Part shown: positions 1 to 64,000 of the stretch, in pieces | Position numbering within the stretch: the first letter of the stretch is position 1 | Layout: each line of letters begins with the position of its first letter | From: Pseudomonadota bacterium | GTDB lineage: Bacteria > Verrucomicrobiota > Verrucomicrobiia > Limisphaerales > SXTU01 | Assembly (NCBI GenBank): GCA_009922615.1 | Contig: RFVF01000007.1 | Span: forward strand, 30,006 to 94,005 | Length of the DNA stretch: 64,000 bases | Reading direction: 5' to 3' | Notes under the pieces: model-generated | What the model saw: only the letters and a program-made list of their open reading frames with translations | Database searches by the model: none | What the model was told of the DNA's origin: nothing | Program-made: the position numbers and the translations under genes

Positions 1-285
1 GATGGTCAACATGCTGAAGCCGAACATCGAATTGGCGCGCACGGTCTTTACGCCAGCGAGTCCTTGCAGCCCGACGGAGAGCGGATACGTGACCTGATCC
101 TCGACCTCCTGCGGCGAGCGCCCTTCCCAGTCGGCGAATACTATGACCTGATTCTCCGAGAGATCAGGGATCGCATCCACCGGCGTGCGGAAGAGCGCCC
201 GCGTGCCGAACGCGATGAGGAAGAACACGCCGCACACCACCAGGAAGCGGTTCCGCAAGGACCATTCGATGAGGCGGTTAATCAT
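1..285 (-). CDS. CusA/CzcA-family heavy-metal RND efflux permease, N-terminal part (runs off window)
   Basis: Not in ORF track. Manual translation from ATG at 285: [17 protein letters not shown]...[57 protein letters not shown], a typical CusA N-terminus; lies downstream of adaptor and TolC genes. Confidence 0.92.
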
Positions 286-318
286 GAGTGATTTCCTCGG
301 GCCGTGCGGCGGTGCTGA

Positions 319-639
319 TTATTTCTTCGGCGCAAGCTTTACGAGATATTTGGCCGGCTCCTTCTTGAAGTCCGGCAGGCAGTTCTTGCAGCAGAACTTC
401 ACTTCCTGTCCCTCGTGGACATAGACGACGGGCGCACCCATCGAGCCGAGCTTCTCGCCGGAGACAATGCACACGTCGAGCGGATAAGGCTTGGCAGCCG
501 TCTTCGCGTCGGTGCCAGATTTCGGGACTTCGGTCTGTGGTGTGTCCTTCGATGTGGGCGTGGCTGGTTCTTTCTTGTCGCAGCCGATGAAGACAGCGGC
601 GGCGAGCGTGGTAACTAGGATTGCGGATGTGGCTTTCAT
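319..639 (-). CDS. Small lipoprotein with YHS/TRASH-like metal-binding domain
   Basis: Lipobox-like VFIGC followed by YPLDVCIVSGEKLGSMG...KFCCKNC; start overlaps the adaptor stop (ATGA). Confidence 0.8.
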   Translation of the reverse strand: MKATSAILVTTLAAAVFIGCDKKEPATPTSKDTPQTEVPKSGTDAKTAAKPYPLDVCIVSGEKLGSMGAPVVYVHEGQEVKFCCKNCLPDFKKEPAKYLVKLAPKK

Positions 640-2180
640 TGTTTCTGTGGGTTTTGGGTTTGTGGCGCGGCGCTCTTCGTGAGTGCCGAAAGTTTCTCAA
701 TGTATTTTGCCGGATCAGCCCGGAATTTTGGCGGGCATGCCCCGCAGCAAAACTTTAACTGCTGGCCTTCATGAATCAGCACGGGCGGTTCGCCCATCGT
801 GCCGAGTTTCAATCCAGTCACGAGGCACACCTCAAGCGGGTAAGGCTTGACGTTGGCGGGGAGCGCCTGCGGCGGCGGCGCTGCCCCCGTTGCGGCAGGT
901 GAGGCCGCTGCGGGCGCAGCGTTGGCCTGGGAGTTGAGCTGTGCTTGGCCGTCGATGAGCAGGTTCCCCGCAGTCACCACGCGCTCGCCCGCCTTCACGC
1001 CATCTAAGACTTCCCAATCTGTATCCCCGGCCCGACCGAGTTTAACGCGCCGTTGCTCATAGGCTCCGCCGACTTCTACATAGACTACGGCTCGATCACC
1101 GGTGTGCAGCACGGCGGAGCGGGGCAGAGTTAGAACCTCGGGCGTGTCGAGCTTCACGATGGCTTCGGCATAAGTTCTGTGAAGCAACTCGCGGCGGGAC
1201 TTGCCTTGCACGGTGAGCAAGGGGTTTTGCAACTCCACCCTTACCTTGGCGCTGCGGGTCATGTCATTGAGGTTCGGGTCAATGAACGTGACGGTAGCAG
1301 TGAATTTCTTACCTGGCACGCTGGGCACGGTGATCTCCACTTCCTGCCCGACGCGCACCCAGGCGAAGTCCCGTTCATACAAGTCGAACTGGAACCACAT
1401 GGTGAAGAAGTCCGCGAGTTCGAACAACCGGTCGCCCTCCTTCACAAACTGCCCCTCGTAAACTTCCCGCGTAATGATGGTGCCGGTCATGGGCGCGAGA
1501 ATCTCACTGAGATGGTTGGTTTCGGATTTGAACGGCAGCTTCGCGATCTGGGCGGCGGTGAGGCCATAGCGTGACAGGCGTTGCTCGGCGGCGGCGAGGA
1601 GGCGCTTGTGCTCCGTCGTGAGGGCATAGCTGTGCGCCATCTGACTTTGGCGGAAGAGCAACGTATATTCGCGCTCGGCGTTCAGGAGCATCGGGCTGTA
1701 GAACGTCGCCAGCGGCTCGCCTTCCTTCACTTCCGCACCGATATAGTTCACGTGCAGCTTCTCGATGCGCCCCTCGACGTAGGCAGACAACCGGCGGTGC
1801 CGCGTGTCGTTATCGTCGATGATACCGGCGACCCGTAACGTGCGGACGAGCGGACGCGATCGCACCTCCGCCGTCTGCACCTGCACAACTTGAATCGCGT
1901 TGGAACTCAAGCTCACGGTGTCGGCGGCCACTGTAAACCCCTGCTGCCCCTCGTAAATCGGCACCAGCGTCATGCCACACACGGTGCATTTGCCGGGCTT
2001 GTCCGACTTGATCCACGGGTGCATGGGGCTTTGATAGTAAAGCACCTTGCGACCGGAAGAATCGGCTTTGGCCGCTGGCGGCTGATGGGATGCCCCGCCG
2101 TAGTGCTGGGCGGCGAACCAGCCACCGGCACCGGCCAGCACGGCGGTGGCCAGGAGGGCGAGGGGAAATTTGGCGTTCAT
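636..2180 (-). CDS. CusB-like RND periplasmic adaptor with N-terminal heavy-metal-binding motif and C-terminal YHS-like domain
   Basis: YQSPMHPWIKSDKPGKCTVCGMTL motif, membrane-fusion core (GRIEKLHVNYIG...YSPML, APMTG), C-terminal CLVTG...FCCGAC; ATG at 2180 preferred over 2207. Confidence 0.9.
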   Translation of the reverse strand: MNAKFPLALLATAVLAGAGGWFAAQHYGGASHQPPAAKADSSGRKVLYYQSPMHPWIKSDKPGKCTVCGMTLVPIYEGQQGFTVAADTVSLSSNAIQVVQVQTAEVRSRPLVRTLRVAGIIDDNDTRHRRLSAYVEGRIEKLHVNYIGAEVKEGEPLATFYSPMLLNAEREYTLLFRQSQMAHSYALTTEHKRLLAAAEQRLSRYGLTAAQIAKLPFKSETNHLSEILAPMTGTIITREVYEGQFVKEGDRLFELADFFTMWFQFDLYERDFAWVRVGQEVEITVPSVPGKKFTATVTFIDPNLNDMTRSAKVRVELQNPLLTVQGKSRRELLHRTYAEAIVKLDTPEVLTLPRSAVLHTGDRAVVYVEVGGAYEQRRVKLGRAGDTDWEVLDGVKAGERVVTAGNLLIDGQAQLNSQANAAPAAASPAATGAAPPPQALPANVKPYPLEVCLVTGLKLGTMGEPPVLIHEGQQLKFCCGACPPKFRADPAKYIEKLSALTKSAAPQTQNPQKQ

Positions 2181-2219
2181 ACCGGGGTTTTGTTTATTAG
2201 TAAACAATACGTGTGCGAT

Positions 2220-3581
2220 TTACTCGGATCGCGGTGGCGAAGGTTCGGCGTGATGGGGCGTGCCGTTGTGAAGCTGCTGCACCAGCCGGGGAAGCTGGAA
2301 ATAGTCCGGCAGATTGCACAGGGCGGCGAGTTCGGCGAAGGCTTGGTGTTGCTCGACAGTGGCGCGGTCCTGCATGAGCTGGGCTTCGAGGTAGTTGCGA
2401 CGCGCGTCGAGAATGTCCCGCAGCATTCCCCGGTTGGCCTCCCACATCACCATATAAGATGCCATCCCCTGCTGCGTGCGCTGGAGGATTTCATCACGGT
2501 AGAGGAGGGCTTCACGATGGGCGGCGTCGGTCATGAGGGTCAGGCGCAGAATTTCTTCACGGACATTGAGTTCGTAATCGGTGATTTCCGCGTCGGCGGT
2601 GCGGACTTTCGCCTCGTCGCGCCGTAGATCAGCGCGGTATTTCGGCGCGTTCCACCAAGGCAGAGTCAAGCTCACGGTGAACATGCCTTCGCGAAGGCCC
2701 GCATCGCCGCTGAACTGCCGCGCTTGCAGGCCAACGCTCACATCCGGCAGGCGCATGGTCTCAGTCAGCCGGGTGACGGCTTGGGCTTGGGATTTCTCCT
2801 GGCGCAGCACCTTGAGCCGGGGCTCGTTGGTCGCGGCGTAAGCGGCCAGGGCAGGCGAGTAAACCACTGGCAAGCCAAGCTCCGGCAATTCCACCGGTGG
2901 CCAGGGGGCTTGCAAATCCCGGCCCAACAACCGGTTCAGGGTCGCTTGTTCAGTGCGCAAGCGGTTTTGCTCGGTGCGCAACGCATCGGTTCGTTTGCTC
3001 TTTTCATTTTGAATCACCAGCAGTTCCGTGTGCGAACCAGTTCCGGCACGAAATTTCTCTTCGCCCAGCGCGATCATCGTGTCCAGCCAGGCGAGGTCAT
3101 TGGTGAGGAAGCTCGTCGTCCGATGCACCAAGGCGATCCGCAACAGTGCCTTGGTCACGTCACGTCGCAGTTGCGCGGCGCGGAAAGCGGCCTCGGAGAT
3201 CTGGGTTTGCGTCTCGGCCGCCATGATGTCGCGGCTCAGGCGCGGGCGGTCCCAAAGCGGCAGCTTTTGCTCGATCCCATAGATCAAATCTCCCTCGGCT
3301 TCCAAACCACCCCGACGCGGCCCGGCCACCACGCCACTGAAGCTGAACTTCGGGTCCTCCCATCGCCGCACCGTGGCGATCCCGAGATGACTGGCCGTCA
3401 CACGCTTCTCCGCGACCTGCAGGCCGGTATTGTTTGTCTGCGCCTCGGCAAACAGCGCCGAGAGCACCGGTGGCGAAATGGCAATGGCATTCGTTCGAGC
3501 GGCGAAAGACGCTGCCCCAAGCGGCGCGCAACCAAGCCATAACCCATTTACCACCAACACGATGTAACTGACTGAGTTCAT
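2220..3581 (-). CDS. TolC/CusC-family outer membrane efflux protein
   Basis: Two OEP-like helical repeats (EQKLPLW; VSLTLPWWN); operon context; start at 3581 (MNSVSY) is uncertain. Confidence 0.85.
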   Translation of the reverse strand: MNSVSYIVLVVNGLWLGCAPLGAASFAARTNAIAISPPVLSALFAEAQTNNTGLQVAEKRVTASHLGIATVRRWEDPKFSFSGVVAGPRRGGLEAEGDLIYGIEQKLPLWDRPRLSRDIMAAETQTQISEAAFRAAQLRRDVTKALLRIALVHRTTSFLTNDLAWLDTMIALGEEKFRAGTGSHTELLVIQNEKSKRTDALRTEQNRLRTEQATLNRLLGRDLQAPWPPVELPELGLPVVYSPALAAYAATNEPRLKVLRQEKSQAQAVTRLTETMRLPDVSVGLQARQFSGDAGLREGMFTVSLTLPWWNAPKYRADLRRDEAKVRTADAEITDYELNVREEILRLTLMTDAAHREALLYRDEILQRTQQGMASYMVMWEANRGMLRDILDARRNYLEAQLMQDRATVEQHQAFAELAALCNLPDYFQLPRLVQQLHNGTPHHAEPSPPRSE

Positions 3582-3669
3582 ACCAAATCTGCTGCTGACC
3601 AATCCAAACCGAGCGGGGAAACCACGCTTCAACCCGACGCGTGGACACACTACTCCTGCGGAGTGGGAA

Positions 3670-4005
3670 TCAGATGAGGTAACTGCAATTCCGTATGAAC
3701 AACGGAACGTCAGCGGGGGAGGGAACCGACGGAACGAACGAGGCGACCGAGTAGGGCTGCGGTTGGACCTGCAACACCGACGAGACCGTCTGGAGCGCAG
3801 CCAGCAATTGCACCCGGGAATTATCCTGTGCCGGAGCGGGGGCTTTGGGAGCCGGTGTGTTCCCCGCGACCTTCATGCAGCAGGCAGCCATGTCACAGTG
3901 GCAGGACGCCTGGTTTTTGCAGAGCTGCCGCACGGGAGACGCGAAGGCCGGCAGGTGCGAGAGCACCAAGGCGAGGCTGAACAAGATGGTTATGAAGGCC
4001 TTCAC
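3670..4005 (-). CDS. Cys-rich exported leader protein upstream of the metal efflux operon (DUF2946-like architecture)
   Basis: GTG start, signal peptide, C-x5-CHC-x4-CC cluster, Pro-rich linker, C-terminal PLFIRNCSYLI. Confidence 0.7.
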   Translation of the reverse strand: MKAFITILFSLALVLSHLPAFASPVRQLCKNQASCHCDMAACCMKVAGNTPAPKAPAPAQDNSRVQLLAALQTVSSVLQVQPQPYSVASFVPSVPSPADVPLFIRNCSYLI

Positions 4006-4091
4006 GCGTTGTCAGTGTAGAGCGTTCGACGCCCGAGTCAAAGAGAAGTTCAAGCATTGCCAAGGAAAAGTGCGAACCCGCCAAGTCCTGT

Positions 4092-4107
4092 TGTTCCACG
4101 TGGAACA
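4092..4107. promoter_or_regulatory. parS centromere-like site (perfect palindrome)
   Basis: TGTTCCACGTGGAACA matches the bacterial parS consensus TGTTNCACGTGNAACA; ~50 bp past the mnmG stop. Confidence 0.85.
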
Positions 4108-4157
4108 GCCCTCCGTGTCTGGCCACTTCCCCGTTTTCCGCCGGGCTCGGCCAGCGG

Positions 4158-6185
4158 CTACAGGTCCCCGCAGCAACCCGCGTGGCCCGGCACACTGTCC
4201 TGATGCTCGGCGGCACCGCAGGCCACCGACTCCTCTTGCGGGGCGCGCTTCATTGCGATCATCACCACACTGATGTCAGCCGGGCTCACCCCGGAGATGC
4301 GGCTGGCCTGCCCGAGCGTGGCAGGACGCACCTGGGTGAGTTTTTGCCGCGCCTCGGGCCGGAGGTTGCGGAGCGACGCGTAGTCCAGCCAGTCCGGGAT
4401 GCGCTTGTCCTCCATCGTGCGGAAGCGCTCCACCTCCGCCTCCTGCCGCTGGATGTAGCCGTCGTATTTCAACGCTATCTCCACCTGCTCGACCACATCT
4501 TGGGTAAGCCTCTCATCCCGGTGCGGCAAGTCTCCATAGCCCACCTCCGGTCGGCGCAGCATCCTCGCCAGCGAATCCGATCCCACATGCGTCTTCGCCA
4601 GCCGGTCCAGCTCGGTCGCGATCGCGTCCCGCTTGGCCGCAACCTTCCGCCACAGTCGCTCTGGCAGCAGCCCCACCTCGTGCCCGATCTCCGACAGTCG
4701 CAAGTCCGCGTTGTCCTGACGCAGCAGCAGCCGATACTCCGCCCGGCTCGTGAACATCCGATACGGCTCCACTGTGCCCTTCGTCACTAAATCGTCGATC
4801 AACACCCCGATATACGCTTGGTCCCGGCGCAACACCACGGGCTCGCGCCCTTGCACCCGGCGCACCGCATTGATCCCTGCCATGAGACCCTGCGCCCCCG
4901 CTTCCTCGTAGCCGGACGTCCCGTTGATTTGCCCGGCCAGAAACAGGTTGCGACACACCTTCGTCTCCAAGCTCGGGTGCAACTGCGTGGGGAACGCGAA
5001 GTCATACTCCACCGCATACGCCGGCCGCATGATCTCGGCCTGCTCGCACCCGATGATGCTCCGCACCATCTCGTATTGCACCTCGAACGGCAGGCACGTG
5101 GAGAACCCATTCACGTAGATCTCATCCGTCGCGATGCCTTCCGGCTCCAGGAAGATCTGCTGCCGTTCCTTCTCGGGGAACTTCACGATCTTATCCTCGA
5201 TGCTCGGGCAATACCTCGGCCCGACGCCCTCGATCACCCCGCTATACATCGGCGACTTGTGGAGGTTGGCCCGGATGATCTCCGCGGTCCGCTGCGTCGT
5301 CCAAGTAATATGGCAAGGCAACTGCCCGCCCGCCTGCGCCAAGATGGAGCCGGGAGGGTAGGGACCGAGGGCACGGGGTTTCGTCCGCTCGTCACGGGTT
5401 TGTTCCACGTGGAACTTGTGCCCCGGTTCCCTGCCCTCCCTATTCCCTATTCCCAATTCCCTATTCCCTTCGTCAAACAGCTCCTCCTTCCAATACGTGA
5501 ACCACGGCACCGGCTCATCCCCCGGCTGGACCTCCAGCTTCGTGAAATCAATGGAACCCCTCACCAGCCGCGGCGGCGTCCCCGTCTTCAAACGCCCCAG
5601 CTCCAGCCCAATTTCCTTCAGCGAGCCCGACAGACCCATCGCCGCCGCCTCGCCCGCTCTCCCCCCGGACTGCTGATTCGCCCCCACGTGCATCAGACCC
5701 CGCAGGAACGTCCCCGTGGTGATCACCACCGTCTTCCCGAGGTATTGCACCTCCAACGTCGTCTCCACCCCCGTCACCTCGCCGTCTCGGTGCAGCAACT
5801 TCACCGTCTGCCCCTGTTTACAATCCAGATTCCCCTGCCGCTCGCACAACCACTTGAGCCTGAACTGGTAAGCCTTCTTGTCACACTGCGCCCGGGGCGC
5901 GCGCACGCTCGCTCCCTTACCCGCGTTGAGCATGCGGAATTGCAGCCCGGTCATATCCGTCGCCCGGCCCATCTCCCCGCCGAGCGCATCGATCTCCCGC
6001 GCCAGGTGCCCCTTCGCCAAGCCCCCGATCGCCGGGTTGCAGGACATCTGCCCGATCGTGTCGAGATTGATCGTGAGCAGCAGCGTCTGTGCGCCCATGC
6101 GCGCCGCCGCCAGCGCGGCCTCCACGCCGGCATGCCCGGCGCCCACCACGATCACGTCATATTGCTTGGGATAAACGAACGGCAC
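4158..6185 (-). CDS. mnmG: tRNA uridine-5-carboxymethylaminomethyl(34) synthesis enzyme MnmG (GidA)
   Basis: VGAGHAGVEAA, MSCNPAIGG, LKTGTPPR, GPRYCPSIEDK, AGQINGTSGYEEA, PYRMFTSRAEYRL motifs. Confidence 0.98.
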   Translation of the reverse strand: MPFVYPKQYDVIVVGAGHAGVEAALAAARMGAQTLLLTINLDTIGQMSCNPAIGGLAKGHLAREIDALGGEMGRATDMTGLQFRMLNAGKGASVRAPRAQCDKKAYQFRLKWLCERQGNLDCKQGQTVKLLHRDGEVTGVETTLEVQYLGKTVVITTGTFLRGLMHVGANQQSGGRAGEAAAMGLSGSLKEIGLELGRLKTGTPPRLVRGSIDFTKLEVQPGDEPVPWFTYWKEELFDEGNRELGIGNREGREPGHKFHVEQTRDERTKPRALGPYPPGSILAQAGGQLPCHITWTTQRTAEIIRANLHKSPMYSGVIEGVGPRYCPSIEDKIVKFPEKERQQIFLEPEGIATDEIYVNGFSTCLPFEVQYEMVRSIIGCEQAEIMRPAYAVEYDFAFPTQLHPSLETKVCRNLFLAGQINGTSGYEEAGAQGLMAGINAVRRVQGREPVVLRRDQAYIGVLIDDLVTKGTVEPYRMFTSRAEYRLLLRQDNADLRLSEIGHEVGLLPERLWRKVAAKRDAIATELDRLAKTHVGSDSLARMLRRPEVGYGDLPHRDERLTQDVVEQVEIALKYDGYIQRQEAEVERFRTMEDKRIPDWLDYASLRNLRPEARQKLTQVRPATLGQASRISGVSPADISVVMIAMKRAPQEESVACGAAEHQDSVPGHAGCCGDL
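5401..5416. promoter_or_regulatory. Second parS site, inside the mnmG coding sequence
   Basis: TGTTCCACGTGGAACT, 15/16 identical to the site at 4092; read as FHVEQ in MnmG. Confidence 0.75.
5437..5470. repeat. Heptamer tandem repeat (TCCCTAT/TCCCAAT, ~4.5 copies) within mnmG
   Basis: TCCCTAT TCCCTAT TCCCAAT TCCCTAT TCCCTT; translates as GNRELGIGNRE. Confidence 0.9.
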
Positions 6186-6224
6186 AACGCGGGCAGTCTA
6201 GCCACAAAGCATCGCAAAAAGGCA

Positions 6225-6265
6225 TAAAAAAATCGCTTGACGTTTCTCACCCTCCTCCTTTCAAT
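6225..6265 (+). promoter_or_regulatory. Putative sigma70-type promoter divergent from mnmG
   Basis: A-tract, then TTGACG (6237-6242), 17-nt spacer, TTCAAT (6260-6265). Confidence 0.4.
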
Positions 6266-6645
6266 CGCCCCCGAGACCAATCACCTTGAACGACGCAGCC
6301 ACCGCTGCGTGGAGGGATGTGTCCATGACGGTAGGACGTGGGATAATTCAGCGCAACTGCCGAGTCGGCGAGGCACTCGCACGCCCACATGCTTCGCCCC
6401 AGCCGGGCAAACACCCATCACCATTACTTTATCGGGAACGCCTTGGATTTAACCTCTCGGGAAGCCCTAACGAGCCGAATCACTGCCCCTTTCACCCCAA
6501 TCAACGCCTCGTTGATCGGCCAGAAACCGGCTGCCCTGAGCCGAAACACCCCATCGACCCACCGGAAACAGCCGGCGAGGTCTCCGATACCAGCTACGGG
6601 AAGCCTCGGAGTATACCCGAGCGACTAGAACGATCTCGCCGCTCT

Positions 6646-7135
6646 CCCTCACCCCAACCCTCTCCCGCGGGGAGAGAATCCACGATCCCCAAACTCCCGC
6701 GATTTCAGCCTTTGAACCCGGGCGGAGCGCCGAGCATTGCTCGGCTTTGGGGCGTTCGCCCGCTCCGGCCGAGCAATGCTCGGCGCTCCGGTTCATGGAG
6801 TGGGAGCGAGTCAGTCAGCGGGTCCCACGATCCGACGCGATGGGTTTCAGCCCAGCGCGGGCGGCGTGACTCCCTGCCGATGAACCTGACGCGCGCCCAC
6901 CCCTCACCCGCCCTGCGGGCACCCTCTCCCCTCCTCCGAAGAGGGGAGAGCATCCACGAGCCGCCAAGTCCCGCGCTTTCGTCCCCTGAACCAGTGGCGG
7001 CTGTAGCGGCGCTCTGCGAGCGCCGAGTTGCGGCCGCCTCCGCGCGAAGGACGCCACGGTCGGCGGTCACAGACCGCCGCTACAGGTCCAGGGGTATGGC
7101 CGGGGTGAGGGGTGCGCTCCGCGACGGTTCAGGAG
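6646..7135. mobile_element. Cluster of nested REP-like palindromes and MITE-like TGAACC...GGTTCA units
   Basis: CCCTCACC..CCCTCTCCC..GGGAGAG hairpins at 6646 and 6901; perfect 23-bp inverted repeat 6723-6745/6768-6790; CTGTAGCGGCG/CGCCGCTACAG inverted repeat 7001-7085; 50-bp direct repeat 6669-6718 vs 6943-6992 (40/50 identical). Confidence 0.75.
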
Positions 7136-7266
7136 CCGCCATCGCGGCCGTTGGCGAGCGATTCGCTCGCTCTCAGCGAGCACGGGTTGGGGAGTTGGAG
7201 CAAGCCTACCTTCTCATAACCTCTTCCTTACCAACATATTGCCATACGCGTTCGTTAAACTGCCTC

Positions 7267-7470
7267 GTCGAGCACTCGGTTAGCCCCGTCGAGCTGAAGA
7301 AACACGGTGTCGATCCCTCAGAACGCTCTGTCGATCGGTCGGAACACCATGTCGAGCACCTCGACACCCCATCCCTTCACCTCGACGGACCGTTCCGAGC
7401 GCTCGACAGTGCATTCCTTCAGCTCGACCAACCACTTTTTCCGCTCGACGCACCGTTCCTTCACCTCGAG
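7267..7470. repeat. Inverted array of degenerate 21-bp repeats (GTCGAG-anchored)
   Basis: TCGA at 7268, 7289, 7310, 7331, 7352 (as GTCGA) and at 7361, 7382, 7403, 7424, 7445, 7466 (as CTCGA); centre GTCGAG-CAC-CTCGAC at 7351-7365. Confidence 0.9.
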
Positions 7471-7692
7471 GCTCGTTGCAGAGGGTCTTGGGCTCGCCCT
7501 TACCCACCGCCACGGGTGGGCGCGCCGTTTTGAGCCCGTCACCGAACCTCCGGGGCCTGCGATGGGCCGCCGGCGCGATGAGGGCACCCCGCGCCACCCC
7601 GTTCCGGCTCCACCTACCGCTTTTTCTTCGTTTCGAGTCTCCTTTAACGCTGTCGGTCAACACAAACAGTCAAAACAACCCAAAAAAACAGT

Positions 7693-8634
7693 ATGTTCGA
7701 AAATTATTCGTTCCAAGTCCTGCGCCTCCGCTACATCGGGGGTGCTGCCACCGCCATCCCGTCGTTCCGGCCGGACGGCAAATCGCCGGCGGACATCGCG
7801 GCGATGGTTACCAGTGCCACCGCGCCCACCGGGCCACGCGGCAATTATGAAGCCGCCAAGGCCACGTTGGACCTGGCGCAAGGCGAGTTCGACGAGGACA
7901 TCGCCGAGGGTCACGCCGCCTGCGTGCAGGTGTATCCCATCATGAAGAGCCGCTACCGCACCGACCCCGGCAGCCTCTCCGCCATCAACTCGTTGCCCAC
8001 GGTGGACGAGTCGCCCAATGCCACCTACACCCGCCTCAAGGCCATCTCCACCTTGTGGGGCAAACTCCCCAACCCGCCCGGCTCCGCCACGCCCTTCAAG
8101 GCGTGGGATACCATGGACAAGGCGGCGTTCGACGCCTACCTCATCGCCCTCGAAGGCTCGGATGGGCCGCCCGTGGTGGTGGGCACGCTGGCGGCGAAGG
8201 CCAACGCGGAGTCTGCCTTCCAAGTCGCCGAGGGTGCCTTGCACACGGCGGAAGCGAGCATGGAGGACTTCACCACCAACGCCTTGATCCAAGGCCGCGC
8301 GCAGTTCCCGCCCGGCACGGCGAACCGGGAGGTGATTGATGCCATCCCCACCGCGCCCGCCACGCAGCCGCCCGGCCAGGCGGTGATCACCAACGCCAGT
8401 TCCCCCAGCGCGGGCGCGGCGCACTTCGACTACGATGCGCCGCACAGCACCAGTTGGGACGTGCTGCGCAAAGGGCCGGGCCAGCCGGCGTTCGTGAAGG
8501 TGGCCAACGACGTGATCGTGAAGAGTTACGACGCCACGGGCCTGCCCGCCGGCGCGTATGAGTTCAAGGTCATCGGCCGCAACTCCAAGGGCGACGGCCC
8601 GGAAAGCGCCGTGACCACGATCAACGTGGCGTAA
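7693..8634 (+). CDS. Hypothetical protein: two helical repeats plus C-terminal fibronectin type III-like domain, no signal peptide
   Basis: Strong host-like codon usage; A-rich leader; C-terminal YDATGLPAGAYEFKVIGRNSKGDGPES is an FN3 signature; two helical segments end in INSLPT and IDAIPT. Confidence 0.85.
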   Translation: MFENYSFQVLRLRYIGGAATAIPSFRPDGKSPADIAAMVTSATAPTGPRGNYEAAKATLDLAQGEFDEDIAEGHAACVQVYPIMKSRYRTDPGSLSAINSLPTVDESPNATYTRLKAISTLWGKLPNPPGSATPFKAWDTMDKAAFDAYLIALEGSDGPPVVVGTLAAKANAESAFQVAEGALHTAEASMEDFTTNALIQGRAQFPPGTANREVIDAIPTAPATQPPGQAVITNASSPSAGAAHFDYDAPHSTSWDVLRKGPGQPAFVKVANDVIVKSYDATGLPAGAYEFKVIGRNSKGDGPESAVTTINVA

Positions 8635-8653
8635 GGCGCAACCCGCCCTCAGC

Positions 8654-8720
8654 GTGACTCCTCGACTCCTCTCCCGCTCCCTTTGCGCCGCAAGGGGAGC
8701 GGGCCGGGTTGAGGGGTTGC
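8654..8720. repeat. REP-like GC-rich hairpin downstream of the FN3 gene
   Basis: CCCGCTCCCTTTGCG/CGCAAGGGGAGCGGG stem followed by CCGGGTTGAGGGG; similar to the 6646/6901 hairpins. Confidence 0.6.
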
Positions 8721-8776
8721 GTGCGCCGGCTCACGCCCCTGCCCGCGGACGGCGCACGCCGAGACCCCGGCTTGGG

Positions 8777-8889
8777 CTTAAAGCGGCACCTCTCATGAAG
8801 CTGCTCTCGCAAGCGAGCCTCCAGACGGGGCACCCACCGCTCAAAAAGGGTGCGGTATTTTTCGGTTCAATCGTAGTGCCGGTCGTCAT
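8777..8889 (-). pseudogene. intI: Truncated, frameshifted integron integrase 5' stub
   Basis: Minus-strand FERWVPRLEARLREQLHERCRFK resembles the IntI N-terminal SAM-like segment (PKLLDQVREVxRxKHYS). ATG at 8889 is one base out of frame, similarity stops before HYS, and it is divergent from the attC-bearing cassettes. Confidence 0.6.
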
Positions 8890-8912
8890 GGGTGGAACTC
8901 AGGAAATACTGC

Positions 8913-8940
8913 TGGACAGGCCAAAACCGGCCAATAATCT
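8913..8940 (+). promoter_or_regulatory. Pc-like cassette promoter
   Basis: TGGACA (8913-8918), 16-nt spacer, TAATCT (8935-8940), located between the intI stub and the first cassette. Confidence 0.4.
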
Positions 8941-8964
8941 GCCGCCATGTCCACCACCCGCTCC

Positions 8965-9005
8965 ACCTTGCTAGGCCGCAAACTGCGGTCGAATACCTGT
9001 TAGGC
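8965..9005 (+). other. Putative attI site
   Basis: Core GTTAGGC at 8999-9005, exactly complementary to R'' GCCTAAC of the following attC; imperfect direct repeat GCTAGGC at 8970-8976. Confidence 0.55.
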
Positions 9006-9019
9006 CACTTCGCACGCCC

Positions 9020-9517
9020 ATGCCAACTCTACCAGATCAGTTTCCGAAGATTGCACGCCAGCGAGCTCAGTCGCCCGACGTGTTGCGGCTGTTTGGGCAG
9101 TTGGAGGAGCGAGCGGAGGTGTTTGCCAGAATGCAGGACGAGTTCACAGAGATTATCGCGCTACACCGAGCCGCACGCGAGGGGCGTCCCGTCCGTCTTT
9201 CCGCTCGACAGCAGCGCATGTTGACTGAGTTCGACCGAGACGCGGAGCAGGCCGTGCGAGATATGGAGCGTCACACTTTCAGCATGGATGATGCAGCATT
9301 GTTGACGAGTGCGCTTTCTGGTGTGGAGCAGCAGATACAGCTCGATGAGCACATGCTTCCGGGATTTCACGCGGACGATCAGCCGATGGCCACGCAGTTA
9401 CTCGAATATCAGCGCGAGACGATGCTGTTGATTGAGCAGTTCGTGGCGTCGTCACCGTTCCGAGGCAGAGTCACATCTATTTGGCATGGCAAGAGAATCA
9501 CGAAACCAGTGGCCTAA
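9020..9517 (+). CDS. Gene cassette 1: hypothetical helical protein (165 aa)
   Basis: ATG 14 nt after GTTAGGC; stop TAA lies inside the R'' box GCCTAAC; codon usage differs from the host. Confidence 0.8.
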   Translation: MPTLPDQFPKIARQRAQSPDVLRLFGQLEERAEVFARMQDEFTEIIALHRAAREGRPVRLSARQQRMLTEFDRDAEQAVRDMERHTFSMDDAALLTSALSGVEQQIQLDEHMLPGFHADDQPMATQLLEYQRETMLLIEQFVASSPFRGRVTSIWHGKRITKPVA

Positions 9518-9619
9518 CACAGCGCTGGAGCCAACGCCGTTTACGCCTGGCAGTTTTCGCTGCGGGTTTCCGGTTGGCGGGAGTCACCGGCGGCGTGGCT
9601 CAGCTTTTGGTCGTTAGAC
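9512..9619 (+). mobile_element. attC site (intact-looking, 108 bp)
   Basis: R'' GCCTAAC ... GCTGGAGCCAACGCCG / CGGCGTGGCTCAGC arms with extrahelical bases ... R' GTTAGAC. Confidence 0.85.
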
Positions 9620-9650
9620 CACTCTGACGCACTTACCTAAACCCCACCCT

Positions 9651-9806
9651 ATGAATCAAAAGACTAACACCTTCCTGCTTCTAGTCTGCCTTGTTCTTCT
9701 GGTTGTCATTGCCGTCGGTGTCTGGACGCGCCCGTCACTAGACGACATTGACAAGCGAATCATGCACTGGGGCCAGCATTTCAGCGCCCAGCATCCGACC
9801 AAGTAG
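9651..9806 (+). CDS. Gene cassette 2: 51-aa single-pass membrane protein (below ORF-track cutoff)
   Basis: MNQKTNTFLLLVCLVLLVVIAVGVWTRPSLDDIDKRIMHWGQHFSAQHPTK; starts 31 nt after attC R'. Confidence 0.6.
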   Translation: MNQKTNTFLLLVCLVLLVVIAVGVWTRPSLDDIDKRIMHWGQHFSAQHPTK

Positions 9807-9934
9807 CGATGCCCTCGTTTCCACCGTCCGAGCCATACTCAGCCGGGAGGCTGCCCGGTTTGCGCCGCTCTCAGAGCTCGCAAAGACACGAACCGCCTCA
9901 CCCTGCGCTGCAGCGCACAGACTCCGCATCTCCC

Positions 9935-10611
9935 ATGAAAGCCAAATTGATAGGCCTCCTGTGCACCACGCTAGCGGGCTGCGCATTTGCTGCCGAAAGC
10001 GCGCCGAATGTGCTGACCGACAAGTCGCCACCAGCAAAGACCCACCCGCCCCCGGCGGCATCGTGTGCATCGGCAGTTCGCACATGCAGTTATGGAAGAC
10101 CGTGGCGGCGGACCTCGCACCCCTGACGGTCCACAACTACGGCGTCGGGGGCAGCCGCATGTCCCAGGCAGCGGATTTGTTCATCGACCATCTGGCGATT
10201 GCGTTCAAACCACGAGCGGTGATTCTCTACGAGGGCAGCAACGACATCTCCGCCGGCGGCAAGCCCGAGGATGTAGAGGCGAACTTCAAGAAGCTCCATC
10301 GGAAGTTGCACGCGGCCCTGCCGGAGACCCGGCTTTATGTCCTCGGCCTCGTGCCAAGCCCCGGCAAGCGATTCGACAAGATTGATGATGTGCGCAAGAC
10401 GAACGAACTACTGCGCAAGGAGTGCGAGACTCAGACGTGGATGAAGTTCATCGACACCACCACTCCGCTGCTCGGTGCGGACGGCCAGCCCAAGGCAGAG
10501 CTCTTCATCCCCGGCAACATCCACATGCTACCCGCCGGTTATGCCGTATGGAAATCGGTCATAGCTCCAGTGGTTGTTCCGGCCGAAAAGCCGTTTGAAC
10601 CCAACAGATGA
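9935..10611 (+). pseudogene. Secreted GDSL/SGNH hydrolase, frameshifted near 10030
   Basis: Signal peptide MKAKLIGLLCTTLAGCAFAAE is in one frame; the catalytic blocks (IGSSHM, YGVGGS, YEGSND, NIHM) are in another. Confidence 0.7.
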
Positions 10612-10620
10612 AGCACCATC

Positions 10621-10690
10621 ACCTGACCGAGTGCTGCTGCGCACGGCGGCGCGTCGCGTGTCCGCCATCGCGGAGCTTTTGTCGATAGGC
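10621..10690 (+). mobile_element. Degenerate attC site
   Basis: ACCTGAC (R''-like) CGAGTGCTGCTGCGCACGGCGG...CCGCCATCGCGGAGCTTTTGTC GATAGGC (R'-like). Confidence 0.6.
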
Positions 10691-10710
10691 CGCTTACACA
10701 AATCAACAAT

Positions 10711-10935
10711 ATGCAGACTCCATTCCCTCGAATCCTGACTGTCGCCATAAATTTTCTGGGCGTCACCGGTGGCATCCTGATCGGCTACGCGAGTGGTCTT
10801 TTCCACATGCTGGATATTGGCCGCGAAATCACAAAGGAGGCCATCACGCCGGCAGTTTGCTCAGGTATCACTTGTCTGATTCTTGCGGTGGGTCTCCTTG
10901 TATTCGGGCTAGTCATATATCGGAAGAAAGAGTGA
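10711..10935 (+). CDS. Cassette-like small two-TM membrane protein (74 aa)
   Basis: Two hydrophobic helices and a basic tail; ATG 20 nt after the R'-like box; followed by an ACTTAAC attC remnant at 10967. Confidence 0.7.
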   Translation: MQTPFPRILTVAINFLGVTGGILIGYASGLFHMLDIGREITKEAITPAVCSGITCLILAVGLLVFGLVIYRKKE

Positions 10936-11043
10936 GGGGAGGCAATCGAGAGATGAACTCAAAGCCACTTAACCCTGCGTTGCATCGACCGGCGGCGGGC
11001 CTGGTATCTGCCGTCGTCATTGGGCAACATTTAACGAGACACC

Positions 11044-12123
11044 ATGCGTAAGATACCCATTCTGTTGACGCTTTGCGGCTGGCTCATGGCCGGTGGAGCC
11101 GTTTCAACTGCCGCTGGTGAGAAAATGACCGCACCTGTGGGTGGCGCCAAATCAGGGGTATTCAATGTGCTTAGCTACGGGGCTGTGGCGGACGACAAGA
11201 CAGACAACACCGAAGCGTTTTCGACATGCTTGCAGGCAATGATCGGGGCGGGCGGCGGGCGGATGATGCTGCCCAATGGCGTCTATCGCGGACGCATCAT
11301 CATCCCCGGGACCAAGAATTGGATCACGATTGAAATCGCAGGCGAAAGCGAACCGACACCCGCATTTGGAACGATCGGATCATTCCCGTTGCAGAGTAAC
11401 GGCACGATCCTCAAGTGCCTCTCAGAGTCAGGCCAGTCCGTCGTCTCAGCGGCAAACACACCTGAGAGCCTATACGGGGGATTCTCAGGGATTAACGTAG
11501 TCATCCGGAATCTGGAGGTCCGCACCTATGACAATCCACGCATCGGCGGCATCGATCTGAAACACGCGGCGCAATGCAAGCTGGAGAACGTGTTTGTGAA
11601 CACTGGCCTATACAACGTGCAGGCTTCCCAACCAACTTACGGGACCTGCGGCGTGATTACGCCTGCCTGTAATAATGCTGCGCTCACAGTCCTTCGCAAT
11701 GTGGTTGTGACCGGGTATCACACCGGCATTCAGGTCAATGAACACACGGATGGGGACAACATCGTAGTGGCCTCCAATGTCAACGGCCTGGAATTCCTCC
11801 AAGCCCATCACGCCTCCCGCTTCGCCCGGGTCGGCACCTACCGCAACACCCATCATATCACCGTTTCCGGCAGGCACGGGTTTTCAATCGAACAGATGAA
11901 CACGGAGCAACCCGGCAAGGGGCAGACACACGCGGGAAATGCCTGGCAGACACTCGTCAGCGACATCAACGATCCCAGGAATCTAGGTATAGCCGACATC
12001 AACTACTGGGTGGTCGTTGGTAATCTAGGTGCAGTGGACCAATTTACCAAGAACGGCGGCGCCTCCATCCGGGCACGGAGGATTGGTTCCGTGCCAACCG
12101 CAGCCAAGAACGCACTGCCATAG
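11044..12123 (+). CDS. Secreted pectin-lyase-fold (Pectate_lyase_3 / GH28-related) beta-helix protein
   Basis: Signal peptide; FNVLSYGAVADDKTDNTEAF...GGGRMMLPNGVY motif; Asn/Val/Ile-rich beta-helix pattern. Confidence 0.75.
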   Translation: MRKIPILLTLCGWLMAGGAVSTAAGEKMTAPVGGAKSGVFNVLSYGAVADDKTDNTEAFSTCLQAMIGAGGGRMMLPNGVYRGRIIIPGTKNWITIEIAGESEPTPAFGTIGSFPLQSNGTILKCLSESGQSVVSAANTPESLYGGFSGINVVIRNLEVRTYDNPRIGGIDLKHAAQCKLENVFVNTGLYNVQASQPTYGTCGVITPACNNAALTVLRNVVVTGYHTGIQVNEHTDGDNIVVASNVNGLEFLQAHHASRFARVGTYRNTHHITVSGRHGFSIEQMNTEQPGKGQTHAGNAWQTLVSDINDPRNLGIADINYWVVVGNLGAVDQFTKNGGASIRARRIGSVPTAAKNALP

Positions 12124-12140
12124 TGAAGTAATAGCGCATT

Positions 12141-12233
12141 GTCCAACCACATCGCGGCAGCAAACTCGGCCATTGTGTCACCTATTGAATCGAGGCGGTC
12201 TGTGGGCCAAGTCCTAAGCTTGAGTCGTTAGCG
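12141..12233 (+). mobile_element. Degenerate attC site
   Basis: GTCCAAC (RYYYAAC) ... CTCGGCCA / TGGGCCAAG ... AAGCTTGAGTC GTTAGCG. Confidence 0.55.
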
Positions 12234-12330
12234 TATCTTTCGCCTGCCAGTCTCCCGCTGCCGTGGTCCGTCCGAGGTTTTTGTTCCCGGCTGACGCGGC
12301 TTCTGCCTAGATTGATCCAACATCTCCATC

Positions 12331-14628
12331 ATGAAGTGTTCTGGCTTTCTCTTCACGCAGTGGTTCGCCGCGCTTTGCCTCATTCCGCTGACGGCCATGC
12401 ACGCCTTCGCCGAGCCCGTCCTCGTGCGCAGCATCTCCGTCCTGCCGGACAAGGCGCCGGACTGTTCCTCGCTCAAGGCCATCGCCGCCAGCGTCACGCG
12501 CGGCTGCCAGTCCAACGACGAGAAGGCCATCGCGATCTACAACTTCATGCGGCTCTCGCACTACCACCGCGCCTATCCCAGCGAACCGGGCGGCGTGCCG
12601 GTCTTGAAGGAGATCAACACCTACGGCTGGAGCCTCTGTGGCGGCCTCCATGCCGAGCAGTCCGCCCTCTGGCGTGAGCTGGGCTGGAACTGGCGCTTCG
12701 TCGGCTGGCCCGGGCACACGACGGTCGAGGCCCACTATGACGGCCGCTGGCATTACCTCGATGTCTTCCTGAAGTTCTACGCGTGGATGCCCGATCCCAG
12801 CCGCCCCGGCGCCCGCACCATCGCCGGCCAGGACGACCTCGCCGCGAACCCGCGCGAACTCGTGCTCGACGCCTTCACGCTCGACCCCGCGCGCAAGGTC
12901 GTTTACGCGCGCGGCAATGAGTTCGATCTGCGCGGTGACAAAGCGAACTGGCAAGCCCCCGCCTTCCTCACCTGCGGCGACGCCTTGGCCGACGTAGTCG
13001 CGGGCGTGAAGGCCCGCAGCCGCGCCGGCTCGCCCGAGGGCTGGGCCGGCATGAACCACGCCACCGGCAACTACTCCGCCGACGTAAATCTCGCGCCGGG
13101 CTTCGCGCTCACCAGCTCGTGGGACAAGCGCGCCGACGCGTGGTATTGGCCCGGCTCCAAGACGCCGCCGTGCCACACCTGCGGCGACAAGGAGATCCGC
13201 AACTCACCCGAGAAAGGCCCCCTCGCCGAGCCGTATCTGACGAAGGACTGGACTTGCGAAAGCTACGCCAGCGGCGAACTCACCTTCCGTCCCGACTTCA
13301 CGAGTGATGCCTGCCTCCGCTCCTTCGCCAGCGTCGAGAACGCCAAAGTGGTCGGTGGCGCACTCGTCGCCACCGACCCCGCCCAGCCCGCGCGCGTCAC
13401 GATTCTCCTGCAATCCCCCTACGTCCTCACGCAAGCCGGCGGCACGGCTGAAGGCGTCGAGCGATGCGACGTGAGCACCGACGCCGGCAAGACCTGGAAG
13501 CCCGCGAGCTTCACCGACTTCGGCAAAGCGGTGAGCGGACAAGTCACCGCGCACGTTCGCCTCAGCTTCCGCACGCTCAAGCAACTGCGCCTCACCGCCA
13601 TCGTGCAAAACAACCCCTTCGCCCTGCCGTTCCTCTCGCCCGGCAAAAATCAAATCGCCGTCACCGTCGCCGACCCCACAGCCCTAGGCGAGAACCGCCT
13701 CGCCGTCACCTACGCCTACTGCCCCGGCGCGCGCAGCAAAACCTACGAGCAGCTCTTCCTCGAAGGCAAAGAGATTGCCCGCGCCCACGACGCGCGTTGG
13801 GACACCACGCCGACGGTGGTGCAAAAAACCTTCACCGCGCGCGACCTGCCCGCGAAGTTCGACCTCGACGTGCCCACGCCGAAAGGCCAGCAGCCGGTCT
13901 ATCCGCGCATGGTCTTCGTGCGCCGCGAAATCCTCGCGCCGGGCCAGTCCCCGCTGCCGCTCCCCGCCGACGCCCATCCCCCGCGCGCCAACGCGGGCGA
14001 CGAATTGAAGTCGCTCCCGAACCCCTTCCTGGTCGGCACGCAACTGCCCCCGCCGCGCGTCGTGCGCCCGCTCAAGACCACCAACATCCCGCTCGGCCCC
14101 ACGCACCTCGTGGCCAAGTCCGGCGAGGCCGTCGCCGGGAACCTCCTCCGCTGGCCCAAGACGCCGCAGGAAAAAGTAGAATCGGTCGCACTCTTCCTCA
14201 GCGGCGAGCTGCGCGGCCTCCCTCCGTTGAAGGAACTGGCCGCGGCGCGCATCGTCTTCCCCGCCGTCCGCACCCACGATAAGGCCCCGACCAAGCTCGG
14301 CGTGACCGCGCTGCGCACGCCCTTCGCTCCCCGGACGACCTTCGACTTCGGTCAACTCGGCGACGTGGTGAGCACTATCATTCTGCCGGCCCAACCCGCC
14401 GACGCGCCGTCGTGGAACCCCGCGCGCGAGTTCAAGCTCGACGTGACCCGCCACGTGCGTGCCCTGATTAACGGCGATGCGAAGTTCCGCGGCTACGCGT
14501 TGCGCATCGTGCCTGACCGCAGCGTGGACGACGGTTGGACTGTCCGCGTGCAGCTCCCCGAGCAGCCGCAGGTTTACCTCGAAGTGGACACCTACGCCGA
14601 CACTCCCGCGACTGCGAAGGCCAAGTGA
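12331..14628 (+). CDS. Large secreted protein with transglutaminase-like (Cys-His-Asp) N-terminal domain
   Basis: Signal peptide; SLCGG...GHTTVEAHYDGRWHYLD; beta-rich C-terminal modules. Confidence 0.65.
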   Translation: MKCSGFLFTQWFAALCLIPLTAMHAFAEPVLVRSISVLPDKAPDCSSLKAIAASVTRGCQSNDEKAIAIYNFMRLSHYHRAYPSEPGGVPVLKEINTYGWSLCGGLHAEQSALWRELGWNWRFVGWPGHTTVEAHYDGRWHYLDVFLKFYAWMPDPSRPGARTIAGQDDLAANPRELVLDAFTLDPARKVVYARGNEFDLRGDKANWQAPAFLTCGDALADVVAGVKARSRAGSPEGWAGMNHATGNYSADVNLAPGFALTSSWDKRADAWYWPGSKTPPCHTCGDKEIRNSPEKGPLAEPYLTKDWTCESYASGELTFRPDFTSDACLRSFASVENAKVVGGALVATDPAQPARVTILLQSPYVLTQAGGTAEGVERCDVSTDAGKTWKPASFTDFGKAVSGQVTAHVRLSFRTLKQLRLTAIVQNNPFALPFLSPGKNQIAVTVADPTALGENRLAVTYAYCPGARSKTYEQLFLEGKEIARAHDARWDTTPTVVQKTFTARDLPAKFDLDVPTPKGQQPVYPRMVFVRREILAPGQSPLPLPADAHPPRANAGDELKSLPNPFLVGTQLPPPRVVRPLKTTNIPLGPTHLVAKSGEAVAGNLLRWPKTPQEKVESVALFLSGELRGLPPLKELAAARIVFPAVRTHDKAPTKLGVTALRTPFAPRTTFDFGQLGDVVSTIILPAQPADAPSWNPAREFKLDVTRHVRALINGDAKFRGYALRIVPDRSVDDGWTVRVQLPEQPQVYLEVDTYADTPATAKAK

Positions 14629-14656
14629 GTTGACCGGCAAACTTCTGAGCGCTCGT

Positions 14657-16684
14657 ATGCGTAACAAACTTCTCCTACTGCTCGCCGCCTTGCTCGCACT
14701 TGCGAATGCGGAACCCCTCTGTGCCCAGCCCGCCGGGCCGCAGCCGTGGTGGCCGGTGCAGCCGCGGCCGTTGCCGTTCCTGCATTCGCTCTTCACCAGC
14801 GAGATGGTGTTGCAGCGGGACGTGGCCGCGCCGATTTGGGGCTGGGCCAAGCCGGGCGAGAAAATCTCCGTGTCGGTGGACGGCCAGCCGGCGGCGCAGG
14901 CTGTCGCGGGTGCGGACGGACGATGGTCGGCGAAGGTGGGACCGTTCAAGGCGGGCGGGCCGCACACAGTCGTGGTCGAGGGCGGCGGGCGCAAGGAGAC
15001 GCTGACCAACGTGCTCTTCGGCGATGTGTGGCTCTGCACCGGGCAGTCGAACATGAACTGGCCGGTGCGCCTGGCGCAGAACGCGGAGGAGGAAGTGAAG
15101 GCGGCGACGAACGCAAACATCCGCTCGTTCACCGTGAACTTTTATTCCGCGCTCAAGCCGGAGCTGCTGCCGCCTGCCGCGCGCTGGGAGCGCTGCGAGC
15201 CGGAGTTTTCCAAGAACTTCACGGCGGTCGGTTACTTCTTCGCGCGGGAGATTCAGGCCAAGACGGGCGTGCCCATCGGCCTCATCCACAGCTCGGCCGG
15301 CGCGACGGCGGCGGAGGCGTGGGTGAGCGCAGAGGCGTTGCGTCGCGAGATGCCGTATGACTTTCCCCAGCGCTTCACCGAGCTGGATCAGACGAATGCG
15401 TTCTTCGGTGCGGACTTCGAGTTCTTCCGCGCGCTGGAGCAGTGGACCGCGCAGGTGGACCCGGTGAGCGCGGTGAAGAAGTTTCCCTCGAACCCGAACC
15501 TCGACACGAGCGACTGGATGGACATCCAGGTGCCCATGGCGTGGGAGAAAACGGGGATTCCCGAGTTGCAGGACTTCGACGGACTGGTGTGGTTTCGGAC
15601 CACGTTCGACGTGCCGGAGAAGTGGGCGGGTCAGGACTTGATGCTGAGTCTCTCGGTGGTGCGGGACGCGGATGTAATATGGTGGAACGGCGCGGTGCTG
15701 GGGTCGAAGCAGACATCGGGCATCCGCAACTACATAGTGGAAGCATCGCGCGTGAAACCGGGGAAGAACCTGTTAGTGGCGGCGATTGTGAACACGAATG
15801 GGCCGGGGGGATTTGACTCGCAGCCGAGCAACATGGTGCTGCGCCCCGCGACCAATCCCGGCACGAACCAGGTGCGCATCGCGGGCACTTGGAAGGCACG
15901 GCGTGGTCCGGCGATGGCGGACTTGAAAGTGCCGTTTCCGATTCCGCGGGTCGGACATTACAAGACCATCAGCTCGCTCTATAACGGAATGATTGCGCCG
16001 CTGACGCCGTTCGCGGTGAAGGGCGCGCTCTGGTATCAAGGCGAAGCGAACGGGCCGTTCTGGCTCCAGTATCGGCGCCTGCTGCCGACGCTGATCGCAG
16101 ACTGGCGGAAGCGGTTTGAGGTCGGCGACTTTCCGTTCCTCATCGTGTCGCTGGCGAATCTCGGGACGGCCCAGACGAAGCCCGTGGAGCCGGGCTGGGC
16201 GGAAATTCGCGAGTCGCAGTGGCGCACCACGCGCACGGTGCCGAACACCGGGCTGGCGATGACGGTGGATATCGGCGACCCGAAGGACATCCACCCGCGC
16301 AACAAACAGGAAGTCGGCCGGCGGCTTTCGCTCGTCGCGCGGAAGATGGTTTACGGCGAGACGAACCTGGTGGCGTCCGGGCCGGAGTTCACCGAGATGC
16401 AAGTCGAGCTGCCCAAGGGCGACAAGATTCGGCTCTACTTCAAGAACGTGGGCGGCGGCCTGCGCATCAAGCCCGGTGACGATAAACTCAAGGGCTTCAT
16501 CGTGGCCGGCGCGGACAAGGAATGGGTCTGGGCCGACGCCGTCATCGAAGGCAACACCATCGTCGTCTCCTCGCCCGACGTGCCGCTGCCCAAGTATGTG
16601 CGCTACGGCTGGGCGTGGAACCCGGTGGTGAACTTGTTCAACGCGGAGGGTTTGCCGGCGATAACTTTCCGAACTGACGAATGA
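14657..16684 (+). CDS. Sialate O-acetylesterase (SASA/SGNH) with inserted sugar-binding domain
   Basis: MVLQRD, GDVWLCTGQSNM, LYNGMIAPL, WYQGEAN, DIHPRNKQEVGRRL; ATG at 14657. Confidence 0.9.
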   Translation: MRNKLLLLLAALLALANAEPLCAQPAGPQPWWPVQPRPLPFLHSLFTSEMVLQRDVAAPIWGWAKPGEKISVSVDGQPAAQAVAGADGRWSAKVGPFKAGGPHTVVVEGGGRKETLTNVLFGDVWLCTGQSNMNWPVRLAQNAEEEVKAATNANIRSFTVNFYSALKPELLPPAARWERCEPEFSKNFTAVGYFFAREIQAKTGVPIGLIHSSAGATAAEAWVSAEALRREMPYDFPQRFTELDQTNAFFGADFEFFRALEQWTAQVDPVSAVKKFPSNPNLDTSDWMDIQVPMAWEKTGIPELQDFDGLVWFRTTFDVPEKWAGQDLMLSLSVVRDADVIWWNGAVLGSKQTSGIRNYIVEASRVKPGKNLLVAAIVNTNGPGGFDSQPSNMVLRPATNPGTNQVRIAGTWKARRGPAMADLKVPFPIPRVGHYKTISSLYNGMIAPLTPFAVKGALWYQGEANGPFWLQYRRLLPTLIADWRKRFEVGDFPFLIVSLANLGTAQTKPVEPGWAEIRESQWRTTRTVPNTGLAMTVDIGDPKDIHPRNKQEVGRRLSLVARKMVYGETNLVASGPEFTEMQVELPKGDKIRLYFKNVGGGLRIKPGDDKLKGFIVAGADKEWVWADAVIEGNTIVVSSPDVPLPKYVRYGWAWNPVVNLFNAEGLPAITFRTDE

Positions 16685-17679
16685 AAACTTTCGCCTGTCT
16701 CCCCGTTCTACTCGTCGCATTGAATGCTGCGCATCCAGCGGAACTGCCGCCACTCGTCCGCCTCGGCAATCCCGTCGGCGGGCACATCCATCCCGCCGCG
16801 TGCGTCAGCGCGAAGGGCACCCTCGTCGTCACCTACGGCCACGTGAACCATCGCGACTTGCGCCTCACGCGCTCGACCGACGGCGGCGCGACTTGGAGCG
16901 AGCCGAAGCCGTTCGCGCCGACCGTCGGCAAGACCTACTACCCCGGCTCGCTCACGACGTTGCGCGATGGCCGGCTCCTGCACGCGTGGAACCGCTGGAG
17001 CGAGCCGACCAACGAGAAGGAGCCGCGCTCCGTCCTCTACTCGTTGTCCAGCGACGACGGGCTGACGTGGAGTGAACCGAAGCCGTTTCCACGCGACGAG
17101 AAAGTCGTGAGCAACATCCGGCATCCCATCGTGGAACTCGCCGCGAACCAGTGGCTCCTGCCGCTGGGCGACCAGACGCAGGTGTTCGACCCCACGACCG
17201 GCACGAGCCAGCCCTTCGGCGATGGCCGCGCGCACGGGCTGGTGCCCATCGTCCGCACGCCGAAAGGCACGTTTGTCAGCGGTGCCGGCCTGCGCTCCCC
17301 GGACGCGGGCAAAACTTGGCAGACGATCGCGAACTTCCCGAACCTGAAGGAGCAAGGCTGGCGGCACGAGATGATCTGCCTCGCGAACGGCTGGCTGCTC
17401 GCGTCGGAAATCCTCGGGCCGGGCGTGGGCGGCGAGCGCATCCGCTACGTGCTCTCACGCGATGACGGCGTCACATGGGGCGAGGTCTTCGAGTATTACA
17501 ATCCCGGCCGCGCCATCGGCGGCCGCGCCTGCCCACGCACCGTCGAGCTGGGCGGTGGGAACATTGGCGTCGTGTTCTACGACGTGGAGCCGAAACAAAC
17601 CGGCGGGCCGGGCTTGTTCTTTCAGAAGCTGGCGGTGGACAAACTGGGGCGCGAGGCGAAGGCTCGCGGCACAAACTAA
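16681..17679 (+). CDS. Sialidase-like BNR/Asp-box beta-propeller
   Basis: Asp boxes STDGGATW, SDDGLTW, SPDAGKTW, SRDDGVTW; signal peptide. Confidence 0.8.
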   Translation: MKTFACLPVLLVALNAAHPAELPPLVRLGNPVGGHIHPAACVSAKGTLVVTYGHVNHRDLRLTRSTDGGATWSEPKPFAPTVGKTYYPGSLTTLRDGRLLHAWNRWSEPTNEKEPRSVLYSLSSDDGLTWSEPKPFPRDEKVVSNIRHPIVELAANQWLLPLGDQTQVFDPTTGTSQPFGDGRAHGLVPIVRTPKGTFVSGAGLRSPDAGKTWQTIANFPNLKEQGWRHEMICLANGWLLASEILGPGVGGERIRYVLSRDDGVTWGEVFEYYNPGRAIGGRACPRTVELGGGNIGVVFYDVEPKQTGGPGLFFQKLAVDKLGREAKARGTN

Positions 17680-17689
17680 ACTCGCGATT

Positions 17690-18664
17690 ATGAAACTGAT
17701 TCTCTGCCTCGCCCTATTGTGTTCGTCGCTGCTGTCGGTTCACGCTGCTGCCGTCAAAGTCTTCATCCTCGCCGGGCAATCGAACATGGAAGGTCAGGGC
17801 TTCATCGCCGCCGACCCGAAGCGCAACGGCGGTAAAGGCTCGCTGGAATTCCTCGCCAAGGACGACGCCACCAAGGCGAAGTTCGCGCCGTTGCTGGACG
17901 CCGCTGGCAAGTGGCGCGTGCGCGACGATGTCTTCATCAGCTACCTCGACCGCAAGGGTCCGCTCACCGTCGGCTTCGGGGCGAAGGAGACGCAGATTGG
18001 TCCGGAGCTGGGCTTCGGCTGGGTGACGGGCGACGCGTTCAAAGAGCCGGTGTTGCTCATCAAGTGCGCGTGGGGCGGCAAGAGCCTCGCGGTGGATTTC
18101 CGGCCGCCGAGCGCGGGCAAGCCGCCCTATTCGCTCGGCGAGAAACAGGACGCCGCGCTCGCGCAAGACCCCACTCCGCTCGGCAAGTATTACCGTGAAA
18201 CTCTCGCGCTCACGAAGGCCGCGCTCGCCAGGGTGAAGGAGCTGGTTCCCGGCAGCGATGGGAAATACGAGGTCGTCGGCTTCGGCTGGCACCAAGGCTG
18301 GAACGACCGCATCAACGACAAGTTCAACGCGGAATACGAGAGCAACATGGCGCACTTCATCCGCGATATGCGCCGCGATCTCGGCGTGCCGAAGCTGCCC
18401 TTCGTCATCGCCGAGACGGGCATGACCGGTCCCGGTGAGACACATCCGCGCGCCCTGTCGTTGATGAAGGCCCAGGCCGCCGTCGCCGAGCGCGCGGAGT
18501 TTAAGGGCAACGTCGCCTTCGTCGGCACGAAGTCGTTCTGGCGGGAGAAGGAAGTTTCACCATCGAGCCAAGGCTACCACTGGAACACCAACGCCGAGAC
18601 CTACTGGCTCATCGGCGAAGCAATGGGCCAGGCGATGTTGCAGTTGTTGAATAACAGCCGGTGA
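17690..18664 (+). CDS. SASA/CE6-like carbohydrate acetylesterase
   Basis: VFILAGQSNMEG, IGPELGFG, WHQGWND, GYHW; ATG at 17690. Confidence 0.85.
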   Translation: MKLILCLALLCSSLLSVHAAAVKVFILAGQSNMEGQGFIAADPKRNGGKGSLEFLAKDDATKAKFAPLLDAAGKWRVRDDVFISYLDRKGPLTVGFGAKETQIGPELGFGWVTGDAFKEPVLLIKCAWGGKSLAVDFRPPSAGKPPYSLGEKQDAALAQDPTPLGKYYRETLALTKAALARVKELVPGSDGKYEVVGFGWHQGWNDRINDKFNAEYESNMAHFIRDMRRDLGVPKLPFVIAETGMTGPGETHPRALSLMKAQAAVAERAEFKGNVAFVGTKSFWREKEVSPSSQGYHWNTNAETYWLIGEAMGQAMLQLLNNSR

Positions 18665-18717
18665 AGCCTGCGGCACTTCGAGTGAAGCCCGCCCATTCCC
18701 GCCGCGTATAACTCTCG

Positions 18718-21700
18718 ATGCCGATGAAGACACTTGCCCTGTGTTCGCTGCTTCCCGCCTTGCTGTTCCTCGCCCGCCCGGCGCGCGCGGCCACGGCGGA
18801 TTATCAAAAGGAAATCCGCCCGTTGCTCGGCGAGTTCTGCCTCAAGTGCCACTCAACCAAGGACCACAAGGGCGACCTCGACCTCGAACGCTTCAAGTCG
18901 CTCGATGCCGTGAAGCGCGATGCGAAGGTCTGGCTGCAAGTCGAAGAGCAACTCGAACTCGGCGAGATGCCGCCCAAGGACAAGCCGCAGCTCTCCTCCG
19001 CGCAGAAGGCCAAGCTCGTCGCGTGGGTGCGCGGCACGCTCCATGACATCGCGTTGGCCAACGCGGGCGACCCCGGGCCCGTCGTGCTGCGCCGCCTCTC
19101 GAATGCGGAATACACCTACACCGTGCGCGACCTCACGGGCGTCGCCGCGCTCGACCCCACGCGCGAGTTCCCCACGGACGGCGCGGCGGGCGAGGGTTTC
19201 TCCAACGCCGGCGCGGCGCTCGTCATGTCGCCCGCGCTGCTCACGAAGTATCTCGACGCCGCCAAGGACCTCGCCGCGCACGCCGTGCTGCTGCCCGACG
19301 GCCTCGCCTTTTCGCCGAGCACCTCGCAGCGCGACTGGACGGAGGAGCGACTTGCGGCCATCCGCAACTTCTACGCGCAGTTCACCGAGAAGGGCGGCGG
19401 CTCGGCCGTGAACCTGCAAGGCATCAAGTTCGATACGAAGGACGGCGGTGTGCTGCCGCTGGAGAAGTATCTCGCCGCAACAATTGCCGAGCGCGATGCG
19501 CTGACGGCCAAACGCAAGACCATCGCCGAGGTAGCCAAAGAACGCGGCCTGAACGCAAAGTATCTCACCACCCTCTGGACCGCGCTCAACGACTCGCAGC
19601 CCTCCCTCCTCCTCGACCCGCTCCGCGCGAAGTGGCGCTCCGCCAAGCCCGCCGACGCCCCCGCCCTCACTGCAAGCATCGCGCAATGGCAGCGGGCCTT
19701 GTGGCGCTTCACCACCGTCGGCCACATCGGCAAGCGCAACGGTCCGAGCGCGTGGCAGATGCCCGTCGTCCCACTTGCAGCCTCGCAGGAGGTGCGCGTG
19801 AAGTTGCCCGCGCCCACCAGCGGCAACGAAGTCGTTCTCTACCTGCTTGCCTCCGATGCCGGCGACGGCAACGAGCACGACTTCGCCGTCTGGGAAAACC
19901 CGCGCCTCGTCGCCCCCGGCCGACCCGACCTCCACCTGCGCGACGTGCGCGACGCCGTGCTGGCGTTCCAAACGCAGCGCGAGCTCGTCGCGGCCAGCGT
20001 GGTGAAATGCCTCACCGCAGCAGACGAGGCGAGCGCGTTGCCCGACCGCAGCGGCGTTGCGGGACTCGCGCAAAAGCACGGCGTCGACGGTGGGTTGCTC
20101 ACCGCGTGGCTGGATTACCTCGGCATCGGCGGCGGGCCGGTGCGCGTGACCTCGCACATGACCAAGAAGGCCGAGAGCGCGAACAATTACGACTTCATCA
20201 AGGGTTGGACCGGCGCGGATGCGTTGAGTGTGCTCGCCAATTCCTCCGACAACGCCGTCCGCATCCCCGGCCACATGAAGCCGCACAGCGTCGGGGTGCA
20301 TCCCTCGCCGAAGCTGCGCGCGTGCATCGGCTGGCACAGTCCTGTCGCTGCGAACGTCCGCGTCGAGGCCAGCGTGCAGCCCGCGCATCCCGAGTGCGGC
20401 AATGGCATCGAGTGGTGGCTCGAATTGCGCCGAGGCAGCACGCGGCAGCGGCTGGCGGCTGGCACCGCGCAGGGCGCGAAAGAAGTGAAGCTCGGACCAT
20501 TCGACCAACTCGTCGTGCAACCGGGCGACTTGCTCTCGCTCATCGTCGGCCCGCGCGACGGCAATCACTCGTGCGACATGACGTCGGTGGCCTTGGATCT
20601 GAAGGCGTCCGATGGCAAGTCATGGAACCTAGCTCGCGATGTCTCGCCAAACATCCTCGCTGGCAATCCGCACGCGGACTCGCTCGGCAATCCGGGCGTC
20701 TGGCACTTCTACAGCGAGCCCGACAAGGGCGGCGGCACGGACTCGGTGATTCCCGCCGGCTCGTTGCTGGCGAAATGGCGCGCCGCCACGGACGCGCCGG
20801 AGAAGTCGCGCCTCGCCGGTGCAGTGCAGAAGCTCCTGCAAAGCGGCGTGGCCGGCTTGGCGAAGGACGCGCCGGACGCGCTGCTGCACCGGCAGCTAAT
20901 GGCGCTGGGCGGCCCGCTGTTCAAGAGCCCACTGGGTAGCAGCCGACGTGAGGAGGCTCCAATCAACCCCCAAGTGAGTCAGAGCCTCCTTACGTCGGCT
21001 GCTACCTGGGGCTTGGCTACCGCGCTCTTCGGCAAGCACCCCAACGGCTCCGCGCTGCCCACCGCGAACCTCTGCGTTCGCGCACCGTCGTTGCTCGAAG
21101 TCCGCCTGCCCGCCGACCTCGTCGAGGGCTGCGAGTTCGTCGCCACCGCGACCTTGCATCACGAGACGGGCGCGGAGAGCAGCGTGCAAATGCAGGCGCT
21201 CACCACCAAGCCCGCCAGCGCCACCGGCCTCGCAGCCGGCGCGGCAAAGGAGTTGGGCGGCAAGAGCACTTGGTCCGATGGCGAGCGGCCCATCGGCTCG
21301 GACACGCCGATTCTGGTCCTCGACGGCAGCGCCGCGCGCAAACGAATCGAGGCTGCGCTCGACCAGTTCCGCCAGCTTTTCCCCGCTGCGCTTTGCTACA
21401 CAAAGATTGTGCCGGTGGACGAGGTGGTGACGCTCACGCTGTATTACCGCGAGGACGACCAGCTTCGCCGCCTGCTGCTGGACGACACGCAAACCGCCGA
21501 GCTGGAGCGGCTCTGGGCAGAGTTGCGCTTTGTGAGCCACGAGCCGTTGAAGACGGTCGAGGCCTTCGAGCAAATCTGGCAGTTCGCCACGCAAGATGCG
21601 GACCCGTCCGTCTTCACGCCGATGCGCGAGCCTATCAAGCAACGCGCGTTGGCCTTCGGAGCGGAGTTGGTCGCGGCGGAGCCAAAGCAGCTCGAAGCCG

Positions 21701-22935
21701 TGGTGAACTTCGCCGAGCGCGCGTGGCGTCGCCCGCTGAAGAGCGCCGAGCGCGAGGAGTTGAACGCGCTCTACCGCAAGCTGCGCGCGCAGGAGCTGCC
21801 GCACGACACGGCCATCCGCATGACGCTGGCCCGCGTGTTCGTCGCGCCGGGCTTCCTCTACAAGTTCGAGCAGCCCGCCCCGGGCAAGGCCCAGTCGCCG
21901 GTCAGCGACACCGAGCTGGCCACGCGGTTGAGTTACTTCCTCTGGTCCTCCGCGCCAGACGCGGAACTGGCCTCGCTCGCGGCGACGGGCAAGTTGTGCA
22001 ACCCCGACGTGCTCGCCGCGCAGACGCGCCGGATGCTGCGCGACCCGCGCGTGCGGCGGCTGGCGGTGGAGTTCGGCGCGCAATGGCTTCACACGCGCGA
22101 CCTCGACAAACTCGACGAGAAGAGCGAGCGGCATTTCCCGACGTTCGCCTCGGTGCGCGGCGCGTTGAACGAGGAGCCGATTCGTTTCTTCACCGACCTC
22201 TTCCAACGCGACGGCTCCGTGCTCGCGCTGCTGGACGCGGATTACACCTTCGTCAACGCGACGCTGGCGAAGCACTACGGGCTGACGGGCATGAGCGGCG
22301 ACGATTGGCGTCGCGTGGACGGCGTGCGAGCGCAAGGTCGCGGCGGCGTGCTGGGCTTCGGCGCGACGCTGGCGAAGCAGAGTGGCGCCTCCCGCACCAG
22401 CCCGATTCTGCGCGGCAACTGGTTGAGCGAAACTCTGCTCGGCGAGCGCCTGCCGCGTCCGCCGAAGGGCGTCCCCGTGCTGCCCGAGGAAGCGCCCGCC
22501 GGCCTCACCGAGCGCGCGCTCATCGAGCGGCACAGCAGCGATCCAAAGTGCGCCGGCTGCCACGCGCGCATTGACCCGTTCGGCTTCGCGCTGGAGCGCT
22601 ACGACGCCATCGGCCGCCTGCGCGCGAAGGACGCGGCGGGCCTGCCGATTGACTCGCGTACGCGCACAGCGGACGGCACGGAGCTGGACGGCCTCGATGG
22701 CCTGCGGACTTACCTGCTCACGATTCGACGCGACGCCTTCGAACGGCAGTTCTGCCGGAAGCTGCTCGGCTTCGCGCTCGGCCGCAGCGTGCAGTTGAGC
22801 GACCAACCGCTGATTGATGAGATGCTCAAGCAGCTCGCAGCGAACGAACATCGCGTGGGTGCCGTCGTCGAAATGATTGTCCGTAGCCGGCAGTTTCGTG
22901 ATATACGCGGGCGTGACATGGCCGCAGCCGAATGA
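18718..22935 (+). CDS. DUF1592/DUF1588-type planctomycete cytochrome c protein
   Basis: CLKCH...MPP, LRRLSNAEYTYTVRDL, ELATRLSYFLWSSAPD, TSPILRGNW, CAGCHARIDPFGFALE. Confidence 0.92.
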   Translation: MPMKTLALCSLLPALLFLARPARAATADYQKEIRPLLGEFCLKCHSTKDHKGDLDLERFKSLDAVKRDAKVWLQVEEQLELGEMPPKDKPQLSSAQKAKLVAWVRGTLHDIALANAGDPGPVVLRRLSNAEYTYTVRDLTGVAALDPTREFPTDGAAGEGFSNAGAALVMSPALLTKYLDAAKDLAAHAVLLPDGLAFSPSTSQRDWTEERLAAIRNFYAQFTEKGGGSAVNLQGIKFDTKDGGVLPLEKYLAATIAERDALTAKRKTIAEVAKERGLNAKYLTTLWTALNDSQPSLLLDPLRAKWRSAKPADAPALTASIAQWQRALWRFTTVGHIGKRNGPSAWQMPVVPLAASQEVRVKLPAPTSGNEVVLYLLASDAGDGNEHDFAVWENPRLVAPGRPDLHLRDVRDAVLAFQTQRELVAASVVKCLTAADEASALPDRSGVAGLAQKHGVDGGLLTAWLDYLGIGGGPVRVTSHMTKKAESANNYDFIKGWTGADALSVLANSSDNAVRIPGHMKPHSVGVHPSPKLRACIGWHSPVAANVRVEASVQPAHPECGNGIEWWLELRRGSTRQRLAAGTAQGAKEVKLGPFDQLVVQPGDLLSLIVGPRDGNHSCDMTSVALDLKASDGKSWNLARDVSPNILAGNPHADSLGNPGVWHFYSEPDKGGGTDSVIPAGSLLAKWRAATDAPEKSRLAGAVQKLLQSGVAGLAKDAPDALLHRQLMALGGPLFKSPLGSSRREEAPINPQVSQSLLTSAATWGLATALFGKHPNGSALPTANLCVRAPSLLEVRLPADLVEGCEFVATATLHHETGAESSVQMQALTTKPASATGLAAGAAKELGGKSTWSDGERPIGSDTPILVLDGSAARKRIEAALDQFRQLFPAALCYTKIVPVDEVVTLTLYYREDDQLRRLLLDDTQTAELERLWAELRFVSHEPLKTVEAFEQIWQFATQDADPSVFTPMREPIKQRALAFGAELVAAEPKQLEAVVNFAERAWRRPLKSAEREELNALYRKLRAQELPHDTAIRMTLARVFVAPGFLYKFEQPAPGKAQSPVSDTELATRLSYFLWSSAPDAELASLAATGKLCNPDVLAAQTRRMLRDPRVRRLAVEFGAQWLHTRDLDKLDEKSERHFPTFASVRGALNEEPIRFFTDLFQRDGSVLALLDADYTFVNATLAKHYGLTGMSGDDWRRVDGVRAQGRGGVLGFGATLAKQSGASRTSPILRGNWLSETLLGERLPRPPKGVPVLPEEAPAGLTERALIERHSSDPKCAGCHARIDPFGFALERYDAIGRLRAKDAAGLPIDSRTRTADGTELDGLDGLRTYLLTIRRDAFERQFCRKLLGFALGRSVQLSDQPLIDEMLKQLAANEHRVGAVVEMIVRSRQFRDIRGRDMAAAE
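20935..21006. repeat. 72-bp palindromic element inserted in frame in the DUF1592 gene
   Basis: GGTAGCAGCCGACGTGAGGAGGCTC / GAGCCTCCTTACGTCGGCTGCTACC, 24/25 complementary, 22-nt loop. Confidence 0.9.
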
Positions 22936-22945
22936 CTTTCAACCT

Positions 22946-24274
22946 ATGAGCACACACCACTTTCACCGCCGCGCCTTTCTGCGCGGGGTCGGCGTCACGA
23001 TGGCCCTGCCGTGGCTGGAATCGTTCAACGTCTGGGGCGACGAGCCGAAGCAGAAGCCCGCCAGCGAAGCGCCGGTGCGGCTCGCGGTGCTCTTCTCAGG
23101 CAATGGCTTTCACTCGAAGGAATGGTGGGCGAAGGGCGAGGGCAAGGCGATGGAACTGGGACGCGTGCTCACGCCGCTGGCGGACTTTCGCGAGAAGCTG
23201 ACCTTCGTGCGCGGCCTGTATCACGAGGAGGCGCGCAAGGGAAACATCCACAGCTCGCAGACGGGCAACATGCTTTCGGGCGCGCCCATCGCGTCGGGCG
23301 GGGAGATTCGGTCAGGCACGAGCTTTGACCAGTTGCTCGCGCAAACCTACGGCCGCTCGACGAAGGTCCCGAGCCTCGTGCTGGGCTGCGAGCATTCCAA
23401 TCCCTCCGTCCACAAAAACTACTCGATGCTCTACAGCTCGCACATCTCGTGGAGTTCGCCCACGACGCCGACGCCGCTGGAGCTTTACCCCGCGCTCGCC
23501 TTCGACCGCTTGTTCAAGGACGCCGCCACGCCCGGCGACAAGAGCGTGCTCGACGCCGTGCTCGCCGACGCCAGCAGCCTGCGCCGCAACATCAGCACCG
23601 CCGACCAGCGCAAGCTCGACGAATACCTCGACTCCGTGCGCGACGTGGAGAAGCGCATCGAGAACGCGGGCAAGCGCGGCGAAGTCCAGGGCTGGCGGCC
23701 CACCCTCGAGAAGCCGAACATGGCGCGTCCTGCCGACGGCATCCCGCAGGACATCGCGGAGCACATGCGGCTCATGTGCGACATCCTCGTGCTCGGCTTC
23801 CAGACCGACACCACGCGCATCACGACGCTCAAGCTGAACAACGACCACAGCGCGCTGCGTTTCCCGAACCTCCCGAGCGTGCAGCAGAAGGGCAACGGCA
23901 TTGACTACATGATTCACCATCTGCTCTCGCACAGCGACGGCGAGGACTGGCTGAAGGTGAACCAGTTTTTCATGGAGCAGGTGGCCTACGTCGCCCGGAA
24001 GCTCGACGCGATTCAGGAAGGCCCGCGCACGTTGCTCGACAACACCATGCTCATGCACTGCTCCAGCATGATGGCCGGTGCGAAACACGATAACGACCAA
24101 CTCCCCGTGCTCCTTCTCGGCGGTGCCAGCGGCCGGCTCAAGGGCGGTCGCAGCCTCGACTATAAGGACAAGCCCGACCGCCAGCTCTGCCGTCTGTTCA
24201 TGTCCATGATGGACAAGATGGACGTGCGCCCGAAGACCTTCGGCGACGCGAAAGCGCCGCTCGAAGAAGTGTGA
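22946..24274 (+). CDS. DUF1552 domain protein (partner of DUF1592 protein)
   Basis: RRAFLRGVGVTMALPWLES, ISWSSPTTP, KLDEYLDSVRDVE, TLLDNT; ATG at 22946. Confidence 0.92.
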   Translation: MSTHHFHRRAFLRGVGVTMALPWLESFNVWGDEPKQKPASEAPVRLAVLFSGNGFHSKEWWAKGEGKAMELGRVLTPLADFREKLTFVRGLYHEEARKGNIHSSQTGNMLSGAPIASGGEIRSGTSFDQLLAQTYGRSTKVPSLVLGCEHSNPSVHKNYSMLYSSHISWSSPTTPTPLELYPALAFDRLFKDAATPGDKSVLDAVLADASSLRRNISTADQRKLDEYLDSVRDVEKRIENAGKRGEVQGWRPTLEKPNMARPADGIPQDIAEHMRLMCDILVLGFQTDTTRITTLKLNNDHSALRFPNLPSVQQKGNGIDYMIHHLLSHSDGEDWLKVNQFFMEQVAYVARKLDAIQEGPRTLLDNTMLMHCSSMMAGAKHDNDQLPVLLLGGASGRLKGGRSLDYKDKPDRQLCRLFMSMMDKMDVRPKTFGDAKAPLEEV

Positions 24275-24351
24275 TGTGGGTCACGCAACAGTGAGCAAAC
24301 CACGGCTTAATTCACTCCTCGGCGCCGTTACCCGTTCGCTGTAACCGAGCC

Positions 24352-24903
24352 ATGAAGTATCCGACTCCAGCCGACATTGCTGAAATGAAAGCGAGAGGCC
24401 ATGACCCCATCACGATCGAGGAGGCGGAGCGGAAATCGAAACGGTGGACATCCGCTCAGGAGGTCTGCCGCGTCATCGAGTCTGCGTTTGCCGGAGTTAC
24501 GCTTGGCAATGGGGTTGGGCTTCAGGAGGCACAAGGCCTCGACGATTATGCCGGCGCCGAGACCTGCGCTGCCTACCGTTCCAACGACGAGAAGAACGAC
24601 TGGCATAGCATATCGGGAAAGGCACTTCGCCGTTGTAGCAGCAGCCTTAGCTTCTTCGACGCAGAAGGCATGCGGTTTCACCTTCCCGCCTACCTAATCG
24701 CAGACCTACGCGGGGAATATGGTTTTGGAATGGTGTTCTGCCTCACGCAGACCGGGGACTACGACCGCTACTTCCGCCTGCTTTCCGACGCCCAGCGCGG
24801 AGCGGTCAGAGCCTTTCTACTGCACCTTCTCGACGACCGAGATTACGAGTTTGACCGCCCTCACATCCTCCGCGCGCTGGATGAATACTGGACTGAGAAT
24901 TGA
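24352..24903 (+). CDS. DUF6714-like hypothetical protein
   Basis: IESAFAGVTLGNGVGLQEAQGLDDY and LSFFDAEGMRFHLPAYL; codon usage differs from neighbours. Confidence 0.65.
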   Translation: MKYPTPADIAEMKARGHDPITIEEAERKSKRWTSAQEVCRVIESAFAGVTLGNGVGLQEAQGLDDYAGAETCAAYRSNDEKNDWHSISGKALRRCSSSLSFFDAEGMRFHLPAYLIADLRGEYGFGMVFCLTQTGDYDRYFRLLSDAQRGAVRAFLLHLLDDRDYEFDRPHILRALDEYWTEN

Positions 24904-25011
24904 AGGCGTCAGCTCGTCGCCGAGCTCTGGCTTTATACCTTTCCCCGCGCAACACTGCCTCTGCCCTCTTTGATGTCGCCTCAGCTTCAGTTCGATTAAA
25001 CAATTCCCCGC

Positions 25012-25875
25012 ATGAAACTTGCGCTGCTGATCTTCGCCACCGTCCTGACTCTCGCCGCTCCTGCCGCCGAGGCTTTTCGCATCGAGAAGGACATCGCTTA
25101 CCTCGCGCCGGACCGGAAGGAGAAGGCGGACCTTTATCTGCCCGCGAATTCACCAGCAGGCGCGCGGCGTCCGGCGGTGGTCATCATCCACGGCGGCGGC
25201 TGGACCGGCGGCGACAAGGGCGCGGCGCGCGAAATCAACATCGGCACCAACCTCGCGCTCAACGGCTACGTGGGCTTGAGCATCAACTACGAGCTGGCCA
25301 GCACGAACAAGAGCGAGGCCAAGGCGACCTGGCCGCAGAACTTGCACGACTGCATGACGGCGGTGCGCTGGTTGCGCAAGAACGCGGAGCGCCTTCAGGT
25401 GGACCCGGAGCGCATCGGCGTCATCGGCGGCTCGGCGGGCGGTCATCTGGCGGCGATGCTGGCGGTGCTCGGCGACAAGGACGGCCTCGATCCCAAGGGG
25501 CCTTATGGTGAGTTCTCCTGTCGCGTGAAGTGCGCCGTGGACCTCTACGGCCCAGCGGACTTGGCCGGGCACCACGACATCTCCATGCTCGGCAAGACAC
25601 GCGTCGAAGCGCCGGAGCTTTACCGCGCGGCGTCGCCCGTGACCTACGTGGACAAGAGTGATCCTCCGATCCTCATCCTGCACGGCACGGCGGACAAAAC
25701 AGTGGACATCGCTCAGTCCAAGCTCTTCGCTGCGAAGCTCAAGGAAGCCGGCGCACCGCACGAGCTGGTCATCGTCGAAGGCGCACCGCACACGTTTCAT
25801 CTGCAGCCGAAGCAACGCGATTTGCGGCCCGTGGTGCTGGGCTTCTTTGACAAACACCTGAAGGCCGCGCGCTGA
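25012..25875 (+). CDS. Secreted alpha/beta hydrolase (BD-FAE-like esterase)
   Basis: HGGGW, GGSAGG nucleophile elbow, HGTADKTV, APH. Confidence 0.9.
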   Translation: MKLALLIFATVLTLAAPAAEAFRIEKDIAYLAPDRKEKADLYLPANSPAGARRPAVVIIHGGGWTGGDKGAAREINIGTNLALNGYVGLSINYELASTNKSEAKATWPQNLHDCMTAVRWLRKNAERLQVDPERIGVIGGSAGGHLAAMLAVLGDKDGLDPKGPYGEFSCRVKCAVDLYGPADLAGHHDISMLGKTRVEAPELYRAASPVTYVDKSDPPILILHGTADKTVDIAQSKLFAAKLKEAGAPHELVIVEGAPHTFHLQPKQRDLRPVVLGFFDKHLKAAR

Positions 25876-25932
25876 CGGCTTGAGTTGCTGCGCTGACCTG
25901 TGAGTTAATCCCGCGCAACAGAAAGACACACT

Positions 25933-26820
25933 ATGCACCTGATGGGAATTGGCGACGAAGCGGGCGGCGGGCTGGATTTTCAAATCAAGGCCGCGAAGGA
26001 ACTCGGTTGGAAGTGGATCGAAATGCGCGGCGTGGAAGTGCCGGGCTACGCGAAGGCGAACTTCCACGAGATTCCCGACGCGGCGTTCGACATCGCGGCC
26101 GGGAAGATCAAGGAGGCGGGCCTTGGCGTGTATTGCTTCGGCTCCACCATCATGAACTGGGCCAAGACCGTCGAGACGCCGTTCGATGTCACGCTCGGCG
26201 AGGTGCGCCGCGCCATCCCACGCATGCAGAAGCTCGGCACGAAGTTCGTCCGCATCATGAGCTTCAAACCCAAGGACACCGACGCTGTCACGCCGCCCGT
26301 GGTCTTCGAGCGCGTGCGCGAGGTGACTAAGATGTTCACCGACGCCGGCCTCACGCCCGTGCATGAGAACTGCATGAACTTCGGCGGAATGAGCAGCGCC
26401 CACGCGCTCGAGATGCTGGACAAGTGCCCCGGCCTCAAGTGGGTCTTCGACACCGCCAACCCCATCTTCAACGCCGACCGCCAGCTCCCGCAGCCGTGGC
26501 CGCGCCAGAACGCGTGGGAGTTCTGGACCACCGTCCGCGACCAGGTCGCGCACATCCACGTGAAGGATGCGACGTGGAACCCGGCCAAGAACGACGCCGA
26601 CTACAACTGGCCCGGCGAAGGCCAGGGCCAGGTGCGCCGCATTCTGAAGGACGCCTTCGCGCGGGGTTACGACGCCGGCATCAGCATCGAGCCGCACATG
26701 GTCGTGGTCTTCCACGACGCGGGTTCGAAGGCGACGAACGATGCCGATGTCTGCGCGAACTTCGTCGAGTATGGCCGGCGGCTGGAGAAGCTCATCGCTG
26801 AGGTGCAGGCGAAGCGCTGA
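25933..26820 (+). CDS. Sugar phosphate isomerase/epimerase (TIM barrel)
   Basis: HEN, FDTAN, HIHVKD, SIEPH metal-ligand pattern. Confidence 0.85.
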   Translation: MHLMGIGDEAGGGLDFQIKAAKELGWKWIEMRGVEVPGYAKANFHEIPDAAFDIAAGKIKEAGLGVYCFGSTIMNWAKTVETPFDVTLGEVRRAIPRMQKLGTKFVRIMSFKPKDTDAVTPPVVFERVREVTKMFTDAGLTPVHENCMNFGGMSSAHALEMLDKCPGLKWVFDTANPIFNADRQLPQPWPRQNAWEFWTTVRDQVAHIHVKDATWNPAKNDADYNWPGEGQGQVRRILKDAFARGYDAGISIEPHMVVVFHDAGSKATNDADVCANFVEYGRRLEKLIAEVQAKR

Positions 26821-26842
26821 GATTCACGGACGAGAAGTTCGT

Positions 26843-27583
26843 TTACGGCCCGCCCAGCGCCGGATCGGTCCACGGCGTATTCGAGTAATACCAGCTCGAC
26901 GCGTCCACAATTTCGACATGTCCATCCACAAAGCCCGTGGCGCTGCGTTTATCGTGGCGCAGATGCGGCGCACCCCAGTCGGGCGAGTTGGCGTTGTTGA
27001 GCGTCGTTGCTTGGAGCGTGCCGAATGCCTCGCTGCCGGCTGGGCGGATCAGAATCCAGCAACCAGGCTTGTAGGTGGCTGTCGGCGTCACGGCCACGGT
27101 GCCAATCGGTGAATCTACCGCCAGCACGCCACCATCGCACATATAGACCGTCGAGGCGGGACGGGTTACGCCCACATCGCCGGTCCCCAGATTGCGCGCC
27201 CCGAGATCAATGTTTGCCATGTAATGAGTCTTGATCTTCATGTTCGACCACAAGCGTTCATTGCCCGGGTTGAAAACGGCGGGATCACGGAAGAGGTTCG
27301 TGTTGCCGCCAACATATGGCAGGATGATGTCGGCCCAGCTCAATCCGGTCGTGCCCGGCGTGTGGCTCGGCGGCAGCCGGTCGCTGCTCTCATCGGCGTA
27401 GAGCTTGGTCGCGAGCAATAGCTGCTTGGTGTTGCTGACGCACTTGATTCCGTTCGCTTTTCCTTTCGCTTTCGACAATGCGGGCAACAGCATCCCTGCC
27501 AGGATCGCGATGATCGCGATGACGACGAGCAGTTCGATCAAGGTAAAGGCCCCACAGCGGCGCAACGAACACTTGGCTTGCAT
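26843..27583 (-). CDS. Prepilin-type N-terminal methylation domain protein with H-X9-DG C-terminal motif
   Basis: [29 protein letters not shown]; [16 protein letters not shown]. Confidence 0.92.
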
Positions 27584-27717
27584 AGAAGTCCATTATGATT
27601 GTGCGATGGGGGGAACGTCGCACACGTGGCACTCGCTTGGAACAAGTAATTTCACCTCTCGATGCCGATACTTGTCCGCTGCTAACAGGCCGGCAGACCT
27701 CCGTCATGCCAAGGGAA

Positions 27718-28854
27718 TTACGCCATCACTTCGGCGAGCTTCACGAGGCGGCTCTTTTCCGTGAGGGACTTGGCGGCGGCCTGCACGATGGCGGTGACTT
27801 CGAGGATTTCCTGGTGCGGCACAGGTTCCTTGCCCGTGAGCACCATCTCCCGAAACGTCGCGGCCATGCGGAACATCTCGTAGTTATGGCCGTAGTCGAA
27901 GCTGCCCTCAATGGACGGCGTGAAGGAAAAAACCTTCTTTTTGAAGTGCGTCGTGACGCGGTTGTATTCGAACTTCTCGAACGGCTCGCCATACCACACG
28001 TGCGCCGGGAAGCGGTCCGGCCACGTGATGAGCGCGTGGCAGGTGTCCGCATGCTCATACATGCTCACCGCGTCCACACCCGCGCCCATGAGTGTCATCA
28101 CAGACCAGACCGGGTGCTGGCCGTAAATCATCCACGAGTCCAGCCGGTAGCGGCTGTGCAGCGTGGCAGTGATGTATTCGATCGGCCCGAACTCGCCGGA
28201 GTCGCGCATCCGTAGCGCCGCCTCCATGCCAAACTGATGGCGGAAGAGACTCGAGGACATGATCGGCGCCTTGTACTTCCGCGCGAACTCCAGAATCTTC
28301 CGCGTGCCCGCCACGTCGCCGCCGATAGGCTTGTCGCAGAACGTCGGCAAGCCCTTCGCCAAGCCGGGTGCAACGAGGTCGAAATGATCCTCACCGTAGC
28401 CCGAGGCGTCCCCCATCCAGATCGCGTCCACTTCCTTCACCATCTCGTCGAGCGAGCGCGCGACCTGCACACCGGGGAAAACCTCGGTGTAAGGCTGAAC
28501 CACGGTCGGATCAGCATCGTAGTAGTGCGTGATGCGCGTGTCGGGGAAGGGCAGCACATCGAAGGTTATCTTGGGATTGCGGTAATGTTTCTGGAAGCTC
28601 TCGAAGGCCTGCGGCCAGTGCTTCTTCATTGCAACGAAATCAAACTCCGGATGGAGATACTGGCAGAAGGACCACGTGTGGCCGTTGCGCGTCTGCGGCT
28701 TGCCGCGGATGGCGGCGGAAACCACGCCGATGCGGAGGGGTTTCTTCGCTGGCTCGGCGGCGGCAAGCGTGCCCGTGCCGGCCAAGGCCAGGGCACCGAC
28801 AGCACCGGCGGATTTCAATGCGTCGCGCCGCGTGAGGATGGAGGCGTCAGACAT
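27718..28854 (-). CDS. Tat-exported Gfo/Idh/MocA-like oxidoreductase
   Basis: TRRDALK Tat motif; TFCDKPIG; YGQHP. Confidence 0.8.
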   Translation of the reverse strand: MSDASILTRRDALKSAGAVGALALAGTGTLAAAEPAKKPLRIGVVSAAIRGKPQTRNGHTWSFCQYLHPEFDFVAMKKHWPQAFESFQKHYRNPKITFDVLPFPDTRITHYYDADPTVVQPYTEVFPGVQVARSLDEMVKEVDAIWMGDASGYGEDHFDLVAPGLAKGLPTFCDKPIGGDVAGTRKILEFARKYKAPIMSSSLFRHQFGMEAALRMRDSGEFGPIEYITATLHSRYRLDSWMIYGQHPVWSVMTLMGAGVDAVSMYEHADTCHALITWPDRFPAHVWYGEPFEKFEYNRVTTHFKKKVFSFTPSIEGSFDYGHNYEMFRMAATFREMVLTGKEPVPHQEILEVTAIVQAAAKSLTEKSRLVKLAEVMA

Positions 28855-28864
28855 AGGTTTGCGT

Positions 28865-29584
28865 TCAAGGTTTCTTCACCGACCACGCGGCGCGCACGGC
28901 ACGCTCCCATTCGTCGGCCAGGATTTGATGACCGGAGTAAGTGGGATGGACACTGTCCCAAATCCAGTGCAACGCCGGTGCGCGTTCCGTGGCGCGATCC
29001 AGTGCGGCCTGAAAATGCACCAGCACCGCACCATGCTTCTGCGCGAGGCGCGCGACGATCTCCTGCCGCTTCACGATGTCTGCGTTGGGCGAGCCGCGCT
29101 GCGGCGTGGTCGCCTTGTGGTCCACCACGAACGGCTCGCAGAGCACGAGCTTGAGCTGCGGGTTCCCCGCCTTCGCGTCAGTGAGCAGCTTGTCGTAAAC
29201 CTGCTCGTATTGCTCAAAGGGCACGCCGCGACCCTTGTCATTCACGCCGATGAGGATGCTCAACACGTCGGGCTTCAAGTCGAGCGTGTCCTTCTGCCAG
29301 CGCTTCTCGAGTTCGAGCACCGTGTTGCCACTCACGCCACGGTTGAAGAACTCCAGCTTCGTCTCCGGGAATGCCGCGCCGTGCTTCGCCGCGATGATGA
29401 ATGCGTAGCCGTGACCGAGAATGTGGTTCGGGTCCGCACTGCGCCCACGATTGCCATCGGTGATAGAATCACCTTGGAAGAGGATTCGCATGTTTGGCGC
29501 GAAGAGCGGCGGCTCGGCGGCGACAAGAGTGAAGGTGGCGAGCGCCAGGGCAGCGGCGAGCAAAGGGAATTGCAGTCGGTTCAT
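28865..29584 (-). CDS. Secreted SGNH/GDSL hydrolase
   Basis: FQGDSITD, NRGVSG, IGVND, DSVHP; ATG at 29584. Confidence 0.9.
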   Translation of the reverse strand: MNRLQFPLLAAALALATFTLVAAEPPLFAPNMRILFQGDSITDGNRGRSADPNHILGHGYAFIIAAKHGAAFPETKLEFFNRGVSGNTVLELEKRWQKDTLDLKPDVLSILIGVNDKGRGVPFEQYEQVYDKLLTDAKAGNPQLKLVLCEPFVVDHKATTPQRGSPNADIVKRQEIVARLAQKHGAVLVHFQAALDRATERAPALHWIWDSVHPTYSGHQILADEWERAVRAAWSVKKP

Positions 29585-29627
29585 CTGTGGTAGCCGCAAG
29601 TGTGCTGGTTCTGCGTGCAGTTGGCCA

Positions 29628-32345
29628 TCATTCAATGACCAGCAAATCAATCTCCGCGAGCTTCGGCACGCGCACGGAGCCGCCTTCCAACGCGAGCGGG
29701 CCATGGACAAGCGAGCGGACGGACTTCACCGCGCCGAGTCCCGGCAACGCCACACGCAGGTCAGTCACGGCTTGCAGGCCGCCTTTGCCCGTCGTCTCCG
29801 CCGTGCGCTGGTAGGCCCAGTTCATCAAGGCCACGGAGCGCCGGCCGTCCTTCACCAGCGCGGCGCTCTCGACAAGCGCGTCCGACGGCAACGCCGGCCG
29901 CGCCACGTTGCGTGTAAGCGCGGGCGCGGTGATGAGCGCACGAATCGCGGGGCTGAAGTCCTCGCGCATCGTGAAGTCCGCGCGCCGCACCATTGCCGAG
30001 TAAGTCAGACCGGCCCACAAGCCGGCGACCGTCGCGTCGCCCTTGCCGAATTTGTGGCGCGTGACGGCGGGCTTGCCGTCTGCGAAGCGCGCGAGCACTT
30101 CCGCCCCGTTCGGCGAAAGCGGCTCGCGACCAATGCCCGCACTGAACGTCGCGCCTTCCCACGACAGCGCGGCTCCGGCGGGCGCGTTGGTCTCCGTGAG
30201 CGGCTTGAAGTCTGTCGCGCGATACGGCTCCACCGCGCCCCACGACTCCAGCTTGCGCTCGCCGAGGCCGAGCACTTCCGCGAAGGCCGTGGCTGGCTGA
30301 TTCGCCTCGTCGCGCGAGAGGCCGATCGCGTCCGTCCACAGCGAGCCGCCAGCGCGGACCCACTCCTTCACCTGTGCGGCAGCGTCGCGGCGCAGGTGCG
30401 GGCCGGGAATGTAGAGCGCTATGTAACGCGCGAGCTTGCCCTCGGCAAGTTGCTGTTCGCTCAGGATGTCCACGGGAATGTGCGCGTGCGCCAGCGCGAG
30501 CCAGACCCACTTGGCGTTCTCGAACGCCGCGCCGTTCAAGCCGCCCGCGCGGCCCCAAATCTCCGACGCGCGCGGCGTGACGAAAGCGACTTCCGCCGCT
30601 GCCAGCGGCTGCGCGCCGTATAGCCACTCCTCCGCGCGACCGAGGAAGCGCGCCGCGCCCGCAACGCGTTCGAGGAGCTCGGGCGATTGCGAGAAGCTGT
30701 CGCCCTTCGAGTAATCTGGCCCGTAGGTATACCACTCGATAACCCGCACGCCACGCGACACCACCGAGAGCATCCGCTGCTCCGGCGCGCCGCGATGCGG
30801 CTTCACGAGGCAGCCCATCGGCATCGCGTGCCGCGCCGCGATGCCTCGCCCGATGTCGCCGAGATACGATTCCCATTGCCACGCGCGCGGGTCGCGGTTC
30901 GAGGTCTCCCAGACAAAGGCCGTGTTCGCGTCATGGTCGTAAAACTCGTTCCAGTCCAGGCTCGCGCCGCTCCAGCTCGGCGTCGGGCCTTGCATCGCGT
31001 AGAGCGGAATACCCGCCGCCTTGAACTGCTGCGCGCGCGCCGGAAAAACCTGCGCCGTGGCGTGCGTCATGAAGCGCGCGGTGTAGTAACTGCGAAGCGA
31101 ATCTGCCGCCGTCTCGGGTTGCGGCGGAGGAACCGCGCGCGCCTTGCCCTTTGCACCCGGTGCGACTTCGGCGGGCGCGCCCCAGATGTCGAACGGCTTC
31201 ACGTCGTTCCAGTCGGTCTTGCCGAAGTCGGCGGGCGCGAGCTTCTGCACGCGCAGGTAGTCGCGGAATTTTCCGGCGCAGCGGTCGCAGCGCGCGATGT
31301 GCTCCTTCGCGAACACGCCGATCTCATCCACCCACAGCGCCCAGGATTCCTTCGCGCCGACAGCTTTGTGCTCGGCGATGGCCTTCGCCGCGCTCTCCTG
31401 CATCAGCGGCACCAGCGCGGGATCGAACGGGCAGCCGTCCTCCGGGAGTTTGCCGCCCTTTTGCAGCAGGTTGATCGGGCTGCCCGAGCCGGGGCCGCCC
31501 CAATAGACCTGCCGGAAGTCCGCCCCGAAGCCCGCCGCGTCAGCGAGCCGCAGCGAGCCGACGAAGCTGTTCACGCCGAGCATCCGCAGCGTGCGACACT
31601 CGTCAGCGAGGATCGCGGGATTGCAATGCCGCACGCCGTAGCCAGCCGGGCCGCCTAGGCCCGTCGTGCCGAACTGTCCGTAACCGCCGAGATGCCCCAC
31701 GAGCGCGAACTGCTTCGGCATCGGCGCTGGGTCGGCGAAATGCTTCTCCAACCGCTCGCGCCGCAGCCGCGCGTGCGTGGAAAGACCGTTCAACTGCGCG
31801 GTGAACTCTGGCGTGACCTTCGAACCCAGCGCGGCACCGGGAAACGCGATGCCCACCGTCGCGCCCTTCGGCGACGGCTCGACGAAGCGATGAAAGACCT
31901 TGCCGCCCTCCGCGAACTCAAACTCCACGTCCACCGACTCCAGCGGCGCAGGCTGCGCCTTGGCCTTGCTCTTCGCGGCCGGCGACGCGGCCTCGACCAC
32001 GATGGTCGGGAAATCCCAGCCGCGCGTGTTGGCGCACATCGTGCCCAGCGGCAGCCAACCGCTCCACTCACCGCGCCGGATGTTCGACTCCGAGTCCGCC
32101 GCGAGAAACGGCCCGCGCGTGACTGTGCCGCCGAGTCCCTCACCGCCGCGCCGCCAACTGACGCGCACCAACTCCGGCTCCGGCACCGACCGCACCACGC
32201 GCATGCGCACTGACAGTTTCGTCAGCGTCGCGGAGCCCTTCGCTCGCGCATCCGCCTTGTCGATCTGCTCCTGAGCGGAAGCGGAGATGGCGAGGAACAG
32301 CGCGGGCAGCGCCGCAACCGAGGCGGGGAGTCGAGTCCAGTTCAT
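29628..32345 (-). CDS. Secreted GH42-like glycoside hydrolase with beta-galactosidase trimerisation-like domain
   Basis: Signal peptide; WVDE, CDRCAGKFRDYL, WLALAHAHIPVDILSEQQL...EWVRAGG, HKFGKG. Confidence 0.65.
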   Translation of the reverse strand: MNWTRLPASVAALPALFLAISASAQEQIDKADARAKGSATLTKLSVRMRVVRSVPEPELVRVSWRRGGEGLGGTVTRGPFLAADSESNIRRGEWSGWLPLGTMCANTRGWDFPTIVVEAASPAAKSKAKAQPAPLESVDVEFEFAEGGKVFHRFVEPSPKGATVGIAFPGAALGSKVTPEFTAQLNGLSTHARLRRERLEKHFADPAPMPKQFALVGHLGGYGQFGTTGLGGPAGYGVRHCNPAILADECRTLRMLGVNSFVGSLRLADAAGFGADFRQVYWGGPGSGSPINLLQKGGKLPEDGCPFDPALVPLMQESAAKAIAEHKAVGAKESWALWVDEIGVFAKEHIARCDRCAGKFRDYLRVQKLAPADFGKTDWNDVKPFDIWGAPAEVAPGAKGKARAVPPPQPETAADSLRSYYTARFMTHATAQVFPARAQQFKAAGIPLYAMQGPTPSWSGASLDWNEFYDHDANTAFVWETSNRDPRAWQWESYLGDIGRGIAARHAMPMGCLVKPHRGAPEQRMLSVVSRGVRVIEWYTYGPDYSKGDSFSQSPELLERVAGAARFLGRAEEWLYGAQPLAAAEVAFVTPRASEIWGRAGGLNGAAFENAKWVWLALAHAHIPVDILSEQQLAEGKLARYIALYIPGPHLRRDAAAQVKEWVRAGGSLWTDAIGLSRDEANQPATAFAEVLGLGERKLESWGAVEPYRATDFKPLTETNAPAGAALSWEGATFSAGIGREPLSPNGAEVLARFADGKPAVTRHKFGKGDATVAGLWAGLTYSAMVRRADFTMREDFSPAIRALITAPALTRNVARPALPSDALVESAALVKDGRRSVALMNWAYQRTAETTGKGGLQAVTDLRVALPGLGAVKSVRSLVHGPLALEGGSVRVPKLAEIDLLVIE

Positions 32346-32363
32346 GGTGTGAACCGCATTCAA

Positions 32364-34688
32364 TCACCGCACCAGCATCCAGTCCACGGTGGCTTTGGCG
32401 GGCGCGGGCTTGTCGAAGGTGACGGTAAACCCCTCGGCGGTCTTCTCCGTGATGGCACGCGCGCCGAGCCAGGATTGTTCAAGGAAGACGGCGTAGTCGG
32501 CGTCGGCTTCGGGCGTGGGGAATTTCACTTTGAGCGTCGTGGCAGCGACGGTGACGGCGAGGTTTTTGCCGCGCAGGTTTTTCGCGGGCTTGGCGTCGCC
32601 GGAGATTCCCGCGACGGCGGAGACGGAGCCGCCGGCGCGCACACCGCCGCCCTCGAACTGAAACTCACCGCTCTCGCGGCTCACCTTGAGCGAGGCGACT
32701 TGCGCGGGGCGCGCGGGGGAGGAGACGGCTTTGGTGATGCCAGTCTTGCCTTTGTCGGCTTCGGGTTCGGGCGCTTGGCCGTAGAACCATTGGATGGGCT
32801 GCTCATGGTAAGGCTGCTGGAAGAGAATCGCAGCGCGGGCGAAGTCGGCCTTGAAGTTCAGGCCGATGGTCGCGGCGGAATCGACCACCATGATGTTGTC
32901 CCACGCGGGCTTGGGCTCGTGGCGCTTGGCGAGATCGTCCAAGTTCGCCGGGCCGCCGCGTGCGGTGACGACGGAGTAGCGCGCGGTCGCGCCGTTGTTG
33001 GCGGCTTCGAGAATCGCGGCAGGGAACTGGCCGGGCACATCTTCCCACGACCAGACGCGCATCGCGGTCGGCTTAAAGGGGTCAGGGCCGATGGCCTGCT
33101 CGATGGCATCACCCTTCTCGAAGTCGAACGTCGTGCCAACGCCAGCGTGGGCGGCTAGGCCGAGCGTGCGCTGGCCACCCCGGTCGCCCCCGGGGATGGC
33201 GCGGGCGACGTCGTTCACATACGCGCCGGGGGCGATGACGTAGCTGAGGGGCCGCACGTGGCCGTCCCAAGTGTAGTTGTCCGTGCGGTAGAGCGTGGGG
33301 CTGCCGGCACTTTTCGCGCCCCACCAGAAGCGCTGGATTTCAATTTCCTTGGTGCCGTCGGCGTTGGCATTGAACTTGGTGATGAGATACCAGCGGAAGG
33401 TTCCTTTCGGCGTCAGCTCGCTTTTGTCGGCTACGGCGAAGAAGCGGCCCACGACCTCGGGCGTCCACGGGCAATCTTTGTCGCCGCGGATGAGGCCGCC
33501 AAATTTGCGCTCCGTGGCACCGGAGATTTCGCTCTTCACGAGCGAGGTGGTGTAGTCCTTGCCCTCGAAGATACTGGCGCCTTTGTCCGGAAGGTCATAG
33601 TCCGTGCGGCCGGCGACAATTATGACTTTGCCGGCGGTGAGGTGCTTCTTGGGGTTGAGGTTGATGAGCGGGCGAGAGTCGCCGAGCGTGTTGAGATTGC
33701 GGGAGGCGTTGCTGAAGACGAGCTGGGACTTCGCCCAATCCACGGACTCGACAGTGCTGTGGAAGTTGTTGTCCATCGAGCGGAGGAAGGCGGCGTAACA
33801 GTTGCCGTTCTCGTCCCCGGCGGCCGAGTGGATGTTGCTCATGTAGTTGAAGTCGCAGTAGTAGATGTAGGTGTCGCCGTGGGCGTATTGGTTGCGGATT
33901 ACCTTCACATCGTAAGTCTGGTTGTCGTTGTGGCTGGTCTGGAGCATGTGCAGGAGGCCGGTGTTGCTTTTGTTGTGCAGAATCGCACCGGTGACGTGGT
34001 CGAGGTCGGTGTCAGCGACGAAGTAACTGAGGTTCTTGGCGACGTCATAGCCAATGGACTTGACCACGCCGCGTGTGACGCCGCCGCCGTAACCGGGGCC
34101 GCCGTGGAGGTTGAGAAACATGCCCGGATGGATGCCGCGGATGGTCGCGACGTAGAAGCGTTGGTCTTTGCCCTTCTTCACTGGGGCCTGCAAATAGTCG
34201 AGGTAGCTCGTGGATCCGTAGGTCAGCTCGCTGTCAATCGTGACGGCCGGGTGCGTGCCCCAGTGCGGCAGGCTGTCGCCGTCGGCGAGGCGCAAGGGAC
34301 GTTCGAGGCGCAAGCCGGTGACGGGCGGGATCTGCAACACGACGGTCTTGCCATTGTGCGAGAGGACAGCGACGCCGGGTTGGTCGGCCCAGCGCTTGGT
34401 TTCCTCGGGCGGAGCGGGCGTGCGGGTGAGGCCTTGGAGCGGGAGCGGCTTTTGCAGCACGTTCCAGTCACCAGCAGGGACTTCGAGCACGCCGCCGGTC
34501 TTGCGCAGTTCGCTGATGGCCTTCTCGTAAGTCTCGCGGAGCGCCTTGCTACTGGTGTCGCCGAATTCTTTGAGTTCGCGGACCAAAGGCATCTTTGGGT
34601 CAGCCGCAAAGCCAAGTCCGGCACACAAGCAAAACGCGCAGGTCCAAGGACGAATCAGGTGATGGAGGGAATAATTGAAGGGCTTCAT
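32364..34688 (-). CDS. Large secreted hypothetical protein, tailspike-like N- and C-terminal features
   Basis: Signal peptide; YEKAISELRKTGGVLEVPAG; C-terminal VKFPTPEADADYAV...KTAEGFTVTF...VDWMLVR. Confidence 0.6.
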   Translation of the reverse strand: MKPFNYSLHHLIRPWTCAFCLCAGLGFAADPKMPLVRELKEFGDTSSKALRETYEKAISELRKTGGVLEVPAGDWNVLQKPLPLQGLTRTPAPPEETKRWADQPGVAVLSHNGKTVVLQIPPVTGLRLERPLRLADGDSLPHWGTHPAVTIDSELTYGSTSYLDYLQAPVKKGKDQRFYVATIRGIHPGMFLNLHGGPGYGGGVTRGVVKSIGYDVAKNLSYFVADTDLDHVTGAILHNKSNTGLLHMLQTSHNDNQTYDVKVIRNQYAHGDTYIYYCDFNYMSNIHSAAGDENGNCYAAFLRSMDNNFHSTVESVDWAKSQLVFSNASRNLNTLGDSRPLINLNPKKHLTAGKVIIVAGRTDYDLPDKGASIFEGKDYTTSLVKSEISGATERKFGGLIRGDKDCPWTPEVVGRFFAVADKSELTPKGTFRWYLITKFNANADGTKEIEIQRFWWGAKSAGSPTLYRTDNYTWDGHVRPLSYVIAPGAYVNDVARAIPGGDRGGQRTLGLAAHAGVGTTFDFEKGDAIEQAIGPDPFKPTAMRVWSWEDVPGQFPAAILEAANNGATARYSVVTARGGPANLDDLAKRHEPKPAWDNIMVVDSAATIGLNFKADFARAAILFQQPYHEQPIQWFYGQAPEPEADKGKTGITKAVSSPARPAQVASLKVSRESGEFQFEGGGVRAGGSVSAVAGISGDAKPAKNLRGKNLAVTVAATTLKVKFPTPEADADYAVFLEQSWLGARAITEKTAEGFTVTFDKPAPAKATVDWMLVR

Positions 34689-34802
34689 GTTTGTCGAAGC
34701 CTAACGGACGAGCACCATCGCCATCAAATTTCAAAGGAATACGTGTTGGCAGCCTGCCCCAACCCGGGAGGGAGAGAAGTTGGCCCCAGTTCCTTGACGA
34801 AA

Positions 34803-34879
34803 TGGTCGGGACGGTGAGATTTGAACTCACGACCTTCTGAACCCCATTCAGACGCGCTACCAAGCTACGCTACGTCCCG
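34803..34879 (-). tRNA. tRNA-Pro(GGG)
   Basis: CGGGACGTAGCGTAGCTTGGTAGCGCGTCTGAATGGGGTTCAGAAGGTCGTGAGTTCAAATCTCACCGTCCCGACCA; cloverleaf, anticodon GGG, encoded CCA. Confidence 0.96.
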
Positions 34880-34996
34880 AACCATCGTGCCCGCCGCCAA
34901 GCGACAAGGCAGGCGCATACTAGAAGCCATCCCGCTGCTTTCAATCCCTATTTCGTGCACGCTCGCCAACCACCCGCCCTTGCGTAACCTCCCGAC

Positions 34997-36529
34997 GTGA
35001 ACCGCGCCGACGCCATCGGCTCCCTGCAGGAGCAGCCCATGCTCTGGGACGTGCTCGTCATCGGCGGCGGCGCGACCGGTCTCGGCGTGGCCGTGGACGC
35101 AGCGGCGCGCGGGCTCAAGACAGCGCTCGTCGAGCAGAGTGATTTCGCGAAGGGAACTTCCAGCCGGAGCACCAAGTTGATCCACGGCGGCTTCCGCTAC
35201 TTGAAGCAAGGGAACATCGCGCTCGTGCGCGAGTCGCTTCACGAGCGCGGGCTGCTGCTGCGCAATGCGCCGCACCTCGTGCATCCGCTCAACTTCATCG
35301 TGCCGTGCTACCAATGGTGGGAAGCGCCCTACTACGGCCTCGGCCTGAAGCTCTATGACTGGTTCGCGGGCGGCCTCGGTTTGCAGTCATCGCGCCAACT
35401 CGAGCGCGACGAGGCATTGGGGCAACTGCCAAATCTGCAACCCGCCCATCTGCTTGGCGGCATCCGCTATCAGGACGGCCAGTTCGACGACGCCCGCCTC
35501 GCCATTGCGCTCGCACAAACGGCGACGACCCTCGGCGCGACCGTGGTGAACTACGTTTGCGTCGTGGCGCTGCTGAAGAAGGACGGCCGCGTCGCGGGCG
35601 CACGCGTGTGTGACGTCGAGTCGGGAAAGGAGTTTCCGCTGCACGCTCGCGTGGTTATCAACGCCACAGGCGTCTTCACGGACGCCGTGCGCCGCATGGA
35701 TGAAGCCAGCGCGCCGCCAATCATCGCCGCGAGCCAGGGCGTGCATCTCGTGCTGCCCCGCGAATTCCTCGGCGGCAACACCGCCATCATGGTCCCGCGC
35801 ACGGACGACGGCCGCGTGCTCTTCATCATTCCGTGGGAAGACCGCGTGCTGGTTGGCACGACGGACACCGCCGTTTCGGAAATACCCCTCGAGCCGCGCC
35901 CGCTCGCAACGGAAATCACCTTCCTCCTCGAACACGCCGCACAGTATCTCGCGAACGCTCCGGGGCGAAGCGACATCCTCAGCGTCACCGCCGGCCTGCG
36001 TCCCCTCGTGAAGCTGCCCGGCGCGAAGTCCACGGCTGCCTTGCCGCGCGACCACGTTGTGCTCGTTTCACCGGGTGGACTCATCACCATCGCTGGCGGA
36101 AAATGGACGACCTACCGCAAGATGGCAGCGAATGCGGTGGACAAGGCGATGGCCGTCGCCGGCTTGCCGACGAAGCCTTGCGTGACTGAAAGCTTGCGGC
36201 TCGCCGACACCCGGCACCGCAGCGGCCAGTCGGCGTCTGAAACCATCGCGAGCACCAGTGAAAACGGCCCCCGGTCGCGTCACCTGCATCCCGACCTTCC
36301 CTTGACTGCTGACGATGTCCTGCACGCTGCACGACACGAGATGGCACGAACCGTGGAAGACGTTCTAACCCGCCGCTCGCGCTCCTTGCTGCTCGACGCT
36401 CGCGCTGCGATGGAAGCCGCGCCCGCCGTGGCTGCGCTGCTGACGAAGGGCTTCGGTCGCGGCCCGGTGTGGGAAGCGGAGCAAGTCGCCCTCTTCCGCG
36501 AGCTAGCCCAAGGCTACCTGCCGCCCTGA
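34997..36529 (+). CDS. glpD: FAD-dependent glycerol-3-phosphate dehydrogenase
   Basis: IGGGATG, DFAKGTSSRSTKLIHGG, DGQFDDARL, GGKWTTYR. Confidence 0.92.
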   Translation: MNRADAIGSLQEQPMLWDVLVIGGGATGLGVAVDAAARGLKTALVEQSDFAKGTSSRSTKLIHGGFRYLKQGNIALVRESLHERGLLLRNAPHLVHPLNFIVPCYQWWEAPYYGLGLKLYDWFAGGLGLQSSRQLERDEALGQLPNLQPAHLLGGIRYQDGQFDDARLAIALAQTATTLGATVVNYVCVVALLKKDGRVAGARVCDVESGKEFPLHARVVINATGVFTDAVRRMDEASAPPIIAASQGVHLVLPREFLGGNTAIMVPRTDDGRVLFIIPWEDRVLVGTTDTAVSEIPLEPRPLATEITFLLEHAAQYLANAPGRSDILSVTAGLRPLVKLPGAKSTAALPRDHVVLVSPGGLITIAGGKWTTYRKMAANAVDKAMAVAGLPTKPCVTESLRLADTRHRSGQSASETIASTSENGPRSRHLHPDLPLTADDVLHAARHEMARTVEDVLTRRSRSLLLDARAAMEAAPAVAALLTKGFGRGPVWEAEQVALFRELAQGYLPP

Positions 36530-36629
36530 CCCCGTGCCGGCGGTTTCCAGCCGCCGCCCAACGTGTGGACTACAAGTGGCGTTCTCGAATAGTCGCCCGC
36601 CACCGACGGCGACTGGAAGTCACCGACCC

Positions 36630-36674
36630 AAAAAGAAACCCGGCCGCGGGGGGGACAGAGAAGCGCGACCGGGT
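36630..36674 (-). terminator. Putative intrinsic terminator of the beta-oxidation operon
   Basis: ACCCGGCCGCG / CGCGACCGGGT stem followed on the minus strand by a T-rich tract. Confidence 0.45.
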
Positions 36675-36702
36675 GCCGGGCTAGCCGCTCGGCTAGGCTC
36701 GC

Positions 36703-38634
36703 TCACTGCTTGTGAGCGACAATTCCTTCCTCCAGCCAGCCGAGCTGGCCGGAGAGAACGCCTTGCGCCAGCTTGTAGCCCGCAAGGTCAGCATTGTGAT
36801 GCAGGCCAGCGAAGTGCCGCGCGATGCGCAGCCGCGACTGCTGGCAGAAATATTCCACGAGCTGGAGCAGCGACTCCTTCTCTTCGAGGCTCTTCGCCGC
36901 TTTCAACTTCGCCTCGGCCCGCGCGGAGGTCGCAGTGAGAGCGAAGATTTCCGTGCCGATGTCCACGAAGCGGCCGAGTAGGACTTGTTGTTTCTCGAGC
37001 TTCGGGCCGTTGAGCACCATCGCGTGATAGAGCGAGCGGGCGAGGCGCTTGGCGGTGCGGCGGGCGAACTTGAGATGCTTCGCCAGCGGCGCACGGGCAG
37101 CCACGGAGCCAAAGGACGGCAGCCATTGCTGCGGATACCAACCGGCGTAGAAGAGTCCTGCTTTCATGGCGGCCCCGGCGCGCACGCCCAAGGGCAACTG
37201 CGAGTTCAGCACCGCGCCTGCCACTTTCAAGTGCGGATCGAGCGCCTCGCGCGCGATGAAGAGCCGCATGATTTCGCTGCTGCCCTCGAAGATAGTGTTG
37301 ATGCGGCAGTCGCGTAGAAAGCGCTCGACGGGCATCGGCTCCTCGCCGCGTTCCTTGAGCGACTGTGCCGTTTCATAACCGCGCCCGCCGCGGATTTGCA
37401 TCGTGTCGTCCACGATCTCCCACGCGCGCTCGCTGCCCCAGAGCTTGCACATAGCGGCTTCGAGGCGGATGTCGGCCTTCTTGTCGCGGTCCACGAGGCT
37501 TGCGGTGTAGAGCGTCATCGCCTCCATCGCGAAGATGTTCGCGGCCATGCGCCCGAGCTTGTCGGCGATGGCAGCGTGCTTGCCGATGGGCGCGCCCCAC
37601 TGCACGCGTTCGGCGGCCCACTTGCGGGAAACTTCGAGGCAACGCTTCGCGAGGCCGGTGCAAGCTGCGGGCAAGGTGAGCCGGCCCGTGTTCAACGTGG
37701 AGAGCGCGACCTTCAAGCCCTTGCCCTCGCCGAGAATGATGTTCGCGCGCGGCACCTTCACGTCGGTGAAGCGCACGACGCCGTTGTAGAGCGCGCGCAA
37801 GCCCATGAAGCGGCAGCGGTGCGCGATTTCGATGCCCGGTGTGTCCATATCCACGATGAAGGCCGTGACCTGCTTGCGTTCCTTGCCGTTCACGAGCTTC
37901 GGCGGCGTCTGCGCCATCACGACGAGCACGCCGGCCTTCAGCCCGTTTGTGCACCAGAGCTTCTCGCCGTTGATGACGAAGTGCTGGCCATCGGCGGTCG
38001 GCTCGGCGCGGGTCTGGAGCGTCGCGGGGTCGGAGCCGACGCCCGGCTCGGTGAGGGCGAAAGCGGAAATCTCGCCTTTCGCGCAGCGCGGCAGCCACCT
38101 CGCCTTCTGCTCGTCGGTGCCGAAGAGAATCAGCGGCTGCGGCACGCCGATGCTCTGATGCGCAGAGACGAGCGCGGCGAGGTTGCTGCAATAGCTGCCA
38201 AGCAATACGGCGGCGCGGCAGTAGTTCGTTTGCGACAAACCAAGCCCGCCGAGCTGTGGCGAAATCTTGATGCCGAACGCGCCGAGTTTCGCGAGACCTT
38301 CGATGACTTCGTCGGGAATCTCGCCGGTGCGGTCAATCTCGTCGGGGTCCACGTTCGCGCGGAGGAAGGCGTCCAGCCGCGCGAGGAAGGCATCGCCCTG
38401 ATCGCGGTCCTCGTGCGACTGCATTGGATACGGCAGCAGGCGATCCAGTTCGTAGCGGCCCATGAAGAGGTTCGCGGCGAAGCTGCCCTTCTCGGACGCG
38501 GCGTCGCGCGCGGACTCGGTCATCTCCAGCGCAGCGCGCTGGCCGGCGTTCATTTTCGAAGTGTCAATTACCTGCGCGGCGTCGTCAGGCGGCGTGGGGC
38601 GAGGTTCCATGGTGGGAGGTTCAAGCGTCTTCAT
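36703..38634 (-). CDS. Acyl-CoA dehydrogenase (long, VLCAD-like)
   Basis: AFALTEPGVGSD, INGEKLWCTNG, QIRGGRGY, IFEGSSEI; ATG at 38634 overlaps the upstream stop. Confidence 0.92.
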   Translation of the reverse strand: MKTLEPPTMEPRPTPPDDAAQVIDTSKMNAGQRAALEMTESARDAASEKGSFAANLFMGRYELDRLLPYPMQSHEDRDQGDAFLARLDAFLRANVDPDEIDRTGEIPDEVIEGLAKLGAFGIKISPQLGGLGLSQTNYCRAAVLLGSYCSNLAALVSAHQSIGVPQPLILFGTDEQKARWLPRCAKGEISAFALTEPGVGSDPATLQTRAEPTADGQHFVINGEKLWCTNGLKAGVLVVMAQTPPKLVNGKERKQVTAFIVDMDTPGIEIAHRCRFMGLRALYNGVVRFTDVKVPRANIILGEGKGLKVALSTLNTGRLTLPAACTGLAKRCLEVSRKWAAERVQWGAPIGKHAAIADKLGRMAANIFAMEAMTLYTASLVDRDKKADIRLEAAMCKLWGSERAWEIVDDTMQIRGGRGYETAQSLKERGEEPMPVERFLRDCRINTIFEGSSEIMRLFIAREALDPHLKVAGAVLNSQLPLGVRAGAAMKAGLFYAGWYPQQWLPSFGSVAARAPLAKHLKFARRTAKRLARSLYHAMVLNGPKLEKQQVLLGRFVDIGTEIFALTATSARAEAKLKAAKSLEEKESLLQLVEYFCQQSRLRIARHFAGLHHNADLAGYKLAQGVLSGQLGWLEEGIVAHKQ

Positions 38635-40844
38635 AACAACACTCCTTTCTCGGGGTAGAGTTTTCCGTCCTTCGCAGCCAAATCTTTCAGCAGGGCGCAG
38701 GGGGCGAAGCGCTCCTCGCCTTCGTCCATCAGCTCGTTCATCGCGCGCACAACGTTCGCCACACCGACCGTGTCCGCGTGGCGCAGCGGGCCGCCACGGA
38801 ACGGCGCGAAGCCCGCGCCCATGATCATCGCGAAGTCCACGTCCTCCGGCCCGCTCACGATGCCCTCCTCCACGCAACGCGCGGCCTCGTTAACCATGAG
38901 CAGCACCATGCGCAGCTCGAGGTCCACGTGGTCGAGGTTCGCGGCAGAATCATCCTTCACGAAGCGCGCTGCGTCTTCACTTGGCACCGCTTCCTTGCCG
39001 CGATGGAGATAAAAGCCTTCGCCAGACTTACGCCCGAGCTGACCGCCCTTGACCAAGCGCGAGAGAACTTCCGGCACAGCCATGCGCCGGTGGTAGTGGC
39101 TCGCGAGCGTCTCAGCCACATGCAGGGAAACGTCCGTGCCGACTTCGTCCACCAAACGCAGCGGGCCCATTGGCATCCCGAAGTCGAGCATCGCCTCATC
39201 GAGGTCCGTGACCTCCGCGCCGGCCTCGAAGAGCCGCGCCGCCTCGACGAGATACGGCATGAGCACGCGGTTCACGACGAAGCCGGGGCTGTCCTTCACC
39301 AGCACGGGGAGCTTGCCCATCGCTTGCACGAACTTCAGCGCGCGCCGCACGACCTCCGCGTCCGTGCGCGGCGTGTGGATGATCTCGACGAGCTGCATCC
39401 GATGCACCGGGTTGAAGAAGTGGATACCGACGACTCGTTCGCGAGCGGTGAGACTGTCGGCCAGCTCGGTGACGGAAAGCGCCGAGGTGTTCGTGGCGAG
39501 AATCGTGTCCGGCCCGGCGAGTTGCTCCAGCTTGCGGAAGATGTCTTTCTTCAAGTCCATCTTCTCCACGGCGGCCTCGATGATGACATCGGCGCCCCGG
39601 AGTGAAGGCAGCTCGACGACCGGAGAAATCCTGTCCATCGCTGCGCGCGCCTCGACGGGCGTGAACGTGCGGCGTTTGGTGCCATCGGCGAAGAGCTTGG
39701 CGATGGTGCACATGCCGCGCCCGACAGCATCAGCGTTGATGTCGCGCAGCATCACAGACACGCCGCGGGCCGCAAGCCACTGCGCGATGCCCGCGCCCAT
39801 CACGCCCGCGCCAATAACGGCGGCGCGCTCGACGCGGCGGGGCGCGGCTGCTTCTTTGCGTTCATTTCCGAAGCCCAGCTTCTTCGCCCGCTCCTGGAGG
39901 AAGAAGACGCGAATCAAATTCTTCGCCGCCTCCGTCTGCGCGAGCTGGCAAATCGCGTCGGCCTCCAGCTTCAACGCGCGTTCCTCCGAACGGCCCACGC
40001 CGAGCGTCACGACTTCGAGCGCCTTCAGCACGGCGGGGTAGTGGCCGCGTGTCTTCTTGAAGAGCTTCGGCTGCGTGAGCATGGAAATCAGGTTGCCCGC
40101 GATGGCGTTATTCGTGGCCTTCACCGCGAATGGCACGGCGCGATGCGGCTTGCGACCCGCCTTCGCGACTTTCGCCAGCGCGACGGCGAGCAAGCTCTCG
40201 CGCGGCACGAGGTCGTCCACCATGCCGAGTTTGAGCGCCTGCTTCGCAACAACCGTCTTGCCGGCGAGGATGAGGTCGAGCGCCTTGGGCAGGCCGACGA
40301 GGCGCGGGAGCCGTGTGCTGCCGCCCCACGCGGGGAGGATGCCGAGTTGGACTTCGGGCAGGCCAAGCTTCGTGGCCTTGTCCGGCGTGGCGAGGCGGAA
40401 GTCGCACGCGAGACAGACCTCAAAGCCGCCGCCAAGCGCCGCGCCGTGAATCGCGGCGGCGGTCGGCAGTGGCAGCGCGGCGAGCCGACTGAAGACGCGC
40501 TGGCCAAACTCGACCATCTCGCGCAGCGCGTTCATCGGTGCGGTGGAGAGCGAGTGCAGGTCCGCGCCGGCGATGAAGATGCCGGGCTTCGCGCTGGTGA
40601 GCACGACGCCGCGCAACGTGGGGTCACGCTCGATGGCGTCGAGGTGGGCGTTTAGTTCCTCCAGCGTGGCGCGATCGAAGATGTTCGCGGCGGAATCAGG
40701 CCGGTCGAAAGTCAGGATGGCGATGGCGTCAGCCGTGACTTCACGGCGGATGTTGCGGAACTCGCGCGGGACGGGAGATAGCTTTGATTCGTTCATCACG
40801 TTCAGGGAGAGTTGCGCGGATGCGGGTAGAATGGCAGTGCTCAT
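38631..40844 (-). CDS. fadJ: Fatty acid oxidation complex alpha subunit (enoyl-CoA hydratase / 3-hydroxyacyl-CoA dehydrogenase), FadJ-like
   Basis: FIAGADL, LGLPEVQLG, GAGVMGAGIA, HFFNPV, PGFVVNR, PMGPL; ATG at 40844. Confidence 0.88.
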   Translation of the reverse strand: MSTAILPASAQLSLNVMNESKLSPVPREFRNIRREVTADAIAILTFDRPDSAANIFDRATLEELNAHLDAIERDPTLRGVVLTSAKPGIFIAGADLHSLSTAPMNALREMVEFGQRVFSRLAALPLPTAAAIHGAALGGGFEVCLACDFRLATPDKATKLGLPEVQLGILPAWGGSTRLPRLVGLPKALDLILAGKTVVAKQALKLGMVDDLVPRESLLAVALAKVAKAGRKPHRAVPFAVKATNNAIAGNLISMLTQPKLFKKTRGHYPAVLKALEVVTLGVGRSEERALKLEADAICQLAQTEAAKNLIRVFFLQERAKKLGFGNERKEAAAPRRVERAAVIGAGVMGAGIAQWLAARGVSVMLRDINADAVGRGMCTIAKLFADGTKRRTFTPVEARAAMDRISPVVELPSLRGADVIIEAAVEKMDLKKDIFRKLEQLAGPDTILATNTSALSVTELADSLTARERVVGIHFFNPVHRMQLVEIIHTPRTDAEVVRRALKFVQAMGKLPVLVKDSPGFVVNRVLMPYLVEAARLFEAGAEVTDLDEAMLDFGMPMGPLRLVDEVGTDVSLHVAETLASHYHRRMAVPEVLSRLVKGGQLGRKSGEGFYLHRGKEAVPSEDAARFVKDDSAANLDHVDLELRMVLLMVNEAARCVEEGIVSGPEDVDFAMIMGAGFAPFRGGPLRHADTVGVANVVRAMNELMDEGEERFAPCALLKDLAAKDGKLYPEKGVLL

Positions 40845-42136
40845 AACGCCTCCAGCCAGATGGCTGCGCCTTGGCCGCCACCGACGCAGACGGACACGAG
40901 CGCGCGTTTTTGGTTTCGCCTTTTGAGTTCCCGCAGGCTCGTCAGCACCAGCCGCGCGCCGGTCGCGCCGACGGGATGACCGAGTGCGATGGCCCCGCCG
41001 TTCACGTTGAGTCGGTCGCGGCGGATTTCGCCGACGGGATAGGCGCGGCCCAGCATCTTCTTCGCAAACTTCTCGGACTCGCAGCACTTGAGCACGGCGA
41101 GTGTCTGCGCGGCGAAAGCCTCGTTGATTTCCACGAGGTCGGCATAGCCCACGGCGAGGCCGGTCTTCTCCTCGGCCTTCGCGATGGCGAAGACGGGACC
41201 CAGGCCCATGCGCGTGGGGTCGCAGCCGGCGTAGGCGTAGCCGAGCAACGCGCCGATGGGCGTGAAGCCAAGCTCGGCGGCGCGCTCCTCGGTCATCACG
41301 AGCAAGGCGACCGCGCCGTCGGTGATTTGCGAGGCGTTGCCGGCGGTGACGGTGCCGTGGTGCCGGTCAAAGACGGGGCGGAGCTTCGCGAGGGCTTCCA
41401 TCGTCTGCGATTCGCGCACGCCGTTGTCGGCGGTGATGGGCTTGGTGTTCTTGCCCGAGGCCAGCGTGGGGAAAACGGGACAAATCTCCTCGGCCAATTT
41501 GCTCTTCGCGGCGGCGGCGCGCTTGTGGGATTCGAGGGCGAACACGTCTTGCTCCTCGCGCGACAGTCCGGACTCGCGAGCGAGCAACTCAGCGGTGTCG
41601 CCCATGCCCATGCCGCAGACGGGGTCGGTGAGGCCGAGTTGAAGCGTGATGCGCGGGTTGAAGTCGGCGAGGCGGAACTCCGCAAGGGCCGAGGCTTTTT
41701 CGAGGAAAGATTTGGCGCGGCCGAGCTTGGCAAACTTCGCCGCCGCCGTCTTCGTGTAGAGCAACGGATAGTTGCTCATGCTTTCCGCACCACCAACGAG
41801 GAAGATGGAGCCGCGCCCGGCGGTCATCTTCTCGTAAGCCTGTGTGAGCGCTTCGAGACCGGAGGCGCAGTTGCGATGCACGGTGATAGCCGGGACGGCC
41901 TCGGAGATGCCGGCGCGCAGGGCGATGACGCGCGCGACGTTCGCGGCATCAGCAGGTTGGCCGACGCAGCCGAAGATGACCTCGTCAATGAGCGCGGGAT
42001 CAAGGCCGGTGCGAGTGAGTAGGGCTTGCGTGGCGATGCGGCCCAGCTCATCCGCGCCGAGCGCGGCGAGGTCGGAGCCCATTTTGCAGAACGGCGTGCG
42101 GATGCCGTCCACGATGACGAGGCGAGGAGTGCTCAT
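40841..42136 (-). CDS. fadI: Acetyl-CoA C-acyltransferase (thiolase), FadI-like
   Basis: RTPF, NCASG, EINEAFA, NGGAIALGHPVGATG, CVGGGQG. Confidence 0.85.
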   Translation of the reverse strand: MSTPRLVIVDGIRTPFCKMGSDLAALGADELGRIATQALLTRTGLDPALIDEVIFGCVGQPADAANVARVIALRAGISEAVPAITVHRNCASGLEALTQAYEKMTAGRGSIFLVGGAESMSNYPLLYTKTAAAKFAKLGRAKSFLEKASALAEFRLADFNPRITLQLGLTDPVCGMGMGDTAELLARESGLSREEQDVFALESHKRAAAAKSKLAEEICPVFPTLASGKNTKPITADNGVRESQTMEALAKLRPVFDRHHGTVTAGNASQITDGAVALLVMTEERAAELGFTPIGALLGYAYAGCDPTRMGLGPVFAIAKAEEKTGLAVGYADLVEINEAFAAQTLAVLKCCESEKFAKKMLGRAYPVGEIRRDRLNVNGGAIALGHPVGATGARLVLTSLRELKRRNQKRALVSVCVGGGQGAAIWLEAL

Positions 42137-43653
42137 GCGGGCTCCTTTCTAAGCGGACTGGCCGCGACAGGCACGCTGTTCTTCGGCCGATGGTCCACGA
42201 GCTTCTGCTCCTTGAGCTGCACGCCGACGCCTTGCAGGTCGCGCATTTGCTCGGCGTTATGGAATTCGATGCGGTTGGGCGTGATCTCGCAATGCGTCAT
42301 GAGGCGCGTGCGAAGGTCGTGCGTGAGATGGTCGTCATCCGCGCCGTTGGTCTTCTGGATATGCAGAACCAACTCGTCCACTTCGAGTGGGTCGTCGTGG
42401 AGCTTGCGCAGCTCAATTTGCCAAGCGCCGACATTCGGAGCGTCGTCGAGGACGTGTTCGAGCTCGTTGAAGTCGACGAGCGTGCCCTTAATTTTGTCGA
42501 GCTGCACTTCCTTGAACGCGGAGCTGCGGGAGATTTTCCCGACGAGGCGCGGAACTTGGCGCCCGCAATGTGGGCAGGCCTCGTAGGTCAAACCGCCGTC
42601 AATGTAGTCGCCGGTGCGGTAACGCAGAACAACCGTCCCGCGCGAGTCGAGCGGGGTGAAGACAATCTCGCCGGGCTGGCCGTTCGGCACCGGCTCGCCG
42701 GTCTTTGGGTCCACGACTTCGATCACGCCAAGGTCAGGGTAGAGGTGGTAGCCGCTGGGCGTTTGGTCCACGGGGACGGGGCATTCGGCGAAGGCCATCT
42801 TCGCCTCGGTGAAGCCGTAGGTGGTGACGACGTCGAGTTCACGCGCGCCGAGTTCGAGGGCGAGGTTGCGAAGTTTCAGGCGCATCCCATCGGGCACCTT
42901 CTCGCCGCCGAGCACGATGCGATGGAGATTCTCGCATCGGACGCCTTCCTCCGCTGCTTGATGCAGGACGTGATAAACGAAGGTCGGCATCCCAATGAGC
43001 ACGTCAGGGCGAATCTTGCGGAGGAAGCGAAGCTGGCCCTCGGTGCCCATCACCTTCCCGCCGCCGGTGCTCGCGGTGAACACGCCGAAAGCCGTGCTGC
43101 CGCAGTGCGTGAGCCAGAACGCCAGGTGCGGCGCGTAGGGGAACATGTTCAGGAGCTTGTCCTCGCGGTGCGCGCCGCATACGCCGAAAACGCGCTCGCC
43201 GGCGAGCTGGAGATTCGCAAGGTCGTGGTTGGTGTAGAGGAACGGCACGGGGTCAGCGCTACGCCCGGTCGTGCTCGTGAGGAAGATGGGACGAAACTCG
43301 TTTTCAAAACCGTCCGCCACGGCTTTGCGCCCATGCAGCAATGCGCCAAGAATGCTGGAGGGTCGGCGGGAAAGCACATTGCGGTCGGGCACGAGCAGGA
43401 AGTCGCGGACTTTCGCCGGGTTGTCGGGCGTGTTGAGCAGATCGGCCTTGCTGGTGAACGGCAGGCGACGCAAATCGTCGAGTGAGCGGAAGTCAGCGGC
43501 GGTGAGCTTGAGCTGGCGGAACAGCTCGCGGTAGTGCGCGGAGAAAGGCAGCACGGTGTCGCGTAGCCAGCGATGAAGGCGCTCGGCTTGGAGCGTGCGG
43601 ATGGTGGCCTCAGGCAGCCGCTGCCAGTTCGTGGTGAGGAGCTTGGTGTTCAT
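42133..43653 (-). CDS. Phenylacetate-CoA ligase (PaaK)-like AMP-forming ligase
   Basis: LPFTSKADL, TSTTG, YGFTE, LRYRTGD, IKG. Confidence 0.8.
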   Translation of the reverse strand: MNTKLLTTNWQRLPEATIRTLQAERLHRWLRDTVLPFSAHYRELFRQLKLTAADFRSLDDLRRLPFTSKADLLNTPDNPAKVRDFLLVPDRNVLSRRPSSILGALLHGRKAVADGFENEFRPIFLTSTTGRSADPVPFLYTNHDLANLQLAGERVFGVCGAHREDKLLNMFPYAPHLAFWLTHCGSTAFGVFTASTGGGKVMGTEGQLRFLRKIRPDVLIGMPTFVYHVLHQAAEEGVRCENLHRIVLGGEKVPDGMRLKLRNLALELGARELDVVTTYGFTEAKMAFAECPVPVDQTPSGYHLYPDLGVIEVVDPKTGEPVPNGQPGEIVFTPLDSRGTVVLRYRTGDYIDGGLTYEACPHCGRQVPRLVGKISRSSAFKEVQLDKIKGTLVDFNELEHVLDDAPNVGAWQIELRKLHDDPLEVDELVLHIQKTNGADDDHLTHDLRTRLMTHCEITPNRIEFHNAEQMRDLQGVGVQLKEQKLVDHRPKNSVPVAASPLRKEPA

Positions 43654-45310
43654 GGGCGGGTTCCTTTCGATTCACCAGTTGCTTGATGTCCGCGAGATTT
43701 TCCTCGGCCACGCGGCGGCCAAGGGAAATGTATTTGCTGGGGCTGGAGAAATCGTGCCAGCGGGAGTCACAGGCGAGCGGGCGGAGGACGACGTCTGCCT
43801 GACGGCAAGCATCCTCGGCGGCCCGAATTTGCCCGCCGATGACGGCGCGCTGGGTGACGTCGAGGATGTTGCCGTAGGCGAAATAGTTGATCTGCTGGTT
43901 GAGCAGGTGGAGGAAACTGAAGCCGCGCCGCCGCACTTCGACTTGCTCGCGCTCGTGCTCGCGGGCGCAGCGCAGGAAGGCCGGCGTGGGAATGATGTTC
44001 ACGGCGATGACGCGCTCAACGCCCGCCTCGCGCAGCACGTCCACGGGCAACGGATCGCTCACCCCGCCGTCAACGTAAGTATCGCCATTGATCTGGACAG
44101 GCACGAACACGCTGGGAATCGCGCAGCTCGCGTGGACCGCTCGGCTGACCTGGCCTGTGCTAAAAACCACCCGCTCCAAAGTGTCGAAGCGCGTCGCCAC
44201 CACGTGCAGCGGCCGCGCGAGTTGCTCGAAGCGCGAGTCCCCGATACTGCGCTCGAGCCGCTCGCGAATCGCGTGCCCGTGAATGAAACCCCGGCGCGGT
44301 GGGAACGCGGGGTCAATCAACTTGAGCAAGCCCCACTTGCCCTCCAGCTCGCGGGCTTTGCGGCCTAGGAATTGCCCATCGTGTCCAAAAGCCCAGAGCG
44401 CGCCGATGTAGGCACCCATGCTCGTCCCCGCGACGACATCCACCTCGATGCCGTTCTCCTCCAGCACTTGCAGCACGCCGACGTGAGCGAGGCCCTTCGC
44501 GCCACCGCTGGAGAGCGCCAGGCCCACACGGCAGCGGCCGATCTCGCGCGCGAGCCGACGGAGGTCGAACTTGAACGCCGTCGGCCACACGCCGCCGCAA
44601 TGCGAATGGAGCGCATCCATGTTGGCGGGCGACTCGTGCAAGTTCAGGTGCGCGGGCTGGCCAATTTGCTTGATGAAGTCCTCGGCGGGTTGCGGCACCT
44701 CACCATGTTCGAGGCAGAGCAGGAGCTTCAAGTCCGTCTTTATTCCGTCGCGCGCGGCGCGCAGCTCGCGATCGAGCTGGTTGAACTCGAAGAGGCTGTC
44801 AACGGTCTGTTGCACGAGCACGTAGGTCGCGGAGGAACGGGCTACCGCCTCGGCGAGCGCCTGACGCGGGGCGTTGGCATCCAAGAGGAGCAGCACTTGG
44901 TCGAAATGCCGCCCGCAATGGCCAAACACAGCGGAGAGGAACGGCCGCTCCGCCGATTGGTTTGTCACGCGAAGGGTAAGCCGATCAAAACTGACGAGGT
45001 GCTCCAGTTGCTCGGCAAAGGCAAACCCGTTGTTTGGCATCGAATGAAGCGGGTTCCAAACTTTTGCCGCCGCTCCGGTCTCGGACGGCACCATCTGGAC
45101 GAGCAACACCTTCTGGCCGGTGACGGAGTTTACCATCTGCGCGAGTGACTCCGCGAGCAGGCGATCCGGGAACCGGCGGGAAGCGGAGGCGAGGGTGGTA
45201 AGGCGCCCCGTATGGAAGAATGAGTGCTGGGGCGGGCGGGCGAGCGAGGACAGCAGATCGGCTTTCCTGAGATCCCAAATTGACGCTTCAGTTGGATGCG
45301 ACGCAGGCAT
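43610..45310 (-). CDS. Patatin-like phospholipase with degenerate MinD/ParA-like N-terminal region
   Basis: LSSGGAKG, GTSMG, DGG motifs in the C-terminal half; start uncertain. Confidence 0.85.
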   Translation of the reverse strand: MPASHPTEASIWDLRKADLLSSLARPPQHSFFHTGRLTTLASASRRFPDRLLAESLAQMVNSVTGQKVLLVQMVPSETGAAAKVWNPLHSMPNNGFAFAEQLEHLVSFDRLTLRVTNQSAERPFLSAVFGHCGRHFDQVLLLLDANAPRQALAEAVARSSATYVLVQQTVDSLFEFNQLDRELRAARDGIKTDLKLLLCLEHGEVPQPAEDFIKQIGQPAHLNLHESPANMDALHSHCGGVWPTAFKFDLRRLAREIGRCRVGLALSSGGAKGLAHVGVLQVLEENGIEVDVVAGTSMGAYIGALWAFGHDGQFLGRKARELEGKWGLLKLIDPAFPPRRGFIHGHAIRERLERSIGDSRFEQLARPLHVVATRFDTLERVVFSTGQVSRAVHASCAIPSVFVPVQINGDTYVDGGVSDPLPVDVLREAGVERVIAVNIIPTPAFLRCAREHEREQVEVRRRGFSFLHLLNQQINYFAYGNILDVTQRAVIGGQIRAAEDACRQADVVLRPLACDSRWHDFSSPSKYISLGRRVAEENLADIKQLVNRKEPAHEHQAPHHELAAAA

Positions 45311-45576
45311 TTCCGTCTTTCTGAGCGACGGCGGCCGCGGAAACCATCCACGCTTAACCCATCCGGCTTCCCGGCTGACGGTCGCTGCCTTTCAAGGCTT
45401 GGCTATGCTCTGTAACCATTTTGCTTCTCTGTCTTGGGGCAACATACCGCAGATTACGTGCCCGTCAAATTTGAGAAGGCAGGGCCAACGCCTCACTCGA
45501 CACTGAGTCCACACTCTAAAGTCGGCACCGGCGGTTTGCGCCACGCCGGCCACAGGACCTTGGACCTTGGACTGTC

Positions 45577-46023
45577 CTACTTCGGCGGCCGGACAACCGG
45601 CCCAGACAACGCCGTTTCGTCCGTCCGGCGCCTTGCCGGCATGATCGCACAGGCGTCCTTGCAACCGAAAACTTTGCTGAGGAGATGGCGATTCCGACTG
45701 ATCCACTGGTAGATGCGCTCGGCCACCCAGACCACGCCGGGGAACCACAGCACCAACGCGAGCGGAACCAGCAGTGGCATCCGCAGCCCCACGAACCGCA
45801 ACGCCCGCGCGCCGCGATGGATCGCGCCGTCGGTTGCGACACAGTGGATGGCTTCGAGCAAGGCCTCGCGCGTGAGGGTGGGCGCGACACGGGTGGCCTC
45901 GGGGTCCGCGATGGGCAGCAGCCGGACCACATGGCACCAGTCGAGCCAAGTGAGCAGCTTCATCTGGAACGTGCAGAGTGAACACTCGCCGTCGTAGAGG
46001 ACGATATGACGGGCAGCCGACAC
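45577..46023 (-). CDS. DCC family thiol-disulfide oxidoreductase (DUF393)
   Basis: YDGECSLC; YQWISRNRH. Confidence 0.88.
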   Translation of the reverse strand: MSAARHIVLYDGECSLCTFQMKLLTWLDWCHVVRLLPIADPEATRVAPTLTREALLEAIHCVATDGAIHRGARALRFVGLRMPLLVPLALVLWFPGVVWVAERIYQWISRNRHLLSKVFGCKDACAIMPARRRTDETALSGPVVRPPK

Positions 46024-46041
46024 AAGGCGCAGTTAAAGCGA

Positions 46042-46074
46042 ACGCCGCCGCCACGTCAAACGTGGCGGCGGCGT
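46042..46074 (-). terminator. Perfect 14-bp hairpin, likely terminator after the DUF1501 gene
   Basis: ACGCCGCCGCCACG-TCAAA-CGTGGCGGCGGCGT. Confidence 0.6.
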
Positions 46075-46106
46075 AAAAGCACCAGCGGGCAGAAGCCCGT
46101 GCAACT

Positions 46107-47372
46107 TCAGGCGAAAAGTTCCTTCACCGGCTTAGCCCCTTCCTTGACCAGCTTCATCGGCCGACCGAGCGGAGTGGTGAGCTCGCGGGTGAAGTCAATG
46201 CCCAAGGCGTGGCAGACGCTGGCGTGGAGGTCTGCGACCTGCACGGGGCGATCCGCCGGTTCCATGCCGTCCTTGTCGGAGGAGCCGATGACCTGGCCGC
46301 CCTTGACGCCGCCGCCGGCCATGAAGCAACTGAAGACGCGAGCGTGATGGTCACGACCGGCGTCCTTGTTGATCTTGGGCGTGCGGCCAAATTCGCTCAA
46401 CATGATGACGAGCGTTTTCTCCAAACGGCCCGAGGCATGCAGGTCTTCGATGAGCGAGGCGACCGCCGGGTCCATGACGGAACCGTGGTTGCGCATGGCA
46501 GGGAAGACATCCATGTGGTTGTCGAAACCACCGCGGTTGACCTGCACGAAGCGCACCCCGGTCTCGATGAGTTTGCGCGCGAGCAAAGTGCCGCGCCCGA
46601 ACTCGGTGAGGCCGTAGCGCTCGAGGGTCTTGGGGTTTTCCTTGTCGAGGTCGAAGCTGGAGAGCGCGGGGCTCTTCATCAAGGCGACGGCGTCCTTGAG
46701 GGCAACGTCCGTCTCCTTGAGATCACGCGCGGCGATCTTGTTCGAGGCGCGGAGATTCATCTTGGCGAGAATCTCGAGACGACGTTCGCCCTGCGCGTGG
46801 TGAATGCCATCAGGGAAGGCGAGATACGGATCACGCTCGCCCGGCAGACCGATGTAGTAGGCCTCGCAGCGCTGGCCGAGGTAACCAGCGCGCGGCGCCA
46901 TGCCACCGATGCTGATGTAAGCGGGAAGGTCGCCGTTTTTCTGGCTCTCGTTCACAACGAACGAGCCCATGCCCGGATGCACGAGGGCGGGGTTCTGCGG
47001 ATAACTGGTCTGCAACTCGTAGGTCGCACGCCCGTGATCGCCATTGGTGCCGGCGATGGAGCGGATGATCGAGCAGTGGTGCATCTGCTTGGCGAGCTGG
47101 GGGAAGATCTCGCTGATCTGGATGCCGTCGGCGCTGGTCTTGATGGGCTCAAACTCGCCACCCACTTCGCGGCCGGGCTTCGGATCCCAAGTGTCGATGT
47201 GGCTCATGCCGCCGCCGTTCCAGAAGAGGACAACAGACTCAGCCTTGGGCGCGTGGGCGGAACCAATGGCCGCAACAAGGCGGTTGATGGGCATGCCGAG
47301 GAGGGCGGCGGTGCCGGCGGTTTGCGCGAGAAAACGGCGGCGCGTGGCGAAGTAATCGGTGCAGGAGCTCAT
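46107..47372 (-). CDS. DUF1501 domain protein (Tat signal)
   Basis: TRRRFL, GGMSHIDTWDPKP, SEFGRTPKIN, GRDH; ATG at 47372. Confidence 0.92.
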   Translation of the reverse strand: MSSCTDYFATRRRFLAQTAGTAALLGMPINRLVAAIGSAHAPKAESVVLFWNGGGMSHIDTWDPKPGREVGGEFEPIKTSADGIQISEIFPQLAKQMHHCSIIRSIAGTNGDHGRATYELQTSYPQNPALVHPGMGSFVVNESQKNGDLPAYISIGGMAPRAGYLGQRCEAYYIGLPGERDPYLAFPDGIHHAQGERRLEILAKMNLRASNKIAARDLKETDVALKDAVALMKSPALSSFDLDKENPKTLERYGLTEFGRGTLLARKLIETGVRFVQVNRGGFDNHMDVFPAMRNHGSVMDPAVASLIEDLHASGRLEKTLVIMLSEFGRTPKINKDAGRDHHARVFSCFMAGGGVKGGQVIGSSDKDGMEPADRPVQVADLHASVCHALGIDFTRELTTPLGRPMKLVKEGAKPVKELFA

Positions 47373-47395
47373 AGGTTTTTGATGTTTAGCAGACT

Positions 47396-49891
47396 TCAGG
47401 GGAGATAACGGAATTCGTGCGAATTGAGCATGGCCCAACGGAGGTCGGCCAAGCCGTCGGCGGGCGTCTTGCCACCACTGATGACTTCGCGGGCTTCGGC
47501 CAGTTCCTCGGTCGTCGGCCGACGTGTGAAGATTTCGAGATAGACCAGCTCGACGGCCTTGGCTGGATTGGCGTTCGGACCGGCGATGAGGTGATAGACC
47601 GGCTCCAGCGGACCGACGCGCGAGGCCTCGTGCGTGGCCTTGCCATTCAGCATCATCAATTCCTGACGCAGCGAAGGTGACTCATCACGAAACTCGCCGA
47701 GGTTATCGCGCGCGGGCTGGCCGAAGACGCGGATGAAGTGCGACGGCGGTGCGGGCGTGGCCATGCGAAGGGTGGTGTCGAACTTCGGGTTGTCATCGAC
47801 GATGGCCGTGACGGTTTCTAGACGGAAGCGCTCGGCGTTGCCGGATCGGAGCAACCGGATGCGCGCCTGCCGCTGGGCTTCGATGGCGTCGTCTTCCATC
47901 TTCTTGTTCATCGCCAGGTCTTTCTTCGACTCGGACAACACGTCGCCAAACTTGTCATCGTCCTTGCCCATCTTCTCGGGCTTGAGCAGCGCGTCGAAGT
48001 CCAGACTTGCGCCCTTCTCCAAGTCATACGGCGCAGGGGCTTGGCCGGGCTTGTTCATCGCCATCATCATGTTGGGCTGGTTCGTGGACTTGTCCTCGGC
48101 GGCGGCGAGCATCGCGGCGTTGGCGAGCGGGATGCGGACCTGGCGCTTGACCTCGCGCACGTTCGCGCCCTCGGGCCATTTGTGCGACAGCAAGTGTCCC
48201 GCGACCGTCACGCTGTCGAAGAGCACTTCACCCAGCATCCGGCGCGCGCGGGTGGCGGTGAAATTTTCCTCCGCACTGGCCAGTTCCTTAACCTCGGCTC
48301 CGGCCGGCAAGTGCCCGCGCTGGTAGGCCTGAGTGAGCATGACCGTTTTAACGAGCGAGCGGAGGTCGTAGCCGCTGGCCACGAATTCCTGCGCGAGGAA
48401 CTGCAGCGCCTGCGGGTGCCGGATTTCATTGTAAGCTGAAATGTTGTCGAGCGGCTCGACGAACCCGCGCCCGACCAGCTCGGCCCAGACGCGGTTGACG
48501 AACGCGCGGGCGAAGTAGGGGTTGCGCGGGTCGGTGATGAGTGCGGCCAGTTTCTTCCGTTCCTCGCTCTGCGTGTAGATGCTGCGGCCGTCCTGCGCTC
48601 GCGCGGCGGCGGCTTTGGCCTCGGCGAGGATGGCGGCGTCCTGCTTGGTGTCGCGCAGCGTCTGCTTCACGTCGATGCCGTCAACAAGCTCGTCGAGCGC
48701 CTTCTTCGCGGCGGCGGCACTGAGTGCGCCGGTGTTCGGACGACGCCGGTCCTCCAGCCGCGCAATGAAATTGGGCTTGGTCGTGTAGTTGACCAGCTCG
48801 AAGGGGAACTTGGGCGCGACGCCCACGCGCTTGGGCGGCTGCTCGCGCTCGGGGGGCCATTTCACCGCCGTCTCCTCGGCCTCGGTGGTGTAGATACGCT
48901 TGACGTTCTTGCCCTGCTCGACGCGCTTGATGGTGCCGAAAAACGCTGCTAGATCGTAAAATTCCTTCTGTCGGACGCCGAGGAAAATCTGCGAGGTGGC
49001 ACCCGCGAGCGCCATCGGATTCGCCGCGTCGCCCAGCGCGAAGCCGGCAGCGGGCGCACTCTCGGGACGGCCGTTGGTGGCGATGAGCTCGCGGACCATT
49101 TGGTCGTATGGCTTGGCCTCGGCCACGCTGCGGTTCACGTAGGCGAGCAATTGCGGTCCACCCTCCTGCTGCGAACGCACGCGAATCATGTCGGCAAAGA
49201 AGACCGTCCAGCGCTCGGCGAAACGCGAATGCGCGATCAACCGGTCCACGAGTTTCTCCCTGCGGTCCGCACTGCGGTCGGACTCGAACTGTTTGATTTC
49301 CTCCGCCGTCGGAATACGACCAATGAGGTCCACCGTCGCGCGGCGGAGGAACGAAAGGTCGTCAATGATCGCCGCTGACTTGGTTGGCGGGTTCTTGCTC
49401 GCCTGATTTTCCTTCGTAAGAATCTGGTCCGTCACTGCCGCCGCTTCGGCCAGTGAAGCCGGCGCCTTGCTTGGGATGAAATCCGTCTCGGCCAAGCCGG
49501 GGATTTCCTTCTTCTTCAGCTTGAGGACGACGCCATCCGGCCACTTCGCTCCCGTGCGGACCCAGTCGGTGAGCCAATTCTTGTGCGGGCCGGAAAGTGG
49601 TTCGGTCTCCTGTGGCATGATCTCCTCGTGATCACGCGGGAGCTTGATGCGCCGGAGGAGCTCGCTCTTTTCGTATTCCTTCGCATTGATAAGAGGGCCG
49701 CTCTTGCCGCCCCGGAGGAAGCCCGCCTTGGTGTCCAACCGCAAGTCGCCCTTGACCTTTTCAGCGCTGTGGCAGCGGATGCAGGCATTTTCGAAGATGG
49801 GCTGGATCTGCGTGCGGAAATCCACCTCGGCCCCGGCGAGCTGGGCGGAGGCGAGCAACAACAACGAATGGCGGAGCGTGCTGGACTTCAT
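47396..49891 (-). CDS. Planctomycete cytochrome c / DUF1549 / DUF1553 protein lacking the internal CxxCH
   Basis: N-terminal CIRCH; FLRRATVDLIGRIPT; NPYFARAFVNRVW; FLGVR is joined directly to QKEFYDLAAFF. Confidence 0.88.
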   Translation of the reverse strand: MKSSTLRHSLLLLASAQLAGAEVDFRTQIQPIFENACIRCHSAEKVKGDLRLDTKAGFLRGGKSGPLINAKEYEKSELLRRIKLPRDHEEIMPQETEPLSGPHKNWLTDWVRTGAKWPDGVVLKLKKKEIPGLAETDFIPSKAPASLAEAAAVTDQILTKENQASKNPPTKSAAIIDDLSFLRRATVDLIGRIPTAEEIKQFESDRSADRREKLVDRLIAHSRFAERWTVFFADMIRVRSQQEGGPQLLAYVNRSVAEAKPYDQMVRELIATNGRPESAPAAGFALGDAANPMALAGATSQIFLGVRQKEFYDLAAFFGTIKRVEQGKNVKRIYTTEAEETAVKWPPEREQPPKRVGVAPKFPFELVNYTTKPNFIARLEDRRRPNTGALSAAAAKKALDELVDGIDVKQTLRDTKQDAAILAEAKAAAARAQDGRSIYTQSEERKKLAALITDPRNPYFARAFVNRVWAELVGRGFVEPLDNISAYNEIRHPQALQFLAQEFVASGYDLRSLVKTVMLTQAYQRGHLPAGAEVKELASAEENFTATRARRMLGEVLFDSVTVAGHLLSHKWPEGANVREVKRQVRIPLANAAMLAAAEDKSTNQPNMMMAMNKPGQAPAPYDLEKGASLDFDALLKPEKMGKDDDKFGDVLSESKKDLAMNKKMEDDAIEAQRQARIRLLRSGNAERFRLETVTAIVDDNPKFDTTLRMATPAPPSHFIRVFGQPARDNLGEFRDESPSLRQELMMLNGKATHEASRVGPLEPVYHLIAGPNANPAKAVELVYLEIFTRRPTTEELAEAREVISGGKTPADGLADLRWAMLNSHEFRYLP

Positions 49892-49985
49892 GGTCTGAAT
49901 TTCTAGGTCGGGACGGACGTGCTGGTAGTGTCAGATGCTAACGGCAATCATTTGATTCAAGGAGTTTCTTGACTTGCCAGCCAAA

Positions 49986-50972
49986 TCAAGGGACCAGCGT
50001 CCGGATGAACTTCCGCACCCGGTGCCCGCCTGTGTCCGCCACATACACGGCCCCATCACGGCCCACCGCGACATCGTGCCCGAGCAGGAACTCACCCGGT
50101 CCCTTGCCGTAACCGCCGAACCGATCCACCACGCGGCCCTCGGCGTCCAGCTCCGCGACCTTCGAGCGGTCCGGCTGCGTCAGCGGCGGGTCGCCGCCGT
50201 CCACAGCGAAGACGTGTCCATCCTGACCCACGCTCACGCCGTAGGGCCGGCCGATCTGCGGGCCCTTCCACTCGGCGAGAAACTTGCCTTTCGGGTCGAA
50301 GACCTGGAGCCGCGCGTTGCTGCGGTCGCACACGATCACCCGCCCGGCCAGGTCCACGGCGACCCCGTGCGGCAAGTTGAACTGCCCTGGCCCCGCGCCC
50401 TTGCCGCCCCACTCGAAATCGTAGTGGCCCGCCGCCGTGAACTTGATCACCCGCGTGTTTCGGTAGCCGTCGCTCACATAGAACGAACCGTCGGCCAACA
50501 CCGCCACGTCGGTTGGCAGATTGAAGTGCGTCGCGTCCGCGCCCGCCACGCCGCGCTCGCCGAGCGTGAGCAGCAGCTTGCCCTCGGCCGTGAATTTGAA
50601 CACCTGCTGCCGCCCCACATCGGTGAGCCACACGTGGTCCTCACCATCGAGCGACAGCCCGTGCGGCATGATGAACTCGCCCGCGCCCCAGCTCCCGAGC
50701 AACTTGCCCGTCGCCCCATCGATCACACTCACCGTCGGCGCGGCGATGGGCTCAGTGGGAAACGGTGTCATCCAGGTGCGCCCGCTGCGATGGAACACAA
50801 ACACGCGGTTTCGCGAATCCACGCCCACGCCGGTGCATTGACCGAGCACGTGCGACGCGGGCAAGGCCGGCCAATCGGTCACGACGACGTGCCGGGGCGG
50901 CAACGCATCGGCCGCCGAATCCCACGGCACGGCCAGCGCCAGCAGCGCCGCGAGTAAAAGTCCTTTGCTCAC
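49986..50972 (-). CDS. NHL-repeat peptidyl-alpha-hydroxyglycine alpha-amidating lyase-like protein
   Basis: FIMPHGL, FNLPTDVAV, VSDGYRNTRV, FNLPHG; GTG at 50972 overlaps the upstream stop. Confidence 0.85.
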   Translation of the reverse strand: MSKGLLLAALLALAVPWDSAADALPPRHVVVTDWPALPASHVLGQCTGVGVDSRNRVFVFHRSGRTWMTPFPTEPIAAPTVSVIDGATGKLLGSWGAGEFIMPHGLSLDGEDHVWLTDVGRQQVFKFTAEGKLLLTLGERGVAGADATHFNLPTDVAVLADGSFYVSDGYRNTRVIKFTAAGHYDFEWGGKGAGPGQFNLPHGVAVDLAGRVIVCDRSNARLQVFDPKGKFLAEWKGPQIGRPYGVSVGQDGHVFAVDGGDPPLTQPDRSKVAELDAEGRVVDRFGGYGKGPGEFLLGHDVAVGRDGAVYVADTGGHRVRKFIRTLVP

Positions 50973-51757
50973 GGCGTCAACTTGCGGATGGCTGCATCCA
51001 TCAAGCCGCGATTGCCGGGCTCCTTCTCCAGCTCCCGCGCCGCCTTGAGCGCCGCGAGCGCGGGCCGCGCCGTCTCGCCAAGGTTCACCAGCGCCCGGGC
51101 ACTGTAGTGCCGGACCTTCTCGTCGGGGTCCGTGAGCAACGCGCCGAGTTTCGCGACGCCGGGCGCGGCCACCGCGCCGAGCGGTTCGAGGCAATGCGCC
51201 GACTTGTAGCGCACGAGCGGCGAGGCATCGCCGAGGCCCTTGAGAATCGCCGGCAAGTGTTCGTCCGCCGAGGCCCCCACGCGAATCATCGCCGCATGGG
51301 CCACGACGCGCACGACCGCGTCCTCGTCCTTCGTGCTGCGGGCCATGTCGGGCAGCGCGACCTTGGCATCCGCGCCCACGCGACCGAGCGCGCGCACGGC
51401 ACATTGGCGCACTTCCTTGTCGGGGTCGCGTAACAGGCGCGTGAGGTCGGGGATGGCCGGTTTGGCCTGCTCGTGGAAATTTCCCATGGCGGTGCAGACC
51501 ACCGCGCGGATGTCCGCCTCGGGATCGCGCATCGCCTCACGCAACGCGCTAAACGCAGGCAACGCCTGCTCCTGGCCGCCAGCGAAATGCACGAGCTGGC
51601 CCACGGCCTTGAGGCGCACCTCGCGGTCGGGTGACTTCATCTCCTTGATGATGGTCGCGAGCCGCTCAGCGGTGGCGGATTTGGCATCCGGCGTCGCGGC
51701 AACGAGTGTGAACGAGGCAAGCGCCAGAATTCCCAGCGCAGCAAACAGTGGCTTCAT
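50969..51757 (-). CDS. Secreted HEAT-repeat protein
   Basis: Repeated LxDPDxEVRxxAxxAL units; ATG at 51757 followed by a signal peptide. Confidence 0.85.
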   Translation of the reverse strand: MKPLFAALGILALASFTLVAATPDAKSATAERLATIIKEMKSPDREVRLKAVGQLVHFAGGQEQALPAFSALREAMRDPEADIRAVVCTAMGNFHEQAKPAIPDLTRLLRDPDKEVRQCAVRALGRVGADAKVALPDMARSTKDEDAVVRVVAHAAMIRVGASADEHLPAILKGLGDASPLVRYKSAHCLEPLGAVAAPGVAKLGALLTDPDEKVRHYSARALVNLGETARPALAALKAARELEKEPGNRGLMDAAIRKLTP

Positions 51758-51899
51758 CGGTGAGTTCCTGACGCACCAGCGGAGTAGAATAGTCGCGGAA
51801 TGAAGTGCCCGTGAAGCGCCCACTTTCACGTCTTTCGCGGGCATCCTCGGCGGATTACACATTTGCAAGCCGCCCGCCCGCGCATACATTCCGCCGACG

Positions 51900-53099
51900 A
51901 TGAAACCGGAGTTTGATTCCATCGAGGCCGCGCTGGCCGATTTGCGGCGCGGGCGCATGGTCATTGTCGTGGACGATGCTGACCGAGAGAACGAGGGCGA
52001 TCTCGTCATGGCTGCCGAGCAAGCCACGCCCAAGGCCGTGAACTTCATGGCACGCTTCGGGCGCGGCCTCATCTGCGTGCCCACCACCGGCGAACGGCTC
52101 AAGCAACTCGGCGTGGAGCGCATGGTCGTGCAGAATCGCGAGACGTTCAAAACGGATTTTCAAGTCAGCGTGGACGCCGCGCGTGGCATCACCACCGGCA
52201 TCAGCGCCGCCGACCGCGCGAAGACAATTCAGATCATGGCCGAACCGACGGCGTTGCCCGAGGACCTGGTGCAGCCCGGCCACGTATTTCCGCTCCGTGC
52301 CAAGCCCGGTGGCGTGCTCCAGCGCGCCGGTCACACCGAGGCGGCCGTGGACCTCGTGCGGCTCGCGGGTGCGCGGCCCATCGGCGTGATCTGCGAGATC
52401 ATGTCCGACGACGGCACGATGGCGCGGTTGCCGCAACTCCGGAAGTTCGCCCGCAAGCACAAGCTGAAGATTTGCTCCATCGCCGACCTCATCAGCTACC
52501 GCCGCTCGCGCGAGAAGCTCGTCGAGCGCATCGAGGTCGTGAAGATGCCGACCGACTACGGCGACTTCGACCTGCACCTCTATCGCTCGCACACGGACGG
52601 CCAGCATCACGTTGCACTTGTGAAGGGCGACGTCGCGGGCCAGAAGAACGTGCTCGTGCGCGTCCACAGCGAATGCCTGACTGGCGATGTCTTCGGCTCG
52701 CGCCGGTGTGATTGCGGCCCGCAGCTCCAGCAGGCCATGAAGCAGGTCAGCGACGCCGGCCGCGGCGTGATTCTCTACATGCGGCAGGAAGGCCGCGGCA
52801 TCGGGCTGGGGCCGAAGATTCAGGCTTACAAGTTGCAGGAGAAGGGCCTCGACACGGTAGAGGCGAACCAGAAACTCGGGTTTGGCATGGATCTCCGCGA
52901 ATACGGCCTCGGCGCCCAAATCCTCTGCGACCTCGGCCTGAAGACCATTCGCCTGCTGACGAACAACCCGAAAAAAATCGTCGGCCTCGAAGGCTACGGC
53001 CTGCAAGTCGTCGAGCAACTGCCCATCCGCGTGAAGCCCAACCCGCACAACGAGCGCTACCTGAAAACTAAGCGGGAGAAACTCGGCCATCTGCTGTGA
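51900..53099 (+). CDS. ribBA: Bifunctional DHBP synthase / GTP cyclohydrolase II
   Basis: [49 protein letters not shown]. Confidence 0.97.
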
Positions 53100-53860
53100 G
53101 CGCGGAGTTGCCTAGTGCGAAAACTTTGCCGCCGCTCACGCCCGGCACGCTCTACCTCGTCGCGACGCCGATCGGCAACCTCGAGGACATCACCCTGCGC
53201 GCACTCCGCGTGTTGCGCGAATGTGATGTCATCGCGGCGGAGGACACGCGGCGCACGGGACAGTTGCTCAAGCACTTTGAAATCGCCAAGCCGATGGTCA
53301 GCTATTTCGCTTTCAATGAGGCGAAGCGCTCCGAGGAAATCCTCGAACGACTCCAGCGCGGCGAGAAAGTCGCGCTCGTCACCGACGCCGGCACGCCCGG
53401 CATCAGCGACCCCGGCGAGCGCGTGGTGCGCGCGGCAGTGGCGGCGGGGTTGCGCGTCGAGTCCGTGCCCGGCCCGTGCGCGTTGGTCGCGGCGCTGACG
53501 GCGAGCGGCTTGCCGACGGACGAGTTTCATTTCATCGGCTTCCTGCCGCACAAGTCCGGCCAGCGGCGCAAGGCGCTCGAAGCCTTGAAAACCTTCGCCG
53601 GCACGCTGGCGCTCTACGAGTCGCCGTATCGCATCGAGAAACTCCTGAGCGAGCTGCACGAAGTCTTCCCCACGCGCACCGTCGTTCTCGCGCGCGAGCT
53701 GACGAAGAAGTTCGAGGAGTTCCTGCGGGGCACGCCGGCGGAGTTGCTAGCGCTTGTGGCGAAGCGCTCGCTGAAAGGGGAGTTTGTGGTGCTGGTGAAC
53801 GGGGAGGCCGAAGCAGAAGCAGACCGGGAAAAGAATACGAATAGCGGAAGTGTTCAGTAA
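53096..53860 (+). CDS. rsmI: 16S rRNA C1402 2'-O-methyltransferase
   Basis: [46 protein letters not shown]. Confidence 0.95.
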
Positions 53861-53950
53861 TCAGTATTCAGTGTTTAGTCGTCCGGTGCGGCTGCGCCGG
53901 ACAAGCCGGAACCGAACGCATCGTTACTGAACACTGATAACCAAAAACTC
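53853..53950. repeat. Inverted heptamer tracts flanking a GC hairpin
   Basis: TTCAGTA ATCAGTA TTCAGTG TTTAGTC, then GTCCGGTGC/GCGCCGGAC, then TACTGAA CACTGAT. Confidence 0.65.
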
Positions 53951-53955
53951 TCCGA

Positions 53956-56900
53956 ATGGTCCGCCTGTTCACTTTCATTTTCGTCCTAACGGCGCTCGGT
54001 GCCCGCGCCGCCGAGTCCGCCACCAGCCACGACTTCTTCGAAAACAAGATTCGCCCGCTGCTCATCGAGCATTGCCTCAAGTGCCACGACGGCGCGGCGA
54101 CGGACAAGCCCAAGGGCGGCCTCGCGCTCGACACTCGGGCAGGCTGGGAGAGAGGCGGCGAACACGGCCCGGCGATTGTCCCCGGCCAACCCGACAAGTC
54201 GCTCTTCATTCGCTCCATCCGTTACACGGACAAGGAGCTGCAGATGCCGCCCAAGGGCAAGCAGCTCACGCCCCAACAAATCGCGCTCTTCGAGGAATGG
54301 GTCCGCCTCGGTGCGCCCGACCCGCGCACCGGCAAGCCCTCCGGCCCACCGCTCTCCGACCCGACCGTCGTTAAGAACCACTGGGCGTTTCAGCCGGTCA
54401 AGGATCCGCCCGTGCCGCAGGTTCGCAATTCGCAATTCGCAATTCGCAATTCCATCGACGCTTTCGTCCTCGCCAAGCTCGCCCCGAAGAACTGGACCCT
54501 CTCCCCGCCTGCCGACAAGCGCACGCTCATCCGCCGCGCTTACTTCGACCTGCACGGCCTGCCGCCTTCGATCGCCGAGGTCGAAGCGTTTGTCGCGGAC
54601 AAGTCGCCTGACGCCTTCGCCAAGCTCGTGGACAAGCTGCTCGCCTCGCCTCGCTACGGTGAGCGATGGGGCCGCCACTGGCTGGATGTGGCGCGTTACG
54701 CGGACACCAAGGGCTACCTTGCCGGCGACGAGCAGCGGCGCTTCGCCTTTAGTTACACCTACCGTGACTACGTCATCCGCAGTTTCAACGAGGACACGCC
54801 TTATGACCGCTTCCTCACCGAACAAATTGCCGCCGATCACTTGCCACTTGGCGACGACAAACGTGCACTGGCCGGCCTCGGTTTCCTCACCCTCGGCCGC
54901 CGTTTCTTGAACAACACCGCCGACATCATTGACGACCGCATCGACGTGGTGACGCGTGGCACGATGGGCCTGACCGTGCAGTGCGGCCGCTGCCACGACC
55001 ATAAATACGACCCCGTTTCCACGAAGGAATATTACAGTCTCTACGGCATTTTCGCCTCCAGCCACGAGCCGACGGAGAAGCCGCTGCTCGGCACCCAGCC
55101 CGACCCGATGCAGCACGCCGCCTACCTCGCCGAGAAGAAGAAGCGCGAGGAAGAGATGGAGAAATACCGCGTCGAGCAACTCGACAAACAACTCGCGAAC
55201 CTGCGGAAGCGCAGCGCGGACTATCTGCTGGCCGCCGACGAAGTGGACCCGAAGGTTGCCCGCGCGTCGGCGGGTGCGAGCCGTCAGAACCGCGACAAGT
55301 ATTTTCAAGAGCGCAAGCTCGTGCCCGCCGTCGTGGCGCGCTGGCAGGATTTTCTCGCGAAGGCCGCCAAGGCCAACTCGCCCGGCTCCGTCTGGTCCCT
55401 CTGGCATGCTTACGCGAAGTTGCCCGACACCAACTTCGCCGAGGAGGCCGTGAAGGTGGACACGAGCAATGCTCCGCTCGCCATTCGCAGCTCCTTCGCC
55501 AACCCGCCCAAGACGATGAAAGAAGTCGCCGAGCGCTACGGGAAGTTGCTTACCGACGCCGACGCTGCCACGCCGCACGCGGACAAGGACAAGGAAGCCC
55601 TGCGCCTCGCCCTGCGCGCTGCCGATGCGCCGCCGAACCTGCCCGCACCAGAGAACGACACGTTGCTCGAAGATGCTCGTCCGCGCCTGCGGCAATTGAA
55701 GGCGAAGATTGACGAGGTAGACGCCACGCATGCCGGTGCGCCCCCGCGCGCGATGGCCTTGCTCGACAACGCCTCGCCGACGAAGCCCTACGTCTTCGTG
55801 CGCGGGAATCCCGGCAACCGTGGCCCCGAAGTCGAGCGCGGCTTTCTGCAAATCGCCTCCGCCGGGAAGCTCACACCGTTCCCCTCCAAGTCCAGCGGCC
55901 GGCTCGAACTCGCCCGCGCCATCACTAGCGCGGACAACCCGCTCACCGCGCGCGTCATCGTGAACCGCGTGTGGAGCTGGCACTTCGGCCAGGGTCTGGT
56001 TCGCACGCCCAGCGACTTCGGCGTCCGCAGCGACCCGCCGTCGCACCCGGAGTTGCTCGACTGGCTCGCGATGCGCTTCGTTGCCGACGGCTGGAGCATC
56101 AAGAAACTGCACCGCCTCATCATGCTCTCCGCAACTTACCAGCAGGCCAGCGACGACCGCGCGGAGTGCGTGAAAGCCGACCCGGCGAACACGTTGCTGT
56201 GGAAGTTCAACCGCCAGCGCCTCGACTTCGAGCAGTTCCGCGATTCGCTGCTGCTCGCGTCCGGCAAGCTTGACCTCGCCACCGGCGGGCTGCCCGTGGA
56301 TTTGACCACGCAGCCGTTCAGTGGACGGCGCACCGTTTACGGCTTCATTGATCGGCAGAACCTCCCGCCGATGTTCCGCACGTTCGACTTCGCCAGCCCC
56401 GACGTGAGCGCGTCGCAGCGCTTCCAGACTACGGTGCCGCAGCAGGCGCTCTTCCTGATGAACTCGCCGTTTGTGCTGCAACAGGCGCAGGCGCTCGCGG
56501 CCCGCGATGACTTCAAGGAATTCACCACCGACGAGGGGCGCATCGCCTTCCTCTACGAGACGATTTACCAACGCCGCCCCGTTGCCGAGGAGCTGGCGAT
56601 GGCCAAGACCTTTCTCAAGGCTCCGGTGGAAAAACCCGCCGACGCCGTGCCCAACGCGGGCTGGCATTATGGCTACGGCGAGTTCGACTCCGGCACGCAG
56701 CGCGTGAAACGCTTCACGCCCTTTGCCTTCTTCACCGGCGGCCAGTGGCAGGTCGGGAAAGATTTCCCGGACCAGCAGCTCGGTCATTTGCTGCTGCGCG
56801 CCGAGGGCGGCCATCCCGGGCGTGACGCCGCTCACGCAGTCATCCGCCGCTGGATTGCGCCACGCGATGGCACGGTGGCCGTATCGGGTGCGCTCACGCA

Positions 56901-57273
56901 TCCCGCGCAGCAAGGCGACGGCGTGCTGGCGCGCATCGTCAGCAGCCGCACGGGTGTCATTGGCGAAGCGGTCGCGAGGAACGGCACGGCGGAAATCAAA
57001 GCCGGCGACCTCGCGGTGCAGGCCGGCGACACGCTGGACTTCATCGTCGAATGCCAGGCGGATGACAACAGCGACAGCTTCAACTGGGCTCCGAAGCTCA
57101 AATTCACCGATCCCGTGAAGCGCTCCAAGCAGCTCCCGCCCGGTTACGAAACCGCGTGGGACGCGAAGGCGGACTTCACCCGGCAGCGCACCGAGTCCCC
57201 GAAGAACCTGACGGCGTGGGAAAAAATCGCGCACCTTCTACTCGTGTCCAACGAAGCGGCATTCGTCGATTGA
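53956..57273 (+). CDS. Planctomycete cytochrome c / DUF1549 / DUF1553 protein
   Basis: CLKCH, HWAFQP, YGERWGRHWLDVARYADT, CGRCHDHKYDP, NPLTARVIVNRVW, PQQALFLMNS. Confidence 0.94.
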   Translation: MVRLFTFIFVLTALGARAAESATSHDFFENKIRPLLIEHCLKCHDGAATDKPKGGLALDTRAGWERGGEHGPAIVPGQPDKSLFIRSIRYTDKELQMPPKGKQLTPQQIALFEEWVRLGAPDPRTGKPSGPPLSDPTVVKNHWAFQPVKDPPVPQVRNSQFAIRNSIDAFVLAKLAPKNWTLSPPADKRTLIRRAYFDLHGLPPSIAEVEAFVADKSPDAFAKLVDKLLASPRYGERWGRHWLDVARYADTKGYLAGDEQRRFAFSYTYRDYVIRSFNEDTPYDRFLTEQIAADHLPLGDDKRALAGLGFLTLGRRFLNNTADIIDDRIDVVTRGTMGLTVQCGRCHDHKYDPVSTKEYYSLYGIFASSHEPTEKPLLGTQPDPMQHAAYLAEKKKREEEMEKYRVEQLDKQLANLRKRSADYLLAADEVDPKVARASAGASRQNRDKYFQERKLVPAVVARWQDFLAKAAKANSPGSVWSLWHAYAKLPDTNFAEEAVKVDTSNAPLAIRSSFANPPKTMKEVAERYGKLLTDADAATPHADKDKEALRLALRAADAPPNLPAPENDTLLEDARPRLRQLKAKIDEVDATHAGAPPRAMALLDNASPTKPYVFVRGNPGNRGPEVERGFLQIASAGKLTPFPSKSSGRLELARAITSADNPLTARVIVNRVWSWHFGQGLVRTPSDFGVRSDPPSHPELLDWLAMRFVADGWSIKKLHRLIMLSATYQQASDDRAECVKADPANTLLWKFNRQRLDFEQFRDSLLLASGKLDLATGGLPVDLTTQPFSGRRTVYGFIDRQNLPPMFRTFDFASPDVSASQRFQTTVPQQALFLMNSPFVLQQAQALAARDDFKEFTTDEGRIAFLYETIYQRRPVAEELAMAKTFLKAPVEKPADAVPNAGWHYGYGEFDSGTQRVKRFTPFAFFTGGQWQVGKDFPDQQLGHLLLRAEGGHPGRDAAHAVIRRWIAPRDGTVAVSGALTHPAQQGDGVLARIVSSRTGVIGEAVARNGTAEIKAGDLAVQAGDTLDFIVECQADDNSDSFNWAPKLKFTDPVKRSKQLPPGYETAWDAKADFTRQRTESPKNLTAWEKIAHLLLVSNEAAFVD
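54422..54452. repeat. Heptamer tandem repeat TTCGCAA x4 inside coding sequence
   Basis: TTCGCAA x4 plus TTC; reads VRNSQFAIRNS. Confidence 0.9.
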
Positions 57274-57278
57274 AGCGC

Positions 57279-58361
57279 ATGACGCGCCTCCGCAATGTGT
57301 TTTGCGTCGTGGCCGACTGTCACGCGCCGTCGGGCCATTACCGGTCGCTGTGGCAACGCCATTTCTACGAGGGCCTGCGCGCCGTGGTGGACCGGCTCGC
57401 GCTCCCCGAAAACCTCGATTGGACCTGGGCGCGCCGCCCGACGGCCGAGCACGGGGACGCCCGCGCGCGCACCAGCGAAGCGTTGGCCGAACAAATCCTG
57501 CGCACCCGCGCGGCGCACGGTCTGGACGCCGTCATCTCCTACTGCTTCGCGCGCGACCTGGACCCGGAAGCCGTGCGGCGCGTCGTCGCGGCGGGCGTGC
57601 CGTGGGTGAATTTCTTCTGCGACAGCACCTATCGCTTCGCCGAAGTCGAGCCGCTCGCAAGCGTTGTCTCGCTCAACTGGTTTGTTGAGCACTCAACCAT
57701 TCCCGACTACCGCGCGCTGGGCGTGCCGTTCGTCTGCCTGCCCTACGCCTTCAACCCCGCGCATTTGCCCGACTGTCACGGCGGCCCCGTGACGCGCTCA
57801 GCGGCCTTCATCGGCATGCCCACCGGCCCGCGCGTGGCGCAGCTCGGCCAACTGCTCGCCGCCGGGGTGGCACTGGAAATTCGCGGCCCGGGCTGGGACA
57901 CGGAACCCGCCGGCGAGGACGCGCGGCAGGCCATGTCATTTCACGGCCTGAGCGACCACCTGCACCGGCAATCGCACTGGCCCGCCGTCCATGCGCACGC
58001 TCAGGGCCCGCTGCCCGACGACGAACTGCCGGCCTACCTGCGCGGCTGCCAGGTCGTGCTAGGCTTGAACCAGGCGCTCGATGCGCACGGCCGCCACCTG
58101 AGCTACCTCAAACTTCGCGACCTCGAATTCCCCGGCCACGGCTGCTGCTACCTCACGGAGCACAACGCCGATGTGGCCGCCGCGCTCGATGTGGGCCGCG
58201 AAGTGCTGACCTACCACTCGCTCGAGGAAGCCGCGTTGCAACTGCTCGAACTGCAACATCAACCCGCCCGCGCCGCACAGATCGGAGCCGCCGGTCGCCG
58301 CCGCGTGCTGGCGGAACACACCTGGGCCGCGCGCCTGCCGGAGTTGGCGGCCGTGCTGTGA
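57279..58361 (+). CDS. CgeB-like glycosyltransferase
   Basis: LKLRDLEFPG, YLTE, GRRRVLAEHTW; ATG at 57279. Confidence 0.82.
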   Translation: MTRLRNVFCVVADCHAPSGHYRSLWQRHFYEGLRAVVDRLALPENLDWTWARRPTAEHGDARARTSEALAEQILRTRAAHGLDAVISYCFARDLDPEAVRRVVAAGVPWVNFFCDSTYRFAEVEPLASVVSLNWFVEHSTIPDYRALGVPFVCLPYAFNPAHLPDCHGGPVTRSAAFIGMPTGPRVAQLGQLLAAGVALEIRGPGWDTEPAGEDARQAMSFHGLSDHLHRQSHWPAVHAHAQGPLPDDELPAYLRGCQVVLGLNQALDAHGRHLSYLKLRDLEFPGHGCCYLTEHNADVAAALDVGREVLTYHSLEEAALQLLELQHQPARAAQIGAAGRRRVLAEHTWAARLPELAAVL

Positions 58362-58398
58362 ACTACGGGAAATTGCCACTTGCGAGCGACGAGCGGCG

Positions 58399-59814
58399 GT
58401 GGACACTCTCACCGAGTTGAAAGATTCCTTTCGGTCATTCATCCGCCGCGTGCTGGGCTCGGCTTTGCTGTGGTCGTGGGGCATGAACGCCTTGCGCATC
58501 GGGGCCACGCTCATCCTGCTGCCGCTGCTACTGCGCCACCTCGCGCCGGCGGAGCTGGGCATACACTACCTGCTCGCCAGCCTGATGGTGCTGGCACCGC
58601 TGTTGGATTTCGGCTTCAGCAACGCCTTGTGGCGCGCAGTCGCGCACGCTCAGGCGGGCGGGCGCGAGTTGCCGACGGAAGGCTTGGCCGACGCACCTGC
58701 GGCCGATTCTCCGGCGAATCACACCTTGCAATGGCATTTGCTGCACACGGCACGCCACACCTGCGCGCGGCTGGCGTGGATCGCCGCACCGGTGTTGGCG
58801 CTGGGCGGTTCGGTGGCGGTCGCCGCGCGCATCGCGGAAGTGCCCGCGCCTGCGCAGGCGTGGGCGGCGTTGGCGCTAACGTGGCTCACCGCCGTGGCGG
58901 AAGTGCATACCGGCTGGTGGGGGATGTTCCTACTCGGGCTGAACCGGCCGGTGGATTACGCGCGCTGCAATCTGATCGGCTACGCGCTGCGGCTCGCACT
59001 GGCCGCGCTGCTCCTGTGGCTAGGCGCGGGTGTGGTGAGCGTGCCGGCAGCGGCGTTGGCGGGCGTGGCGGTGCAACGCGCATTGATGCGGCGCGAATGC
59101 CGACGGCACTTGCCCATGCCGGAGCCGGCGAGCGAGCGGTCAGTCGTGCGGATGCTGGCGGAGCGTCTGTGGCCGAACGCACGACGCATGGGCGCGGTGT
59201 CCCTCAGCGGTTTTCTCGGCACGCAGGCTTTATTGTTAATCAGTCTCGCGTGTTTTGGCCTCACGGCGACCGGCCAGTTCGGATTGTCGCTCCAACTGAT
59301 GACCGTGAGTCAGGGCATGGCCGCCGTTTGGATGAACGTGAAATGGCCCGAGCTGGCGCAGCGGCGCACGCGCGGTGATCTCGCGGGCCTGCGCACGCTG
59401 ATGCGGCGTCGCCTCTGGCCCGCGCTGCTCACGTGCGCGGCGCTAAGTGGTGGAGCCATGCTGCTCGCGCCGCCGTTGCTGGCGTGGTTCGCGCCGGACA
59501 AAGCCGCGCTGCCGGCCGCGTGGCTCGCAGTGATGGCAGTGACGGCACTGTTGGAATTGCACTTGTCTTTCTGGGGCGTGTTTTTGTTCGCGGGTAATCA
59601 AGTGCCCTACGTCTGGCCGGTCGTGGGTAGCAACGTCGCAAGCCTGCTCCTCGCCGCCTGGCTCGCCACCCATTCGCCGCTCGGCCTCGGCGCGCTGGCG
59701 CTCGCGCCGCTGCTCGTCGGACTGGCGTTCAACTACTGGCACTGGCCGCGCGTGGGCGCGGCGCAACTCGGCGTGACCTGGCCGCGCCTGATGCTCGCGC
59801 GCACTCCGGCTTGA
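58399..59814 (+). CDS. Wzx-like polysaccharide flippase
   Basis: About 12 hydrophobic segments; LLPLLLRHL..ELG..Y, LLDFGF. Confidence 0.8.
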   Translation: MDTLTELKDSFRSFIRRVLGSALLWSWGMNALRIGATLILLPLLLRHLAPAELGIHYLLASLMVLAPLLDFGFSNALWRAVAHAQAGGRELPTEGLADAPAADSPANHTLQWHLLHTARHTCARLAWIAAPVLALGGSVAVAARIAEVPAPAQAWAALALTWLTAVAEVHTGWWGMFLLGLNRPVDYARCNLIGYALRLALAALLLWLGAGVVSVPAAALAGVAVQRALMRRECRRHLPMPEPASERSVVRMLAERLWPNARRMGAVSLSGFLGTQALLLISLACFGLTATGQFGLSLQLMTVSQGMAAVWMNVKWPELAQRRTRGDLAGLRTLMRRRLWPALLTCAALSGGAMLLAPPLLAWFAPDKAALPAAWLAVMAVTALLELHLSFWGVFLFAGNQVPYVWPVVGSNVASLLLAAWLATHSPLGLGALALAPLLVGLAFNYWHWPRVGAAQLGVTWPRLMLARTPA

Positions 59815-59815
59815 G

Positions 59816-60706
59816 ATGAATCCCCTGCGCGCCCTGACCCGGCCTGAATACGCCTTCCGACCCCGGCAGGTGTTCACACGTTTGTGCCGCGCGCTGACGG
59901 CGCGGCCCGCCTGCGCTGAGGTGCGGCTGCCGTGGGGCGACACGGTGCGCGTGTGTCCGCACGAGACCATCGGCTCGGACATCTGGCATCTCGGCTTGTT
60001 TGATTTGCCCGTGGCCGAAGTGCTCTGGCGGCTGCTGGAAACTGGCGAACGCGCCCTAGACATCGGTGCGAATCTCGGCCAAATGACGAGTCTGTTGCGC
60101 TGTAAGGCCGGGCCGACTGGGCACGTCATCGCCTTCGAGCCGCACCAGGAATTGTTTGCAGCACTCGAATTTTTGCGCGACGCGCCGGTGAACCAGCGCC
60201 GCGTCGCGCCGCTCGGACTGGTGCAGGCGGGCTTGAGCGATGCCGCAGGCCAGGCGTGGCTCGATCCCGGGCCGCAGTGGGCAGCCAACCGGGGCTTAAG
60301 CCGCGTCGTCACGGCGGCCAATGGTCCGAGAGGAGTGAGCATCGAGTTGAAAACTTTGGATGAATGCGTGCCGCCCGACGCGCGCATCGGCGTTGCGAAA
60401 CTCGACGTGGAAGGTCACGAACTCGCCGTGTTGCGCGGAGCCACGCGCATACTGGCCAGCGGCGCGGTGCGCGACTGGGTGTTTGAAGATTTGGGCGCGC
60501 AACCGTCGGCGGCTACGGCGCTGTTCCAAACCCACGGCTACGCGATCTTCGTGCTGCAAACGCGCTGGCGCGGACCGGGTTTGCGCGCTCTCAATGCGAC
60601 CGCGAGCGGCGCGGACTTGCCGCACAATTTCCTCGCGACTCGCGCGCCAGAGCGCGCCCGCGAACGGCTGGCCTCTGGCGGTTGGCACGTTTTGCGCGGC
60701 GCATGA
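59816..60706 (+). CDS. FkbM family methyltransferase
   Basis: DIGANLG, AFEP, TLD, KLDVEGHELAVLRGA. Confidence 0.9.
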   Translation: MNPLRALTRPEYAFRPRQVFTRLCRALTARPACAEVRLPWGDTVRVCPHETIGSDIWHLGLFDLPVAEVLWRLLETGERALDIGANLGQMTSLLRCKAGPTGHVIAFEPHQELFAALEFLRDAPVNQRRVAPLGLVQAGLSDAAGQAWLDPGPQWAANRGLSRVVTAANGPRGVSIELKTLDECVPPDARIGVAKLDVEGHELAVLRGATRILASGAVRDWVFEDLGAQPSAATALFQTHGYAIFVLQTRWRGPGLRALNATASGADLPHNFLATRAPERARERLASGGWHVLRGA

Positions 60707-61818
60707 AACCCCGAGTTCCAGTGCGTGTGCTGCTGATTCACGGCGAAGCGATTTACTTCGGCGGTGCAGAAACCCTGCTCACACGCTTGGTCACGGCGGG
60801 GCTGGGTGCTGACGTGCAACTCACGGTGGCGCGCGTCACGGGCGGTCCGCTGGCGCGGGCGTTGCCGGCGCACGTTGCGACGGTTAATTTGCCGCCGAAC
60901 CAACCGTTTTCCCCCGGCGGTTTCCGACGGCAACTCGGCGCGTTGCCACTGGGTGAATGCGAAGTGCTGCACGCGTGGGGCACGCGCAGTTGGGAACTCG
61001 CCGCGCTCGCGGGCCAGTTGGCGAACCGACCCGTCGTCGGCACGCTACACGATCATCCGGAAGCGGATTATCTCACGCCGACGCGCCGGCGGCTGATGCG
61101 CTGGCTCGCGCGCTGGGGTTTGCAACGCGTGACCACGGTTTCGCAAACGCTGCGTGACGCGTGTGTCGCGGCGGGCTGGCCGCCGGAGAAACTGACCGTG
61201 ATTCGCAACGGCGTCACGGTGCCGCCGGCCGTGCCGCGCGTGGTTGGCCAGCCCGTGCGCTTTGGTTTTCTCGGCTCGCTCACGGCGGCGAAGGGCTTGC
61301 CCGATTTGCTCGGGAGCGCCGCCGCGCTGGCCCGTCGCGCTTCGAGTGGTTGGGAACTGCACATCGCCGGGACCGCGCAGACTCCGGCGGAGGCAGCCCA
61401 GTTGCGCACGTGGCAGGAGGCGTGGCACGACAACGCTTGGTGGGCGCAAGTTCACTGGCACGGCGGGGTCGTGGCGGAAGAGTTCCTCTGCCGCATTGAT
61501 GTGTTGATTGTGCCTTCGCGCGCGTTTGAGACGTTCAGCTTGGCATTGGCCGAGGCCGCGTTAGCCGGAGTGCCGACGATCGCGGCCAACTTCGGTGCTT
61601 TGCCCGAGCTGGTGCGTGACGGGCGAACTGGCCGACTGTTTGCGCCCGGAGACGCGGAGGCGTGCGGCACCATCATGGCCGAGTTGTTGGTCCATCCAAA
61701 CTCGATCTCCTTGATGGGTGAAGCCGCGCGCACGGTCGTCGCTCAAGAATGTTCGTTTGAGAAAATGATTGCGGCTTACCGGACCATCCTTTCTGCTGAA
61801 GCGCAAAATGGACGCTAG
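60703..61818 (+). CDS. GT4 glycosyltransferase
   Basis: GGAE, IRNGV, ETFSLALAEA (EX7E); ATG at 60703. Confidence 0.88.
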   Translation: MKPRVPVRVLLIHGEAIYFGGAETLLTRLVTAGLGADVQLTVARVTGGPLARALPAHVATVNLPPNQPFSPGGFRRQLGALPLGECEVLHAWGTRSWELAALAGQLANRPVVGTLHDHPEADYLTPTRRRLMRWLARWGLQRVTTVSQTLRDACVAAGWPPEKLTVIRNGVTVPPAVPRVVGQPVRFGFLGSLTAAKGLPDLLGSAAALARRASSGWELHIAGTAQTPAEAAQLRTWQEAWHDNAWWAQVHWHGGVVAEEFLCRIDVLIVPSRAFETFSLALAEAALAGVPTIAANFGALPELVRDGRTGRLFAPGDAEACGTIMAELLVHPNSISLMGEAARTVVAQECSFEKMIAAYRTILSAEAQNGR

Positions 61819-63316
61819 TGCCAACAATTTGGGCCGTCTGCTCGTGTTCGCGCTGATGGTGCCGTTGAGCATTTTGCTCGGCATGCTGCTCGTCACGCCG
61901 ATGTCGTTCACGAGCCTGCTGGGCGTGGGGTTGATGGCGGGGACATTGAGCTTGCCCATCTTCCTGCGGTGGCATCACACGCTGGTGATCGGGCTGTGGA
62001 ACGCGGTGCTGGTGATTCCATTTCTTCCCGGGCAACCGCCGCTCTGGGTGTTGGTGGCGGCCCTCAGCTTGACCATCGCGGTGGTGAGCCGGACGTTGCG
62101 GCATGAATCGAATTTCATTTGGGTGCGCTCGGTAGCCTTGCCGCTGTTGCTGCTCGGGGTGATCGTGGCGGTGACGGTGGTCTTCCGGGGTTTCGGTTCG
62201 CGGGCGCTCGGTTCGGAGATGTGGGGAGCCAAACGCTACCTGGGCGTGCTGGGGGCGATTCTGGGCTATTTCGCGCTGACCTCCGCCAGAATCCCGCCGG
62301 CCCGGGCCAAACTGATGGCGGGGATTTTCTTCCTGTCCGGGGTGACGGCTATTTTCAGTGACCTCGCGTTTGCGGGCGGCTCGGCATTTTACTGGTTGTT
62401 CCTCTTTTTCCCGACCGACGTGGCGTTCAACCAAGCGATAACTGCGGGCTCGTTGCAGCGGTTCACGGGCATGGCGTGGATGGCACAGGCGGGCTACTGG
62501 TTCATGTTGCTGCGCTACGGAATCCGGGGCGTGGTGGATGTGCGACGACCGTGGCGCCTGCTAGTTTTCTCCGCGCTGTTCATGGTGGGTTTGTTCGGTG
62601 GCTTTCGTTCCTCGATCATTCTCTTCGCATTGTTGTTTCTGGCCCAATTCTGGTTTGAGCGGCTGTTATGGACGAAGCTGTTCCTGGTGGTTTGTCTGGG
62701 GAGCTTATTGCTGGGTTCCCTGATCGTGGCATTTGCGGACCGGCTGCCGATGCCGGTGCAGCGCAGCCTGAGCTTCCTGCCGATTCAAGTGCATCCCGCC
62801 GCTCGTCAGGATGCGCAGGGCACGCTGGATTGGCGATTGCAAATGTGGCGGGTGGTGCTGCCAGAAGTGCCCCAATACTTATGGCTGGGCAAGGGCTATA
62901 CGTTCAGCGGCACGGATTACCAACTGATGCAGGAAGCCATCCGGCGTGGGTTGTTCACGGCATATGAGGACACGCTGGTCAGCGGCAATTATCACAACGG
63001 CCTGCTGACGCTGATCATTCCCTTTGGCCTGCCGGGCACGCTGGCGTTCACGGCCTTTCTCCTGGCCGGGTGGCGGGTGTTGCACCGCAATTATCAGCAC
63101 GGGCCCGTGTCCCTGAGCCGGGTGAACACCTTTCTGATCGCCTACTTCTCCGCCCGGCTGATTTTCTACCTGGTGTTCTACGGCCAGTTCGACATCGACC
63201 TGATGGTGTTCACGGGCGTGGTGGCGTTGAGCCTCTCGCTCAACGGTGGCGTCCATGCTCCTCCTTCTGGGCAACGCCCGCTTCCGCTGCGCCCGCCCGG
63301 ACCAGTTCCTGCGTGA
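61808..63316 (+). CDS. O-antigen ligase/polymerase (Wzy_C-like) membrane protein
   Basis: Multi-TM; GGFRS, WRLQMW, WLGKG, YHNG; ATG at 61808. Confidence 0.82.
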   Translation: MDASANNLGRLLVFALMVPLSILLGMLLVTPMSFTSLLGVGLMAGTLSLPIFLRWHHTLVIGLWNAVLVIPFLPGQPPLWVLVAALSLTIAVVSRTLRHESNFIWVRSVALPLLLLGVIVAVTVVFRGFGSRALGSEMWGAKRYLGVLGAILGYFALTSARIPPARAKLMAGIFFLSGVTAIFSDLAFAGGSAFYWLFLFFPTDVAFNQAITAGSLQRFTGMAWMAQAGYWFMLLRYGIRGVVDVRRPWRLLVFSALFMVGLFGGFRSSIILFALLFLAQFWFERLLWTKLFLVVCLGSLLLGSLIVAFADRLPMPVQRSLSFLPIQVHPAARQDAQGTLDWRLQMWRVVLPEVPQYLWLGKGYTFSGTDYQLMQEAIRRGLFTAYEDTLVSGNYHNGLLTLIIPFGLPGTLAFTAFLLAGWRVLHRNYQHGPVSLSRVNTFLIAYFSARLIFYLVFYGQFDIDLMVFTGVVALSLSLNGGVHAPPSGQRPLPLRPPGPVPA

Positions 63317-63320
63317 AGCC

Positions 63321-64000
63321 ATGCGTGTGGCGCTTGACACCAATCCGCTCCATGTCACGCAGGCCGGCGTTTCCCGCTACGTGCGCGGCCTTCTGCATGG
63401 TTTGGAGCAGGCCCGGCCCGCCGGCTGCCAATGGACGCCGTTGGCCTGGCCGGTGGACAATTTTGCTTATACCCAGCCGCAGCGCGCGCTCAAGACCGCC
63501 TTCCGCGAACTCGTGTGGGCTAACTTTAAGGCCCCGCGATCCATCCGGCGAGCCGGGGCTGGGTTGTTCCATGCCACGTCCGCTTTCCCCATCCGAGTGC
63601 CGCGCGGGACAAAACGGGTGGTTACGCTTTACGATCTGGCCTTGCTGCGGCATCCGGAGCGGTTCCGGCGCTGGCAGCTTTTTTCTGGTCGTCGGCTGCT
63701 GCGCCGGTTGGCCGAGGCTGACCGCGTCATCACCATCAGCCAGTTCACCGCGGATGAAGCCATGGCCCTGCTGGGCTTGCCGGCGAGGAAACTTTCTCCT
63801 GTGCTGCTGGGCTGGGATGCGGCCGAGGCCAAGGAATCCGCCGACGCGATTCCCGCCGGGCTACCCGGTGAGTTTTATCTGTTCGTGGGCTCCCTCGAGC
63901 CGGGCAAGAATCTCGCACTATTGCGGGAAGTATGGTCGTTGGCGGGGCAGTCTGGCCGTCCGCTGCCTCCCTTGCTTATTGTGGGAGCCCGTTGGGCGGG
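63321..64000 (+). CDS. GT4 glycosyltransferase (partial, runs off window)
   Basis: Not in ORF track. MRVALDTNPLHVTQAGVSRYVRGL...VTLYDL...ITISQFT...FVGSLEPGKNL. Confidence 0.88.
   Translation, partial: MRVALDTNPLHVTQAGVSRYVRGLLHGLEQARPAGCQWTPLAWPVDNFAYTQPQRALKTAFRELVWANFKAPRSIRRAGAGLFHATSAFPIRVPRGTKRVVTLYDLALLRHPERFRRWQLFSGRRLLRRLAEADRVITISQFTADEAMALLGLPARKLSPVLLGWDAAEAKESADAIPAGLPGEFYLFVGSLEPGKNLALLREVWSLAGQSGRPLPPLLIVGARWA

Follow-up and report, generated by a model that had tools for sequence, protein, structure and literature searches.

The window, by which we mean the whole 64,000-nucleotide stretch of DNA that was analysed, contains at 7267-7470 an array of 5 forward and 6 reversed 21-bp units that are joined at GTCGAGCACCTCGAC, and this array lies upstream of a gene encoding a 313-amino-acid acidic protein (Table 1). 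The units of the distal arm have the form GTCGA(G/T)C-NN-(TC/AA)(G/A)GAAC-N5, and the consensus of the proximal arm is the reverse complement of the distal-arm consensus. Tandem Repeats Finder (TRF) reports period 21 at 7301-7355 and at 7357-7469, and a repeat search recovered 5 copies spaced 21 as well as 47-nt inverted arms that are 79% and 74% complementary. With its anchors, its flip and both period-21 tracts confirmed in the sequence, the mirror-symmetric 21-bp array proposed in a first-pass annotation is real. Its geometry needs one amendment: each arm is in 21-bp phase, but the arms are mutually offset by 9 bp and not by 0, with the TCGA centers of the two arms 9 bp apart at the flip point. 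The best center of symmetry falls at about 7357.

Table 1. Positions of the features of the array locus, numbered along the window.
Feature	Position	Strand	Description
Distal arm	7267..7359	.	Forward 21-bp units starting at the GTCGA anchors 7267, 7288, 7309, 7330 and 7351 (read from the sequence); last unit truncated
Flip point GTCGAGCACCTCGAC	7351..7365	.	Head-to-head meeting of forward and reversed cores
Proximal arm	7360..7470	.	Reversed units; CTCGAC five times (7360, 7381, 7402, 7423, 7444), then CTCGAG (7465), all read from the sequence
Variable spacer between array and leader	7471..7586	.	Many single-base differences between populations
Degenerate proximal-arm-like units	7587..7640	.	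Out of phase with the main array; repeat families D2 and D3
A/C-rich leader directly 5' of the ATG	7638..7692	+	Kept in the paralogue on contig C89
Gene for 313-aa acidic protein	7693..8634	+	Helical bundle (residues 2-216) and FN3 domain (residues 224-313)

The repeats of a CRISPR array are nearly invariant, about 23-50 bp long and interspersed with unique spacers of comparable length. The window units are contiguous 21-mers without spacers, and their mutual likeness is only about 63-73%, which rules out a CRISPR array, as the first-pass annotation had also held. The array is beyond chance expectation, since runs of at least 3 GTCGA or TCGAC motifs at 21-bp spacing occur in the whole 5.5-Mb genome only in the window and in the degraded C89 paralogue, and since the primitive tandem periodicity of this genome peaks at 21 bp.

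Across 4 DNA runs, the array is nearly invariant and the spacer behind it is variable; run X12 has about 20 differences over 7480-7637 versus 2 within the array. Among the sequencing runs listed as containing this stretch, none is an RNA run. The spacer includes short GC-rich palindromes. Within the degenerate units that follow, 7607-7626 is 85% like 7422-7441, and this segment is probably the remnant of a longer proximal arm that was split off by an insertion. Window positions 7638-7742 are 88.7% identical to positions 2905-3009 of C89. A scan of 6900-8900 for sigma-70-like promoters found no site, and neither sigma-54 or ECF-type motifs nor a common motif ahead of the arrays emerged consistently on inspection by eye. 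There is no terminator-like site between 7470 and 7693, the sole one in 6900-8900 being at 8838-8852.

Fibronectin type III (FN3) domains are seven-stranded beta sandwiches, and the C-terminal part of the 313-aa protein is such a domain in the AlphaFold2 model (pLDDT 94.6), where it superposes on solved FN3 domains (4yfe_B: Z 12.8, rmsd 1.8, 88 residues aligned) and matches many further FN3 chains; the Pfam fn3 match is under the cut-off (E 0.031). The gene and its FN3-like C-terminus are thus as first annotated. The two helical repeats also claimed for it find a counterpart in the model, where a short helix, a 40-residue helix and another short helix recur in this order, but their echo in the sequence is weak (E 0.16). 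Apart from the sub-threshold fn3 match, Pfam, PHROGs, NCBIfam and PADLOC contain no family for this protein, and in the ESM Atlas it matches only unnamed Verrucomicrobiota clusters. For the N-terminal domain, Foldseek gave no match in the PDB at E <= 0.001, and no hit from a sequence profile search of the PDB had an E-value below 0.17. The best hit with VIA-align was a BAR domain (Z 9.0, rmsd 3.0, 101 residues aligned), a match that falls in the generic range for helical bundles. None of the listed fold or sequence matches is HTH-like, winged-helix, Rep-like or otherwise nucleic acid binding. The family as a whole is acidic (median pI 4.9, net charge -12) and is restricted to some Verrucomicrobiota. 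Its distribution in the order of the host is patchy (10 of 150 other genomes), with several copies in some genomes, and the paralogues are old, sharing 45-70% identity, rather than being recent copies.

As the first-pass annotation had suggested, the flanks of homologues of this gene were examined for a 21-nt period. At 38 of 41 non-redundant loci with a homologue, the upstream period that scores best is 21 bp, and S21 is at least 0.9 in 36 of the 41 upstream stretches versus 1 of 31 downstream controls, although the loci are mutually related and these counts overstate the independent support. Relatives with only 23-45% protein identity have 21- or 42-bp arrays upstream as well, as do the paralogues in the same genome (C12, C89 and C147), and the array is thus tied to the gene well beyond the window. 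The orientation relative to the gene is constant, with the reversed arm always proximal to it. At each locus the consensus of the reversed arm is the reverse complement of that of the forward arm, though the cores vary by lineage and the arms are very unequal in length. Compact loci have as little as 36-60 nt between the end of the array and the ATG, while at some loci array and gene are separated by REP-like insertions that can reach about 650 bp. These loci occur in ordinary chromosomal contexts with unrelated neighbors, one of them on a 1.1-Mb contig. No conserved neighbors of the homologue loci were found, and the conserved unit is therefore the array plus the gene. Viral contigs yielded no relative. 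A tyrosine-recombinase-like ORF, recognized by eye, adjoins the C89 copy.

The spacing of the units is strict. Among 31 arrays, 382 of 392 scorable units are at offset 0, with one 1-nt slip, and alignments of one array to another (66-82% identity) are gapless, contain small gaps of 1-12 nt that are mostly paired, or contain gaps of 21/33 nt. Old, diverged arrays retain only a core of 4-6 nt (GATCA, TGAC/GTCA or TTCG/CGAA) at exact 21-bp spacing, and the earlier observation that anchors stay in phase while the remainder diverges therefore holds in the diverged homologue arrays too. Cores differ even between paralogues of one genome, with GTCGAGC..GGAAC in the window and GTCTGMGG on C12. Several arrays have a 42-nt super-period. 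Two turns of B-DNA amount to 21 bp, and the strict phase fits a constraint of this length. The persistence of phase and a short core in arrays that have diverged and are no longer homogenized points to purifying selection.

An important question is whether this constraint acts on DNA, on RNA or on protein. The tract could encode the heptad repeats of a small coiled-coil-like protein, in which case 21 nt would be 7 codons. The period is a multiple of 3, a + frame (6286..7533) is open across the window array, an ATG-bearing frame is open on C12, and the mean autocorrelation of the arrays has a weak 3-nt periodicity, which we tentatively attribute to shared unit ancestry and triplet-like sub-repeats. 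The open frame of the window, however, has no nearby start codon, neither array ORF has a match in Pfam, and a protein would have no reason to preserve the reverse complementarity of the arms. In 8 of the 46 listed arrays each of the six frames is interrupted by stops, and the same is true of both arms of locus L023 and of the proximal arms of L006 and L048. In all listed pairs of related arrays the three phases have accumulated about equal numbers of substitutions (28/33/43 and 33/28/32, for example) with no third-position excess, and no array phase has a GC3 above 0.79, compared with 0.77-0.95 in genes. On the strength of these stops, even substitution phases and GC3 values the array is non-coding. 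A heptad-repeat coding gene, which the first-pass annotation had named as a possible refutation of its own reading, is largely refuted and hardly conceivable.

The array could instead be transcribed as a leader or a separate ncRNA, in which the hairpin of the arms, or protein-bound motifs, would control the stability or translation of the FN3 mRNA. The long bulged hairpin first proposed does exist in the window, where the tract folds far better than shuffled sequences on either strand (z -7.3 and -7.2), and the + strand reaches z <= -4 in 10 of 26 arrays. Compact loci leave scant room for a promoter, the gene strand of the proximal arm and leader appears by eye to be C/A-rich and poor in G, and a transcript would easily tolerate the REP-like insertions that separate array from gene. 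The hairpin is not conserved, however: fold z-scores range from -10.6 to +0.3 across arrays and are above -2 for the + strand in 8 of 26. Mirrored positions are Watson-Crick pairs in 1622 of 3081 cases (53%), with 30% unable to pair, and the gene strand has no excess of G:U-type pairs (230 versus 294 on the opposite strand). Several registers 10.5 nt apart score equally for symmetry, and hence the complementarity mostly reflects the shared consensus. A specific long hairpin as a universal conserved feature is rejected on these grounds. The inequality of the arms also speaks against an RNA, and exact 21-nt spacing without slips would be unexpected for motifs on flexible single-stranded RNA. Rfam 15 gave no match at the gathering score for 7100-7720, the best being far below it (E 1.7, with matches inspected up to E 5). 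We consider control through RNA unlikely.

The 21-bp period is not confined to the FN3 genes. The genome contains 27 primitive tandem regions at 21 bp, compared with 1, 0, 3 and 0 at 19, 20, 22 and 23 bp, and 9 further primitive arrays at 42 bp; whole-genome TRF misses most arrays because their units are too diverged. Most of the 27 dispersed arrays adjoin unrelated genes, including those for ThiC, Hsp70, PGK and a tRNA synthetase, and they occur at both 5' and 3' gene ends. Of 24 such arrays, 15 have an inverted symmetry of 26 or more out of 42, a level that none of 24 random controls reaches. The units are private and non-palindromic at most loci, while some loci share cores (C40 with C310; C271 with C302 and C331) and some have palindromic cores (AGGCAAnTGCCT) of the type bound by dimeric proteins. 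A genome of the same genus that lacks the gene family still has 21-bp arrays. Comparing the presence of arrays with that of the gene family gave 2 arrays in 400 kb of G238 and 0 in 185 kb of G213, a sample too small for a comparison of density; the single match in G204 looks coding. Arrays do therefore occur without the family. The first-pass annotation had stated that arrays scattered regardless of the gene would tell against its proposal, and such scatter is in part what is seen, both here and in the relative without the family.

This distribution raises the possibility of a selfish or neutral intergenic minisatellite like REP/BIME, generated by slippage and inter-arm inversion and without a gene-specific role, in which the copy before the FN3 gene would merely have been inherited along with it. 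The number of 21- and 42-bp arrays beside unrelated genes, their presence at both gene ends, the identical cores at several loci and the arrays in the family-less relative are all in keeping with such a process, and by our reasoning inter-arm recombination would preserve the mirrored layout without selection. Yet fewer than 1% of the intergenic regions of the host genome hold an array while nearly all family members do, down to 23-45% identity. The retention of phase and core in non-homogenized arrays also speaks against neutrality, and a neutral process leaves the strong preference for 21 over 20 or 22 bp unexplained. Like control through RNA, a minisatellite is unlikely. That the array serves a small integrated or mobile replicon as iteron-type origin or centromere-like site, with the gene product as initiator or site-binder, is very improbable. 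Two-turn direct repeats followed by inverted copies next to a linked gene do recall iteron plasmids, the family is patchy and multi-copy, and the recombinase-like ORF beside C89 would suit a mobile element. The contexts, however, are ordinary and chromosomal with non-conserved neighbors, viral contigs have no match, the protein is acidic with no winged-helix or Rep-like match among those listed, the paralogues are old, and an NTPase partner gene is not linked. A type III toxin-antitoxin-like or defense pair, in which upstream tandem RNA repeats would neutralize the downstream protein, seems less probable still. Known type III antitoxin repeats are 34-45 nt long, and the 42-nt super-period of several arrays is near this length; the position of short tandem repeats directly upstream of a single protein gene, their lineage specificity and the patchy, multi-copy distribution are also reminiscent of these systems. 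PADLOC, however, gave no match, the predicted helical bundle plus FN3 is not an endoribonuclease fold of the ToxN/AbiQ type, no terminator-like site separates array and gene, half of the units are antisense, and the same kind of array is found beside housekeeping genes.

The explanation that we prefer, if tentatively and at somewhat less than an even chance, is that the tract acts in cis as a phased, non-coding DNA platform on which protein binds cooperatively. That this platform belongs to an undescribed genome-wide class of such elements we hold with the same reserve. The array-gene pairing is conserved in many related freshwater bacteria, and this retention points to an undescribed signal, for control or for packaging, that is read on the DNA double helix. 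The platform reading builds on what is observed (the anatomy, the non-coding and strictly phased sequence, the cores that differ by lineage and the conserved pairing with the gene), while its action as double-stranded DNA and the binding of protein are what we infer. Short recognition cores exactly every 21 bp would all face the same side of the helix, since this spacing equals two B-DNA turns, with forward units gene-distal and reversed units gene-adjacent. A protein would bind cooperatively, starting at the head-to-head junction, and the complex would extend outward from there along both arms. Such a complex might control transcription of the helical and FN3 gene, package the local DNA, or both.

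An action of the FN3 protein on the array, which the first-pass annotation had put forward as one possibility, is unsupported. The family is acidic (median pI 4.9), and the N-terminal domain has no nucleic-acid-binding match. The binder need not be this protein, because similar arrays lie by unrelated genes and in a relative without the family. A single host factor of fixed specificity acting on all arrays also appears unlikely, because the cores differ between paralogues of one genome. Several observations count against a platform. The product of the sole linked gene is acidic and lacks a nucleic-acid-binding match, the REP-like insertions are awkward for a tight operator, arrays lie at 3' gene ends elsewhere in the genome, no promoter-like site was found within 6900-8900, and the arrays have their weak 3-nt periodicity.

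A more far-reaching version of the platform reading is that a Limisphaerales-type subset of Verrucomicrobiota has genome-wide mirrored 21-bp arrays, that a protein assembles on these into a filament or wrapped complex, and that the FN3 family is tied in with them, each paralogue keeping an array of its own with a private core. We regard this as rather doubtful. If true, it would be a new bacterial cis-regulatory or chromatin-like architecture, distinct from iterons, operators and REP elements rather than a variation on them. Non-coding bacterial DNA that is strictly helix-phased over 6-28 units is rare. The signal is notable in that 21 bp dominates the tandem periodicity of the genome, in that phase outlasts the decay of the unit sequence, and in that one gene family has kept such an array ahead of nearly all its members over deep divergence. 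Identifying the binder, or finding that intrinsic DNA shape suffices, would give insight into DNA organization and regulation in little-studied freshwater bacteria and a starting point for working out what a widespread acidic helical and FN3 family does. Even if the arrays are neutral, they would reveal a notable length-specific repeat-generating process.

Full-text literature searches found no description of such arrays, but several known systems resemble them in part. Sites of the BvgA type are spaced 22 bp apart. Response-regulator operators such as BvgA/ptx and the OmpR and PhoB boxes have sites at about every two turns, on one face of the DNA and upstream of a gene, and the arrays likewise have cores at integral helical turns with spacing that appears to be under selection (382/392 units in register, cores kept). 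Weak sites of such operators fill cooperatively, starting from a stronger nucleation site that is often an inverted repeat (PMC7250471). Operators of this kind have 2-6 sites, a known regulator and one fixed motif, whereas the arrays described here have 6-28 units, a full flip of orientation, paralogue-specific cores and no linked regulator.

Theta plasmids have iterons, direct repeats of about 17-22 bp that recur roughly every two helical turns; inverted copies lie by a linked gene, and the phasing is essential. The arrays share with iterons, and with the replication origin oriCII, direct repeats at about two-turn spacing and inverted copies adjoining the linked gene. The phased 12-mers of Vibrio cholerae oriCII also depend on helical phasing (PMC4551981). 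The arrays differ from iterons in their chromosomal loci, variable neighbors, far greater number of units and occurrence by housekeeping genes, and in a linked protein whose listed fold and sequence matches show no Rep or winged-helix likeness. Antitoxin RNAs of the ToxI type are tandem short repeats just upstream of one protein gene, with a repeat sequence specific to each pair. The arrays are similarly placed immediately 5' of a lone protein gene, but they consist of 21-nt flipping repeats, with no terminator found, an unrelated protein fold and no PADLOC match. REP/BIME elements of enterobacteria are genome-wide intergenic repeats of alternating orientation and presumed binding sites of architectural proteins, and as a genome-wide intergenic repeat class in alternating orientation the arrays are like them. 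REP units, however, are individually palindromic with one consensus per genome, while the units of the arrays are mostly non-palindromic with a core of their own at each locus, and it is the 21-bp period that they share.

The array ahead of the FN3 gene has the 21-bp anchors and the flip that the first-pass annotation had described as mirror-symmetric. Tandem Repeats Finder gave a period of 21 in both halves, and a repeat search returned five copies at a spacing of 21, plus inverted 47-nt arms whose complementarity is 79% in one and 74% in the other of two registers lying 21 nt apart. Phase is exact within each arm, with a 9-bp offset between the arms. Across the whole genome (5.5 Mb, 331 contigs), runs of at least three GTCGA/TCGAC motifs spaced 21 bp apart are confined to this array and contig C89. 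When four DNA runs from other samples were compared, the array differed at two positions in one run and the 160 nt on its 3' side at about 20. In two of the four runs this spacer varies from population to population, unlike the array and the 170 nt upstream of it, which are near-invariant.

Coordinates of the array, its gene and related features (window positions unless a contig, C, or homologue locus, L, is named)
Feature	Position	Description
Array	7267-7470	21-bp units in two opposed arms; limits set by heuristics
Forward units	7267, 7288, 7309, 7330, 7351	GTCGA
Flip point	7351-7365	GTCGAGCACCTCGAC
Reversed units	7360, 7381, 7402, 7423, 7444; 7465	CTCGAC; CTCGAG at 7465
Spacer	7480-7640	array to leader; about 20 variable positions
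FN3-family gene	7693-8634	313 aa
Open frame over array	6286..7533 (+)	no start codon near array
MnmG/GidA-like ORF	4158-6185 (-)	675 aa
REP-like elements	6636-6804, 6898-7111, 8670-8730	GC-rich, palindromic
Degraded module	C89 ~2177-4368	upstream and downstream flanks also common with window
Alternating unit types	L014:1249-1395; L064; C12:165-300	42-bp super-period
Palindromic-core arrays	C40:7225-7470; C310:28884-29200	different loci, common core AGGCAAnTGCCT
A/T-tract arrays	C271:5264-5462; C302:23449-23723; C331:6567-6881	unrelated loci, common core AAATGACTT / CATTTTTAGGG
Second-family genes	C318:356-970; C274:15781-16479	204 and 232 aa
Downstream neighbour	L002:5019-7445	TIR-NACHT protein
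Downstream neighbour	L005:4963-8895	large SpvB/TcdB_toxin_midN/FG-GAP protein

Relatives of the 313-aa protein number 191 at E 0.001 or better, with none on viral contigs. The few that carry a source label are assigned to Verrucomicrobiota, Pedosphaera or Chthoniobacterales; some MAG titles (Planctomyces, Kuenenia, Akkermansia) conflict with Verrucomicrobiota labels elsewhere, and names may be unreliable. Loci were gathered from species genomes (13) and metagenomes (38). The top autocorrelation lag was 21 in 12 of the 13 species-genome loci, the sole exception being a gene that lacks its 5' end. We also compared periods 17-25 by one score for all loci: conservation in each column was taken across eight units, and the five best columns were averaged. 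The best upstream period was 21 in 38/41 non-redundant loci, and 36/41 upstream stretches versus 1/31 downstream controls scored at least 0.9, counts that are not independent events since the loci share kinship. The 21-nt autocorrelation proposed as a check on homologue flanks is therefore found. Among the three loci with another best period, L062 lacks an array, L063 has one about 1.3 kb upstream, and L027 still scores 0.90 at period 21. Relatives at just 23-45% identity in other genomes have 21- or 42-bp arrays upstream too. Neighbouring genes vary from locus to locus while array and gene are kept together, and the conserved unit is therefore array plus gene. The family is patchy, present in 10/150 other genomes of the order and in 0/200 sampled across the phylum. 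Besides the two downstream neighbours in the table, genes beside the homologue loci are unrelated housekeeping genes.

Family arrays comprise about 6-28 units. The distance from their end to the ATG ranges from 36 to about 540 bp and reaches about 650 bp in L065, the long distances being due to REP-like insertions. The inverted symmetry sought in homologue flanks is there as well: every array examined in detail has an orientation flip, and at each locus the consensuses of the two arms are reverse complements of each other. Forward units are always distal to the gene and reversed units proximal, whichever arm is the longer. Cores are lineage-dependent yet grade into one another: the window's group has CTCGGAACG plus GTCGAGC, another group GCGTCTGCGGC or GTCTTCGGC, and a third GGAAAGGCNTCTG. 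In the nearest same-genus relative (72% protein identity) the unit is already visibly different, AACGCACCTAAAAACCTGCTC. Two unit types alternate in several arrays; L064, for instance, matches itself better at lag 42 (0.85) than at lag 21 (0.74). REP-like elements, such as CTCTCCC...GGGAGAG with adjoining GGGTGAGGGG blocks, recur many times on the genome's other contigs, and several homologue loci carry similar insertions in the stretch from array to gene. The 675-aa (-) strand ORF of the window is a putative tRNA modification enzyme, MnmG/GidA, by the look of its N-terminus; the gene for this enzyme adjoins the replication origin in some bacteria, but the composition profile of the window has no skew switch near it.

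The window's genome holds two further copies of the module. The C89 copy has three GTCGA units, shares the window's leader and carries a gene with an internal deletion; an opposite-strand ORF between this gene and the downstream flank is a putative tyrosine recombinase, judged by eye. Contig C12 carries a frame-broken paralogue; the array ahead of it uses another anchor, GTCTGMGG, which becomes CCTCAGAC after the flip. A distant family member elsewhere in the genome (E 3.8e-10) is also preceded by a 21-bp array, and so are two genes of a second, small family. Their products share 25% identity, one with an fn3 and the other with an Ig-like match, and the arrays lie 215 and 63 bp before the start codons.

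The first-pass annotation had described the gene product as helical with a C-terminal FN3-like domain, and the ORF, the helices and the FN3 fold all stand in an AlphaFold2 model (pLDDT 94.6; helices at residues 2-216, beta domain at 224-313). Superposition of the beta domain on FN3 domains gave Z 12.8 and rmsd 1.8 over 88 aligned residues. The N-terminal 222 residues modelled alone (pLDDT 94.4) gave no Foldseek match in the PDB at E 0.001 or better, and a PDB sequence profile search with this domain gave none below E 0.17. Its top VIA-align match, a BAR domain (Z 9.0, rmsd 3.0, 101 aligned), is within the range of generic helical bundles. No family in Pfam, PHROGs, NCBIfam or PADLOC fitted the protein. 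The family is acidic (median pI 4.9, net charge -12, 52 members), and fold and family searches neither suggest nor exclude nucleic-acid binding.

Genome-wide, lag-21 periodicity was detected in 37 regions. After removal of regions explained by a shorter period, primitive periods of 21 bp (27 regions) were followed by 42 bp (9), 12 bp (8), 18, 24 and 30 bp (5 each), 22 bp (3) and 19 bp (1), with none at 20 or 23 bp. These arrays are mostly intergenic and adjoin the 5' or 3' ends of unrelated genes, among them ThiC, Hsp70, PGK, a class II tRNA synthetase, alcohol dehydrogenase, CorC and a TonB receptor. In 15/24 arrays, versus 0/24 random controls, the inverted symmetry reached 26/42 or more. 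Some arrays at different loci have a common core; one such core is palindromic (AGGCAAnTGCCT), the kind of site that a dimeric DNA-binding protein would read. The arrays with an A/T-tract core adjoin genes for an alcohol dehydrogenase and tRNA synthetase, a CorC-type transporter and a DUF7133 protein. Other genomes were sampled in pieces of 400 kb or smaller, too small for comparing densities: 7 arrays in 400 kb of G314 (three family copies), 4 plus 1 at 42 bp in 400 kb of G316 (one copy), 2 clear arrays in 400 kb of G238 (same genus, family absent), 1 coding-looking match in 192 kb of G204 and 0 in 185 kb of G213. Arrays in other genomes, including one without the family, indicate that they are independent of it. 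An exclusive tie to this gene thus fails, given the arrays beside unrelated genes and in G238, while nearly all family loci do have one.

The earlier annotation had named a translated heptad region as one case against its proposal, and we give this next to no chance: the array was found to be non-coding. Stops close all six frames in 8 of 46 listed arrays, one of them with just 36% G+C, and L023 has no open frame in either arm. Substitutions between related arrays fall evenly over the three phases (28/33/43 for L031/L032, 33/28/32 for L044/L047, 34/33/31 for L002/L015), GC3 is 0.77-0.95 in genes and not above 0.79 in any array phase, and the window's open frame lacks a nearby start codon. A weak 3-nt periodicity left over in the mean autocorrelation is attributed to shared unit ancestry and triplet-like sub-repeats, and this evidence is still partly unexplained. 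A transcribed leader or hairpin is also unlikely. On either strand, the window tract has a far stronger fold than shuffled sequence, so the long bulged hairpin of about 200 bp proposed earlier holds for this tract, but it fails as a general family property, with + strand fold z at or below -4 in 10/26 arrays and above -2 in 8/26. Across 22 arrays just 53% of mirrored positions are Watson-Crick (1622/3081) and 30% are unable to pair; the counts of G:U-type pairs are 230 for the gene strand and 294 for the opposite one. Symmetry scores are similar at several registers 10.5 nt apart, which is what a shared consensus gives. Flexible RNA, moreover, is not expected to forbid 1-nt spacing changes, and among 470 units in 31 arrays, 382 of the 392 scorable are at offset 0, with one 1-nt slip. 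Where arrays align at 66-82% identity, the alignments are gapless or have small, mostly paired gaps of 1-12 nt, or gaps of 21/33 nt. Units of old arrays have diverged almost completely except for a core of 4-6 nt at exact 21-bp spacing (GATCA in L016, TGAC/GTCA in L017, TTCG/CGAA in L023 and L048), so that the anchors do stay in phase while the rest diverges. Selection on a short core and on two-turn B-DNA spacing points to recognition on the DNA double helix.

A neutral or selfish class of minisatellites, favoured by the spread of arrays beside unrelated genes but opposed by this retention of phase, has a low probability in our judgement. An iteron- or centromere-like site is highly improbable. 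A pair resembling type III toxin-antitoxin systems is scarcely credible. The best-supported reading, which we hold tentatively and whose mechanism we infer, is a non-coding phased DNA platform for cooperative binding. Cores at two-turn spacing would lie on one face of the helix in two opposed arms, and protein binding would begin at the head-to-head junction; the element has been kept in front of the FN3 gene family.

No promoter, transcript or binder was seen, and full-text literature searches brought up no account of such arrays. There is a real chance that the array class represents a genome-wide architecture of a new kind. BvgA, iterons, REP/BIME and ToxI serve as background comparisons, and the known kind to which the finding is akin is that of phased binding-site arrays.
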